Shown here piece by piece: positions 1 to 64,000 of a stretch of DNA of 64,000 bases. Location of the stretch: positions 558,001 to 622,000 of the forward strand of contig BCKZ01000014.1 of NCBI GenBank assembly GCA_001600815.1. The letters are read 5' to 3'. Under the pieces are notes generated by a model. The model was not told where the DNA came from. It ran no database searches and was given only the letters and a program-made list of their open reading frames with translations. This stretch comes from Alloascoidea hylecoeti (Eukaryota). The stretch's first letter is position 1. Each line of letters opens with the position of its first letter. The translations under genes and the position numbers were made by a program.

Positions 1-2009
1 TTAATATTTGATATTGAAATTGTTAATCTTGTTGGATATTCTTTTAACAATTTAATTTTTGTTTGACTAACACCTACTGTTCCAACTGCTGCAGATAATT
101 TTGGTTTATTTTCATTAATAAATTCCTCAACAGCATTAATAGTTTCATTAAATACTTTATCAACAGAACCTTGTAAATCTTTAACTTTTTTTGTAAATGG
201 TTCTGAAAATGATAAAACTCTTTTAGTTTTTAATGATTTAATTGATTTAACAACTCCTGCTTCTAATCTAATTTGATCACCATAAATCTTTTTCATATGT
301 GGTTGTTCAATAAATTGTAAGAAGAAAATTTGTCCAAATGTCCAAAGTAGCGCAATTATAAAGGTTTTAATACTATTACAAATTATAACACAACCCCAAA
401 TTCCAGCGATACCGAACCAACGTTCAGGATCATTTAAATATCTATGAATACCAGAATATGATAATTTATTGTAATTATTATTGGTATTATTATGAAAGAA
501 ATCACCATAAAACCATCCATAATCACCTAATGATTCAAAAATTGAATAACTTGTCCATATTTGTAAAGAAATCAAAAATAAACCAATTGTATAACTTAAT
601 TTTAAATCTAATGAATGTAAATTTGAATGGTCATTTGGATTTATAATTTCACGAATTAATATAATAAAAAATGATGAATATGATAAAATAATTGTAAAAT
701 TATATAAAATTTGCCATTGATTAAATGATTGTTTTTTTGTATAACCAAATTTTAAAAAATATTTTGTCCATAAAAATGAAGAACTTTGTTTTGATAAAAT
801 ATAACCAAGACCAAAAAAATGCCATAATTTCCAAAATATTGCATTTAAAAATAATAATCTATTAAAAAAATTAGATTGTGGTAAAAATATCAATAATAGA
901 GTTTGTATACAAACAATTAATGTTAAAATATCTGATTGTCTTAATAAATGAAAATTATAAAATATAACCATTGGTTTAATTAAATCTTTTTCTTCATCAA
1001 TATCTATTTCATTTTCATTTTCATTCACAATACTTGAACTTAATCTTCTAATTGGTTTTGGATTATAAATCTTTTCAATATGTGGATTTTCAACAATAAT
1101 CAAAAATAAAAATTGACAAATATGAGCCAAGACAGATATAATTAAAACTTTATAACTTGATGATATTAACGCAGCACCATAAAATCCAGCATAACCAATT
1201 GAATACATTGGATGAGGAGCCATTTCAAATACTCCATCAAATGTTAAATTTATATCTTGTAAGAAGAAAAAATCTCCCCAATACCAGGCATAATCTTGAA
1301 CAACTCTATGAGCATCCATCTTCACCCATAGATTGAATAAATTTAACAGAATTCCAATAGCTAACCGGAAAACAATTAAATATAATGGTTGATTAAATCC
1401 TTCAAAATTAAAACAACTGCAAACTACTAAAAAATAACATATAAAATCAGACATCAGTACCAAATCAACGAAATGTCGAAATAAAATCCAAGTATTGAAC
1501 TCAATTGGTACTTCATAAATATCATTTGAATTCATTTTAACTTTTAAATCATATTGAATGAAGTTTTGTAACCAATTTTTTGTCCCCTTTTCATTTTTTG
1601 AAAATAAATCATATTTAATTGCCCATTTAATTAAAGTTTTATGCTTTGATTGATTATCTAATAACCAACCAATACCGACATTATAAGCAATTCTCCAAAA
1701 TGCAAATAAAGAAATGAATATTGTTGAAGTATAAGAATTAAATTTCTTATCAGATCCATAATTAATTGTTAAAAATAATAAAATGTAACTTGATAGAATT
1801 AATATAATTAATTTATCAATTGGAGATTTTGAAATTTTAGGATTAAATAATGTTGCAATCATATCATGAGTTTTTGGAATGATAAAAGTTTCATTATTGT
1901 TTTGTGATCCAAGGATACCAATTGAAATATTAGCATGATTATCTTTAAGTTTAAGCTCATCATCAACAGTGATTTCTGTAGTGCTATTTATCGATCCTAC
2001 CTCACTCAT
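1..2009 (-). CDS. CHO2: Phosphatidylethanolamine N-methyltransferase (3' end outside the window)
   Basis: Not in the ORF track because it has no stop in the window. Manual minus-strand translation from ATG 2009 gives MSEVGSINST...TFIIPKTHDMIATLFNPK...DAHRVVQDYAWYWGDFFFLQDINLTFDGVFEMAPHPMYSIGYAGFYG, the Cho2/Pem1 signature. Confidence 0.93.
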   Translation of the reverse strand, partial: MSEVGSINSTTEITVDDELKLKDNHANISIGILGSQNNNETFIIPKTHDMIATLFNPKISKSPIDKLIILILSSYILLFLTINYGSDKKFNSYTSTIFISLFAFWRIAYNVGIGWLLDNQSKHKTLIKWAIKYDLFSKNEKGTKNWLQNFIQYDLKVKMNSNDIYEVPIEFNTWILFRHFVDLVLMSDFICYFLVVCSCFNFEGFNQPLYLIVFRLAIGILLNLFNLWVKMDAHRVVQDYAWYWGDFFFLQDINLTFDGVFEMAPHPMYSIGYAGFYGAALISSSYKVLIISVLAHICQFLFLIIVENPHIEKIYNPKPIRRLSSSIVNENENEIDIDEEKDLIKPMVIFYNFHLLRQSDILTLIVCIQTLLLIFLPQSNFFNRLLFLNAIFWKLWHFFGLGYILSKQSSSFLWTKYFLKFGYTKKQSFNQWQILYNFTIILSYSSFFIILIREIINPNDHSNLHSLDLKLSYTIGLFLISLQIWTSYSIFESLGDYGWFYGDFFHNNTNNNYNKLSYSGIHRYLNDPERWFGIAGIWGCVIICNSIKTFIIALLWTFGQIFFLQFIEQPHMKKIYGDQIRLEAGVVKSIKSLKTKRVLSFSEPFTKKVKDLQGSVDKVFNETINAVEEFINENKPKLSAAVGTVGVSQTKIKLLKEYPTRLTISISNI

Positions 2010-2440
2010 AATTGCAAGATCATTCCAAGAAATTAAAAGAAAGGAAAAGATATTAATTGACATATTTATAAGTATTAATTGTGAATTGTTGGGATTAACG
2101 TTTGCAATTGTTGGACCTGATTAATTAGTAAGTCGATTCTCCATAATTATGCCCCTCCATGTGATAATATATGCGTATTCACCTGTCCTGATGTGGAAGA
2201 GCAATGGTCAGATGCCGTACCAGGAAATTGTTAGGAGCGGGTAGCATCCCTTCTGCCGGACCTTTGAGCCCGAGTATATGTCTGCTTGAGAGAAGCCAGC
2301 CAGAGACAACCGGCCAAACAGGCTCTTTGATAGCAAAGTGCTATGCTCGTTGCCATTCCTGCATATGCCTGCATAATCACATGAATATATTCCAAAACAT
2401 AGAGAAATAATAAATAATAAATAATAAATAATAAAAATAG

Positions 2441-3942
2441 CTATGAGGACTGGGAAAACTGTTCTTCAATCCAACTCAACAACCGATCATAAACCATCGC
2501 ATTCGAATTATGAAAGTTAATGCTGTGCTCAGAGTCTGGAAATGTGTGGAAATCGTAATTTTCTAACCCAGCGACATCCAATCTATCCAATATTGCTAAA
2601 CTATTTTGAAAATGAACATTATCATCTCCTGTTCCATGCATAATCAAAAACCTTTTAACTTGTTTTAAATTGTTAATCCCATTTTCTTCTAAAACTGATG
2701 ATTCTTCATATCCTTTTTCATTATCAATTGGTAAATGCATATATCGTTCGGTAAATATTGAATCATAATATCTCCATGATGTAACCGGAGCAACTGCCAT
2801 CCCAAACGAGAACGTTTCTCCTTTATCAACTTCTAAAACTTTTAATGTTAAAAATCCTCCAAAACTCCAACCCCAAATCGCCATTTTGGTTTCATCGATA
2901 TATGATTCTTTAGCTATTATTTTGGCAACTTCAATTTGATCTTGTGCTTCTAAAACTCCAAGTTTATCTCTAACACCTGTTTTAAATTTTCTGCCTTTAT
3001 TTTTTGTACCTCTTCCATCAACTGAAATTACTATTGAATTTAATTGTGATGATAAGACTTCTTGAAAATGAATACTAAATTTTGTTTGAACCTCTTGACT
3101 ATTAGGTCCGCCATAAACATAAAATATAACTGGATATTTCTTGGTAGCTGATTTTGAAAAATTAAATGGTGTTATAATTCTTACATTTAAATCAATCATT
3201 TCATTATTATTTTTATAACTAATTGTTGTATAATTAGCTATCGGTAAATCAAATTTTTTTAAATTTTGTTCTAAATATGGTGATCCTTCTAATTTTAATC
3301 CTTTATCATTATCATCCCATAAATCTATAATTTTTTGATATGGTAAGTTTGGACCTTGATAATTAATTAAAGCAAATCTTAAACCTGGAGAAATTGACGA
3401 ATCATAATATCCATTTCCATTTGTTGCTGGAATTGATTTTTTATTTGTTGAATCTAAATTAATTGAATATAAATGTTTTCCAATCGATGAATTTTCTCCA
3501 GTACTTTCATAATATATTAAATTTTTCTTTAAATCAATTGATATAGATGAAGAATCAATATCAAATTTTGAATCATCTCCAGTAATAACCAAATCAGCTT
3601 TTTCAGATTTATAAATATTTTTAAACCATCCAATTTGTGAATATCCATTTTTATTAATAGTTAAATCAACATAACTATCATCCTCATTGTTATTGTTTTT
3701 CGGTATAAAAGTAGTAATGGATGATTTTTCAACCCATCCATTATCTAAAATTTTAAAATTTTCTCTTCTTAAAATTTTTGTTTCTTTTGATTTAATATTT
3801 GTAATTGAAATTTCTAAATAATCACTTGTTCTATCAGTTTTATGAATTAATAAATTATCACTATTAACCCAGTTTATTTCTGTAATTATATTATCAAATT
3901 TTAAAGATGAATCTTTTGAATTATTAATTATAAAAGATTTAA

Positions 3943-4002
<60 letters not shown>

Positions 4003-5293
4003 CATTATTATCATTATTATCATTATTATCATTATTATCATTATTATCATTATTAATTGTAACAACACAAATTGAAACTATAGGATTTGGAAATCCTGGT
4101 TTTGGATATTTGACATTTTTAAATTCTGGATAAAATTCATTATTAAAATCATTTTGAAAATAATAAGGTATTTTAAAATCAGGTACCTTTGTATCATTTG
4201 TAATCATAAATGCAAATTTATTACTATCTGGTGCCCACCAAATCGCTGTATCTTTATTAAAAATTTCTTCTTCATATACCCAATCATTTAATCCATTTAA
4301 TATATTTTCATTTCCATTATTTGTTATTCTTAAATTTGTATTTGTTTTTATGGTATATAAATATAAATCATGATTATAATTATATAAAATAACTTCTCCA
4401 TTTGGTGACCATTCAGCAAAACTAATTTTATTTAATTCTTTATTATTTTTATCATCATTTAAATTTATATTTATATTTAGAGGTATAATTTTTTTTGTTT
4501 TAATATCATATATCCAATAATAATTTAATGAAGAATATCTCCAAACTTTTTCATGATTTGTTATAAATAGTAATTTATTAAATTTAAAATTTGGTTTAAT
4601 TGAATTAATTGAATAAATAGTATCATTAAAATTAAATGTATCATCATTATAAAGTATTGTTTGATTAATTTTAATACCATGTTTTTTATCATTATCATCT
4701 TTATAAACAGTATTTGATATTATTTGATGATTCGATTTTGATATAAAAATTGCATATCCTTTATCATCATTAATTGATTTTTCCCATTTAATCGATTGTG
4801 GGAAATTATAAAATAAGCCTGATCTTATATCATTCATTGAGATTGGTTTGTATTTTACATTATTAAGATCACTACCATTTCCTTTATTGTCAGGACTAGC
4901 ATGCCTTATACTCTCTTTACCTGAAAATGAATACATTATAAGAGCCATTAGCCATAATGTAGCCGCTCCACCAAGAACAAACCATAAGATCTTTTTGAAT
5001 TGCTTATCAATCGGCAAAGGAGTAGGATGTCCATGTATATTATTTTCAATATCAGGAATATATCCTTCACCCTCCTGGTCATTATGATCACCAGCATTAT
5101 TCTCCTGAGATGTTTGTATTTCACCCAATGCTTCAAAAATCTCAGATATCACGGATTGAGAATCTGTACTGATGGAATTTTCATTTTCAGCATCGTCTTC
5201 TTGAGAACTTGGAGTTATGACGGTGGAGAGCATTTCGTAAGACATTCCTTCCGAGTCCGAGCCTCCACTTTCGTGGAACAATCGTCTGAACAT
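2441..5293 (-). CDS. STE13: Dipeptidyl aminopeptidase, S9B family (Ste13/Dap2-type type II membrane protease)
   Basis: 950 aa. Long cytosolic N-terminus, one TM (ILWFVLGGAATLWLMALIM), DWVYEEE motif, catalytic GWSFGG, DDNVH and His motifs. The long tail favours STE13 over DAP2. Confidence 0.85.
3944..4055. repeat. In-frame (ATT)n / (ATCATTATT)n microsatellite encoding an NND/poly-Asn tract in the STE13-like CDS
   Basis: Directly visible trinucleotide and 9-mer repeats; the protein reads NNDNNDNND...NNNNNN. Confidence 0.95.
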
Positions 5294-5602
5294 TTATATT
5301 TTCAAGTTTTTTCAGGTATGGTATCCTATCCTATGTTACTCAGATTNTAGTGTATGTTACCGCCTTGCATCCACATTATTTCCGCACGCTGTAAGTATGT
5401 TGCAATTCGCACGAAGGGAGAGAGAAATCGGCGTGGTTTCATGTTGCATCCCGGGTAACAAAAATCTATTAATAACATACATTTGCTTACTTATTTCTCC
5501 TGATTTTGAAAAACTGTTTTTTTCTTTCCTCACCACCAAAACACATTCGTTCGGATATTCTTTTTCCCTAGTGGCTTTTCGAGACTAAGGAGGATCTGAA
5601 AA

Positions 5603-8600
5603 ATGCAGTCTGGAGCTGACTTAAGTACCCTGCCAGCAAGTGGTATGGACGAACTGGGCATCACTTCTCAGTGCGCCTCAAGGTTTCATCAAAACTTACC
5701 TTATGCCTACATCGGCACAGGTGCTGTCGTTGCAATTAACACGTATAAAAAAATTAGCATCGAACAAGCTGAGGTTTTTAAAAATTTGGGCAACCGAGCC
5801 TTAAGAAGACTAAATCTGTTGGATGAAAGTCAAACGATCACTTTTTTGGGTGAGCCTGGGTCAGGTAAATCTGAGTTCAAAACAATCGTTACAAACCATC
5901 TTTTATCACAAAGTAGAACTCCAATAGGTATACGAGTCAGAGATGCTCACACCATTTTTGCTGCTTTCACATCTACTAAAACAATGTCATCGAACAGTGC
6001 TTCGCGAGCTGGTCAAACAACCGAACTTCAATATTCTGAGGACTCGACTCTTGTTGGTGCAATGATGTTGGATTATAGATTAGAAAGATCAAGAATAACA
6101 AAAGTCCCAACTGGTGAAAGAAACTTCCATGTCTTTTATTATTTATTATCTGGTATTTCGGATGTTGAAAGAGATCATTTACAATTAACAACTCCTGATC
6201 AATCAAGATTTCATTATTTGGGTCATCCATCACAATTAACTATTTCTGGTTTGGATGATACTCAAAAATTTATGGAATTAAAACAGGCTTTTAAAAGTTT
6301 AACTTTTTCAAGATCGGATATTGCCAATATTTGTCAACTACTAGCTGCTATCTTGCATATCGGTCAACTACAATTTGTTGATGTTGGTGTTAGTCCCATG
6401 TCCGGAGATGGTACTGCTTCAATTGTAAACACCAAAACTTTGAGTGCCATTTCTCACTTTTTAGGTGTTAGACCAACTTTACTTGAAAACTCTTTATTAT
6501 ATAAAACAACTATGATTGGTAAAGATAAAGTAACTACTGTTTTAGATGCTGAAGGTGCTCGCAAAAATGCTGATGAATTATCAAGATGTTTATATACTTT
6601 ATTATTCTCTTGGATCGTTGAAAAAATAAATACAAGAATTAACACAGGTGAAGTTTCAAAAACAATTTCAATTGTTGATTTTCCTGGATTTTCAATATCT
6701 TCTGCAAACTCATCATTAGATAAATTATTACATAATTCAGCAATTGAATATTTACAAAATTATATGTTAAATTGTTATTTTGAAAGATCATCAAATGTTT
6801 TAGATTCTGAAAATATTCCAATTCCAAATACTGCTTATTTTGATAATTCAGATATTATTAAAACTTTATTTAGACCATCTTTAGGTTTATTATCAATTAT
6901 TGATAATTATTCTAAAAAAAATAAATCTGATACTCAATTATTAAATTCTTTGGAAAGAAGATTTCAAAGAAATCATGTTGTTGAAGTTACTGCAAGAACA
7001 AGAAAATCTTTTTTAGTTAAACATTTTGCTGGTGAAGTTGAATATTCTGCAACTTCTTTATTATATAATAATTCTGAAACTATTTCTGTTGATGCTATTA
7101 ATTTATTTACTTCTGCTTCAACTTCAACTTTCTTACAAGGAGTTTTCCAAGCTTCAGCTGTTATTAATAAAGATGATTTGGCTGGAAGTGGTGCCGTTTT
7201 ACAAGCAACTCTTTCATCAAAACCAACAAGACAACCATCACAATATCGAAAATCAAGTATGAAACGAACTGCTTCAAGAGCTGCTTCACAACATCGTTCT
7301 GAAGCTCCAGGAGGAGATGATGCTACTTCTGTTCTTTCGAAATCAGTTTCTCGTACTGGTGGTAATCGCGTTGATTTATCAAAAGGTGGGAAAAGTCGTC
7401 AACCTAAATATGCAAAAGAATCAACATATGCTGCTTGTGGTCAATTTGCAACTGCAATTGAAACTCTTGTTGATTCATTTGAATCTTCAAATCCTTATTT
7501 TGTTATTTGTTTAAAACCAAATGATAGAAGAATTTCAAATCAATTTGATGCAAGATGTGTGCGACAACAAGTAACTGCTTTCGAAATTCCTGAATTAACA
7601 CAACGTGTTAAAACAATCGATTTTGGTTTATTGTTACCATTTAATGAATTTATAAAATTATCTGAATTACGTTTAGCAAGTGATAAAGCAAAAGAAAATT
7701 CTGAAAATACAGATACTGAAACAACAAATTTAATGGATATTGAAATGATGTCCGAAAAACAACAATCTGAAAGATTATTAAGAAAACTTAGTTGGATTGA
7801 ACGTGATGCTCGTGTTGGTATGACAGGAATTGTTATTTCTGAAAGAGGTTGGTTAGAATTAGTTGACCCTGAAAATCGTATTATTTATAATAGAGCTGAA
7901 ACTGAAGGTGCTGTATTAGCAGGTGCAAATACAGCTGAGTATGCTGAAGATGATGCATTTTTTTACGATCCAAATGGTGATTCAAGAACAATAATGTCAA
8001 CTGGTAATGGTAATATGTTTAGATTCAATGAAGCTAAATCGACCTATACTAATTCTATCATGCATGTTAAGGATGAAAATGAGGATGATGGACAACAAGC
8101 CGTTGAAGAAATGCCTGTCACAAGACAAAGAAAAATTTGGGTTTTTATAGTGAGGGCAATGACATGGTATATCCCCGACAAAGCTATCGAAAAGATTGGT
8201 AAAATGCCAAGATATGATATAAGAGTTACATGGAGAGAAAAATTAGCTATTAATTTAATGATTTGGTTGTCTTGTGCTTTATGCATTTTATTTTTAGTTG
8301 GGTTTTCTGGATTGGTTTGTCCAAAAGAACACGTCTATTCAACTGGTGAATTATCTGAATATAGTTATGAGAACAATCCAGATGAGATTTATACTGCGAT
8401 TAGAGGTTATGTTTTTGATATAACTCAATTTTCTTCATCACATTATCCATCAATTATTTCTACTACAACAATTGAGAAAAAATCTGGTGAAAGTATTACT
8501 GATTTGTTCCCAATACAATTATCTGCTATATGTAATGGTACAGGTGGTGAAGGATCCATTTCAAAATATGTTAATATGGGATCAACAACAAATTATTCTG

Positions 8601-11086
8601 ATGATAATGCTGTATATCATGATTTTAGATATTCAACTGGTGATTATAGACCTGATTGGTATACTGAGATGATGATTCGTTTTAAATCAAATTATATGAA
8701 AGGTCATATTGGTTATACTCCTAAAGCTGTTAAAAAAATGGCTACTAAAAAATCTTTAAATGCATGTATTATACATGGTATGGTTTATGATTTATCAGAT
8801 TATATTAATGGTGAAATGTCTATTCAAGCCCCTGATGGTGAGACAGCACCTGATGATATTGATACTAATTTCATGGATGGTAGTTTAACAAATTTATTCA
8901 TCAATTATGCTGGAAAAGATATAAGTAGTAAATTTGATGATTTAAAAATGGATGATGATTTAAGAGTTGATATGAAAGCTTGTTTAAATAATGTATTTTT
9001 GGTTGGGAAAGTTGATTCAAGATCATCTGCAAGATGTTTATTTGCAAGATACTTTTTATTAGCATTAACATGTGTTGTTGTTTTAATCATTGGTGCAAAA
9101 TTCTTTGCTTCATTACAATTTGGAAAATCAGTTATTCCTGAAAATCTTGATCATTTCATTATTATGCAAGTCCCTGTTTATACTGAAGATGAAACTGCTA
9201 TTAGAAGAGCTGTTGATTCCTTGGCTCGTACGAAATATGATGATAAAAGAAAATTGTTATTTATTATTTGTGATGGTATGATTGTCGGATCAGGTAATGA
9301 TAGACCAACTCCAAGAATTGTTTTGGATATTTTGGGTGTTCCTGATGATGTTGATGCTGAACCTTATAGTTTTGAATCCTTAGGTGAAGGTAGAAAAAGA
9401 CATAACATGGGAAAAGTTTATTCTGGTTTATATGAAACACAAGGTCATATCGTACCATATATTGTTGCTGTTAAAGTTGGTAAACCTGATGAAATTAATA
9501 AACCAGGAAATAGAGGTAAAAGAGATTCACAAATGTTATTGATGAGATTTTTAAATGCTGTTCATTATAATTTACCAATGTCTCCAATGGAATTAGAATT
9601 GCATCATCAAATTCAAGACGTCATTGGTGTTGATCCATCATTATATGAATTTTTATTTCAAGTAGATGCTGATACAACTGTTGAACCAATGTCTGCTGCA
9701 ATCTTGGCTTCTCAATTGGTTGCAGATACAAAAATCATTGCAAATTGTGGTGAAACTGGTTTATCAAATGCAAAAGATTCAATGACAACAATGATTCAAG
9801 TGTATGAATATTTCATTTCTCATAATATGGCAAAAGCTTTTGAAAGTTTATTCAATTCAGTTACTTGTTTACCTGGTTGTTTCTCAATGTTTAGAATTTT
9901 CACTCCTGAAGATGGTAAACCATTATTTGTTTCTCATCCTGTTGTTAAAGGTTATCAAATAAATAGAGTCGATACTTTACATATGAAGAATCTGTTACAC
10001 TTGGGTGAAGATCGTTATTTAACAACTTTATTAATTAAACATCATCCTAAATGCAGAACAAAATTTAATAGGCAAGCACATGCCTATACCATTGCACCAG
10101 ATAATTGGAGTGTTTTATTATCACAAAGAAGACGTTGGATTAACTCAACAGTCCACAATTTAGTTGAATTGGCGCCTATGCAGCAATTATGTGGGTTTTG
10201 TTGTTTTTCAATGAGATTTATCGTTATGGTTGATTTGATCTCAACAATTATTCAACCTGTTACCGTGGCTTATTTGATTTATTTATTCTATACTGTAGCC
10301 ACTGCAACCTCATCAAATGATATACCAACTGTATCTTTAATTATGTTAGGTGTTATTTATGGTGTACAAGTTGTTGTTTTCTTGTTACGAAGAAAGTGGG
10401 ATATGATATTTTGGATGATTATTTATATCTTGGCTATACCGATTTATTCATTGGCTCTACCTTTATATTCCTTTTGGTATATGGATGATTTCTCTTGGGG
10501 TAATACAAGAGTTGTGCTTGGTGATGGTGGTAATAAAAAGATTATTGTCTCCGATGAAGGAGAATTTGATCCAAATGAAATTCCTCTACAGACATGGGAA
10601 GATTATCGTGGTGATACTTGGCAACATGGTGATCAAAAAGAGCGTATTCTAAGTCCTGGTCCTCAATCTGAAATGGCAAGTAATTATCCTTATACGGATG
10701 CTGGTTCGATGTATTCAAAGCCTTTGGATTCCCAATCGAATTATACCCGTTCAAATCCATTTGAAACTGGTTCTTCATATGGTGGAGGTTTGGAAAGAAG
10801 AGGTTCGGCATTCCCTGATCGTAGATCTGCTGCTGGTTCTTCACAGATGTTACTCGGTGATCAACGAAGTATGAGTTCACAGGCATTACTGAGTAGACAG
10901 GCTAATGAGCCAACAGATCAACAAATTGCAGCAGAATTAAGGAATATATTAAGTAATGCAGATCTTATGTCAGTTACAAAAAGAAGTTTAAGAGAAGCTT
11001 TAGAAGAAGCTTTCGGTATGAGTTTAATTCATAAGAAAGATTACATTGATTATGCGACAGAAGCAATCTTAAAGGGGGAATTATAA
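5603..11086 (+). CDS. Class V chitin synthase with N-terminal myosin motor-like domain
   Basis: 1827 aa. P-loop GEPGSGKS, GERNFHVFY, DFPGF, cytochrome-b5-like segments, catalytic DADT, LGEDRYL and QRRRW motifs, C-terminal DEK_C-like helix (ADLMSVTKRSLREALE). Confidence 0.95.
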   Translation: MQSGADLSTLPASGMDELGITSQCASRFHQNLPYAYIGTGAVVAINTYKKISIEQAEVFKNLGNRALRRLNLLDESQTITFLGEPGSGKSEFKTIVTNHLLSQSRTPIGIRVRDAHTIFAAFTSTKTMSSNSASRAGQTTELQYSEDSTLVGAMMLDYRLERSRITKVPTGERNFHVFYYLLSGISDVERDHLQLTTPDQSRFHYLGHPSQLTISGLDDTQKFMELKQAFKSLTFSRSDIANICQLLAAILHIGQLQFVDVGVSPMSGDGTASIVNTKTLSAISHFLGVRPTLLENSLLYKTTMIGKDKVTTVLDAEGARKNADELSRCLYTLLFSWIVEKINTRINTGEVSKTISIVDFPGFSISSANSSLDKLLHNSAIEYLQNYMLNCYFERSSNVLDSENIPIPNTAYFDNSDIIKTLFRPSLGLLSIIDNYSKKNKSDTQLLNSLERRFQRNHVVEVTARTRKSFLVKHFAGEVEYSATSLLYNNSETISVDAINLFTSASTSTFLQGVFQASAVINKDDLAGSGAVLQATLSSKPTRQPSQYRKSSMKRTASRAASQHRSEAPGGDDATSVLSKSVSRTGGNRVDLSKGGKSRQPKYAKESTYAACGQFATAIETLVDSFESSNPYFVICLKPNDRRISNQFDARCVRQQVTAFEIPELTQRVKTIDFGLLLPFNEFIKLSELRLASDKAKENSENTDTETTNLMDIEMMSEKQQSERLLRKLSWIERDARVGMTGIVISERGWLELVDPENRIIYNRAETEGAVLAGANTAEYAEDDAFFYDPNGDSRTIMSTGNGNMFRFNEAKSTYTNSIMHVKDENEDDGQQAVEEMPVTRQRKIWVFIVRAMTWYIPDKAIEKIGKMPRYDIRVTWREKLAINLMIWLSCALCILFLVGFSGLVCPKEHVYSTGELSEYSYENNPDEIYTAIRGYVFDITQFSSSHYPSIISTTTIEKKSGESITDLFPIQLSAICNGTGGEGSISKYVNMGSTTNYSDDNAVYHDFRYSTGDYRPDWYTEMMIRFKSNYMKGHIGYTPKAVKKMATKKSLNACIIHGMVYDLSDYINGEMSIQAPDGETAPDDIDTNFMDGSLTNLFINYAGKDISSKFDDLKMDDDLRVDMKACLNNVFLVGKVDSRSSARCLFARYFLLALTCVVVLIIGAKFFASLQFGKSVIPENLDHFIIMQVPVYTEDETAIRRAVDSLARTKYDDKRKLLFIICDGMIVGSGNDRPTPRIVLDILGVPDDVDAEPYSFESLGEGRKRHNMGKVYSGLYETQGHIVPYIVAVKVGKPDEINKPGNRGKRDSQMLLMRFLNAVHYNLPMSPMELELHHQIQDVIGVDPSLYEFLFQVDADTTVEPMSAAILASQLVADTKIIANCGETGLSNAKDSMTTMIQVYEYFISHNMAKAFESLFNSVTCLPGCFSMFRIFTPEDGKPLFVSHPVVKGYQINRVDTLHMKNLLHLGEDRYLTTLLIKHHPKCRTKFNRQAHAYTIAPDNWSVLLSQRRRWINSTVHNLVELAPMQQLCGFCCFSMRFIVMVDLISTIIQPVTVAYLIYLFYTVATATSSNDIPTVSLIMLGVIYGVQVVVFLLRRKWDMIFWMIIYILAIPIYSLALPLYSFWYMDDFSWGNTRVVLGDGGNKKIIVSDEGEFDPNEIPLQTWEDYRGDTWQHGDQKERILSPGPQSEMASNYPYTDAGSMYSKPLDSQSNYTRSNPFETGSSYGGGLERRGSAFPDRRSAAGSSQMLLGDQRSMSSQALLSRQANEPTDQQIAAELRNILSNADLMSVTKRSLREALEEAFGMSLIHKKDYIDYATEAILKGEL

Positions 11087-11605
11087 ATAATGAGCAAGGT
11101 TTAAGATATAATAATTATACAAGAATTTTGATAATGAGAGAAGAGCAAATAGTTCGTACAGTTTGGAATGAAATTGAATTTCATATTTAGTTGAATTAGG
11201 AGGATTTTATTTTTTACACATACTTTTTTTATTCTATATATATATATATATATTTTGCATAACATCATAAATAAATGCATATTAAATCATATCGTATTGG
11301 TTATTGATCAGAAGTTTTAAATTTGCGATTGACTGTTTGAAATTCAAAAACCTTCATACCTGTAATTAAAGCCTTATAGATATGATTTATAATAATATTT
11401 TGAATGAAAATAAGCAGCTTGAGTATAAGGGGTATGTATCTACATGTACAATAGGTAGAGTAGATAACAAACCCAAGTATCTAACTTCGTTCAGATTAGG
11501 AGGTTTTTACACTCAAACGTTTGGAATAAAACTATATTTTTCTCTTCCTCTATAAGCTATTTATTAAATACAGTTCCAAGTTATTACTTATAATTATATA
11601 AATCA

Positions 11606-14019
11606 TTAATCTATATTCATCTCCATTAACATATCTACATCATCCTCATAGTCATTCATTTCATTATCGTGGGTTGTAGACGTTTTCATTCTGATTTTAT
11701 TCTGCTCTATTTGAAATTGCTCTAACTGTTTTAAATTCCAAACACTAACTCCCTCTTGATCTTTTGGATCCGTGGGTTGCGCCATAGTTCTCAAGAACTT
11801 TTTAGCTGATGATATAGCCATATCTGTTGACATATTGACATCAGCATCATTAACGGCCTGATTTATCCATTTGGGCAACTGATTTCTTTTTCTCATAAAA
11901 CGACGATCGGCCAACACCATAATTCCATAATCATCTTTACCTCGAAGGACACGCCCCAAGCATTGAGCAGCATGTCGCATGGCATCAAATGAAAGAAATT
12001 CATTTTCTTTGATATTATATTGTTCTCTCAAAAACTCTAAACGAGCCTTTAGTATTCTAGATTCGGTATATTGAAAGGGGACGCCAATCATTAAAACCGT
12101 TCTACCATATTGATGGTCAAAATCAATTCCTTCTGACACTTTCCCACGAGCAACACATAATAAAACGGCACCTCTGCCATTACAACAAGCTGTTCTATAG
12201 GTTTCAAGAGCTAGACTTGTTTCTTGACTATCCGGGGTTTCAACCAATAGCAATTTATATTTCCAGACTTCATCAAGAATTCTCATACTCTGCCACATAC
12301 TTATTATACTTTCCATGTAGAGATATGAAGGAAAGAAAACCACCATTCCATCAGGAGTGATTTTAGAAAACTCTACCAAAAGGTTTCCATAGTTTCTAAC
12401 AACACTTGGATCATTTCGAATCTCGAAACGAGAACTGATAGCAACTTGGTCAGAACCTTTAGTAACCACCATTGGTAAAAATGATCGTCTTGCAAGTGTC
12501 ATTGCGTAAGACTCTTGCATCACTGTTTGAAAATCTAGCATCTTAGGGTACATCTCAAGCGGAGACATTGTTCCACTGGTAAGAATGACAGAACTGAATC
12601 GGTCAAATACAGGTTTTATTGCAATGGATGCATCAAGACAGGTGAAATGAAGAATTGGATTTGGGACAGTAGCTTGCTCTGTTTCAAATGGCTCAAAGAT
12701 AAGTTTGAAGCCATCATCATATGTAGCTACCAAAGTAGCAAAAATTGCAATTTCTTTTAGCGCCGTGTAATCTTCTATTTGCTCCAGCTCTAATGTTCTT
12801 ACGAGCATTGATAATCTCTCAGAACAAAATTTTAACGGCTTTCTTTCGATAAATGTAAGCTCCTTCAAATGCCGAAGGAAAGAAGCTGGCGTTTCTGCAG
12901 TTACATTAAGAATTTTCATCTTTTTCTTAAGATATTCGATTAATCGCCTAAGGAATACAATGAAATGTTCGGCTCTTCTAATACTTCCAGGAATTGCTTC
13001 ATCCATTAAATCTTTAGGTAAAACAGGATTTGATAGAAATATATCTTCATTTCTTGCTATTTGAGCTTCACGTAATCCCTCGACTAGTTTCTGATATTCG
13101 TTTCGTAATTTTTGGGCATCTGTTTTCTTAACATGTTGAACTTTTTCCTCTAAGTTTTGGGCACCTCTTGCAGCTCGCCTCAGTGAGTCTTCCGTTATAT
13201 CAACACTTAGAGACTCAATACAGACATTGTCAATATTATGTGCTTCATCAAAAATAACTATTGAGTCCTTTGAAAGTTCCTTAGAAACACGCTCGGCGAT
13301 TTTAGGATCCAGAAGGTAATGATATGAGTATATAATAATATTACAATATTGAAGCATTCGTCGGACAGTGAAATAAGGGCATTGTTTTTCCTCCTCGCAG
13401 TATTCTGTAAGGGTCTTAAATGTGTAAATTCCAGGAGGTATTAAGTCCTTTTGATCCTTTAGATACAAGTTTTCGTGATAAACGCACAGTTCAGCACTCT
13501 CATCTCCAGCTTCCTTGCGAGCCTTTGCCGCTCCTGATGTCATTCGTCTACACTTCTCGTCAACAACGACTCCTTTTCGTTCTTGCCTTACTGATGGATG
13601 TAGACATAAATTCTTTCTACTTGTCAATCCCAATCCTCTAAAATCTTCAACATGACCTAACTCTTTTGCTCTATAATCCATCAACCCTTTTAGTTCTGCC
13701 AAAGCTTTTTCTATTTCTGACATTGTTCGAGAGCAATAAATGATCTTTCTGTGTTCAGGATAGTATTGTTGATAAGCGACTGTCAAAGACAGTAGAGAAA
13801 CCGTCTTACCAGTACCTGATGGCATCTCTAGGACACAGTTACCCCCTACATCAAGAGCTTTCTTAATATCGCACATATACTGATATTGTTCAGGATATAT
13901 TCTTGGATATGGAAAAAGAATAGGTAGGTCATCGATGAAAAATCTAATAATAGGTGTGGAAGTTAGTCACGATTAATCAATATCACAGAGCATCCCATAA
14001 CAGTGAAAGCATACCTCAT
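11606..14019 (-). CDS. RAD3: TFIIH/NER 5'-3' DNA helicase XPD; one intron 13944-14014
   Basis: EMPSGTGKT, Fe-S cysteines, DEAH and RGKVSEGIDF motifs. Splicing ATGAG|GTATG...GACTAAC...TAG restores the conserved N-terminus MRFFIDDLPILFPYPRIYPEQYQYMCD. Confidence 0.97.
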
Positions 14020-14137
14020 TGTGAGTAGAAAAGACCTATGGTATGTGATTTAAATACGTATATCAACAACTATTTCATGAGGGGAGGTGTGTTGAAATAT
14101 TCAAAAAAAAGTAGAGATTATTCAGATCTTCTTCAAT

Positions 14138-14163
14138 TTACCCGGTTTCGAACACGAACGCGT
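14138..14163. promoter_or_regulatory. Reb1-type site (TTACCCGG 14138-14145) and MCB (ACGCGT 14158-14163) in the RAD3/MSH6 divergent promoter
   Basis: Exact motif matches within a 236-bp intergenic region. Confidence 0.65.
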
Positions 14164-14255
14164 GAATTAATATTTAAATCTTTTTTTCTTTTCCATTCTT
14201 AAACAAGATTTTCGTTTGAACTTTTTGTGTTCAAAATATATCAATTATATTTATT

Positions 14256-17200
14256 ATGATCTCGAGTACTCCAAAACCTAAGTCCAAGAGATCTAAGCCA
14301 AAGGGCACTCCATCCTCTAGCTTCAAACAACAATCTCTCCTTAATTTCTTTTCCAAAACACCTCAAAAGTCACCAATTGGAAATATATCCTCAAATAAGA
14401 TTCAAACAGGTAAAAAGGATGAGAAAAGGGATCCACCGTCAATTAAGCCTTCTCTCAAAAGGGTTACCGCTAGTAAATCTAACACACTACCCACTATTGT
14501 TCAACGCGTTACTCAGGCCGATGACATGGATACATCATTAGATATAGGTATGCTTAGTTCAGCTCTATTGAAATAAATTAATATACTGACACATTTATAG
14601 ATTCATCTGAAATTTTCTCTCCTGACCGTCCTAAGGACAGTCTTTCTGGCATTGTATCAAGCCCTACTAGAAGAGTATGTATAATTTGACAAGAATACAA
14701 AATAAAATAAAAATTTCTAAGAAATATAAAAGGGACAACGGAAAAAGATATCATATAGTGAGTTGAGTGATGATGAAGAAGAAAATGGCACTAAATCTCA
14801 AGGTATGTTCTTTATTAGGAATTCCCTTGCATAAATCTAATTTTCTACTTTAAATTTATAGTCAAATCTAAAAAAAGGAGAGTAATAGTGGATTCAGACT
14901 CTGAAGATGAATTTACTCTAGAATTGAATGACGCCGATGATTATGACGATGGTAAGAATTAAAAAATTGTTCTATATGATTTTATTCCAGTTATTAACCC
15001 TATTTTAGTATTATCTGATTTTGTGGTTGATGATGACTTTGAGGAAAATAATGGCAATATGGATATCGATCCTGAAGAGGAGAAAGAAGAAATAGTTGAT
15101 ACTAAACCAAATAAAAAGCCTAATAAACCAAAAAATCAAGCAGAAAATCAATCTTTTAACTCTGATAATAAATTATGTGATAAGTTTTCATTAAGCTCAG
15201 CATATATTCCCTCTTCCTCAAGATCCCAGAAAACAAATAAACCTCCAAATAAACCAGTTAAATCTTTCGAGAAAGAGAATGAAAAGAGGTATAAATGGCT
15301 TGTTAATGTTAAGGATGCTGATGAAATACCGGAAGGAGAACCAGGCTATGATCCTAGGACATTATATATTCCACCCTCAGCATGGGGTAAGTTTACAGCC
15401 TTTGAAAAACAGTATTGGGATGTGAAGTCAAAAATGTGGGACAGCGTAGTATTCTTTAAAAAGGGTAAATTCTACGAATTGTATGAACGAGATGCTGACA
15501 TTGCACATAATGAATTTGACTTGAAGTTAGCAGGTGGAGGTCGTGCTAATATGAGATTGGCTGGAATACCTGAAATGAGTTTTGACTACTGGGCGGCATC
15601 ATTTATCGGAAAGGGATATAAAGTTGCAAAGGTAGATCAAAAAGAAACGGCTCTCGCCAAAGAAATGAGAGAAAACAGCAATGGTAAAAAGGAAGATAAG
15701 GTCATCAGAAGAGAACTTAGCTGCGTTCTAACCGCTGGAACATTGACAGATGAATCGATGCTACAAAGTGATTTATCAACATATTGTATTTCAATAAAAG
15801 AAAGTATATCCGAGAATAAAGCTCCGATAATTGCTGCTTGTTTTGTCGATACTGCAACTGGTGCTTTCAGTATATCAGAATTTGAAGATAATCCAGAATA
15901 TACTTACTTTGAGACTCTTATTGCACAATTAAGGCCCCGAGAAGTTCTCCTAGAAAAAAATGAAATTTCATCAAGGGCCGTTAAAATTATTAAAAATAAT
16001 ACTTCTGTAATGACTCTCTGGAATTATTTGAAGCCCGGTACCGAATTTTGGGATCATGAAGTTGCATTCGAACAATTGGTGCGCTCTAAATACTTCCCTG
16101 CTGCAGATTTAGACGATTTATCACAATGGCCAGCTGTGTTGAAAGAAATTACCACCAAACCTTTAGCAATGTCAGCATTCGGTGGGTTACTCTGGTATTT
16201 AAAATCACTAAAGATTGATGAGAATTTAATTTCTTTAGGTAATTTTTCATATCATGATACAATTCATAAAACAACTTCTTTGGTATTAGATGGTCAAACG
16301 TTACAAAATCTGGATATTTTTGTGAATTCATTTGATGGTGGTGACCAAGGAACTCTTTTCCGTTTATTAAATAGATGTATCACCCCTTTTGGAAAACGAC
16401 AATTGAAAAACTGGGTATGTCATCCTTTAATGAACATCGAGCATATAAATCAGCGACTAGATGCTGTCGACAAACTGAACTCTGATGGAATTCTAACTGA
16501 TTTGTTCGAAAATGGCCTTAACAAATTGCCAGACTTAGAAAGAATGTTATCAAGGATACATTCTGGCTTATTGAAAGTCAAAGATTTTATTCTAGTTATC
16601 CAGGGGTTTGAAAAAGTTTATGGAATGATCACCGATGTTAAAAATGAGTATCCTGACTTAGATGGTTTACTAGCTGAGGTTATAAGCGAGATTCCATTAA
16701 CTGAAATTGATATTTCAGAATGGTCAGAAGCCTTTGATAGGCAAAAGGCACTTGAAGACAATGAAATTGTTCCACAGGAAGGTTTTGATTTAGATTATGA
16801 TCAATCATGTATAAAGATGAAAGAAATTGAGTCTGAACTACTTAAGTTACTACGTCAATATCGACGTGAATTCAAGTCACAACAAATTGAATATAAAGAT
16901 AGTGGAAAGGAAATATATTTGATTGAGGTTCCGGTTAAGCTTAAAGGCATCCCTTCGAACTGGAAACAAATGGGTGCCACCGCTAAAGTGAAAAGATATT
17001 GGTCACCTGAAGTAAGTACGCTCGTGAGACAAATATTAGAAGCAAGAGAGATACACAAAACTATCTATGAAAACTTGAAAACAAGAGTATACCAAAGATT
17101 TGATAAATCATATGATACCTGGCTCAAAACTACAAAATGCATCAGTACAATTGACTGTTTACTTAGTTTAGCGAGAACCGCTTCTTCATTAGGAAGTCCT

Positions 17201-18094
17201 TCTTGTAGGCCAAAGCTCCTTCCAGAAAATCATAAAAGTCAAATCTCTTTCAAGGAACTTCGACATCCATGCTTTAATGGTGGACTCAAAGAATTTATTT
17301 CCAACGATGTTACTTTAGGTGGTAAAGATTCTGCAATTACCTTATTGACAGGTGCAAATGCTGCCGGTAAATCAACGGTTCTAAGAATGACTTGTGTTGC
17401 TGTTATAATGGCACATATTGGTTGTTATATTCCTGCAGAAGAAGCTACTCTCACTTTAGTAGATCGTATTATGACCCGTTTAGGAGCCAATGATAATATT
17501 TTTGCTGGAAAAAGTACATTTCTGGTTGAATTATCTGAAACAAAACGAATGTTAGCTGATGCAACTCCAAAATCTTTGCTAGTGATTGATGAACTAGGTC
17601 GTGGTGGTAGCAGTTCTGATGGGTTTGCCATTGCGGAGTCGGTTCTTCACCATGTTGCTACACAGGTACAAAGCTTAGCATTCTTTGCTACACATTATGG
17701 TACATTATGGTCAAGTTTCACATCACATCCTCAAGTAAGGCCGATGCGTATGGCAATTTTAGTTGACGAAGAGAAACGAAACGTTACATTTTTATATAAA
17801 TTAGAACCAGGTGTTTCCCCAGGATCTTTTGGTATGCATGTTGCATCTATGTGTGGTATAAGCAAAACTATTGTCGACAATGCTGAAGAGGCAGCAAAGA
17901 ATTATGAGCACACGGCTAGGATGAGAAAACTATGGGAGTTAACAAGAGAACAAAAGGCCCTTATTCCATTAGGTCTTCAATCTGATATATCTTGGTTACT
18001 CAAAGATGGAAATGCTACTGAATATTTCGAACCAACTGAAATAATGAAAAAAGAAGCTCTAAGGAGCATGCTAGTTATGGTGGGATTGTTGTGA
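14256..18094 (+). CDS. MSH6: MutS-alpha mismatch repair protein; four 5' introns (14548-14600, 14675-14732, 14803-14861, 14952-15008)
   Basis: Exon 1 carries the PIP box KQQSLLNFF. GT..AG splicing joins all exons in frame (SSPTRR|GQRKKISYSELSDDEE...KKRRVIVDSDSED). The main exon has FFKKGKFYELYE, GANAAGKST, DELGRG and FATHY. Confidence 0.95.
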
Positions 18095-19119
18095 TATGTT
18101 TCTAGAATAATTTTAAGAATATTCTAAGGTTGCTTAAGTTATAGTATAATTTTAAATTGTTATCTATCTGTTTATAATTAACTAAATAACTAAACGAATT
18201 CGAAGTTGGGTTTAATTATATTTTAAGTTAATTCTTTAATAGCTTTTATATATTCAAGAACATTCGTCAATCCCAGAAATATTTCTCTCCGTACTCGTCA
18301 GGATCTATCCATTTTGCGAGGGTTTGAATATCTAAGGAAGTTCTCAATATACTGGAATCGAGCAGTATAAGGACCGTTACGTAAAGGTAATTTGATATAC
18401 CACTTTCGTACGCCTATTGCATATACACTGTAAATACCGGCCTATATTAACAGCTTTTATTCTGTCTCGGTACCATTATAAGACCTACAGTTCCAGTTGA
18501 CTCATAAAATCAAAAAATTTAAGGGTTTGGCATGACAGTATTTGAACCATTTCTTCATCTGCCTTATCGATTATTTTCTTTTTCTTTTTCTCTACATCAA
18601 TCGTTATCACCAAATTGACAGGTTCGCGATAGATTGGGTTCTGAAGCAGTCAACAGAGGTAATACGAGACCAAAATGACATTAAGATAGGGTGAAGGCAA
18701 TACTTCTCATTGTTCTCTTTACGAGCATTGGTACAATTAAATACGAGTATAACTGTTAAAATGTGGTGTTCTAGCATAAACATAAGCGTTAAATGCACAA
18801 AATATGAATAATCACACATTTCTTAATAAGGATATTTCATATTATATGCAGTCACGCAGTATAATATATTATTAATAGAACCAAACGATAAAAATCCCTA
18901 GTATAATTTAATAAAATTTCTAATAATAGTCAGAAGCATTCTGCTTGAGATACAGTTGTGACTTTGATTATAAGCTTAATCGTTCTTATTGTTCACAATA
19001 GGTTTATTCACGTAGGTGTGTGTTGTGATCCTTAACGTAAGCTGATATCATTAATATTAATGTGTTAGAATTACCACAAATAATCATTCAAATGAGCTAG
19101 TTAAAAGAGGAGGAGTAGA

Positions 19120-19426
19120 ACGCGTTAGACTTGTATTTTCATTTTCCGGTGATTTTTAACACGAAATGGACGCGTAATTAGAAACTTAATTTTAGTGAGG
19201 CCCGGAGTTTCACTATTGCCGCTGATTGGTGGGGTTCGCCAAAATGTTACCCGGCCAAATGGGAAAGATTTTGTTTTGTTTCTGACGCGTCTGGATCATA
19301 TCTTGTCACGTTCAAATTATATATAAACTCTTCTTTCCCTTCTTTCTTTCTCTTCATCATCCCTTTTCTCAAAATCTTTTTGAACTAAAATTAAATTCTA
19401 TTGACTCTCAATTATATTAGACGCGT
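19120..19426 (+). promoter_or_regulatory. G1/S-type promoter of RNR2: four MCB boxes, one SCB-like site, one Reb1-type site
   Basis: ACGCGT at 19120, 19170, 19285 and 19421; CACGAAA at 19160; TTACCCGG at 19247; TATA-like TATATAAA near 19320. Confidence 0.75.
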
Positions 19427-19451
19427 CTTTCTACCATCTTATATTACTATA

Positions 19452-20666
19452 ATGGCTCCTGTTAATGATACACCATCCAAAATTACTGCTGTTGCACTTG
19501 AAGGTCTTAATTTCGAAGGCACTAAAAGAGATCTCACCGAGCAATTGAGAGCTGTTGCTGCTCAGAAGGATAAGCTTTCTTCTACTGAGAAGGAAGTCAG
19601 TACTATTGATGTTGATGAATCCGAACATCAATTGTTTTTGGCTAAGCATAAGGTTCACAGACATGCTATTAAATCACAAGAGGCCAATGAACCCATTTTA
19701 ATGGAAAATAAAAGAAGATTTGTCCTCTTCCCAATTAAGTTCCACGAGATCTGGCAAATGTATAAAAAGGCTGAAGCATCTTTCTGGACTGCTGAAGAAA
19801 TTGATTTAAGTAAAGATATTGGTGATTGGGAAAATAAGCTTAATAAAGATGAGCGTTTTTTTATTTCACGCGTCTTAGCCTTTTTCGCTGCTTCAGATGG
19901 TATTGTTAACGAAAATTTAGTTGAAAACTTTTCGGCTGAGGTTCAAACACCAGAAGCTAAGTGCTTTTATGGTTTCCAAATCATGATGGAAAATATACAC
20001 TCTGAGACATATTCACTATTAATTGACACATATATTAAAGATTCTAAAGAGCGTGAATTTTTATTCAATGCTATTGAAAATGTTCCTTGTATTAAGAAGA
20101 AGGCAGATTGGGCTTTAAGATGGATTAGTGATAAGGAAGCATTATTTGCTGAACGTCTTGTTGCTTTCGCTGCTGTTGAAGGTATTTTTTTCTCTGGTTC
20201 TTTCGCATCTATTTTCTGGTTAAAAAAGAGAGGTTTAATGCCAGGCCTTACTTTTTCTAATGAATTGATCTGTCGTGATGAAGGTCTTCACACTGATTTT
20301 GCTTGCTTATTATTTTCCCATTTGGAAAATAGACCCGATCCAATTATTGTTGAAAAGATAATTACAGAGGCTGTAACTATTGAGAAGGAATACTTTACAG
20401 ATGCTCTTCCAGCCTCATTACTTGGTATGAATTGCAATTTGATGTGTCAATATGTTGAATATGTTGCCGATCGTCTTTTAGTTGCTCTAGGTAACAAGAA
20501 GATTTACAATGTTACTAATCCATTTGACTTCATGGAGAATATTTCATTAGCTGGTAAGACAAACTTTTTCGAGAAGAGAGTTTCTGATTATCAAAAAGCC
20601 GGTGTTATGGCAGGTGTTAATAAGGCAGATAATGAAGATTCTTTTGCATTTGATGACGATTTCTAA
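19452..20666 (+). CDS. RNR2: Ribonucleotide reductase small subunit
   Basis: [50 protein letters not shown] and a C-terminal FDDDF. First ATG is at 19452; the track start at 19401 is a TTG. Confidence 0.96.
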
Positions 20667-20908
20667 AGTGATTTCAACTTTGGATTCTTATACATAAATA
20701 AGAAATTCATAACTTAATCTTGGTTTCTTGGTTGGTGCCTTTCGCATTTTTATACATTATTTGCTTTATTATTGTCTTTGTATATTATTTTTAAATTTAA
20801 AAACCCAAGTATAATTATAAATGAACGTATATATTAATATAAACTATTCTCTATATAGCAATAATATAATATAAGATCCTATATAATACGTTGAGTCAAT
20901 TATTGCTA

Positions 20909-22411
20909 CTAAGACACAACCTCCACCAGTATAACAGAATTCTTCAGTCCCGCATCCTCAACTGATCGATCTAACATATCAATCAACTTCTTCCTCTCAC
21001 TAGTTAGCACAAAGTATTGATCTTTAACCTGTGGAACCAGTTGTTTAATTGTTTCATAAATTGATCTAACAGTGTCTGTTAGTGATACTCGCCTTACAAT
21101 ACGCGATCCATCACCCATTCGTATCTGAACCCGTGTTGTAGTTTTCGGATCGTTCTTGGGCTCTGCGTGATCAACAGGCAGAATAGAGAGAAACAAATCC
21201 TTTTCAGGTTCTTCTTCCTCCATATCTTCGTCTTCAGAAGCAGAAAGATTGATGGGTTGCGAAGCTGAAGCTCCCTTCGAATCTGACAGTATAGGTCTAT
21301 TGGATGGACCAGCTCTTGATTCTGTAATATTAATTTCTTCATCGCTATCTTCTTCAACCGGATTCAGTGATTTGGCAACTGCATGTTGTAACTGTTCTTC
21401 TTCAGTCATAGCATCGACATTAACTCTTGATTTATAAGTAACAACTGGATTATAGGAGCCCTTTTCTAAACTGAAACGTGAAAGAAATTCGAATACATCT
21501 TCCATAAACTCATTGACCTCTGGAACCTTATTCCAAATTTTAAGTCTCTCTCCCGTCAATGGATCAATGATTGAAATATGAGGGAATTTCGTAACAGGAT
21601 AGAAGTTTTCATAACTACTTGTATCAGCATCTTGATTTCCTTTTTGAAATTGTAAGAAAATAAAATTCTCTTTAACAATCACTTTAATCTGAGGATCAGA
21701 CCAAAAATCACGATTTAAAATCTGACAGTTAAAATCAGTAGTATCTTGTAAATTTACCATCACCCATTTCTTTTGTTGCTTAGCGATGTTTCGTGCTCGT
21801 GGGACACTCACTGATGTTATAAGATCATAAGGAGGTCTAAAAATCCTAGCAAGACGGGCTTGCGTGGCAGTCATTCCAGCATATTCATCCTCTTCATCAC
21901 CAAGATCATCATTATCACCTTCAGAAGACACATCGATATCAGTATCTTCTTCATCAACATTATCGTCATTGTCATCGTCATCGTAAATAGCCACCCTATG
22001 GTTCCGGGAAGATATTGGATTTCCGATTTGATTGAAAGCCCCTCTGGCTCTATTTAAGGGATTTTGGTCGAAGATCGAATTCATTGGTGGCAATGGAGCC
22101 TGTCTAGTTGGATACGAATATGAAGAACCATAATCCCCTAACAACGTTTCCCTTGTGGATTGTATAGGAGCTCTAACTTCATTCTCATTATATGCCTCGT
22201 TCTGAAGCTGTGCTGCCAGAGCAGCATCTTCATCCTCACCGATGTTAGAATTTTCATTATTGGTAGTCGAGGTCAAGGGCCTCCCATCATTTTCAAAGAA
22301 AAGTGTAATTGCAGCATCAATATCATTATTTGATACGGTAAGATATTGTTCAGCAGTGTTTCTATCTGTTGTGCTTGTGAAAGCAAGGAAATTATCTATA
22401 TTTTCGCTCAT
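20909..22411 (-). CDS. UBX5: UBX-domain Cdc48 cofactor (UBA-like, UAS, UIM, UBX)
   Basis: N-terminal UBA-like region (AEQYLTVSNNDIDAAITLFF), LARIFRPP, CQILNRDFW, MTEEEQLQHAVAKS, and UBX segment TTRVQIRMGDGSRIVRR. Confidence 0.88.
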   Translation of the reverse strand: MSENIDNFLAFTSTTDRNTAEQYLTVSNNDIDAAITLFFENDGRPLTSTTNNENSNIGEDEDAALAAQLQNEAYNENEVRAPIQSTRETLLGDYGSSYSYPTRQAPLPPMNSIFDQNPLNRARGAFNQIGNPISSRNHRVAIYDDDDNDDNVDEEDTDIDVSSEGDNDDLGDEEDEYAGMTATQARLARIFRPPYDLITSVSVPRARNIAKQQKKWVMVNLQDTTDFNCQILNRDFWSDPQIKVIVKENFIFLQFQKGNQDADTSSYENFYPVTKFPHISIIDPLTGERLKIWNKVPEVNEFMEDVFEFLSRFSLEKGSYNPVVTYKSRVNVDAMTEEEQLQHAVAKSLNPVEEDSDEEINITESRAGPSNRPILSDSKGASASQPINLSASEDEDMEEEEPEKDLFLSILPVDHAEPKNDPKTTTRVQIRMGDGSRIVRRVSLTDTVRSIYETIKQLVPQVKDQYFVLTSERKKLIDMLDRSVEDAGLKNSVILVEVVS

Positions 22412-22611
22412 GATGTGCAATGGCTGGTTAATTGAAATATTTGGGAAGAGGCAAATTTGCAGACTGCGACAGTTGGTGTTTTAGGAAGGTGTTTAAATTT
22501 GTCGATTGCAAGTAAATTTGATCATACTAGAACTACAACATTTTTATATATTTAAAGCAAGCAAGTAAGCCGTAACCCTTCTAATTCCAATGAAGTATAA
22601 AATAAATAAAA

Positions 22612-23032
22612 TTATTCCGAGATATCAAGACACATTTCCTCCATAACATCCTGGATTCTTATTTTACGCTGATCAGCAATCATATTGATCAACCCCATCG
22701 CAACATCACGTATCTCGTTATATTCATGAAGCAGTCTAACATGTTTCTTCACGACTTCAGCAGCATTCACATCTCTAATATCATGTGTTAGTGGCTTGAA
22801 AAATGCATGTACACTCGATTCATCGAAAGAAACTCAAGCCTACCCTAACTCTTGTTCCAAAGCATTGCAGCTGTTTTGCAGCTCTTCTAATCTCGACTGT
22901 TTTTGTTTGATTCTGGCTTCAATCAGTTCCTAAGACCGTTATTTAGCTTCTATCCCATAGTATCAGTGACGAAAAGAAAAAAAGACTTACTGGAGCTTGG
23001 CGGAGAGATCTGGGGGTTCTGTTGCGATACAT
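22612..23032 (-). CDS. SAE3: Swi5/Sae3-family recombination mediator, 96 aa, three exons (23032-22991, 22929-22844, 22774-22612)
   Basis: Manual splicing gives MYRNRTPRSLRQAP|ELIEARIKQKQSRLEELQNSCNALEQELG|DVNAAEVVKKHVRLLHEYNEIRDVAMGLINMIADQRKIRIQDVMEEMCLDISE*. HxxLLHEYNEIRD is the Swi5/Sae3 signature. Confidence 0.9.
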
Positions 23033-23136
23033 TGTAAGTGGGTACGTGTGATGAAATCAGAATTCAAATAACATTTCTATTTATATCGATGCATGTATAT
23101 CACTATATACCTAAAAATTTATATAAATTTAAAAAC

Positions 23137-26100
23137 TCATTCTTCAAGTTTTTCCTTCAATTTATCAAGTCTTTCTTGACTCGTCCTAATGAATTCTGCT
23201 AACTCTTGTTTGGAGTATCTTTTATAAACTTCATCACGAGTCGTTGCTTTTGTAGCCCTCGCTTGTGATCCATCGAGTCCATCAGTAGGAAGACGAGCAT
23301 CAACCCGGTCATTAATCCAGTCCCAGATGTTAGTCTCCTCTTTCCGTTTCATATCTTGATAAAAGTCTCCATGCTTAGGTACTAGCACAATATAGTTATT
23401 GTTATCGAGAACACTAAAATTTGGAGAAATGGATTTGGAACCATTGCTTCCTCCAAATATACTTCTCAATAAGAAACTGCTAGGTAAAAATATGAGAAAA
23501 TATAGAATCGTCAAAACCAGTACAAGAACTAAAGGTCCGCTAATATATTGGCTCAATGGTATTATATCCAATACAGTTTTAAAAATACTAATGATGCCAT
23601 CTAAAATACCTCCACTGGTCTCAGAAGAAACATTAGCTTTGGCTTCTTCCTCTTCTGTAACTTTTGATTTTCTATGAGGTCTACTCTTTGATTTTCTCGG
23701 CTTTTTTCCTTTAGATATCGATTGTCCTTGTGGTCTAGATGAAGATTTTTTGACCCTCTCATTTAATTGAGAAATCAGAGTTTTAGTAGATTCGGTTTGT
23801 CCATCAATAGAACCCTTTTCAACAGCTCCTTTAATCCAACTTTTACCCGTCCAATCAATAAAACATGTGCATATCAGTCTTGTAGTATTGTTCTCACCCC
23901 AGCTAAGCAAATAACGCGATTTTGCTGTAAAAGATCCACCGCTGGGAATATCTGGAGTGCTTGTAGTGACAAGTATATAACAATAATCATTAAAATCACA
24001 ATACTCAACTGACTCAGTAATATGGCACCTTGTTTGTTTGGGTCCAATAGGCCCTCCTAACGGTTTAGTATAAGCGTATTTTCGAATTTTCTTGTCTGGA
24101 TTAGAAGGATCAGGTTTAAACTCTGGAATATCTGTAATATCAAAATTTTTCATTGTTTCGAATGATTTTCTCATAAACGAAGGGTCCTTTCCGAATAAAA
24201 TATCATATACTACTCCTAATGGTGCAGCTATTTGTTCATCACAAATTTGTTTTTCATTTGATTCGTACTTCACATTCGATTGTGTTGGTGGATGTGTGGC
24301 AGGTCCAGGATTAGATGAATCAGTTCCACCAGTCGTATTATTTTCTCCTGATGGTTGTTTACTATCTTGCTTGTTCTCATGGGATGCTGCTCCTTTATCA
24401 TTTGAATTTTCATTTACTTCGGACTTATTATTTTCTTGTTCATCAATCGATTCATCATCAAAATCGCTGCTACCATCATCATCCGATTCAGAAAATGAGT
24501 ATCCTGAGGAAGAATCCAAAGTTATAGAACCGTTAACAGAATCATCATCTCCATCCCCTCCTTTAGCAACAATAGATCCATCATCAACCATTTTTGTAGT
24601 TCCATCAACAATTCTACTCCAAACGGAAGAAATGAATTCAAAAGTTGAGTCTCTTGATATAAAACTGGCAAATATATGTTTCGCGTGAAGCGTTTGAATA
24701 ACCATTCCATTAGGAAATAAAACAGCAGTTGATTTTTTTTCAATTTGCACTACTTCTTCTAAAGGAATCACCAATGAAGTAACAAATCCCAAAATATTAG
24801 AATTGAAACAAACATGTTTTTCAGAAACGTATAATCTACCTTGTAATAAAATTTCTTTGCTTAAAGCACATGTGAAATCATCAAGTAATTTTTCATGAGA
24901 AGGGATTGCTTTAAAAGTTGAATGAAATTCATTATTTCGTTTTTCACTTGCAAATACAACACCAGCAGCTCTTGATCGATGTTTTGATTTATCGGCACCA
25001 ACTTCACCGGTTGATGATATCGAAGCAAGATTATTTCCTCCATCACGATCGCCTGCAATCGCTGGTGAGAGAGCAGCGTTTAGAGAAGTTGCAATTGCTG
25101 GTGCAAGAGCATATGTTGCGGATGCATTGCTTCGTGCTCGTCCTCGTAAATCTGAAGATGGTGTAGCATTTCCCGCTGCAGCCGGTGTATCTTGTTTAAG
25201 AAATTTTGACGTTGATATTCCCCTATTTGCTCTGTTTGAAGCTGGAGAAAGCGCTCTTACGATGGGAGATGGAGAGGTTGGCTTGCGACGAGAAGAAAGT
25301 GAAGAACGGTTTCCAGACACGCCTTCACCATATAACGAAACCGAAGGGGAGGAAGGTCTTTGTCCATAAGATTGAGTAGGATCCACTTTGACCTGTGGAA
25401 ATTCAATGATATTTGAGTAATGAGCTGTATTGAATGAATTATTTGCAACAGGACTAGATACTGAATATGAAGTTACTCCTGGTTCATTACGTATAGATGA
25501 TAGTGTCAAATTATTTGAAGATTCATTTGCCAGTAGATCCAAAGATAAAGGATTGGATTGATGAAACCCATTCATAGGAGATGAGACCTCTGGTTCGGGA
25601 CTTAGACCTAAACTAGCAAGAGATAGTTCACCTTTTCCAATAGTTGCTATAGGTGACTTTTTCATGGGTTCAAATACAACATTCTGTATTGGCGACATGG
25701 GCTCGTCCTCTTCTTTTACAGAATCATCGATGCTGTCGGCAGTATTTGTATCTCCATCTCTAAATGACACAAGATTATCTAAATGTTCTATAAATGAGCT
25801 TTTCTGTTTTCCAATCCTGTCATTTGAATCATTAGTACCTATAATTGTAGAAGCGGCTGTGTGGGCAACTGAAAAAAAAGAAGACAGTAAAGATTTTTCC
25901 TTTTCACTATTTCCATTTGAGGATTTCTGCTCTGAGGATGTGTTAGTTGAGGCTAATGATGATGATGTGGGATGTTTTGAGAATTTGGACAATGTTGTTG
26001 AAGTTTTGGAAGGTGCTCGTTTATGTCCATTTTGATTATAATCTGTATTTGAAGCTTGTTGCAATTGTATTCTTGACTGTGATTCCGATTGAAGCTCTTC

Positions 26101-26502
26101 TAGAGAAGCCTCACGGGGAAGAGAAATTGTGCTTTGTGTGGTGGTGGAGTTGGCTTCGATTGCTGGAGTTTCGTCAAATTTATCTGACGATTTCGGCTTA
26201 CCTCCAGGATTTTTGGGGCCGGCCCTCTTCAGTGAGCCATCAGGAGTGACCTTATTTTCGTCCTTGTAGTGGTCGGAGTGATCACTTGAAGATTCCTCAG
26301 TTTGGGAAAGATATGGGTTTTCTATATCCATGGAATGAGTTGCTTGCTCTGAACCAAACAAAGGCATTTGAGATCCACGGTAATCTCTGTGTTTTCTTGA
26401 TAGCGAGATCTTTCTGAAAGGCTTTCCCGCCTTCTTCATTAAGGATTGCTTCCGAGGAGAGTCGATTGTCAGGCTGCTCCGCGGAGTTTCGGGTGATTGC
26501 AT
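23137..26502 (-). CDS. Membrane-anchored sterol transfer protein (GRAM + VASt/StARkin + TM), Lam4/Ysp2-like
   Basis: GRAM segment (DFTCALSKEILLQGRLYVSEKHVCFNSNILG), VASt segment (GPKQTRC...TPDIPSGGSF...WTGKSWIKGAVEKGSIDG), then a C-terminal TM and coiled coil. Confidence 0.88.
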   Translation of the reverse strand: MQSPETPRSSLTIDSPRKQSLMKKAGKPFRKISLSRKHRDYRGSQMPLFGSEQATHSMDIENPYLSQTEESSSDHSDHYKDENKVTPDGSLKRAGPKNPGGKPKSSDKFDETPAIEANSTTTQSTISLPREASLEELQSESQSRIQLQQASNTDYNQNGHKRAPSKTSTTLSKFSKHPTSSSLASTNTSSEQKSSNGNSEKEKSLLSSFFSVAHTAASTIIGTNDSNDRIGKQKSSFIEHLDNLVSFRDGDTNTADSIDDSVKEEDEPMSPIQNVVFEPMKKSPIATIGKGELSLASLGLSPEPEVSSPMNGFHQSNPLSLDLLANESSNNLTLSSIRNEPGVTSYSVSSPVANNSFNTAHYSNIIEFPQVKVDPTQSYGQRPSSPSVSLYGEGVSGNRSSLSSRRKPTSPSPIVRALSPASNRANRGISTSKFLKQDTPAAAGNATPSSDLRGRARSNASATYALAPAIATSLNAALSPAIAGDRDGGNNLASISSTGEVGADKSKHRSRAAGVVFASEKRNNEFHSTFKAIPSHEKLLDDFTCALSKEILLQGRLYVSEKHVCFNSNILGFVTSLVIPLEEVVQIEKKSTAVLFPNGMVIQTLHAKHIFASFISRDSTFEFISSVWSRIVDGTTKMVDDGSIVAKGGDGDDDSVNGSITLDSSSGYSFSESDDDGSSDFDDESIDEQENNKSEVNENSNDKGAASHENKQDSKQPSGENNTTGGTDSSNPGPATHPPTQSNVKYESNEKQICDEQIAAPLGVVYDILFGKDPSFMRKSFETMKNFDITDIPEFKPDPSNPDKKIRKYAYTKPLGGPIGPKQTRCHITESVEYCDFNDYCYILVTTSTPDIPSGGSFTAKSRYLLSWGENNTTRLICTCFIDWTGKSWIKGAVEKGSIDGQTESTKTLISQLNERVKKSSSRPQGQSISKGKKPRKSKSRPHRKSKVTEEEEAKANVSSETSGGILDGIISIFKTVLDIIPLSQYISGPLVLVLVLTILYFLIFLPSSFLLRSIFGGSNGSKSISPNFSVLDNNNYIVLVPKHGDFYQDMKRKEETNIWDWINDRVDARLPTDGLDGSQARATKATTRDEVYKRYSKQELAEFIRTSQERLDKLKEKLEE

Positions 26503-26754
26503 AATATATATAATAAATAATGGAAGTGNATAGGAATCTTTTTTAGCAGTTTAAATTTATTTTTGGAATGGGGCAGTTGACACTAAACTATACATGAGAC
26601 TCGCATTGCTAAGCAAAGTGACAGAGTGAACAACATCATTTTCAATTTACATATTGATATAAAACGCTTTACAGTATAAATTTCATATTCAACGGCATCA
26701 ATGGAGTTATAATTTTTAAACAATCATATAGATAAAAATTAAATAAAAATCGAT

Positions 26755-27234
26755 TTATCGGTCCTCAGCCCATTCATTCTCCCTTTTTATTTGGGCTTCC
26801 TCCTCTGGAGTAAAATCGTTTTGAATGTTAAAAGTTTTTCGGATCTCTTCTGGGCTTTTGCCCTTAATCATACCAGCTACAGTTTTGCAACCAACATCTA
26901 ACAGTGGTTTAATATCTAAATAGTTGGCAGCCAAGATGATCTCAAATAACATCTCCTGATCAACTTGTAAAAACTTTTGGTCCCATTCATCAATTTGGGT
27001 CAATTTCTTATGTTGTTCATCTTCATCTGCTGTAGGGAAAATGTCATCTTTGTGGTGCTCACACCATTCAATAACCTTTTTTAAAACATTAGATCGTACA
27101 ACAGGGACTGGAATATTCACCGCTTCTTCACCCAAATCTTCAATCATATGTTTGAGTAGAACGGAACGTTCAGCAATCTTTCGTTCAACTTTGAACACTT
27201 CAGCATCAGAGGATGTTAATTGTAAGTATGACAT
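26755..27234 (-). CDS. SKP1: SCF/CBF3 subunit Skp1, copy A (159 aa)
   Basis: [10 protein letters not shown]...[12 protein letters not shown]...[23 protein letters not shown]...[28 protein letters not shown] at 27234. Confidence 0.96.
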
Positions 27235-27300
27235 TGGGGTTGGAAGGATAAGCAATGTCGTAGGAAGGTTAGATTTGAAAGAAGTTATATGTGTTAGGGG

Positions 27301-27339
27301 CGGGTAACCACTGCGTATATTTGCCACTCTTAGCACGTG
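27301..27339. promoter_or_regulatory. SKP1 copy A promoter: Reb1-like CGGGTAA, Rpn4/PACE-like TTTGCCACT, E-box CACGTG
   Basis: Motifs at 27301, 27320 and 27334, within about 110 bp of the ATG. Confidence 0.5.
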
Positions 27340-28157
27340 GATATTTTTTTCCTTTACAAAAATATAGATAGAATACACCAAATTTAAAAGGAACCGGAGA
27401 ATTAATGTTTAAAGTTAGAAATAATTTACGTATGGTTTAAAAGCTATAAAATTCGCGGAGACCATAATCGATTGTATAGTGAGACAGAATCCGAAATACA
27501 TCTGTATGATGGAGACTAACAGGAGAGCTAATTTATGGAAATATTTATGCGTAATGATAGTCCAAATCGACCACAATTAAAAATCAATCATCAACAATGA
27601 TAGTAAAATCGTATCCCCGTTTAAGAAACTTATCGAGTTAAAGATTAAAGTCCATCTAAGTATAGCTAGAGTATCGACGACATTAACCCATGTTGAAATT
27701 AATACTATAAATGTCGTAACGCCAAGTAAATATATAGCTATAGTTTGATGTTAAATATGACCGACCGCAAGCCTGCACTCTCCAGATAATACCATAGGTA
27801 TAAGGAGGTGCTAATCAGTTGTAAGCAGATAGACACAAAACTACCTTTCACCCAAATTTATGGAAGGCTTATTTCCCGGGACTTTCTACTAATAACATTA
27901 GAGGTATCTACTACCCTTACGAACTTATAATTATGAAAGAGACAATCTTTTTGAAAAGAATATCACTTTTTCAGCTTTTGTTTTACTAGTCGATATTAAT
28001 AAATAGAAATATGTCACATTTTAATTAATCGCATATATATATAATATTTTATTTGATTCTCAACGGCATCAACTATATCGGAGTATGCCTAATAGGCAGC
28101 AAAACAATATATATGTATAGCAAATCAATCATAAAAAATGATTATATATTGAATAAA

Positions 28158-28652
28158 TTATTCCAGAGAAAAATTACATTTTCCTTCCGTAGCGCATTGA
28201 TATATGTCTTCAACTTGGGCTTCTTCCTCCGGTGTAAAATCGTGTTCCATACCAAACGTGTCCCTGATGTCTTGAAGAGTCTTGTCCTTGAATAACTTTG
28301 CAACGGCTTGACAGCCAATATCTAATAGGTGCTTAATATTCATATAATTGGCGGCTAAAACGAGATCGTACAGAACCTTTTGACTTTCGATACTTAGGAA
28401 ATCTTCGTCCCATTTATCAATGTTGGTAGCCTCCACGTATTGCTCATCTTCCACAATAGGATCCTTTTTGTGGCGATCAAGCCATTCTATAATTAGTTTT
28501 AATGTACTTGAGTGAACTAACTTTAAAGCAATGGGGGCTTCTTCACCAACGTCACTAATCGCATTTCGAATCAAGATAGAACGTTCAATAGTTTTTTGTT
28601 CAACTTTAATCTCTTCACCATCAGAGGAGATTAATGTTATTGTTGGTTCCAT
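28158..28652 (-). CDS. Divergent Skp1-like paralog, copy B (164 aa)
   Basis: ITLISSDGEEIKVE...LVLAANYMNIKHLLDIGCQAVA...[21 protein letters not shown] is intact but the C-terminus is altered. Confidence 0.88.
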   Translation of the reverse strand: MEPTITLISSDGEEIKVEQKTIERSILIRNAISDVGEEAPIALKLVHSSTLKLIIEWLDRHKKDPIVEDEQYVEATNIDKWDEDFLSIESQKVLYDLVLAANYMNIKHLLDIGCQAVAKLFKDKTLQDIRDTFGMEHDFTPEEEAQVEDIYQCATEGKCNFSLE

Positions 28653-29639
28653 TGCAGTTAGAAGGGATAGCCGAGTGATTTTTTTTTTTTTGGAAAGCGG
28701 AAATTATAAAGAAACTGGAAAAGACTGTATTTGGAATAACAACCGCTTGCCATAAAAAACACAAAACCTAAAAGATTCTTTATTCAAGAAAATTATTTAT
28801 TCTGTATATAAATATATACAACACGTGAGAATTTGGGAATTTGTTTCCATGATCTTATTAATTTTGAGGATAGGTACAATCTTGGAAATACCCTCACAGA
28901 TACATTAACTCTATGAAATTACCTATTCAAGTTTCTCAGTAAATTGAGTGCTTTGCATAGCTCTGGAATATCTACCAAGTAGCTAGGACTCAAACAGCTG
29001 ATGAAATATCAGCTCTTTTGAATAAGTGCAGTCATGGAAACAATATAACTAAATCGATTGAAAATATGTCTATTGCATAATAAGTACTCACTAAAGAGGA
29101 TGATAAGCAAAATATAAAGTGAATGGCTGATTTTGTGGAAGAATATTCGATTTCTGATGAAAAGGCTGCTCATCTGCATATGCTTATGTTTGAGTCCATT
29201 AGGAACTAGCAGGAGAAGAATAAAAGAAAACAGTGCTAATATTTATATTTGTTTAAAATATCATGATCTGTATTTGACTATCTGAATTATTAGTGTGTCT
29301 ATATGTTGTATTAAAGATATATTTATTACAAATTCTAATATTTGTTTCAATTTCCACTGTGTTTCTGTATGTATAACATTTAAATTTACATCTGCTAGTA
29401 CAGCCATTATTTATATCACAAGATTCACAATTAAATAGAGTGGGACTATCTATTAGTCAAGTATTAAGCAGAGCGAATGTAGTTATAAGGCTTTATGTTG
29501 GACATTCAAATTTACGAATCGCCAATTACAAATAGAAAAAAATCTTTTACATTATAATATTAAGTTCAACAAATATGATTATATAATACATCAAAATTAA
29601 ATGCCCTCAATCTCCTTTCTTAATATATTATTCCAAAGC

Positions 29640-30045
29640 TTATTCATTTTGACTTTTGAGTCGAGCTTCTTCCTCTGGTTTAAGATTGTGTTCTATACCA
29701 AACGTGTCCCTGATTTTTGTTGGCTCTTCTTGCCTTTGAACACGTTTGCCACGGTTTTACAACAACTAACAAGCGACTAATATTCATACAATTGGTAGCT
29801 GAAATGATTTAAAACAGAAACTTTTGATTATTATTTTGGGATCCAATCATCAATGTGGGTTATCTATTCGTTAACTTTTTTTAATATACATGTATACTCG
29901 TGCGTAAGCCAACGAGTGGTAATATTTAGGTCTCTTTCACTAGTCACCAATTGCATTTATAATGCATAGAACGCTCAATAGTTTTCTGTTCAACTTTGAA
30001 CTCTTCACCATCCGAGGATTTTATTTTATATTGACTAATTTTCAT
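29640..30045 (-). pseudogene. Skp1-like pseudogene, copy C (closest to copy B)
   Basis: MKISQYKIKSSDGEEFKVEQKTIERS is followed by frameshifts and a stop. Downstream fragments read ATNCMNISRLL, CKTVANVFKGKK and IRDTFGIEHNLKPEEEARLKSQNE*. Confidence 0.85.
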
Positions 30046-30290
30046 AAATATACTTATCGCTATTTGGCGAATGCTCTCCAAAATATCGTTACAAATAGAT
30101 AAAAATGCACAAGCATTTAATTTGTAACCGCTATGCATATGCATAGTCAAAATATTAACGAATAAATAAATCTCTTCCTAAATAGTATACGAAGCTGATA
30201 ATCAGAATTTCGCAAAACTGATTATCCAGATAAAACAATTAGAATTATCACAGAATAAATAAACATGTATTTGTCCAAGAATAAACCAAT

Positions 30291-30764
30291 TTATCGGTCC
30301 TCAGCCCATTCATTCTCCCTTTTTATTTGGGCTTCCTCCTCTGGAGTAAAATCGTTTTGAATGTTAAAAGTTTTTCGGATCTCTTCTGGGCTTTTGCCCT
30401 TAATCATACCAGCTACAGTTTTGCAACCAACATCTAACAGTGGTTTAATATCTAAGTAGTTGGCAGCCAAGATGATCTCAAATAACATCTCCTGATCAAC
30501 TTGTAAAAACTTTTGGTCCCATTCATCAATTTGGGTCAATTTCCTCCGTTCCTCATCTCCAGTTGGGAAAATTTCATCTTTGTGGTGCTCACACCATTCA
30601 ATAACCTTTTTTAAAACATTAGATCGTACAACAGGGACTGGAATATTCACCGCTTCTTCACCCAAATCTTCAATCATATGTTTGAGTAGAACGGAACGTT
30701 CAGCAATCTTTCGTTCAACTTTGAACACCTCAGCATCAGAGGATGTTAATTGTAAATAAGACAT
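30291..30764 (-). CDS. SKP1: Skp1, copy D (157 aa), almost identical to copy A
   Basis: Differs from copy A only in the acidic loop ([13 protein letters not shown] vs [15 protein letters not shown]) plus a few silent changes. Confidence 0.94.
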
Positions 30765-31594
30765 TGTAGATATGAAATTAAAGGATAAGTGAAGTTTGAA
30801 ACAAGTATTGTAATCGGAAGAGATTAAAGATTTATATATTTGTGAGAGCTCGTAAATTTTTGTAAATTAATTTGTTATAGTTTCCCATATGGATTTTATT
30901 TTTTAGCTTTTGACCTTCTTAGTGCTTACTTGTTTGAATTCGAGTGTTCATTGATTATTATTATTTTCTATCAATGTATGGGTAATGGATTTGCTTTTCA
31001 TTTGGCAGAATTATTTAGTTTATAATGTATGACAAAAATATGAAAGAGTATATTTTGTTCTCTCATGGGTAAAGATAATTACATTTGTAATTATTTCATG
31101 TTACGGTATAAGAATAAATAATAAATATTTGTATATCAAAATATTATCGATACTGAAGCTTATAAGCTCCTTCAATATAGAAATGAAAAGATTTACATCC
31201 AAGTAAACAGTTCATAGAGTAGTAAAAGTACCCAAAATTGGCCGCGAAACAGCACATTTTCCCAACGACACTTAATTATAAATTGATAATTTAATGTATC
31301 CATTGCATAACAAACTGAATGAATCGAGGAAGAAACATTGATAGGAAATATTAATAGACCTCGAGGATCCGAATTTAAAGTAGCTCTTCATAGACAATTC
31401 TGCAGCTTATCCTATAACTATAACAGTAGTATAACATACATATTACAAACATGTTAATTTTAAGTAGATAAAAAGGGGAAATATAACCAATGTTATTATG
31501 AAAGATTAATGGTACAAACAAGCTCAAGTACCTGTACCATAAAAGCTCTAGGATGTATGAAAAAAGTACGAATTTATATTAAAATTTGTTATAA

Positions 31595-33140
31595 CTATAG
31601 TTTCCTATATGGAGATGAATTTATCTTTTGACCAGACTCCAACTCTTTGTACTTAACTTGATAACCTCTGGCCCTGGGTAGTCTAGCCCGATTTTTGTAC
31701 AAATCTCTTAAGGATAATGCTTTCTCTACTGAACCATATTTTTGGAAAAATCTTTCACTTTCTAAATCAAATGTTCCATTTTCAATCGTGCTTTGAATTC
31801 CTCTCATAAAATTTTCAGATACTTGGAAATTGTGCATTTGTAGTAAAACCCAACCAGTCATTTCCTTGGCATCAAGTAAGTGGTGAACATATGCCTTTGT
31901 ATAGGGTTTAGTTCTTTCTGTGATACCCTCTGGTGTATTAACACCTAGTAAAGTCATATCCGTCTTGTATTTGGGATCCCACATATTGTGACCTAAAGAA
32001 TCACTCGTAGAATCTAGAACTGGAAAGATAAAATCAAATGATACTCCGGCATCTGTGAAACTATTAGTAAAATCATTGGTAAATACATCAATCCCCTTTT
32101 GGATTTGCAATAGTATATCCTGTGGAGTTTCAACGGGAGAAGCTTGATACCGCACTAAAGAATCAAGAACCGAATTTGATGTAATCTCTCCAAATGTGAT
32201 TTCTTCATCAATATCATTGGAGTTATCTTTAGTTTCATTATTAGTACATTCATTTGCTAAAACACTTTGCCTTTTTCTTGTAACACCATTTAAATCCCAG
32301 AAAGTAAGTCCACTAACAATTCCTTCCTTAACAGCATATTTCAAATAATCAAGATATATTTCTTGCTTTTCAATATCAATTTTAGGCAAAACTGGTGCAA
32401 ATAAATAAGGAATATAAGTATCTTGATCATCTTTAATTGTTTCCATAGATGTTTCCAACCATTCAATGGCTCTTTCTATCATCTTACGAACTCTATTACC
32501 ACCGGGTTTCCCACCTGGAGATAAATTTGGAAGATCTATTGGCGTGAACAATATTTCAGTACCTAAAGCTCTGGCTAATTCAATATATGTTGGCAATGGG
32601 ATTTTTTTGAATCCTTGTGATGTCATAACACTCATTGTTTTTTTAGTATTTGAATGAGGTGACTCAACTGGTTGTGATCTTCTTAGTGAGGTTACAAGCG
32701 GTTTATTTTCAGGAAATGGGAACAATTTTCGAAATTTATCAGGATATGATAAAAATGGAGAAGAGTTTGGATATTGTTCAAGAACTGGATTGATAGATAT
32801 TGATTAGACAATGGGACCAATAAAAGAAAAAAAAAAAAAAAAAAACTTATAACGTACAGTCTTCAGCACCAAGGTAATAACCCGAAACATTAGAGCATTT
32901 CTCTAAATTCTCAGGTGTCAAATGATGAACAATCCCTCTTGAAGTCGTTGCCATAAGATTTGGTGTTTTGATTACATATTTTGATCCTTTTTGTAAATTT
33001 GAATTTATTGATAATATTCCACACCTAGCATTGCCAGATTGTTTTAGGACTTTAAAAGGATTTCCTGGAGGAAGCTTCAATTTGGGAATTTTTGTAGGTC
33101 GGGTTATAGCAGGAACGTTGGAAGAAGACTCGTTTGCCAT
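31595..33140 (-). CDS. QTRT2: Queuine tRNA-ribosyltransferase accessory subunit (QTRT2/Qtr2-like); intron 32785-32857
   Basis: Exon 1 has IKTPNLMATTSRGIVHHLTPE. The GTACGT...CTAAT...CAG intron joins YLGAED|FLEQYP. The C-terminus YTKAYVHHLLDAKEMTGWVLLQMHN is typical of fungal TGT accessory subunits. Confidence 0.85.
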
Positions 33141-33440
33141 TATCTGCGCTGAACAAAATGATGAAAGTTTTTTTCTTTACAATTTTATATTCAGAGAAAG
33201 TTTATCTAGCAATGAAACCACTTAATTTCGGCCACTATTTATACTAAAGATTAAGCCAGTACGATTACTATGTTTTAGCCACATTTTACACCCAGATTTG
33301 ATACATAACCCCGCATATTAACAAGTAAAACGGGAATAATGCAGCCAAAGCTTAATTATGGGGTTCTATGTGAGCAGAGTGGTTTAAATGGTGGCCGAAA
33401 CTAAATTGAATCATAGTTGTAATAATTAGAATTAAAATTC

Positions 33441-33645
33441 TATACTGTTTTAACGGGCTATTTGAGAATAAAATAAGCATTTATCCGGGTAATGTTTAGC
33501 TATATGCACGAATCCACATCTATTCATTTTTCACACAACGTTATTCAAAAATATCAATGATTGGGATTCGTGCATATAGTTAAACATTACCCGGACAAAT
33601 GCTTATATTTTATTCTCAAATACCCAAATCGGAAAAAACAGTATA
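33441..33645. mobile_element. Long inverted repeat, MITE-like/foldback element
   Basis: Arms 33459-33515 and 33564-33622 are reverse complements with 2 mismatches and a 2-nt indel. Outer TATACTGTTTT (33441) pairs with AAAACAGTATA (ending 33645). The repeat is clear; mobility is inferred. Confidence 0.55.
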
Positions 33646-33850
33646 ATAAAGCTTAAGAATAAACAGGGGCAAATTAAATACACAGAAATGTAACCAGATT
33701 CAAACAGTCACGAATTGAACACTAAGAAAATATGAGTTTATAAGTAGGTATAACTTTTTTTTCAAAAATTTGATGATATTTATGTTTAATATATAATAAA
33801 AGAAATGGGATATATGGTTACTATAAACAATGAGAATTAATAAAGTCTAT

Positions 33851-35290
33851 TTATTCGTTACTCCAATCAAAGTTTGAATAAACAATAGCACTAAATTCAG
33901 CCAATTCATTAACATTATCCATAGCATCAACAAATTCATTATGAGTATTTCTTGGAATTAAATTAGCTTGTCTTGTTGTCGAAGCTAAAATACTAGCTAA
34001 TTTTAATTTAACTTGTTGTCTTGAAACCTCATCATAATCATCAATTAAACTTGATGTACTCTTTGAAGAAGAAGAAGCAGTTGCATTTGCCAAAAGTTCT
34101 AACGATTTCGAAATACCAGCAGAAACTAATTTATTAATAACAACTCCTGTTGAGGGTAATTGGATATATCTTAAAGTTTCATCTAATAATATTCTAAGCT
34201 GTGGTGTAATTTCTGGAGCAGAATTACTTTCAGGTGATGATGACAAAAAACTTTGAGTTAAAACAAAAGATTCTAAATCTCTTGTAGGTAATAGATTATT
34301 TGCAAATAATTCACCACATTCTTCAACATTAGGACCTTCAATTAAAACTTGAACTCTTGAAATTAAAATTGCAAATTCATCTAAAGTTAATTCAGTTCTT
34401 GGATTAATTCCACCAAAAACATTTTCAACAGCATCTTTAACTCTCTCTCTTAAATCCATCCATCCTCGATTTAATAACCACCAACTATAAGAAAGATACA
34501 TTTGTTCTGTTGCATATTCATCTTCACGATACTCATAATCATCACCGTGGAAGTTATCTGAGTCAAGGAAGGCCGAAGAATTCTTCCTTTCGGTCAACTC
34601 AATAGCCGATTCCATATAAGATTTTCGGGAGATTAAATTAATTTGTAAACGAGTAAACAATACAAGTAGAGAAGTACTATAAATTAAAGCAATCAATCTA
34701 GTTATACTTAAAATTTTTAGTTCTGACCACAATTGACTTCTTGTCTTAGTTGGAGTTAATGAATTTATGGTTGAGTTTGGAGTTACACCGTCACTAGATT
34801 CTGGAGCAGGTGTTTTTACACCACCATCAGTATTATTATTGGAATCTGGTGGCGTTGCACCAGTTTCAGCTGATTTTAAAGAAATATCATCAGATATAGC
34901 ACCTATCTGTGATCCAGCAGAAGATGAATTTTTCATTGCTTTTTCAAGCCTTTTAGCTTGTAATTCTTGAGTGATTTGTTCAACGGGTAAACTTTCTATG
35001 ATCGGTTTTGAAAGAGCTGGTAATAATGCCAAAATTGTATAAAGTGAATCCTTTTGATTTTGTTCGAATTTTCGGCGTATCCTAATATAAAGTTAGTTGT
35101 TGATGTATAATATGGGAGGGGAAATAACATACTGTTCCCTTGAATAGATTTCCTCTGCTAATCGGTCTTGCATAGCAATGACCTTTCTCTTAACATATTG
35201 GACTGCTAAAACACCAGCAGTTATAACACCGCCTGTAAAGATAAGCTTCTTTTTATGACGTCTGGAAAACCCAGCAATTGAAGAAAGCAT
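33851..35290 (-). CDS. PEX3: Peroxisomal membrane biogenesis factor; intron 35082-35132
   Basis: Basic N-terminus and TM (SRRHKKKLIFTGG). A GTATGT...ACTAAC...TAG intron joins REQ|IRRKFEQNQKDSLYTILALLP. Also QLWSELKI, WWLLNRGW and FSAIVYSNF. Confidence 0.93.
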
Positions 35291-35528
35291 GTTAAACTAT
35301 AATCGGAATGAATGAGCTAGAGTATAAAATATATAGCAGCGGGAACTACAAAATAAGAAAAGAGTAGAAAAAGGGGAGCTAGGAATGAGAAATAAGCAAT
35401 GAGGGTTTGCTTGAATTTACAAAATCTCCTATGTGAAGGATGGAAATCTGGTGAGGAAACAATCAAGAGGGTGGGTTTTAAGGAAGTCTGGGTGTAAGAT
35501 TACAAGTATCATTATTATATTATTATTA

Positions 35529-35945
35529 TTATGTATGGCTATCAGTTCTTCTTTTCTTGCTTGTCTTTTTGCCTCCAGATCGTGTTTTAGAACCGTTAAG
35601 CTTGGAGACTATCTTCTTCCGCTTGATGCCGATCTTGCTAGTTTCATCGTAAATCACGGGCGATATCCGTCGTGGAAGGCTAGCGGAGTCCGCCTTTAAG
35701 TCCAACCTCTTTGACTGGCATGAGCTTATGTAAGATCTAATTTTGTCTTGCTCGTTTAGCAGTTGCCGTTGGCTAGCATTTATACCCAAACTCTTCATAT
35801 AAGAAAAAAGTAGAGCCGCCAGTGTGTGGGAGTACTTGTCCAGTGTTCTTGTTTGTGACGGAGCCTGCTTCAGATCAAGTTCCAGCTGGTCCAGTTGGTG
35901 GTCCAAGGCTGTGTATAGGTCTATTTCGTTATCAGAGAAGTCCAT
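35529..35945 (-). CDS. Probable exosome cofactor Lrp1/Rrp47 (Sas10/C1D family), divergent
   Basis: 138 aa. YSHTLAALLFSYMKSLGIN...EQDKIRSYI resembles the C1D core, followed by a basic lysine-rich tail. Confidence 0.55.
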   Translation of the reverse strand: MDFSDNEIDLYTALDHQLDQLELDLKQAPSQTRTLDKYSHTLAALLFSYMKSLGINASQRQLLNEQDKIRSYISSCQSKRLDLKADSASLPRRISPVIYDETSKIGIKRKKIVSKLNGSKTRSGGKKTSKKRRTDSHT

Positions 35946-36294
35946 GGAGATTATGTGAAGGTTCCAGTTCCAGTTTGGGATCCAGTTTCAGTTCACTCGG
36001 GTGTTGCCATGTTTAATCCCACTTTTGGAGGCATAACTGGGTAGCACCTCTGTACTTATCCCTCCCTAAAAACAGATCATCGTGAACTTAAGCTTGCTGC
36101 TGGAGATTTCCTTTTCGGGCGGCCGGCCGCATGATGCGTCTGTGCGTTATTGTTTAAGCCTGTGGTTACCCGGCCGGCTTGCTGCTGCGAACGTTCGTGG
36201 AATACTCAATTAAATATATTAATATTGCAAGCTTAGCAGGACAAAAGTCCATAGAAATTCTGTATTTTTTGTTTGTACTTTTATTGAATACATT

Positions 36295-38706
36295 ATGGTC
36301 CCAACCACAGCGTTGACTCCAAGTCCTAATGCGTCTACTTTGTCCATGTCTCCCGCTGCTTTCAACGACCAACTCAAGTCTCTCGACCTCGATGCAGTGA
36401 AACAACAACAGTTATTATACACAACTAGATACAAACTTCTATCCTCTGAGTTTTCAAAAAATAGGCAAGCTAGATTGCTAGCCATGCTGGATGCACTTGA
36501 AAAGGACAAAAATGTGCCGCTCTTTACAAAAGTTATTGAACCTATATTGGAGCCATTACTTGAAAAAGAAAAAATTTGTCAAAAGGCTTTAGCTTTACAA
36601 ATGGAGTCTATGGAAAGAGTAATTAAAGGTGAAGCTGAAAATATTTGGGTTGGTTTTTTCAACGAAAAAAATAAATTACGCCAGGATACAATCTCATCAC
36701 TCTTGAATGAACAAATCGAAATTAGTAGGGAATATTATCATTTCAAAGATAACATTCTAAAATATTCGGATAAAAACGATCCTACCGAAGCTAATATTAT
36801 GAAAGAAAAAATCGCTGACTCGAAAAGATTAAGACTGCAAGTGCCGCATGTACCTACAGTAAAAGGATTGAGTGAAGAAGAGCTTAACGAGGATATGCTA
36901 CTACTAGCCGGGAATGACCCTAATGATCAACCGCTACCACATCAGGAAAATGATTCTGTTTCTGATGAATCTGATGTTAACCCGGAAACCCTTCTTGTGC
37001 AACTCAGTGGTCAGGGTGTACCTCCGGATTGCTCTCATGTTGTTAGAAATCCTTACTTCCAAAATTTAGTTGCAATGGAACTAAAACAACTTAGTGATCA
37101 ATTATCTTTCCATCAATCAAATATCGTTCCCTACAGTTACAATTATACCTATGCTATGGAAAAACAAAGGCAAATGCAGCAACATGCTCACCTGCAGGAA
37201 GAAATGCAACGCCAACAATTTGCATTGACCCAAGATGCCACAATTATACAAAACCCAAATTCCCTAAATTTCCCACGACCGGATAGTCATTTACCTCCAA
37301 TCATCTTGGCTGGTCCAGTTATACCTAATGATGTTCCAAAAATTAACACTGAATCAGAGAATCAATCACAGCCTCAAGATCGGGAACAAAGCAAAACAAA
37401 GAAAAGAAGAAAAAGTTCTATTAATGATAATACTTCAGGCTCAGAAAATGTAAGCGAACCATCAACTTCTTCCATGAAGAGAAAGCTAAGTATTGGCTCA
37501 AAAGGAGAGAGTGATAGGCAACAGGCAGATGATTTAGAAGAAACCCCAAAAAAGAAAAGAAGAAGAAGAAGAAGACCTAATAATATTTATACTGAAGTTA
37601 ATCGTGATTTCGTTCCTAAAAAATTACGTTTGGAAAAGGCAACTAGGTTATACGTTCCACATTTAACTCCCGAAGAAAAGGAAAAGAAAAAGCAAGAGGA
37701 TAAAGATAAACGTATGGAACAACAGAAAATAATTTGTAAAGCACGAGAAGAACAAATTGAAAGGGATAAGGATCAATTAAGAGAAAGAGTTTTATTCAAA
37801 CCCCCAAGACCAGCTGGAAGACGATATTATCAAAGAAGATCTCCTAGTCCGAAAATTGGCAATGAACTAGCCTCAGGACCAGATAGTATAGAGTCATTAA
37901 GGCCTACTAATGAAATAAATGATGCATCCAATACTAACGCTTCTATGGTCCAAACATTACCATCTCTTCCTTCAATGTTACCCAATGTCAATAGCCATTA
38001 TCCTCAACAATCACAACCTTACTATACTTACGCTAATTATTCAGGATATCCAGCTAATTCGTATTATACTACACTTCCCCAATTACAACAACAGCAACAG
38101 ATATCCCAATCTCAATCTCAATCTCAATCTCAATCCCAAGATCATTCTTCATCAACTGGCAACGTTACACCACAGTCTCATCAGACACGCGAGAAAGATA
38201 ACACTTCACGATCTGAGACCCCTCACCCGGAGTCAGAGCCGCCTAGAAGACGCACAAGACGTAGTAAACGACTTGATAAAGAAGCTGCTAAAAGAAGAAA
38301 TTCTAATAATCCTAAAACTCACTCTGATGAAAATCGAAGGGAACAACAGCAGCAGCAGCAAATCTCTGCCATGCAGCCAATTCAAATACAACCACAAGGG
38401 TTTGTTTCTGCTCAAGGAATTGCCTATTCACCTTATCCCATTCTTCAATATGCTCCAGTGTATGCTGCTGCACCTGGAACTCAGTATGCATATCAAACGG
38501 CTCAAGGAGAGTCGGCTACAAATGGACAGATAATAGCTACACAAGGACAACCTCAAAATGCTGTGAACTATGTGTATCCAACATATGATCAGTTTGGCTC
38601 TTACTACCCGATCCAATTGCAAGTTCAACAGCAACAGCAACATCAACAGCAACATCAATCGCCATCACAATCTCACTCACAATCTCATCAACACAAGCAA
38701 TCTTGA
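36295..38706 (+). CDS. Sds3-like-domain protein (possible Rpd3L subunit, Dep1-like) with long Q/S/Y-rich low-complexity C-terminus
   Basis: 803 aa. N-terminal coiled coil ending VPTVKGLSEEELNEDM, NLS-like KKKRRRRRRP, polyQ and (SQ)n tracts. The ORF is solid; the family call is tentative. Confidence 0.5.
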   Translation: MVPTTALTPSPNASTLSMSPAAFNDQLKSLDLDAVKQQQLLYTTRYKLLSSEFSKNRQARLLAMLDALEKDKNVPLFTKVIEPILEPLLEKEKICQKALALQMESMERVIKGEAENIWVGFFNEKNKLRQDTISSLLNEQIEISREYYHFKDNILKYSDKNDPTEANIMKEKIADSKRLRLQVPHVPTVKGLSEEELNEDMLLLAGNDPNDQPLPHQENDSVSDESDVNPETLLVQLSGQGVPPDCSHVVRNPYFQNLVAMELKQLSDQLSFHQSNIVPYSYNYTYAMEKQRQMQQHAHLQEEMQRQQFALTQDATIIQNPNSLNFPRPDSHLPPIILAGPVIPNDVPKINTESENQSQPQDREQSKTKKRRKSSINDNTSGSENVSEPSTSSMKRKLSIGSKGESDRQQADDLEETPKKKRRRRRRPNNIYTEVNRDFVPKKLRLEKATRLYVPHLTPEEKEKKKQEDKDKRMEQQKIICKAREEQIERDKDQLRERVLFKPPRPAGRRYYQRRSPSPKIGNELASGPDSIESLRPTNEINDASNTNASMVQTLPSLPSMLPNVNSHYPQQSQPYYTYANYSGYPANSYYTTLPQLQQQQQISQSQSQSQSQSQDHSSSTGNVTPQSHQTREKDNTSRSETPHPESEPPRRRTRRSKRLDKEAAKRRNSNNPKTHSDENRREQQQQQQISAMQPIQIQPQGFVSAQGIAYSPYPILQYAPVYAAAPGTQYAYQTAQGESATNGQIIATQGQPQNAVNYVYPTYDQFGSYYPIQLQVQQQQQHQQQHQSPSQSHSQSHQHKQS

Positions 38707-39274
38707 TTTACACCTGAATATTAATTTCAATGAGTTGGTATGGGAATATTTAGATATGTTCTGTATTATGGTATATAGCGAGTATGTCTATTTCAATTTC
38801 GTAGTATTTAAATATGAACAATAATTGATTTAGGAAATGTTGGGTCATTAATATTTCGTTAATAATAATAACGGATGGTTACGTGTACAATTGGTACGGG
38901 CAGTTGCCGAACTTTTGTATGTAAAGGTTTATCTTGATAAAATTTATATTGTAATCTAAAGTTCATATCGATAAACCTATAATTACTATATTATATATTA
39001 ATCAGAATTCTAGATCTAGATGTATCTGAATGTTGTGTTGATTATTTATATTTTGAAATCGATGTTTGCTTAGTAATAGTGGTGCATTACAACAACTAGG
39101 CCATGAGAAATGACATAATTTCCCGTTTAAAGATCGATTGCTTAATTATAAGCTTAATTACAAATTAATAAGCACCGGGATCTCATTCTTATTTCACAGT
39201 ATAAATAGAGATCCAAATCCTTTTAATTTATATTTGAGTCAATTCACTACTTTTTAACACACATATATTTCAAA

Positions 39275-39855
39275 ATGTCACTTTCAGTCGGAGGTAAGTG
39301 GTCGTCATAGTTGAGGTTACGATCGATTAAATCCTAACATTTTATCCCGTTTTAGATCAATTCCCAGAAACCAAGTTCCCTTACATTCCTTTCTCGGAAG
39401 AAAACAAAAGCATCGTTGCTTGTGGTTTCCCAATTCCATATAGTACTGCTTCAGATAAAATTGCCGGAAAGACAATTGTCATTGTTTCCGTTCCTGGTGC
39501 ATTCACACCCACCTGTACAGCCAATCATATTCCACCATTTATTCAAAATCAGGAAGAATTAAAGAAGAAAGGTGTTGATGAGGTCCTTGTTTTATCAGCG
39601 AATGATCCTTTTGTTCTAAGTGCTTGGGGTAAGGCATTGGGTAACGAGACAAATTTTATAAAGTTTGTGTCCGATGGTAACGCAGCTTTCTCAAAAAGTG
39701 TAGGATTATCTCTTGATTTGTCTTCCAAGGGATTCGGCTTAAGAAGTGGTAGATATGCTATCATTGTTAAAGATTCTAAGGTTGTTTATGCCAAACAAGA
39801 ACCTGGTGCTGAAGTCACAGTCTCTGGATATGAAGCTGTTCTTGCTGAATTATAA
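39275..39855 (+). CDS. AHP1: Type II peroxiredoxin (Ahp1/Pmp20); intron 39294-39355
   Basis: ATG TCA CTT TCA GTC GGA G|GTAAGT...CTAAC...TAG|AT CAA TTC. The product contains IVACG, VPGAFTPTCTANHIP, NDPFVLSAW and RSGRYAIIV. Confidence 0.92.
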
Positions 39856-40651
39856 GATATTATCCAACTATAAATATGGGCTATACCACCATCGAATGAA
39901 AGCCCCAAATAATGTGATATCAATTTAATACTATGGTTGTTTTTACTATTAAAGCCCAGGGAATTAGTTTCCTATGGGTAGAATTATTTAGTCTATATTT
40001 TATTTATATAACAATATATGAAAATATATATCACAATAAGGAAGTTTACTATAATCAATTATAATCATGTATTTAACTATACTCAACTGTACTCGGTGTA
40101 CTGTAAATCCTCCTTGGTGGTGTGATACAATTAAGACCCAAAGAGGCGGGATTACTCTTAAGTTATCTGTAACATCGAGTTATTTAGAAGTAAAGCGGAG
40201 TGGAAAGAAACAAAGGGAAAAGTTGATCCTGGCTACGAAGACCAACGTTTCAACAATTTTGCAAAGCCCTTTGTTTTGGACAAGGTGAATAGTGATAACC
40301 AAATATTGTGTGGGCTCAAACAGGGTACAATTGGCAGACTCATGTTCAATAGTATTTTTTAAAGAGCCACAAGAATGATATCTTTGGTTCTTGTCAACCA
40401 TTTTACCATTTGGATTGTAGTAACGAAAGAGTTTCTTGACTGTTATTGATATTCTTCTTCTTTCGAAGTACCAACACTCACGTGGCAGTGGTACAGATAA
40501 GGAAACAAATTTAAACCTTATTTGTCAAATTGTGGTTATTTACTATTTAGTCCCCTCCTATAGTTTATCATTATACATGAACTTTCATCATTAACTTACC
40601 ATAATAATACTTCTATTCAACGTTCAAACGAGAAAACTTTTATTTCTAATC

Positions 40652-41656
40652 ATGACACTGTCTTTACCAAAAGTTGTTCTTCTTGGTAAGATCAAATTCG
40701 CAACCAAGGAATGGAATGCATTATCCTCTATTGCACACAAAGCCATTGCTACTTCAGCCAATAGATCTGAGTTTATTGCTGATTTAAATTCTAAATATAA
40801 TGATGTTACAGCATTTTATAGAACGTTTGACTCGGCAAAAATTACTGGACGATTTGACAAAGATCTTGCTGATCATTTCCCTAAAACCTTGAGATTAGTA
40901 GCACATAATGGGGCTGGTTATGACCAAGTGGACATACAACCACTTACAGATAGAAAGATCTATGTATCAAATGTACCAGACCTAGTCAATGATGCTACCG
41001 CAGACACTCATTTATATTTATTACTCGGTGCTTTGAGAAACTTTAGTTTTGCTGCCACTAATCTAAGAAAAGGCAATTGGAAAACGGGAATACCGATAGG
41101 TCATGATCCCGAAGGTAAGACGTTGGGCATAATTGGAATGGGTGGTATTGGCCGAGCCATTAAAAAGCGGGTTGATTTGCTAGGATTCGAAAAGGTAATA
41201 TACCATAATAGGAACAAATTAAGTCCAGAGTTTGAAGATGGAGCTGAATATGTTGATCTGGACACTTTATTGAAAACTTCGGATGTTATATCTCTCAGTA
41301 TTCCTTTAAACCCGGCAACTCGACATTATATTAACAAAGAAAGACTGGAGAAGTGTAAAAAGGGTGTTGTCATTATTAATACGGCACGAGGAGCAGTCAT
41401 CGATGAGAATGCTATGGTAGATGCTTTAGATTCAGGTCATGTTAGATCTTTTGGTTCTGATGTTTATGAAAATGAGCCAACAATCCATCCAGGATTATTG
41501 AAGAATGAAAATGTATTGCTATTGCCACATGTGGGAACGTATTCAGAAGAAACTGAGTATAAAATGGAATGCTTGGTTATTAAGAATATTAGATCATTAT
41601 TAGAAAAGAATCGAATTATCTCCCCAGTTCCTGAACAAAAAGACCTTAAATTTTAG
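40652..41656 (+). CDS. GOR1: D-2-hydroxyacid dehydrogenase / glyoxylate reductase
   Basis: HNGAGYDQVD, GIIGMGGIG, INTARGAVIDE, DVYENEP and LLPHVGT motifs. Confidence 0.87.
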   Translation: MTLSLPKVVLLGKIKFATKEWNALSSIAHKAIATSANRSEFIADLNSKYNDVTAFYRTFDSAKITGRFDKDLADHFPKTLRLVAHNGAGYDQVDIQPLTDRKIYVSNVPDLVNDATADTHLYLLLGALRNFSFAATNLRKGNWKTGIPIGHDPEGKTLGIIGMGGIGRAIKKRVDLLGFEKVIYHNRNKLSPEFEDGAEYVDLDTLLKTSDVISLSIPLNPATRHYINKERLEKCKKGVVIINTARGAVIDENAMVDALDSGHVRSFGSDVYENEPTIHPGLLKNENVLLLPHVGTYSEETEYKMECLVIKNIRSLLEKNRIISPVPEQKDLKF

Positions 41657-42891
41657 ACCATAACTTACAACTGATTTTTCTTATATGGCAATTAATATCA
41701 AACGTTAATATAAATGATACTACGACAGTTAGATATATAAAATCTATAGATCATTTAATATAACTAAATGTGTACCGGTATACTATTTAAGTTTGTACCA
41801 TCACATCTAAGTTACATTACATTTTTATACAATTTATACTTTTCTGTCTATAATTAAAAGCCATTCCACTTAGTTTGTGTCACATTATGGAATACCTAAA
41901 TAATAACCGTGGCCGAATATTTATAGTCAACAACACATTGCCCGATTATATAGCTCAAATTAAGGCAGAAGACCACCATATGGCCGAAATTAAGTGTGCA
42001 TTAATGTCTACCGGTTATGCATATGCATGTCATTGCATGAGTTATAGAGTAGAAGAGCAAATAAGTTCAATCAGTGAACTATCGATATAATTTAAAAAAA
42101 TTATTTATAATATATATATTAATAACTTTATCTATATTAATTGGAACATTTAATGTTTTTAATTTTAGTTTGTACTTTCATCTCCATATAGATCGCGATC
42201 ACTATCTTATAAACGAGCTTATAATTAATAAATAGAGAACTCCGTTCAAATTATTTTTATATCTAGGCATATTTCTTCAATTTGCTATTGATAGTTAAAC
42301 GAGCTGTAATACCATATATTGTGTTTGTAACTATTTAGAATTGCAAACTAACAATATAGTAGGTAAATTCAAATTTGAAAAAGAAAATATGAATTAAATA
42401 AGTAGATGTTTTATATAAATGTTTTATATAGGCTTATAAAATATTCAAGATATATAATTTTAGAAATATTGTTATGAAATATATAAATATAATGACAATA
42501 ATAGATAAATTAGATATCCAGGAAATTCTGGATAGCTATTATAATAATAGAGACATTGTATCGCTGATCACGAAAAAAATTTGAAACAAAATAAAAAATA
42601 AAAGGTTGAAAAGTTTGGTACAAGAAGTAAAAAGTGTAAGAGTTATTGATTAAATTAAATTGTGGTCGCTAGAAATAAATAAGGTTAAGTTAGAATGGTG
42701 AAATATAAAAATTATAGTGAAGAATTAGAAAAGTAAAATAACCCTTATTTGACAAATCGATTTTGTATAATAGTTATAATATTAGATAAGAACTTGAAAA
42801 TAATACACCAGCGAAATTTAGATCGTGGTAGGTTAAAAAAAAAGGTGTGATAGTCATAAAATGAAAATTGAAAAGGTTTTTGATAAGAAAA

Positions 42892-45050
42892 TTAGACAAA
42901 TAAACCAAGAACAAATATAACACCTGCACCAAGTATACCCGATTTTGCTCCAAGATTACCTGCTCCGGCAGTGTACGTTGGAACAACTGGTGTTGATGTC
43001 GAAGCACACTCGGATTTAGTACATGGAATAGTAGACGTGATAACAGATTCTTCAGTTGTGGTAACTGGAACTGGCTCTTCAGTAGTAACTGGAACTGGCT
43101 CTTCAGTGGTAACTGGAACTGGCTCTTCAGTGGTAACTGGAACTGGCTCTTCAGTGGTAACTGGAACTGGCTCTTCAGTNNNNNNNNNNNNNNNNNNNNN
43201 NNNNNNNNNNNNNNNNNNNNNNNNNNNNNNNNNNNNNNNNNNNNNNNNNNNNNNNNNNNNNNNNNNNNNNNNNNNNNNNNNNNNNNNNNNNNNNNNNNNN
43301 NNNNNNNNNNNNNNNNNNNNNNNNNNNNNNNNNNNNNNNNNNNNNNNNNNNNNNNNNNNNNNNNNNNNNNNNNNNNNNNNNNNNNNNNNNNNNNNNNNNN
43401 NNNNNNNNNNNNNNNNNNNNNNNNNNNNNNNNNNNNNNNNNNNNNNNNNGTAACTGGAACTGGCTCTTCAGTGGTAACTGGAACTGGCTCTTCAGTGGTA
43501 ACTGGAACTGGCTCTTCAGTGGTAACTGGAACTGGCTCTTCAGTAGTAACTGGAACTGGCTCTTCAGTAGTAACTGGAACTGGCTCTTCGGTGGTTGGTT
43601 CAGGGATAGAGGTACATTTGTCTTCAGTACATGGAGCGGTTGACGTATATGTAGTTCCTTCTTCTGTGGTAATTGGTTCGGGTGCTTTGGTGGTTGGTTC
43701 AGGTACCTCAGTGGTTGGTTCGGGTGCTTCAGTAGTTGGTTCGGGTGCTTCAGTGGTGACTGGAACAGGCTCTTCGGTGGTAACTGGGACAGGCTCTTCG
43801 GTGGTAACTGGGACAGGCTCTTCAGTGGTAACTGGGACAGGCTCTTCAGTGGTTGATTCAGGGGTAGAGGTACATTTGTCTTCAGTACATGGAGCGGTTG
43901 ATGTATATGTAGTTATTTCTTCTGTGGTAATCGGTTCAGGTGCTTTGGTGGTTGGTTCAGGTACCTCAGTGGTTGGTTCGGGTGCTTCAGTGGTGACTGG
44001 AACAGGCTCTTCAGTGGTTGATTCAGGGGTAGAGGTACATTTGTCTTCAGTACATGGAGCGGTTGACGTATATGTAGTTCCTTCTTCTGTGGTAATTGGT
44101 TCAGGTGCTTTGGTGGTTGGTTCAGGTACCTCAGTGGTTGGTTCGGGTGCTTCAGTGGTTGGTTCGGGTGCTTCAGTGGTTGGTTCGGGAGCAGAGGTAC
44201 ATTTGTCTTCCGTACATGGAGCGGTTGATGTATATGTAGTTACTTCCTCACTAGTAATCGGAACTGGCTTCTTGGAAGTAGTCGAACATGACGAGGTAGT
44301 AGTAATAGTGGAGTTTTGAGCTGGCGTAATTGGTTCACTAGTAGTTTCAGTTGGATAAATTGGAGTAGGGGTTGGTTCAACTGATGTGGTAGAACATGAT
44401 GAAGTAGTAGTTATTGTAGAATTGTGTACTGGCTCAATACTAGTTGTGCTAATTGGTACTTCAGAAGTAGTTGGATTGCACTCTGACTTTGTGCAGGGTT
44501 CCGTGGTAGTGGTGGTATATCCTTCCTCTGATGTTGTAGTACATGATGAAGTAGTAGTTATTGTAGAATTGTGTACTGGCTCAATACTAGTTGTGCTAAT
44601 TGGTACTTCAGAAGTAGTTGGATTGCACTCGGATTTCGTACAAGGAACAGTGGATGTAGTTATATAGGTGGTAAATTCCTCTTTAGTGGAAGTGAAGATT
44701 GAAGTAGAGTTCAGAGATGAAGAGGTTGGTTCAACACTAGTAGTATAATCCTCTTCAGAACTGGAAGAGTAAGACGAAGTAGTTATAGTTGTTGGGCAAG
44801 TAGAAGTGGTTACAGTGGTTTTGAAAGTACAAGGACAATCTGTAATGGTGACGGTAGTCTCTTCAGTTATGATATAAGTGTTATCATTAAAGGTAAATGT
44901 TGTCGGCTCAGGACAATATGTAGTGTATTTAGTATCTGTAGTGGTTGTAACAGTAGTATAAGTTGTCCAAGATGATTCAGTTGTTCGATTTCTGTAGTCG
45001 GCTAAGGCCCCACCGGTCATGACCAAGAGGGTAGTTAAGGAAAGTTTCAT
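42892..45050 (-). CDS. GPI-anchored Ser/Thr/Pro-rich cell-wall protein (Sed1/Ccw12-type N-terminal repeat); spans an assembly gap
   Basis: Signal peptide, TTYCPEPTTFT...TITDCPCT and tandem repeats. The true C-terminus lies in another frame after the N gap: ...TSTPVVPTYTAGAGNLGAKSGILGAGVIFVLGLFV* (stop 42892-42894), a GPI signal. Confidence 0.88.
43059..44650. repeat. Coding minisatellites: 24-bp (EEPVPVTT), 21-bp (EAPEPTT) and larger cysteine-containing modules
   Basis: GTAACTGGAACTGGCTCTTCAGTG units lie on both sides of the gap. TYTSTAPCTEDKC occurs four times and PCTKSEC three times. Confidence 0.95.
43180..43449. other. Assembly gap (270 N) inside the 24-bp repeat
   Basis: Run of N. Confidence 0.99.
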
Positions 45051-46361
45051 TTTATAATACTCTTAATCTAATGACTTAGGAAATGGTGTTGAATGATTAT
45101 GAGTTAAAGGCAAAGGATTTAATCCCAATATATAGTGAATCGAAACCTTTAGGACCAATTGATCTAATGAGGGATAGAGGGCACAGAGAGCATATATTTC
45201 ATTCATAATTAATAACAAAAAATAATATGTCTTTGAAGATAAATTCACTAATGATCATCAATCTATTCTAGACTTTTTTGTACAATAACTGTTTGTATGG
45301 CATCGTCTTAAACAGGGCATAATAGTGTTTTGCTTAAATTTGATATTACAGTTCATTCAACTTCATTGTATCCATAGTCAAGCTGCATTTAATTGTATTT
45401 TTGCATCGAAAAAGTTCCCAAATTTCGTATGAAAAGCTTAAAGAAATAAGTACATGTACAGATTCAATGCTAAACTTTGCAGCTGCAATATTTATTGTTC
45501 CCACCTGATTTATCGCATTGTATTTAATGTTTAAACAAAGCTCAGCTTCACAATGCTAGCAACGGTTTATTGTTTGTTAATAAGGCCCAAACTGCGAATC
45601 TGAAATTTTTAAAAAATACTGATTGACAGTATAGTATCATCTCTATAATATTCGGTGTGAACCCCAAAATGAACTCTAAGTCTCAATGCTGTCAGTAATG
45701 ATTTCATACCTTCAATTCCATTGTCCAACACATTTGATGTAATTATAGTTTTTTTCTTTCATTTGCGGATTATAAGTATTCCAGATTTCAAGCAAAAAGT
45801 GATTCTTTATGTGACAACTGAATTATATATATTAATCGAGCAAGCATTATTGAAATGTTACTTTTCATTAGAGTCTGTTATAACATAATGTGACGTAGTA
45901 AGATAATAAATCAGCGAAACTGGAAGCTGTAGCGACATAGATCCAAATCCTTTCATTGAAAGCAGTTATTAAATAGTAAGTATAAAATTGTTGAATCTAA
46001 CACTAGATTCCCACCAAAAAATCCAAAAACCTATTACCCTAAGAATAGACGATACATGGGCACATGCATCTTGAATCTCTGAAACATCAGCTCCCTAAAG
46101 ATGTCACAAAGAACTCATGAACAATAAACATATCAGCTTTCCATTAATTTATTTAATTTGGGAATATTAATTATCACTATTGGTATAAACTTAACCTTAT
46201 CCGGGTAATTGATATGTGAGTCTCGGTGAGATAATAGATGTTTTTCTTTAATACCATTCCCTCCAATTTTCAAATATCCTGCTGGCCACAAATTATTAGA
46301 TTACACGGTTCATCTAACTATTTACAGAACACTAAGTATTAATATTATTTTGTTAATAAGA

Positions 46362-48194
46362 TCAATAGTTTAATACTGACTTCAGCGTGAATGTCATGAT
46401 AGTAGGAAGTGAGATGATTAACATGCCGTATTCTATTAGGAGTGTAATTGCAACACAATCCAATTCAACATGTGAACTTGGAGGTGAATAAAAAGCAGTG
46501 AGGAACATATTTGTATTCTGTGTAGGAACAGCAGCTGTTAAAACAAGTAAGAATGGTGCCAATCTATTTGTATCTGGAATCCAACCTATATCCATTAACT
46601 TCCTAGCTAAGAGCATGAACATTATGGGAGTTATTATAAGGCGCATTATACTTAAAAGGAGAATTGTTCCATAAAACTTATATGGGAAATCACCTAGTTT
46701 AAGCCTAGCTATAGAAGATCCTAATTGCATGAGCCCCATAGGAACACTAGCTGCACCAACGAAGGATGTTATATCCATCACAAAACTTAATATCGGATTT
46801 CCATCTGGAGCATCTGGAAGTTTTGCAGTCGCTGCATTTGTGAATAGTGCTCTGACCCAGGGTATCATAGTTAATATCAATGCAACAAAAACAGTTAAAC
46901 CAACTGGCTTTGCAAAGTTAGCTAAGAAGAACAATAAACTTTTTTGGATGTTTTGCACAAAATTTCTCTTCTTCTTATGATTATTAGATCCAAACACATC
47001 ATCATCAACATCTATATCTGAATTAACTGGCCTAACAGAAATTGGCTGGATAGCACTATCTGATATAATACTTGTAGATCGTTCAATTTTTAAGTTTAAC
47101 TGTTTAGCATTGAATATTATTTCCGCTTCACTATAAACTCGAACTAAGTCTTTTGTTGTTTCAGCTGATTTACTGTCTTGTTCAACATCANGAGATACCA
47201 TTCTTTTCAAGCCGGCGCTTTTGGAAATGGACTCAATTCTTCGAATTTTCATTGTATTTTCATCATAAGCTAAAGAGCTTACACTGGAGGAAGAATCGTT
47301 GATATTATTAGTCGTAATTTTATGAAAGCTATGGCTGGAACTTTGACCCAAAACAGCTATTTGATCCTCTGTTCTTTCAATATTGGTATCGGATTCTACT
47401 CTCTCTGTGGATTTCAAATGAAAAGAACTTTTTGCTTGATTATCTGCAATTGAGTTTCCAGTACCAGTTTTAACAGCACTCACCTTGGTATTCATGTTAT
47501 GCAAATCTTTATGCTTAACTGTGGAACTGAACATCTTCCATGGCCAGCTGCAGTTAATAAAAGTAACCCAAGTTTTTACACTTAAAATTGGGGTAAAATC
47601 CAGAGGCACTTCATTACATCTAACTTTTTCGGAATCTTGATCTGAAGAGTCTTCTTCGTCCACTGGGTTTAATCTATCTCTGAAGTCATTCTCAACTAAT
47701 CTATAGCCACCCAGATTCCAGAATGTTATCGTTCCAACAACACAATAAATCGAAGCATATGCAATACCTTTATCTGCTTCAGAACTAGTATAAAGTGATG
47801 CATTTGCTAATGATTGTAAATAGGCAACGGGTAAATCACCAGAGTTTGACCATCCTGCTGCGGAAATCATACCCCCATGCCAAGTTTTGGGACCTGGAAA
47901 AAATAAAATAAGAAAGATACCTTGTATTAATCCTATAACTATATTTAATGTGGCACCAAATGCCAAGATACCTATAATTCGAAGATCAGAAGCATCAAGA
48001 GATGTAATTATTTTATTGAAATATAAACATGGCATTAAGCATAATAAAAGTGTTGTAGATATAGCTCTGCCTGTTTCAACTGTAAGAATTTTTCTTTTCG
48101 TCAAAATGAATCCCATACACATATTTAGAAATATTTTGATCACTGGCTTTATAGAAATATAGATTGCTTTTCCTAAAGATAGAGAAGTTGCCAT
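46362..48194 (-). CDS. Auxin efflux carrier (AEC/Mem_trans) family transporter, Ecm3/Ynl095c-like
   Basis: IYISIKPVIKI, WSNSGDLPVAY, a central hydrophilic loop, LPDAPDGNPILSF and GAASVPMGL. One ambiguous base. Confidence 0.85.
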   Translation of the reverse strand: MATSLSLGKAIYISIKPVIKIFLNMCMGFILTKRKILTVETGRAISTTLLLCLMPCLYFNKIITSLDASDLRIIGILAFGATLNIVIGLIQGIFLILFFPGPKTWHGGMISAAGWSNSGDLPVAYLQSLANASLYTSSEADKGIAYASIYCVVGTITFWNLGGYRLVENDFRDRLNPVDEEDSSDQDSEKVRCNEVPLDFTPILSVKTWVTFINCSWPWKMFSSTVKHKDLHNMNTKVSAVKTGTGNSIADNQAKSSFHLKSTERVESDTNIERTEDQIAVLGQSSSHSFHKITTNNINDSSSSVSSLAYDENTMKIRRIESISKSAGLKRMVSXDVEQDSKSAETTKDLVRVYSEAEIIFNAKQLNLKIERSTSIISDSAIQPISVRPVNSDIDVDDDVFGSNNHKKKRNFVQNIQKSLLFFLANFAKPVGLTVFVALILTMIPWVRALFTNAATAKLPDAPDGNPILSFVMDITSFVGAASVPMGLMQLGSSIARLKLGDFPYKFYGTILLLSIMRLIITPIMFMLLARKLMDIGWIPDTNRLAPFLLVLTAAVPTQNTNMFLTAFYSPPSSHVELDCVAITLLIEYGMLIISLPTIMTFTLKSVLNY

Positions 48195-49644
48195 TTTTAT
48201 TATCCAGTTTTTAGCTTATTACAATTGCAAAAATTTCATATACCTAAGTTCAAAATGAATTATTGTTATTATAAATGTTACAATTGAAAGTTGTTAAAAT
48301 TTTCAGCAAATCCAGAGCCTATAACCTTACAATTGTAATTATATCATGATCTATGGTTTATAATTTAACTTGTAATTATATAACGTTATACACCGGTCAT
48401 GAATTTGTAACGCCCTTTGAAACATTGATAGAATATTCCAGCGTTAAACCAAGACAATGGGCTACTTGTTAACGTTGCAATCGGATAAAAGCCTTAAAAT
48501 AGTCTAGACATCTGTACTTGCTGGATCAACCAGTTCACTCATGTGTATTTGAGCTTCATATTTATCTGGATTCTGGATAGATTTCTACATTCGTGAAAAT
48601 ATTAATTTTATTGAAAGTTTTATTAAAATCATTATATCAATAATTAACTATTATAATTATTAATGTCATTAGTAACTCTTCTTTTATATTTATAATTTAT
48701 TTACGACTGTTTTGCGAAACATAAGTTTAGCAGTTGCGATATATTGTATATTAATGTGTTTAGTAAAGCAGCCTCTGATAGATTTAATATAAATTACAAT
48801 GAAAGAATCTGAAGTTGTAAACGATCTTATTTCTATTAAAGATGATAGCAAATCACTTTTATCTATTTTAGAATAATTAATAGCAATAATCTGTATCAAG
48901 CGTAGCTGCTCTAGAAGAAGCAGAAGAAGGACGGGGTTTCTATAATTATCCGAGCTTGCGATCGCGATCGAGTAAAATACAGTATATAAATTCCATCTTT
49001 TTATAGCGCTATTTTCGAGAATAATTACCAAATAGGTGGAAAGATTGTATCTATACTAGATTAGCTAACATAATAGTATTTAATAATTATAAAACATCCA
49101 GAAGAATTTCTCTGGAAGGCTTTATAAATTAATTAATGTATATGAGATGCATAGCCACTATTAGCCACCCACTTATAATTATATCTATCTCACAATTGCA
49201 AGTAGAAACTTTTCAGCCACAAATTAAATCTATATACAGGAAGTTATATTGTGTAAGTCGTATTTTAACCGCCGATCAAGCTCAGGTATAAGCTTATGTT
49301 TTTTCCAAGGAATTTATTTAAATTTCCTGAGCGTATAGATTATATATGATTATATATCAATTGAAAGACATTAATTATGTATATCACCACTATAACTTAT
49401 ATAACACAAATTAATACCATATATCTGGTACCAGTTATAACGTGATGATGTTTAATTAGAGATCCTAATTAAAGAATCACCTTTATAAAATTATATAGTA
49501 GTAATAGAATTCGAACTTAGAATATTAGTAATATATAATTGTATAACATCATTAGGTATACACACGTATTCATATAAAAATATCTCTCCGATTTGCTTCC
49601 ATAACCATCTATACCATATACATCTCAATATAATGATGATTAGC

Positions 49645-51252
49645 TTAATCTGTGATTTTAGTTCTCCATGGTGTAATGTAACTAGAGGACTGAAATAGCT
49701 CTTCGACTTCCTCTGCACTTAATCCTTTAGTTTCAGGAATTCCTAGAAAAACAAAAATTATTGAGAAAATCAAATAACCTGTGAAGAAATAACCATAATA
49801 AAACCCATAGTTACGTATTATAGAAGGAGATGAAAAAGAAAGAAAGAACCCATATAGACAATTTGCAGCAACTGAAACTGCCATTGCCTTTGATCTGATT
49901 CTTTGTGGATATATTTCTGACACAACTATAGAAGCGCAAGGTGCCCAAGTAATGGCAAAGGTTGCAATATAAATACAAACAACTGCAATCAAGACAATAC
50001 CCACTTTCTTGTCTGGACTATCATTAGGGCCATTAGGATAGAGAGAAATAATTGCCAGTGTAGTAAACAATCCAAAACATATTGCCATAATTAATGAGCC
50101 ACAAATCAGATTTTTTCTTCGTCCAAATCTTTCAGAGGTGTATAAAGCAATAATGGTTGATACAAAATTAAAGGATGCAAGCACCATATGAACTTGAAAT
50201 GGATCTTCAACACCAACCTGTCTAAAAATTTCACCGCCATAGAAAAAAAAATAGTTAATACCTGTAAGTTGTAAAAGAATTTCGAGTATAACCCCTAAAA
50301 GTAATCTGTGAAATATTTTTGGTTTCCCATTAAATAGTTCTAACCAAGAACTTGATCCATTGGTTTCTTCTCTAGCAAAAGAATCCATTATCTCTTCAAG
50401 TTCCTTATTAACCTTTGGGTCTGATTCTGCTAACTCGTTTGTTTTAGCAATGGCCTTTCTAGCAAGATTGTATTTTTTTTCTTTAACGAGATATGTTGGA
50501 GATTCTGGCATAAAACACATTCCAATAATAAGTGTAATTGCCCAAATGAATGATAATCCTAATGGAAGTCTCCATTGAATTGAGCCAATTTTACCTCTAC
50601 TAAATTTATTAACACAAGCGCCAACGAAGATTCCCAATGTGATCAATAATTGAAACGTTGATACAAAAGTACCACGAAGTGTCTTTGGTGCAGTCTCAGA
50701 AATAAACATTGGCGATAACACTCCCAGAGATCCAGCACCAATCCCAGATAAGACTCTACCAATAATAACTTGAATATAGGAACTCGTGGATGTGATTTGA
50801 ATTAATATCCCAATCATATAAATACAAGAACCAATTGTGATTCCAATCCTTCTACCCAATATCTCGCCTGTCTTAGCTAACAGGATCCCACCAAAAGCAC
50901 AGCCAAGGCCAAAAACACCAACTATAAGACCAACAATAGAGGGATCTATCGAATATGAACCATTGCTCTGTAGTTTTCCAAATGTTTCTAAAAAGGACGG
51001 CATTTGAAAAAAGCCGCCAATGGTACCTGTATCCCAGCCAAGCAAAAACCCACCAAACGCAACAAGGACACAAAAGAAATAATTTGATAGATAATTTTTG
51101 AACCCAGGAGTTTCTTCACTAATTGAATCTGTATTGGTCGTACTTTCTTGTTTATAGTCCTGATTCATTTGCATGGTGCCATGAGAATCAGTCTCCTTTT
51201 CGTTCCCTTCCATAATTTCTGAACGAGTTAATTCTCTATTTAACGTGCTCAT
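49645..51252 (-). CDS. Sugar porter family hexose transporter (HXT-like)
   Basis: FGGFLLGWDTGTIGG, PMFISETAPKTLRG, QLTGINYFFFYG, PESP and PETKG motifs; 12-TM pattern. Confidence 0.92.
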   Translation of the reverse strand: MSTLNRELTRSEIMEGNEKETDSHGTMQMNQDYKQESTTNTDSISEETPGFKNYLSNYFFCVLVAFGGFLLGWDTGTIGGFFQMPSFLETFGKLQSNGSYSIDPSIVGLIVGVFGLGCAFGGILLAKTGEILGRRIGITIGSCIYMIGILIQITSTSSYIQVIIGRVLSGIGAGSLGVLSPMFISETAPKTLRGTFVSTFQLLITLGIFVGACVNKFSRGKIGSIQWRLPLGLSFIWAITLIIGMCFMPESPTYLVKEKKYNLARKAIAKTNELAESDPKVNKELEEIMDSFAREETNGSSSWLELFNGKPKIFHRLLLGVILEILLQLTGINYFFFYGGEIFRQVGVEDPFQVHMVLASFNFVSTIIALYTSERFGRRKNLICGSLIMAICFGLFTTLAIISLYPNGPNDSPDKKVGIVLIAVVCIYIATFAITWAPCASIVVSEIYPQRIRSKAMAVSVAANCLYGFFLSFSSPSIIRNYGFYYGYFFTGYLIFSIIFVFLGIPETKGLSAEEVEELFQSSSYITPWRTKITD

Positions 51253-52606
51253 TTAAAATATGATAATCAACAACCTGTAATAAAAAGAAATAAGTTGGAA
51301 TTAATTTTTGGAAAACTAAATAATCACTATATTTATTGCTTTTCAGTATAAGATCATAGCGCTGATATAACTAAGTTTTATAGCTTGATCAAACACAAAA
51401 TAAAATTATTATTATGCATGCATATTTTTATGAATGCAGTTAATATGAAGACAGTTAACAATAGAGAATATTTTCATAACGACAACTATTTATTGAGATA
51501 AGCTTTAAATTTCATTATTAATGATAAATATTACGAGTGGTAGTTCAGGTTATGTCATAATCTATGGATTTTAGATAATGTATACTTAAACATTTGTAAT
51601 TTATTATTAATCGATCACAATTGATTGCATGGTACCTTTAATTTTCAGCAATACTGTGATTACATTAGTTTAATAGAATATATATACTACTAGCCATGAT
51701 AATCAGTTTGCGATTCATTTCTTTTAAAATTAATATAAATGTTGTAATTGTTGCTCCACAGCTTTAGTTATAGTATATTTTTTTATATAGAATTATGTAA
51801 AAATATGCCATAAAGATCCTATTAGTAGGCATAGTTTCAAACGGAAAGTCTACTAAGTATATAAGTAACTGCAACTTTTGAATAATCTTTTCATGAACTA
51901 AATTAAGCTTGGAATGCCCCACAAGTTCTAACTATAATTCCTACGTAGTACCTATATAATTATAATTATAGTATCCCTGTTATATCAAGTATTTACTAAA
52001 ATGTGATGGCCCAAATAGTATTTTAGGAGTATTTGTCAATTATGTTTTATTCGTTTTCATTCAACTACTCCTCCTTGTTCTTATATACTTGTAAGATGGA
52101 GCAGTTTTAAAATAAATTAAAATAGCCAGCGTGATAAACACACACACATGTATAAATAGGAATGAAACATTCAAATTCCAATATTGAGATCCAGTATTGC
52201 AATTGTAGAGTATGGCTGATCATCGATCGTGGAAATTTCAAAACTTACCTTGAAAAATATTAACCAAAAAAATAATTGTTTGGATATCGGAAATAGATGT
52301 ACAAATATTGATTGTTGAGTATTGAGTATGTAAAAAAATATTATTGAAAAAGAGAGCTATCTACTTATGCTCATAATTTAATTGCAATTGTACTAAATTT
52401 ATATTCGAAATAATAATATTTTTATGTATGCTTTAAAATAAAAAATAATGAATTAAAATTTATTTAGATACTAATAAGAATGACTATATAGTTAATAATA
52501 GGAAATAAAGGGAAAGTATACTAGTACTAGTGTTAATTTGAAATCAAGCTTTTTAACATGTTCTGTTTTTTGCTTTTGTGTTTACTTCATGTGTATAAAT
52601 GCCAAT

Positions 52607-53530
52607 TTAAAAATCACAGTTGATATTATATTTTGGTTTACCATCATCACCAAAAACACCCCAATGTTTTTCAACATCAGAAGTACCAGAAGTGTTTGGT
52701 TTCCATTCTTCATCGAAAGCTTCAAAAGCTAAGATATTGATACCCCAAGCACGTAAGGAGCAAATACCCTCTTGCCAGAAAGTCTGGGCATTTGAAGTAG
52801 AAGGATAAGAAGCTTCAAAGTTTGTACCATCAGTTGGCCATCCGGTTTCACCGACCCAAAATGTAATATCAGTAGAACCTTTGGCTGTCTGAATTGTTTG
52901 AAGTGCTTGCATTGTATCATCTAAGAATGAATATGAGGAGTTTTGCATGGTTTGTCCTTGCCAGTATGAAAAAGCATTAGATAAAACGATATCTGATGCT
53001 TGAATAACAGGTGTTGCGTAGCCATCAACAAGAATATTCCATGAATCAACTGTACCAACTGGCACACCAGAAAATGAATTACCATCTTTATCCTTAATAT
53101 TTTTAATAAAATCACGAATGTTATTGATTTTATCAGCAAGCTCTTGAGGAGTCAAATCTTTTCTATACAAAGCTTCAGAACCAACGAGTACTGCTTGAAC
53201 GTTTGAAGTTGATAATAATGGTAAATAACTGGACAAAGCATTTTTTTCATCGTTAAAATGAGCATCATCATTTGGCCATACACCAACAAATAATTTAAAA
53301 CCTGCTTCTTGAACTGCTGGAGCAATATTTTGTAAAGTGTTACAATCAGAAGAAGCATATACTTTTACTGTTGTAGCATAAGATTTCAAAATATTGAAAT
53401 CGTTTAAATAATCATTTGTGGTTTTGCATTGACCAGAATTAGTTTTAACACCAAGGTTAAATCCAAGAGATCCAGCCGCTAATGCTTGGGAAGCAAGTCC
53501 TAAAATAGATAAAGAAGATAGAAGTTTCAT
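52607..53530 (-). CDS. BGL2: Cell-wall endo-beta-1,3-glucanase/glucanosyltransferase (GH17)
   Basis: Starts at MKLLSSL (ATG 53530). LGFNLGVK, VGSEALYR, NAFSYWQG, WVGETGWP and FEAFDEEWKP. Confidence 0.95.
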   Translation of the reverse strand: MKLLSSLSILGLASQALAAGSLGFNLGVKTNSGQCKTTNDYLNDFNILKSYATTVKVYASSDCNTLQNIAPAVQEAGFKLFVGVWPNDDAHFNDEKNALSSYLPLLSTSNVQAVLVGSEALYRKDLTPQELADKINNIRDFIKNIKDKDGNSFSGVPVGTVDSWNILVDGYATPVIQASDIVLSNAFSYWQGQTMQNSSYSFLDDTMQALQTIQTAKGSTDITFWVGETGWPTDGTNFEASYPSTSNAQTFWQEGICSLRAWGINILAFEAFDEEWKPNTSGTSDVEKHWGVFGDDGKPKYNINCDF

Positions 53531-53777
53531 TTTTCGTGCTGATTTTCCAATAAAAGAATACTTAACAAAGAGTGAACGATGAAAGAACAAGAGGAATGGA
53601 AAAGATCTCGACGGGAAAAAGACACAGTGGTAAAAATAGATCCATAGCAAACTTTTAAAAACATCCGGACATCGTAAACAGTCGTAAAAAGTCGTAAACC
53701 TTATTATGCATAAAACATTAAACAATCCCTACAAATATGTGGAATATGGCAATTGCTCACCCGATGGAGAATTTGCG

Positions 53778-53812
53778 CACGTGACACAACATGGGTCTAG
53801 ATGTCCGGGTAA
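53778..53812. promoter_or_regulatory. Cbf1-type CACGTGAC and Reb1-type CCGGGTAA in the BGL2/GLC8 divergent promoter
   Basis: Exact matches at 53778 and 53805. Confidence 0.55.
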
Positions 53813-53891
53813 ACTGATGAGTAGTTTCTCTCCAACTCCTGAAATCAAACGATTACAACAAAACGACTAAGTTTGATTTTATTTCAAAAAG

Positions 53892-54572
53892 ATGGATGAA
53901 CATGAAGAACAACCAGTAAAAGGAATTCTCAGAAATGCTCCTCCTCCCGGTTCGTACGATAAGCAGGTTCTTGCAGACTATGATAGAAAAAAGGTTCTAG
54001 AAAATACAATGGCAAATGCTCAATTAACTACCGAACAAAGACAGAAAATATTAGAAAGGAAGCAAAGATTAGAAGATAAGATAAATAAAGCATTGAATAG
54101 AGGACCGGGCGGCGCCAATTCGGGAACTAGCAGTGGTAATGTGACAAATAACATTCATGTCCCCAGAGATGCCAATGGCAATGGTGAAGAAGACTCCCAT
54201 TTGCAATGGGATGAAGCAAAACTTTATTTGACAGATCAAGAAAAGGCAATTTATACAATGAAGATTTCCGAGCCAAAAACTCCTTATCAAGGAGGGGTTG
54301 ATCCGACAAACGATTATTATAGATCCGATAATGAAAGTGATGTTGAAGGATTTTCATTGGGAGAACCTGAATTCGTGGTGCCAGCAGCTAAATTGGTCGA
54401 AAGTAAAGAAGAAGATGAGTCGGAGGAATCCTCACAAGAGGAGGAACATGTATTAACACCGGAGGAGAAACATAAAAAATTTGAGGAAATGAGGAAAGCT
54501 CATTATCATATGAAGGGTGCGGTTCTGAAAGGACACGTTCCGTTGGCCGAAGAATACGAAGAAGAACAATGA
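53892..54572 (+). CDS. GLC8: Protein phosphatase 1 inhibitor-2 homolog
   Basis: KGILR (SILK-type), LQWDE, MKISEPKTPY and FEEMRKAHY. Confidence 0.9.
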   Translation: MDEHEEQPVKGILRNAPPPGSYDKQVLADYDRKKVLENTMANAQLTTEQRQKILERKQRLEDKINKALNRGPGGANSGTSSGNVTNNIHVPRDANGNGEEDSHLQWDEAKLYLTDQEKAIYTMKISEPKTPYQGGVDPTNDYYRSDNESDVEGFSLGEPEFVVPAAKLVESKEEDESEESSQEEEHVLTPEEKHKKFEEMRKAHYHMKGAVLKGHVPLAEEYEEEQ

Positions 54573-54838
54573 TACATTATAAATTATGATTATAAGAGAT
54601 TTAAATAATGAGTCTAGAATAGTAAGAGAACCCTCAGGTCGGATTATGTAATTATATCCTAATAATATGAAATGGCGTGAGGCGTTACCCTCACTTAGCT
54701 AATGTCTCCGCATAAAGGCCTCTTTACTTCGGCCTAATTAAAATCCGATGTTTTTCCAAATCGAGAGGTAAGCACCTGCTACGGACTTCCCGTTAACGTT
54801 AACGCTGCTGCCGAATTACAGTCACAAATGTCCGCCGT

Positions 54839-54936
54839 CCGGGTAAGCAGGCGGTGCCCGAAATACCCAGTTTGAGAAGGTATGCTTCCCAAATAGGCTT
54901 AGCATGATTAGCTGCAGTTTTTTTTTCCTATAAATA
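54839..54936 (+). promoter_or_regulatory. Orphan promoter: Reb1-type site, poly(T), TATA box
   Basis: CCGGGTAA at 54839-54846, a T run near 54918-54926 and TATAAATA at 54929-54936, inside a GC-rich island with no long ORF downstream. Confidence 0.55.
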
Positions 54937-55351
54937 AGTGGCCTCCCCTCCTATTTTCCTCGTCGCCACTTTTTTTTTCGACACCTCATCACAACTCTTC
55001 TATTTTTGCATGTTTCAAACTAACAGTCTATCAGTTACTTGATAGTCACGTCTTTTATAGTCGTACCCACCTCTCCTAGTGTTTCGCCGTCCCTCTCAAC
55101 GTTAAGTAATTATCTCAGGCCATAGGTGGTCCTTTTTCATGCCATGTTAGATACATTTACAAGTACATTCAGATGTTTTCGTGTTCATTCAGTATATATC
55201 TCTTAAACTTTCAGGAATAGTTTCCTATACCAGTGCCGCTCAAGACTTCAATACCAACTTGGAATACGTCTTCGACTAACACCCGGTTTCAGCGTAGCAT
55301 AACCGCGAACCGTTTAAGTCAAATAATTACAAATATTTTTTTATCCGATAA

Positions 55352-55703
55352 ATGAAATCAATAAATATATCTCACATCTTGATCCTGGATTACTTTTTCT
55401 TAAATATGGTTTCTGAATATCACAACAACCCCGTTCAACTACCCAGTTTGATTTCACAATACTTATGTCTTTTTCTAGTATTTACTGTATGGTGGCATTG
55501 TCGGTAAGTGATCCCTTCATTAACTCTTTCTAGGAATAAAATAAAATAGGTAATCAGTCCAATTATTATCGATCTCCATTTACATTTTACAGTTTATTAC
55601 AATGGTAGTATATCCATTGCTTCGCAGTTTGCTTTTCTGTTTGGCCTTTGAGTCCAGTTCTGCTCGAATTTTATATCCAACCAAGTCTTACACAGTAAGT
55701 TAA
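55352..55703 (+). other. Cluster of overlapping micro-ORFs (51/33 aa ending VFTVWWHCR; 22 aa; 33 aa)
   Basis: 55352 or 55406 to 55507: (MKSINISHILILDYFFLN)MVSEYHNNPVQLPSLISQYLCLFLVFTVWWHCR*. 55465-55533: MSFSSIYCMVALSVSDPFINSF*. 55602-55703: MVVYPLLRSLLFCLAFESSSARILYPTKSYTVS*. Confidence 0.4.
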
Positions 55704-57216
55704 TATTTCACGGGTGCAATAAAGTTAATTATAAATTCTCGCCTATAATACTTTAAAAACATGATGATGGAAAGGAGAGGTTTGTAATACCTGTTAACGA
55801 AGTAAAACCGCAAATTTATAAATTAAATGATAATTTTTTTAAATAAAATTAAATAATGTTTGATGATACAGTTTGTTTTGATACGAAATGGTAATGAATT
55901 ATGATAAGGTTTTTTTGATAGTTAAGCTTGTTGCTTTTAATTGGTTATGGGGATTTTGAATTTGATTATGATGCTTATGATTGATTGTATATCTATGTTT
56001 TGGATGACTTTTTCTAGATTCTGGTTTTTGGTTATTTAGTTTTTAGGTATGTTTCTTTTTTATTTGCTTTGTGATGAGGTTTTTTTTGTTTCTCTTATGA
56101 GGAACTTGACTCAAGTGGGAAGGATCCTGCTTGGGTGAAGTTTTTATAAAGTTTAAGCAAAATATTCATCACTGTGAATAAAACAGCTACATGTATCAGT
56201 CTTATGCAGAGAGCATGTTATTTTATTTTTTGTGTTGTATTAAATCTGCTTATTAGTTATTTAATTATACCTATTGTCCTCCTGTAGAAACTTAATTGTT
56301 ATAATTAGGCCTGACCTATATTAATTGCGTGAGCTGATTCTCATAATCAGGCTGCAGCAGTATATTTGTAAAGCAGCTAGCTATGTCATAATTAATAGTA
56401 AGTTTTTTTTTAAGGACAAACAAATAAAATTAGAAGTGAGTATTTATTAACACTGATTTATTCTGAATTATATAGATAAACACAGTCTCTTTGATAGAGA
56501 TGAGCCTAAATTGGGGTATTTGATGGTCATTGTCTCCGGAACCTGCATCATAAATCCATAACGATCTTAAATTTAACGGTCAGTTTGTAATTTTATTACC
56601 CGAGATTTAGTAGAGAAATAATGTTCCTAATTAGTTAACATCATTTTAAATCTTAACACAAACTCATATTCTATCTAAGAATACGGAAAGAGCTAGAAGC
56701 TAGACAACTACAACTAGCTACTTATGTACTCTTTGACTCTATTTCTAATAAATACTTTTTTTTAGCTACAATCTATACTTCATATACTTTTAATTTATTA
56801 TACCTATGAACTTTCGCTTAAAATCTAACCAATTTGAGAATATTTCAACTGTAAGTGGACCAAATGAGCATTATATTATATAGCAATCACTATACTGAGC
56901 AGAAGTTTTACTGAATTTATTAGACCACATATGCATGTTTAAGTTCAAGGTAATTATTAATCTTTGAATTAACTCATATTAGTCGTATGAAACTTTTAAT
57001 GCTTTGTTTGCATCTAAATTTATAAATTTGTGTTTCAGTTACAATTGAGTTAAAACCTTTAAAAAATGTCATATAAAACTTTATTCTTATTTTTATCAAT
57101 CGCGATCGCGAGTTTCACAATGATTTAGTATCGCAGCCGTATAATACCCTTGTCATCGTATATTTCTATATATAATCCATTTCCCCATGTGATTTCCCTA
57201 ATTATTAACATAAATA

Positions 57217-57863
57217 ATGAAATATAACTTGAAAGAAGTTTTCACTAATTCCGACAATATTAGCTGGGGACAGCAACTTATTCTTTGGACTAATGCTTGT
57301 GCAAGAATTATAGAATTTGTTTTATCAATTGTTGCCATTGGTCTTTGTTGTGGCTCTTTTATATATTATAGTCCGACTGTTGTGATTTTTGGGTGAGAAT
57401 AATTCACGATATACAGTATACAGTACTATTAATAATATAATTAACACAAAATTATAGTACAATTTGCGCAATATCTTCCTTATTGGGTGCAATATTGGGG
57501 TTTTTATCAAATTTTATATGGCTATTATCTCATCCGTTATTACAACTGATCCCAGATGTACTTATTTCAATCAGTAATTATCTCGGGGGTATTTTAGCTG
57601 CCGTTTATTTTAATGCATACTGTACAGTAGCACTTGAAGAGGTTCGTTTGAATGATAGATTATATTCAAGGACAAAAAGTGGTTGCAGAATCGGTAAAGC
57701 TTTAGCTACTTTTTTAATTTTATTGGGTATTTGTTATAATATTTCAACTCTCATTTCTGGTATTAGAGTTTATAAAAATGGGCCTTTTACTCCAAAAAAT
57801 TTGAAGAAGCGTAAAAATTTAGACATAAATCACGATTTAGAAGCATCGACTGAGCATACCTAA
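57217..57863 (+). CDS. Four-TM MARVEL/Nce102-like membrane protein, paralog 1; intron 57393-57457
   Basis: MKYNLKEVFTNSD...RIIEFVLSIVAIGLCCG...VIFG|TICAISSLLG...GCRIGKALATFLILLG. The intron joins the exons in frame. Family call is tentative. Confidence 0.7.
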
Positions 57864-58723
57864 AAACATTGAATAGTCGCTACTACTCAGACTTTATGAT
57901 TTATGATTAATTGCTTACAATTGCAGTGCAATGTTTAACATGCATGTCATTCATACACACAAATTATAACTGAAGTATTTGCTTTACAGTCTTGTTTCTC
58001 TTTTTCATGGATTATACTAGCTAAACCTTTAAGTGTTAATGTATATCACAGCATAATATTTATTCGATTCAATCAATAATTTTATTTTATATCAACTACT
58101 AGGTACTTTTTGAAAAAGAAAAGGTAATTGGTTGATACTGGTAAGGGAAATGTGGGTAGAATTTGATACAAAATAACATCTAGATCTACAGCTTCAAGCT
58201 TAAATATCATTTATATATAGATTGAATATATATATCTTCACCTCACAAAAATGATGCATATTGTTGATAATAATGTCTTTATAAAAATATATAATTAGCT
58301 ACCAAACACCTCACATGTATGCAAACAATACAATTGTAACGAGTGTACCATGAGGTAATTATAGAAATGAGTTCCATAATTGATAACTTTTGCAAGTTCC
58401 TTTATCAAGTAGTAACTGAAAGCTATATAGATGCTAAATATTTGTTTTAATTGGGTTGATCTAGCAAAGATCTTTTCCTTTGTTTGTTTGCATTTGTATT
58501 TAAAGTTTTTTGTTTCAACTCAACCAGTTTAAAGTTTTGTTCCTTTAAATGACATCCTATATTAAAATTAATATTAATATTTTGATCAATCGGGATTTCC
58601 AGTGCAATTTCAAGTTTATGATATAGAATTGCAGTTGTATCATAACCACTGAAATTGGGATATGGTTGACGTTATATATATTGCTCATTTCCCAGATAAT
58701 TCCCCTTATTACTGTTATAAATT

Positions 58724-59481
58724 ATGACGTATAATTGGAAAGAAGTTTTCACCAATTCCAACAATCTCAATTTGGGAAAGAAACTTGTTCTTTGGTCCGA
58801 TATTTGTTTAAGAATAATAGAATTTGTTTTATCAATAGTTACAGTTGGTCTTTGTTGTGGTTGTCTTGCTTATTATACTACAACTGCTGTAGTTTGTGGG
58901 TAAGAATTAATTTATAGTTTTACAACACCATTAGTACCTAAACAAGATATATATATAGTACAGCTGGTGCATTACTGTCTTTAATTCCAGGTGCAATATT
59001 TGGGTTTTTATCAAATTTTATAAGACCATTTTCTCATCCATTATTACGATTGATCTCAGATATACTTAGTTCACTCAGCTGTTATATTGGAGGTATTTTG
59101 ACCGCTGTTTATTTTACTGCCGATTGTACAGTAACACTTGATAAGATTTATATAAATGATAAATGGTATTCAAGGACAAAAACTGATAATGGTTGCAGAA
59201 TAGGTAAAGCAATAGCTGTTATTTTCATTTTATTGGGGATTTGTTATAATATTTCAACTCTCATTTCTGGTGTTAGGGTCTATAAAGATGGGCCTTTTAA
59301 TCCAAAAGGTTTGAAACATGGTACAAAGTTAGTTGTTAATAATCAAATTGAAGACATAGAAGCACCAAATAACATTAATAACACTCAAGATAATGAACCT
59401 GAAAATGTTGATCTTTCGTTTGAACACAATGAATCAAACGTCAACATTTATCGTAACTTAATAGAGTACTGGAGATTATGA
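58724..59481 (+). CDS. Four-TM MARVEL/Nce102-like membrane protein, paralog 2; intron 58900-58958
   Basis: MTYNWKEVFTNSN...RIIEFVLSIVTVGLCCG...VVCG|TAGALLSL...GCRIGKAIAVIFILLG. Same intron position and phase as paralog 1. Confidence 0.7.
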
Positions 59482-59954
59482 AAAAATTTGTGATTTTTTC
59501 TTATTTTGTGATTCCACAGCTGGTTAAATGGTATCACTAGTAATATTGTGACATAAGCATAAAAGTCAAATTCAATTCATATTATTGCAAGGTGCACTCT
59601 GATGAAGAAAGAGAAATTTGATGGAACTATCATCAAGATTATAATTACAATTGGTTGCCATTGGCAAGAAAAATCTAGGTAGCTATAGGATTTGATATAA
59701 AAATTTAAAATTTCATATTTAGGTCATGATCATGAGAATTATGTTTCATAATAATATTTTTATAAATTTATAATTAAGAATTACCTTAATTTATTCTATA
59801 GTGTGTTAACATATGCCTTAATATTATGAATTAATTATAAGACAGAAAACTGTCGGATTCTTGTAAACAAGCTAGGGCATACTGATTATAATATTTCAGA
59901 AGATGAATGCTCGAAGGCTATATTACTTAGTTTTGAGCTTCATTGATATCGACC

Positions 59955-62900
59955 TCAGGTCCATCCCCCCCCTTTAGAGTGAGAAGTTTCAACGGTAGCG
60001 TCTAAGGTTATTACTTTAACAACAGTTGAAAATACTGTTGTTGCCGATTGGACTTCAGTATTAGTGTCCAGATGTTCATCTTGAAGTTTTGTATGTTTAT
60101 GGTGAAATATATTTTCCGAAAATAGTTCTTTCTTCTTTGTTAAATCTAAAATTTCCTTCACTTTTTTTTCCATTTCTACTTTATCTTCCAAAAATTTTAA
60201 TTTTTCCTTTTCGACATTTTTCTCATCCTCATCTCTTTGTTGGAATTTCAACTCTGCTTTTGCTCTTAATAATGATAAATAACTTGCTACTTCTCTTGAA
60301 ACAGAATCAAAACGAGTCTCTATTTCATTCAAGAAAATTGCAATATCATTCATTTCAACCTCATATAATATAATATCATCTCTTGCTTTGAAAAGTCGAT
60401 CTTTAATTTCATAAAATTTTTTCCATTCTTTCCATCCAATCTTTGAATCCTCTTTTGAATCACTAAAACCTTTGATTCTAGAAGATTGTAATAAACGTCC
60501 ACCATATTCTTGTAAAGATAATTCTCCATATTCTTCAAGAACATTAAGTGTACGCTTTCGTATTTTATCGACACTTTTAACAATTTCGGAAACTAAGATT
60601 CCAATTTCCTTTGAAATTAATTCCCTTTTTGTTTCAACTTCAATTAAAATTCCATCTAAATCATTATTATAAAAAGTTTCTTCTTCAATTCTATAAGGAT
60701 CACTTAAACCATCTTCTGATGCCTTCACTTTATTTAAAATGCTATTAATATTATGTAACCATGATGTTAAATCAGTTTGAAATGATGTTAATAATTTTTC
60801 AAAATTAACTTGAAAATTATTTGTCAAGTCAGTTTTCACCTGTAGAATATCATTCTCAAAATCCATTATTGCATCGGTACATATCTCTTCAATATCCTTT
60901 TTCCATTGCAATATTTCACCTGAAATATTATTATCATCATATGGAGTCGTAGACACAGCAGGAGATAAAGTTTCAATATTGTGTGAGGGAATACTAGAAG
61001 ATTCAGAAAAGTCATTTAATGTAGTTGTATCTGAGGTATGGATTTGATCATCTAATGTTAATAACTTCTGCTGTTCTAGACCACCATTAGTAGAAAGAGA
61101 AGAATATGATGATATAGTTGAAGATGGTTCAATTTCAGTTGCAGAGAGGATGCAAGAAGAAGAAATCGATTCTGAAAGATAATTTGGTATAATTGTATCT
61201 GAGATAAAAATTTCATCATTCAATGTTAAAAACTTTTGTTCCTTCAGCTCTACATTATCAATAGCAGAAGGCGAAGCATAAAACGTGAAAGTTGAAGAAG
61301 TTTCAGTCTCAGTTGGAGAGGAGATACCATGACTAGAAGAAACTGATTCTGAAAAATCACTGGGTATAGTTGTATCTGAGATATAAATTTCATCATTCAA
61401 TGTTAAAAACTTTTGTTCCTTCAGCTCTACATTATCAATAGCAGAAGGCGAAGCATAAAACGTGAAAGTTGAAGAAGTTTCAGTCTCAGTTGAAGAAGTT
61501 TCAGTCTCAGTTGGAGAGGAGATACCATGACTAGAAGAAACTGATTCTGAAAAATCACTGGGTATAGTTGTATCTGAGATATAAATTTCATCATTCAATG
61601 TTAATAACTTTTGCTCTTCTAAATCATCTTTATGAACAATGGTAGAAATAGAAGAATATGATGATAAAGTTGAAGATGATTCAGTTTCAGTTGCAGAGGA
61701 GATACCATGAGCAGAAAAAGTCGATTTGGAAAGATCATTTAATAGAATTGCATCTGAGATATAAATTTCATCATTCAATGTTAATAACTTTTGTTCTTCC
61801 AAGTATACATTATGATCAATAGTAGAGGGCGAGGAATAAAATATAAAAGTTGAAGACGGTTCCGTTTCAGTCATAGAGGGAATATTATCAGAAGAAACAG
61901 ATTCCGAAAGATCATTTAGTATAATTGTATCTGAAATATAAATTTCATCATTCAATGTTAATAATTTGTGTTCTTCTAAGTCTACACTATGATCAATAGT
62001 AGAAGGTGAAGCATGAAACGTGAAAATTGAGGAAGGTTCTGTTTCAGTTGTGGTACTTTGTGAAATAGAATTATCATGGGTAGTAAAGCTAGTAGCGTGC
62101 AATTCGAATGATTCGGTGTAACTAGAAGCATTATCAGTTTCAGAAGCCGAGCTTTGAATAACGATAGTATCTTTAGATATTGATACAGTACTAAATTTTA
62201 GAGACTTGTCAGTCTCAAGGTCAATTATTGTAGAAACTTTTTCTTTCTTTGATGGCGACTCCACACCAGTAGTATTTGAAGAGTCGAGTGTCGTTACCAA
62301 TTTGATATCACTATGGTTATATGTATTCAATGGACCTGCCGTTGGAGTTGTTGGAATTGTTGCGATTGTTCCGATTGCACTTTCTAAAGATGTTAAAGAT
62401 GTAGACCTGTAACCAGCAAATAGATAAAATTTATATTAGAAACTTATAACCCAATTGCAAGAAAATCGATGATAAACAACAAAATATATCATCATAAAAT
62501 AATGTATGTTAACTTACAGTAAAGAATTAGAAGTAGTATCTTTTTTAGTAGGATGATTCACATCAAAGCTTTCAGTAACAGATATAGAAGATTGAACTAT
62601 TCCTGTGTTATTATCCAAAACGGTATCATTGTTTTTTATCAACGAATATATTATAGTTTGATAAATTTCGAGGGTTGTAGGCCAAATTACAGATACAAAC
62701 AAGTATTTTAGATGCAGGAATAACCAGGTAGCTATTTTATGAATAATAGGCATCACATAGTTGCGAAATTTATCGGCAGTTGTATGATAAATAGGAGTTA
62801 TTATTATAGACACTTGTTGATAGAAGCTGTTCAGAAGGTCTTTTGTTTCCCGAAAAAAGTCGTTTATATATGAAATATAGGGATTTAGAGTATCAGTATA

Positions 62901-63254
62901 TTGTATAAGTTTTGGGCGTATATGAGTATGAAATGGTGCAAATATAAATTTTGACACAAGAGGAGCAACATGACGAACATACAAGGACTGTGTTTTGTGG
63001 TAAACCGGAGTTCCATAAGTGGTTACTTTATCTTTTGACCAATTGTAGCTGGGATCGATTTTAGAGGACAAATGTTTGGTATAAATGGGTTGAATGACAT
63101 TCGTAAAAGAGCGATGAAGCAGTGGACACAAACAGGGCGCGTTGTCTTGTAACGGACTGGCAGCATTTAAGGGGCATTTCCAGACAGCCAAAAACAGCAC
63201 ATAAACAACAAAAAACTTGACGATTCTGGATACGTTTAAAGCTGTGATCCTCAT
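59955..63254 (-). CDS. SHE10: She10/Osw7-like outer spore wall assembly protein; intron 62407-62517
   Basis: A GTAAGT...CTAAT...CAG intron fuses the 246-aa and 791-aa ORFs in frame. N-terminal hydrophobic segment with cysteines, and a C-terminal helical region (VDKIRKRTLNVLEEYGE...WKEWKKFYEIKDRLFKARD). Confidence 0.65.
61030..62045 (-). repeat. About six coding tandem repeats of roughly 60 aa in the SHE10-like gene
   Basis: Recurring unit TETEPSSTFxF...LEEQKLLTLNDEIYISDT; two central units are nearly identical at the DNA level. Confidence 0.9.
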
Positions 63255-63447
63255 ACTTTTAATTTGGTGTTTATTTTTCTGTTTAATTTGTGAACATAAT
63301 ATTCAAATCCATCGGTTCATTTTATTATAATAGCAAACAGCGTACCACGTGATGTTATTAAGTTGGCTCTTTCCGTTTTGGGTGACCCTGCCTTCTCCTA
63401 CTATTTTCCTATTTTCCAATTTTATATTCTGATTTGCCTTAAAAATA

Positions 63448-64000
63448 ATGTCCTTTTGGAGATTTAGTACTGCGTTTTCAAAGACAAATGCCATCGATAA
63501 AATTTTGGACGACCCCCATCATCACCTGCCGCAAATCCTGGATGAACCCACTCTCTCCGACGAACTGAAGACTTCAAACTCAAAGCTGATTAGCTATTTA
63601 ACTCAGCCTGATGTCATAATGGATTTGTGTGAGATACTTTTTACAGCTGCCAAGGAGCCATTTACGGAGTTTGTCATTTCCGAAGAAGAAGAAAGCGGTA
63701 TTCCACCTGTAGGTGACAGCGACGAAAATAGTTCTTTTTCTGGCTTTTCGGCTTCTACAACACCAGACTTATCCGAGGACGATTCCCGAGAAGCTGTTAG
63801 TGAAACTTTTAGTGAAATGTCTCCAGAGGCAGTAGAACCTTCGTTTCCCGATTCGGATGCGGATACCCACGATGAAGACCAAAATGACAGCCACAGCTTA
63901 AGTATAGACGAAGACAGTGGAGATGATCAAAATTTGGAATATGACATCATCAAATACTCAAATATAGCTGCTGATATACTTTCAAGTGAAATTTGGTCAA
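63448..64000 (+). CDS. SIT4 phosphatase-associated protein (SAPS family; Sap155/185/190-like), 5' part only
   Basis: Not in the ORF track. MSFWRFSTAFSKTNAIDKILDD...LPQILDEPTLSDELKTSNSKLISYL...KYSNIAADILSSEIWS stays open to the window end. Confidence 0.85.
   Translation, partial: MSFWRFSTAFSKTNAIDKILDDPHHHLPQILDEPTLSDELKTSNSKLISYLTQPDVIMDLCEILFTAAKEPFTEFVISEEEESGIPPVGDSDENSSFSGFSASTTPDLSEDDSREAVSETFSEMSPEAVEPSFPDSDADTHDEDQNDSHSLSIDEDSGDDQNLEYDIIKYSNIAADILSSEIWS

Follow-up and report, generated by a model that had tools for sequence, protein, structure and literature searches.

SRG1 of S. cerevisiae, a case of regulatory non-coding transcription, has a strong TATA promoter and yields an RNA that lacks ORFs, made upstream of a protein gene in tandem, an arrangement like that proposed for the locus described here. 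The unusually long tandem intergenic region NPL3-GPI17 contains an Rnt1-type hairpin that serves as a fail-safe terminator (PMC2779338). According to the account in PMC13183374, an AGNN tetraloop, with AGGA as a canonical form, is the chief determinant for recognition by Rnt1, which cuts at -14 and +16. The same source describes how Rnt1 removes the 3' extensions of pre-U1, U2, U4, U5 and U3, triggering termination, and how many pre-snoRNAs are processed at their 5' ends at Rnt1 hairpins. The telomerase RNAs of Hansenula polymorpha (HpTER; PMC3851723) and Schizosaccharomyces (TER1; PMC4299874), whose 3' ends are formed by the spliceosome, are described as ORF-free Pol II units of ~0.7-1 kb in which a consensus 5' splice site lies within 16-27 nt past a weak Sm-like site.

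We analyzed a 2.6-kb gap downstream of GLC8, one that annotation pipelines would leave empty, in a 64-kb window (the whole stretch of DNA under study). As at NPL3-GPI17 (PMC2779338), the genes here stand in tandem, the region between them is unusually long, and an AGNN hairpin lies past A/T-rich poly(A)-type signals. However, the hairpin here follows an apparent non-coding unit with its own promoter rather than a protein gene, it is far longer (56 bp) with two more hairpins ahead of it, and its cleavage is predicted. Like the genes of the pre-snRNAs and pre-U3 of PMC13183374, the locus resembles a non-coding Pol II gene that has a TATA promoter and, past a U-rich Sm-like sequence, an AGNN hairpin, whereas it has no Rfam snRNA or U3 match, an unstructured body and no strict Sm site. 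The telomerase RNA features listed above have apparent counterparts here, but the possible templates are no more than candidates, neither a pseudoknot nor a three-way junction was found, and the folding energy is not in excess.

Results

The first-pass annotation of this DNA had described a G/T-rich, 3'-UTR-like tail at the end of the unit. The G/T richness held (GC skew of +0.59 and AT skew as low as -0.52 over 55860-56150), but the tail proved to be of a different nature, as it folds into three plus-strand hairpins between 55938 and 56193 (Table 1). Together H1 and H2 fold at -26.7 kcal/mol (z -5.35), a value equalled by 0 of 200 shuffles, and the 120-nt segment 55940-56059 scored z -3.7 on the plus strand and -0.6 on the minus strand.

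Table 1. Features of the region downstream of GLC8, in window positions.
Feature	Coordinates	Strand	Basis or remark
Reb1-type motif CCGGGTAA	54839-54846	+	5' of the putative non-coding unit
T9 run, then TATAAATA	54918-54926; 54929-54936	+	sequence reading
C-containing pyrimidine-rich block	54937-55017	+	putative 5' leader and start-site region
Candidate non-coding transcript body	54990-55860	+	both ends inferred; no stop-free frame over 55 aa, unstructured
Sole RNA-library-supported stretch	55514-55679	not known	one 166-nt contig
Hairpin H1	55938-55987	+	apical part carries relaxed Sm-like GAUUUUGA at 55952
Hairpin H2	55989-56050	+	folding
Hairpin H3	56048-56193	+	146 nt, 56 bp (10 G.U), AGGA tetraloop 56121-56124
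Micro-ORF, 10 aa	from 55010	+	ORF list
Micro-ORF, 20 aa	55144-55206	+	ORF list
Micro-ORF, 51 aa	55352-55507	+	ORF list
Micro-ORF, 22 aa	55465-55533	+	ORF list
Micro-ORF, 33 aa	55602-55703	+	ORF list

The third hairpin, an RNase III-type structure that had been overlooked in the earlier reading, is the most informative feature of the region. H3 folds at -53.0 kcal/mol on the plus strand (z -7.53) and at -27.3 kcal/mol on the minus strand (z -3.64), where the energy is halved because 10 of the pairs are G.U. This computed structure and strand specificity point to selection on a plus-strand RNA rather than to a DNA palindrome. When both strands of the 64 kb were scanned, H3 was the only AGNN-capped stem of at least 13 bp; in stability it ranked third among ~2,550 strand-windows, the top two being the two strands of a palindrome at 33451-33600. 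The AGGA loop is closed by 12 consecutive pairs and is retained in the centroid structure. Below these 12 bp lie one unpaired position per strand (56108/56137) and 8 more bp, so that the helix spans the -14/+16 positions. H3 is predicted to be cut by Rnt1, near 56107 and 56140, and to act as a terminator. Folding found the DNA downstream of H3 to be unstructured.

At the other end of the unit, the first-pass annotation had listed a Reb1-type site, a poly(T) run, TATAAATA and a pyrimidine-rich leader, and all of these were present as listed. The window carries 9 copies of CCGGGTAA, 18-fold more than the 0.49 expected; 0 of 100 shuffles reached this number, and the copies fall mostly in 5' regions. 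For five of the 8 other sites (5451, 14138, 19247, 36166 and 53805) a long-ORF ATG follows 87-262 nt downstream; 2-3 of the 8 (33485/33587, 46201) have no long-ORF ATG adjacent. A second T9 run is found at 54970-54978, and TATAAAT, with 5 copies on the plus strand of 54600-57250, is not above chance. The order of motif, T-rich tract, TATA and CT-rich leader recurs upstream of the gene at 19452.

Within 54918-55017 the pyrimidine block has a pyrimidine share of 77% and a C share of 37% along 71 nt, more than chance. The similar non-genic blocks at 19296-19399 and, on the minus strand, 53552-53641 are sense-strand leaders of the 19452 gene and a glucanase gene, 22-80 nt ahead of the annotated ATGs. 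The first ATG of the unit sits within the leader block and opens just 10 codons, which is atypical of these comparison blocks and counts against the unit favored below. No other intergenic run with GC of at least 36% in the window is as long as that at 54583-55369, which is more than chance would give and extends ~380 nt beyond the TATA element. The earlier claim of a dedicated plus-strand promoter is thus upheld by the CCGGGTAA enrichment and by a pyrimidine block akin to the leaders of two annotated genes, and from these sequence features the Reb1-type site, T-tract and TATA would act as a promoter.

On the downstream side, the next protein gene begins at 57217 and has its own TATA-like element, as had been noted before (TATATATAA at 57167). 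Downstream gene A has ~210 nt of upstream sequence in common with a paralogue, and its own upstream region begins at ~57000. A long 5' UTR of gene A was rejected because these ~210 nt are paralogue-shared and conservation there does not include the candidate acceptor. Metagenomes gave 13 loci that carry a GLC8 relative; at 31-44% identity they are too distant, and they have nothing in common with the orphan region.

We also weighed the view that this is an ordinary long intergenic region without a dedicated unit, with the one RNA contig found (described below) being transcriptional noise; behind GLC8 the Reb1 site and T-tract would then act as a roadblock or a nucleosome-free boundary, and the hairpin as a fail-safe terminator for GLC8 read-through. 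We consider this unlikely, though deserving of real weight. The window has many intergenic gaps of 1-2 kb, TATAAAT is frequent in its A/T-rich DNA, the CCGGGTAA sites named above have no long-ORF ATG beside them in 2-3 of 8 cases, and the RNA evidence is minimal. However, the ordered motif, T9, TATA and CT-rich block is the same as that of a bona fide promoter in the window, and the GC-rich run continues well past the TATA element. H3 also lies 1.5 kb from the GLC8 stop, past A/T-rich stretches at 54580-54660 that could serve GLC8.

The putative transcript body is poor in G (13.8%, with 19.4% C) and, with fold z-scores of 0.0 to +1.8, unstructured. It includes an A/T-rich stretch with AATAAA/TATAAA-type signals at 55700-55860. 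Among three listed sequencing runs, one contains part of the stretch (share 0.07), and the uncovered parts are uninformative. That run, X1, a wood-decay metatranscriptome, yielded a 166-nt contig that lies inside the predicted unit with 0 differences at a depth of 4.5; it has no contig on GLC8, downstream gene A or the hairpin, and such uncovered parts are likewise uninformative. The match in run X2 (35 nt, 5 differences) was discarded as A/T-rich chance, and run X3 had none. The single contig could represent one or few fragments, or library DNA. The unit had been called highly expressed, a description that RNA support limited to this contig from one metatranscriptome does not bear out.

The Rfam comparison proposed in the first-pass annotation found no family: covariance models gave 0 matches at gathering score in the 64 kb. 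Among spliceosomal snRNAs, U3, RNase P/MRP, SRP RNA and known snoRNAs, the best sub-threshold score was 21.4 bits, where the cut-off is 87. On both strands, motifs resembling SRP, RNase P or MRP RNA were rejected because Rfam gave them no support, and short resemblances to snR30 and to U2/U5 were dropped as they had no ACA box or model match.

The template of a telomerase RNA is complementary to ~1.3-1.5 telomere repeats, and the conserved core fold of such RNAs comprises a pseudoknot and a three-way junction. We regard it as improbable that the locus encodes a stable Sm-class RNA of ~0.7-1.05 kb, most plausibly the telomerase RNA of the host yeast, with a 3' end formed past a weak Sm-like site by RNase III (H3) or by spliceosomal cleavage (GUAAGU at 55695 or GUAUGU at 56047). 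In favor of such an RNA, the predicted Pol II unit has a TATA box, is free of ORFs and falls in no Rfam family; TER1 of the Candida parapsilosis group was found via comparison with C. albicans TER1, Rfam being of no use according to PMC5033589. GTA[AT]GT occurs 5 times on the plus strand and 0 times on the minus strand, against 1.7 expected (p 0.03), and the X1 contig stops at 55679, within an A/U-rich Sm-like stretch and 16 nt ahead of GUAAGU. By the account in PMC3851723, mature HpTER ends at 680/689 nt, ahead of a 5' splice site at 690, and has a non-canonical Sm site without the exact AU5-6GPu consensus, and in fission-yeast relatives 5' splice sites are placed 14-27 nt beyond the mature telomerase RNA end (PMC4299874). 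Rnt1 sites are used by pre-snRNAs (PMC13183374), and the relaxed Sm-like GAUUUUGA and, at 56024, GUUUUUGG stand directly ahead of H2/H3.

Against a telomerase RNA, the body has no excess stability over shuffles, with z at +4.0 across 54990-56030 and at +1.4 across 54990-55680, its G content is low, and a strict AU5-6GR Sm site is absent from both strands. Repeat-ended candidate templates on both strands (78 direct repeats of at least 4 nt) were at about the chance level by a rough estimate, and neither element of the core fold was identified. A full-text literature search with pieces of one candidate telomere repeat returned unrelated primers only. We are equally doubtful of the specific version in which an Sm-class RNA of ~1 kb acquires its 3' end by RNase III at the AGGA hairpin, by neither the Nrd1-Nab3 nor the spliceosomal route known from other fungal telomerase RNAs. 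If the RNA were a telomerase RNA, this would be a third route of 3'-end formation for fungal telomerase RNA.

As the first-pass annotation had reported, the unit holds only short ORFs; all of the listed micro-ORFs are present (Table 1), and there is no normal protein gene. Within 54990-55860 no stop-free frame exceeds 55 aa. Codon log-odds in the region peak at 4.9 (86.8 for GLC8), with micro-ORFs scoring no better than other intergenic frames, and a Pfam search with 42 frames gave no match. A homologue search with the 51-aa ORF against 1.84 billion representatives returned one spurious match to a translated tandem repeat, and searches with 49-aa and 42-aa frames found nothing. Exhaustive joining of donors and acceptors gave low-complexity products only, of at most 95 aa. 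The hydrophobic character of the micro-ORFs stems from the T/G-rich composition. The suggestion that the unit encodes small hydrophobic peptides therefore falls to noise-level codon scores, no Pfam match and no credible homologue for the three frames searched, and the microprotein reading is not supported.

These coding tests bear on two further alternatives. It is quite improbable that the locus is the relic of a formerly highly expressed protein gene, with promoter and leader remaining and a coding region decayed to micro-ORFs. The promoter and leader are like those of expressed protein genes, GC is raised at 54990-55370, and the frame 55214-55279 consists mostly of C/T-ending codons with a stop at its end; the Pfam, homologue and codon results all count against a relic, and a strand-specific AGNN hairpin would be left unexplained by a decayed gene. 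An mRNA for one or more microproteins, possibly spliced, is a shade more remote. ACTAAC branch-like motifs on the plus strand at 55018 and 55273, each with an AG 11-14 nt on, several plus-strand donor-like sites, and the A at -3 of the 33-aa ORF at 55602, which overlaps the RNA contig, would suit such an mRNA, and a 51-aa product results when exons 54748-54767, 55035-55105 and 55214-55279 are spliced in frame. This three-exon model was chosen post hoc, however, and would make the whole promoter module intronic, and the codon scores, the lack of homologues for the three frames searched, bar the spurious tandem-repeat match, and the low-complexity joins oppose any model of this kind.

Box C/D snoRNAs have C and D boxes 60-130 nt apart and a terminal stem, and box H/ACA snoRNAs have the order hairpin, ANANNA, hairpin, ACA. 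A snoRNA precursor or non-coding snoRNA host gene, with H3 for 5'-end or spacer processing, would fit the Rnt1 processing of pre-snoRNAs (PMC13183374) and the non-coding mono- or polycistronic host transcripts described for most snoRNAs of CTG-clade yeasts (PMC5033589), but is highly unlikely given that no Rfam snoRNA family attains half its gathering score, that none of four C-box matches is suitably spaced from a CUGA D box, whichever strand is read, that a rough scan (its script unvalidated on a known snoRNA) gave 0 H/ACA candidates on either strand, and that the DNA past H3 is unstructured.

Several other candidates were rejected. A solo LTR or repeat has no second copy within the window. 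For a minus-strand gene there were 3 loose donor sites only, 67 spliced models of which none reached 60 aa, and no promoter features. The GC-rich island 54660-54926, taken as a Pol III gene terminated by the T9 run, gave z +0.48 and no Rfam match. Nrd1/Nab3 motifs of an NNS terminator were not enriched, which also counts against the favored unit.

Discussion

We favor an independent Pol II non-coding unit on the plus strand, ended or insulated by an Rnt1-type hairpin, and put its chances at about even. A regulatory or long non-coding RNA, one of the classes originally proposed, stays the best class, with coding signal absent.

The promoter would be opened by the Reb1-type site, T-tract and TATA box at 54839-54936, with transcription starting within or just past the pyrimidine-rich block, at ~54970-55020. 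A G-poor, unstructured RNA body without coding capacity would follow. Its 3' ends may form either at the A/T-rich stretch with AATAAA/TATAAA-type signals or, on read-through, in the hairpin module. There the AGGA-capped stem would be cut by Rnt1, and the exonuclease Rat1 would enter at the cut and terminate the polymerase, as at S. cerevisiae snRNA genes and between NPL3 and GPI17. The tandem genes downstream, which have a promoter of their own from ~57000 on, may be shielded in this way. We infer Rnt1 cleavage and termination, and likewise any regulatory role, be it through the RNA itself or through its transcription.

Unlike SRG1, the unit here seems to stop ~0.8-1 kb short of the promoter of the next gene and has a strong terminator hairpin. 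The early stop and the hairpin speak for insulation and against SRG1-type interference.

The T/G-rich micro-ORFs of such a region are not to be taken for microproteins. If the favored reading is true, this non-model yeast would have here a non-coding RNA that is driven by a promoter and carries a textbook RNase III signal, and the locus would provide a compact natural case of polyadenylation-independent termination and tandem-gene insulation outside S. cerevisiae.

Genomic setting and promoter features

The gap between GLC8 and gene A, the next protein gene, spans 2.6 kb (54573-57216) and is the largest between long ORFs in the window, but it is no outlier because spacings of 1-2 kb are common. 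The window resembles a budding-yeast chromosome; it is A/T-rich (GC 34% in genic and 30% in intergenic DNA), and its longest intergenic run at a GC content of at least 36% lies at 54583-55369. Gene A and its tandem paralogue have non-consensus intron donors (GTGAGA and GTAAGA). The two genes also resemble each other upstream, from about 210 nt ahead of the ATG (BLAST, 69% over 116 bp); the promoter region common to both begins at about 57000 for gene A. A single N, at 5347, lies in intergenic DNA upstream of the 5603 gene.

Coordinates of features at and around the locus, with fold z scores against shuffled sequence
Feature	Position	Strand	Basis or value
GH17-type glucanase ORF, neighbour of GLC8	52607-53530	-	long-ORF listing
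GLC8	53892-54572	+	long-ORF listing
Tandem paralogous two-exon membrane-protein genes	57217-57863 and 58724-59481	+	3' of the gap
ACTAAC motifs	55018, 55273	+	
Body span	54995-55337	+	z 0.00
Body span	54990-55700	+	z +1.20
Body span	55400-55720	+	z +1.76
Body span	54990-56030	+	z +4.0 (30 shuffles)
Hairpin H1	55938-55987	+	folding
Hairpin H2	55989-56050	+	folding
Hairpin H3	56048-56193	+	folding

The Reb1-type motif CCGGGTAA, present at the locus at 54839-54846, has 9 copies in 64 kb where 0.49 would be expected; none of 100 shuffles reached 9. Five of the eight other sites (5451, 14138, 19247, 36166 and 53805) lie 87-262 nt upstream of a long-ORF ATG, a pair at 33485/33587 belongs to a palindrome and is 345-447 nt upstream of an ORF of 97 aa, and 46201 has no listed start nearby. 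This last site, another CCGGGTAA copy without an evident gene, lies 160 nt beyond the 46362-48194 (-) ORF on its 3' side, and the next start is 1.15 kb away.

TATAAAT is by itself uninformative, because there are five + strand copies in 54600-57250. Pyrimidine-rich blocks of 70 nt with at least 25% C are rare, comprising 54918-55017 and four other non-genic blocks. Two of these four form the sense-strand leaders of the 19452 gene and the glucanase, 22-80 nt ahead of the annotated ATGs; a third, 14719-14788 (-), overlaps frames on the + strand that the codon score marks as apparently coding. We infer that the fourth, 35305-35411 (-), leads into an unlisted 67-aa frame whose codon score is positive and whose ATG follows 15 nt after the block ends. 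The order of motif, T-tract, TATA and CT-rich leader is identical at the locus and the 19452 promoter. Every sequence element listed in the first-pass annotation was found in its place, though they are unequal in weight, and the putative + strand-directed promoter is the best-supported element of the whole finding.

Coding potential

No stop-free frame in 54573-57216 exceeds 55 aa on either strand, and the longest ATG ORF is 51 aa. With codon log-odds scoring, for which the long ORFs of the window served as the training set, we obtained 86.8 for GLC8 vs a maximum of 4.9 anywhere in this interval. A Pfam search of 42 stop-to-stop frames gave nothing near any cut-off, only seven weak rows (E 0.044-0.21, at most 14 bits). 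The 51-aa ORF had one match among 1.84 billion representatives, which we do not count as a relative because the matched protein is a translated tandem repeat, aligned in nine weak stretches. The 49-aa frame that holds a 33-aa ORF and the 42-aa frame at 55151-55276 gave zero candidates in a word-based search that is weak for queries so short. Joining all donor- and acceptor-like sites into spliced models (1,768 on the + strand, 67 on the -) yielded at most 95 aa, all products being low-complexity. A three-exon 51-aa model built by eye is in frame, yet it places the entire promoter within an intron, and we disbelieve it. The locus is very probably not the candidate microprotein gene that had been proposed; its micro-ORFs look hydrophobic because the DNA is T/G-rich.

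The codon score also flags unlisted coding frames elsewhere. By far the highest among "intergenic" frames is a 174-aa stop-to-stop frame at 39331-39852 (+), scoring 62.3; it lacks an ATG ORF of at least 90 aa and therefore probably belongs to a gene that has an intron upstream; its product may be a peroxiredoxin-type protein. Positive scores at 14730-14959 (+) (9.0 and 7.3) and 22615-22833 (-) (16.3) suggest unlisted exons or small genes.

A + strand hairpin module

The stretch earlier described as a G/T-rich, 3'-UTR-like tail is present, but it folds as three + strand hairpins, and a sliding scan of the locus placed strong + strand structure at 55940-56200 only. H1 and H2 together reach -26.7 kcal/mol (z -5.35), with a minimum-energy structure that makes up 22% of the ensemble. 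H3, of 146 nt, has 56 pairs including 10 G.U; its + strand folds at -53.0 kcal/mol (z -7.53, 0 of 200 shuffles as good), and the - strand of the region reaches just -27.3 kcal/mol (z -3.64). As a decaying DNA palindrome is expected to lose pairs equally on either strand, this asymmetry points to selection acting on RNA from the + strand. Of some 2,550 strand-windows (150 nt each), only both strands of a true palindrome, 33451-33600, exceed H3 in stability. That near-perfect palindrome contains two CCGGGTAA motifs in inverted orientation, 33485 (+) and 33587 (-), and nothing in the window folds more stably than its two strands (-62.6 and -60.3 kcal/mol).

The apical loop of H3 is AGGA (56121-56124), which sits on 12 uninterrupted pairs. 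When both strands of the window were scanned for AGNN loops on long stems, the H3 stem came out at 20 pairs with no more than 2 mismatches; no other exceeded 12 pairs.

Putative RNA body and transcript evidence

The putative body, from 54990 to about 55860 on the + strand, contains 13.8% G and 19.4% C and folds no better than shuffled sequence in four spans (z 0.00 to +4.0). There are 5 consensus hexamers for 5' splice sites on the + strand, where 1.7 would be expected (p 0.03), and none on the -; Nrd1/Nab3 motifs are not enriched at the locus.

RNA libraries comprised three runs, all belonging to a single wood-decay metatranscriptome study; one run contains 7% of the sampled words. Comparison of 53600-57700 with that run returned one 166-nt contig, 55514-55679, without differences, at a depth of 4.5 that could represent very few fragments, and DNA carry-over is a possible source. 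Contigs are strandless, and none covers GLC8 or gene A in the same run. The 55514-55679 contig lies within the predicted unit, its end 16 nt short of GUAAGU (55695).

Rfam gave nothing at gathering score across the whole window, and five permissive sub-region searches gave matches only far under cut-off. No tRNA was found, C-box matches at the locus lack a partner D box, and a rough scan with our own script gave no H/ACA candidates.

To our knowledge, telomerase RNA is the sole well-known Pol II, ORF-free fungal RNA of roughly 1 kb that Rfam would miss. One point in favor is that about 680-700 nt separate the inferred start from an Sm-like stretch rich in A/U, from the end of the contig (55679) and from GUAAGU (55695). 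Also counted in favor are the 3'-end layout of H. polymorpha telomerase RNA, whose mature forms end at 680/689 nt, whose Sm site is non-canonical and in which position 690 is a 5' splice site (PMC3851723), and the spacing in fission-yeast relatives, whose splice site lies 14-27 nt beyond the mature end (PMC4299874). Against this, the body lacks excess folding and is very low in G, no strict Sm site was found at the locus, and template-like direct repeats occur on both strands (78 of at least 4 nt, about the chance number by our own estimate). We consider it quite improbable that the locus encodes telomerase RNA.

Predicted RNase III-type processing and termination

PMC13183374 describes the AGNN tetraloop as the main determinant of recognition by Rnt1 (yeast RNase III), counts AGGA among canonical loops, and places the cuts 14 nt away on the 5' side of the loop and 16 nt away on its 3' side. 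It also describes Rnt1 removal of the 3' extensions of pre-U1, U2, U4, U5 and pre-U3, accompanied by Rat1-driven termination, and 5' processing of many pre-snoRNAs at Rnt1 sites. At NPL3-GPI17, an unusually long tandem intergenic region, an AGNN hairpin terminates polymerases that miss the poly(A) site (PMC2779338). The locus shares that layout: the promoter is followed by the RNA body, by A/T-rich DNA (55700-55860, with AATAAA/TATAAA-type words, 5' of the hairpin module), by the hairpin and, about 0.8 kb on, by gene A's own promoter. The locus is real, and its structure is richer than the first-pass annotation saw; it most likely comprises a promoter-driven non-coding transcript with a predicted RNase III-type 3' processing/termination module.
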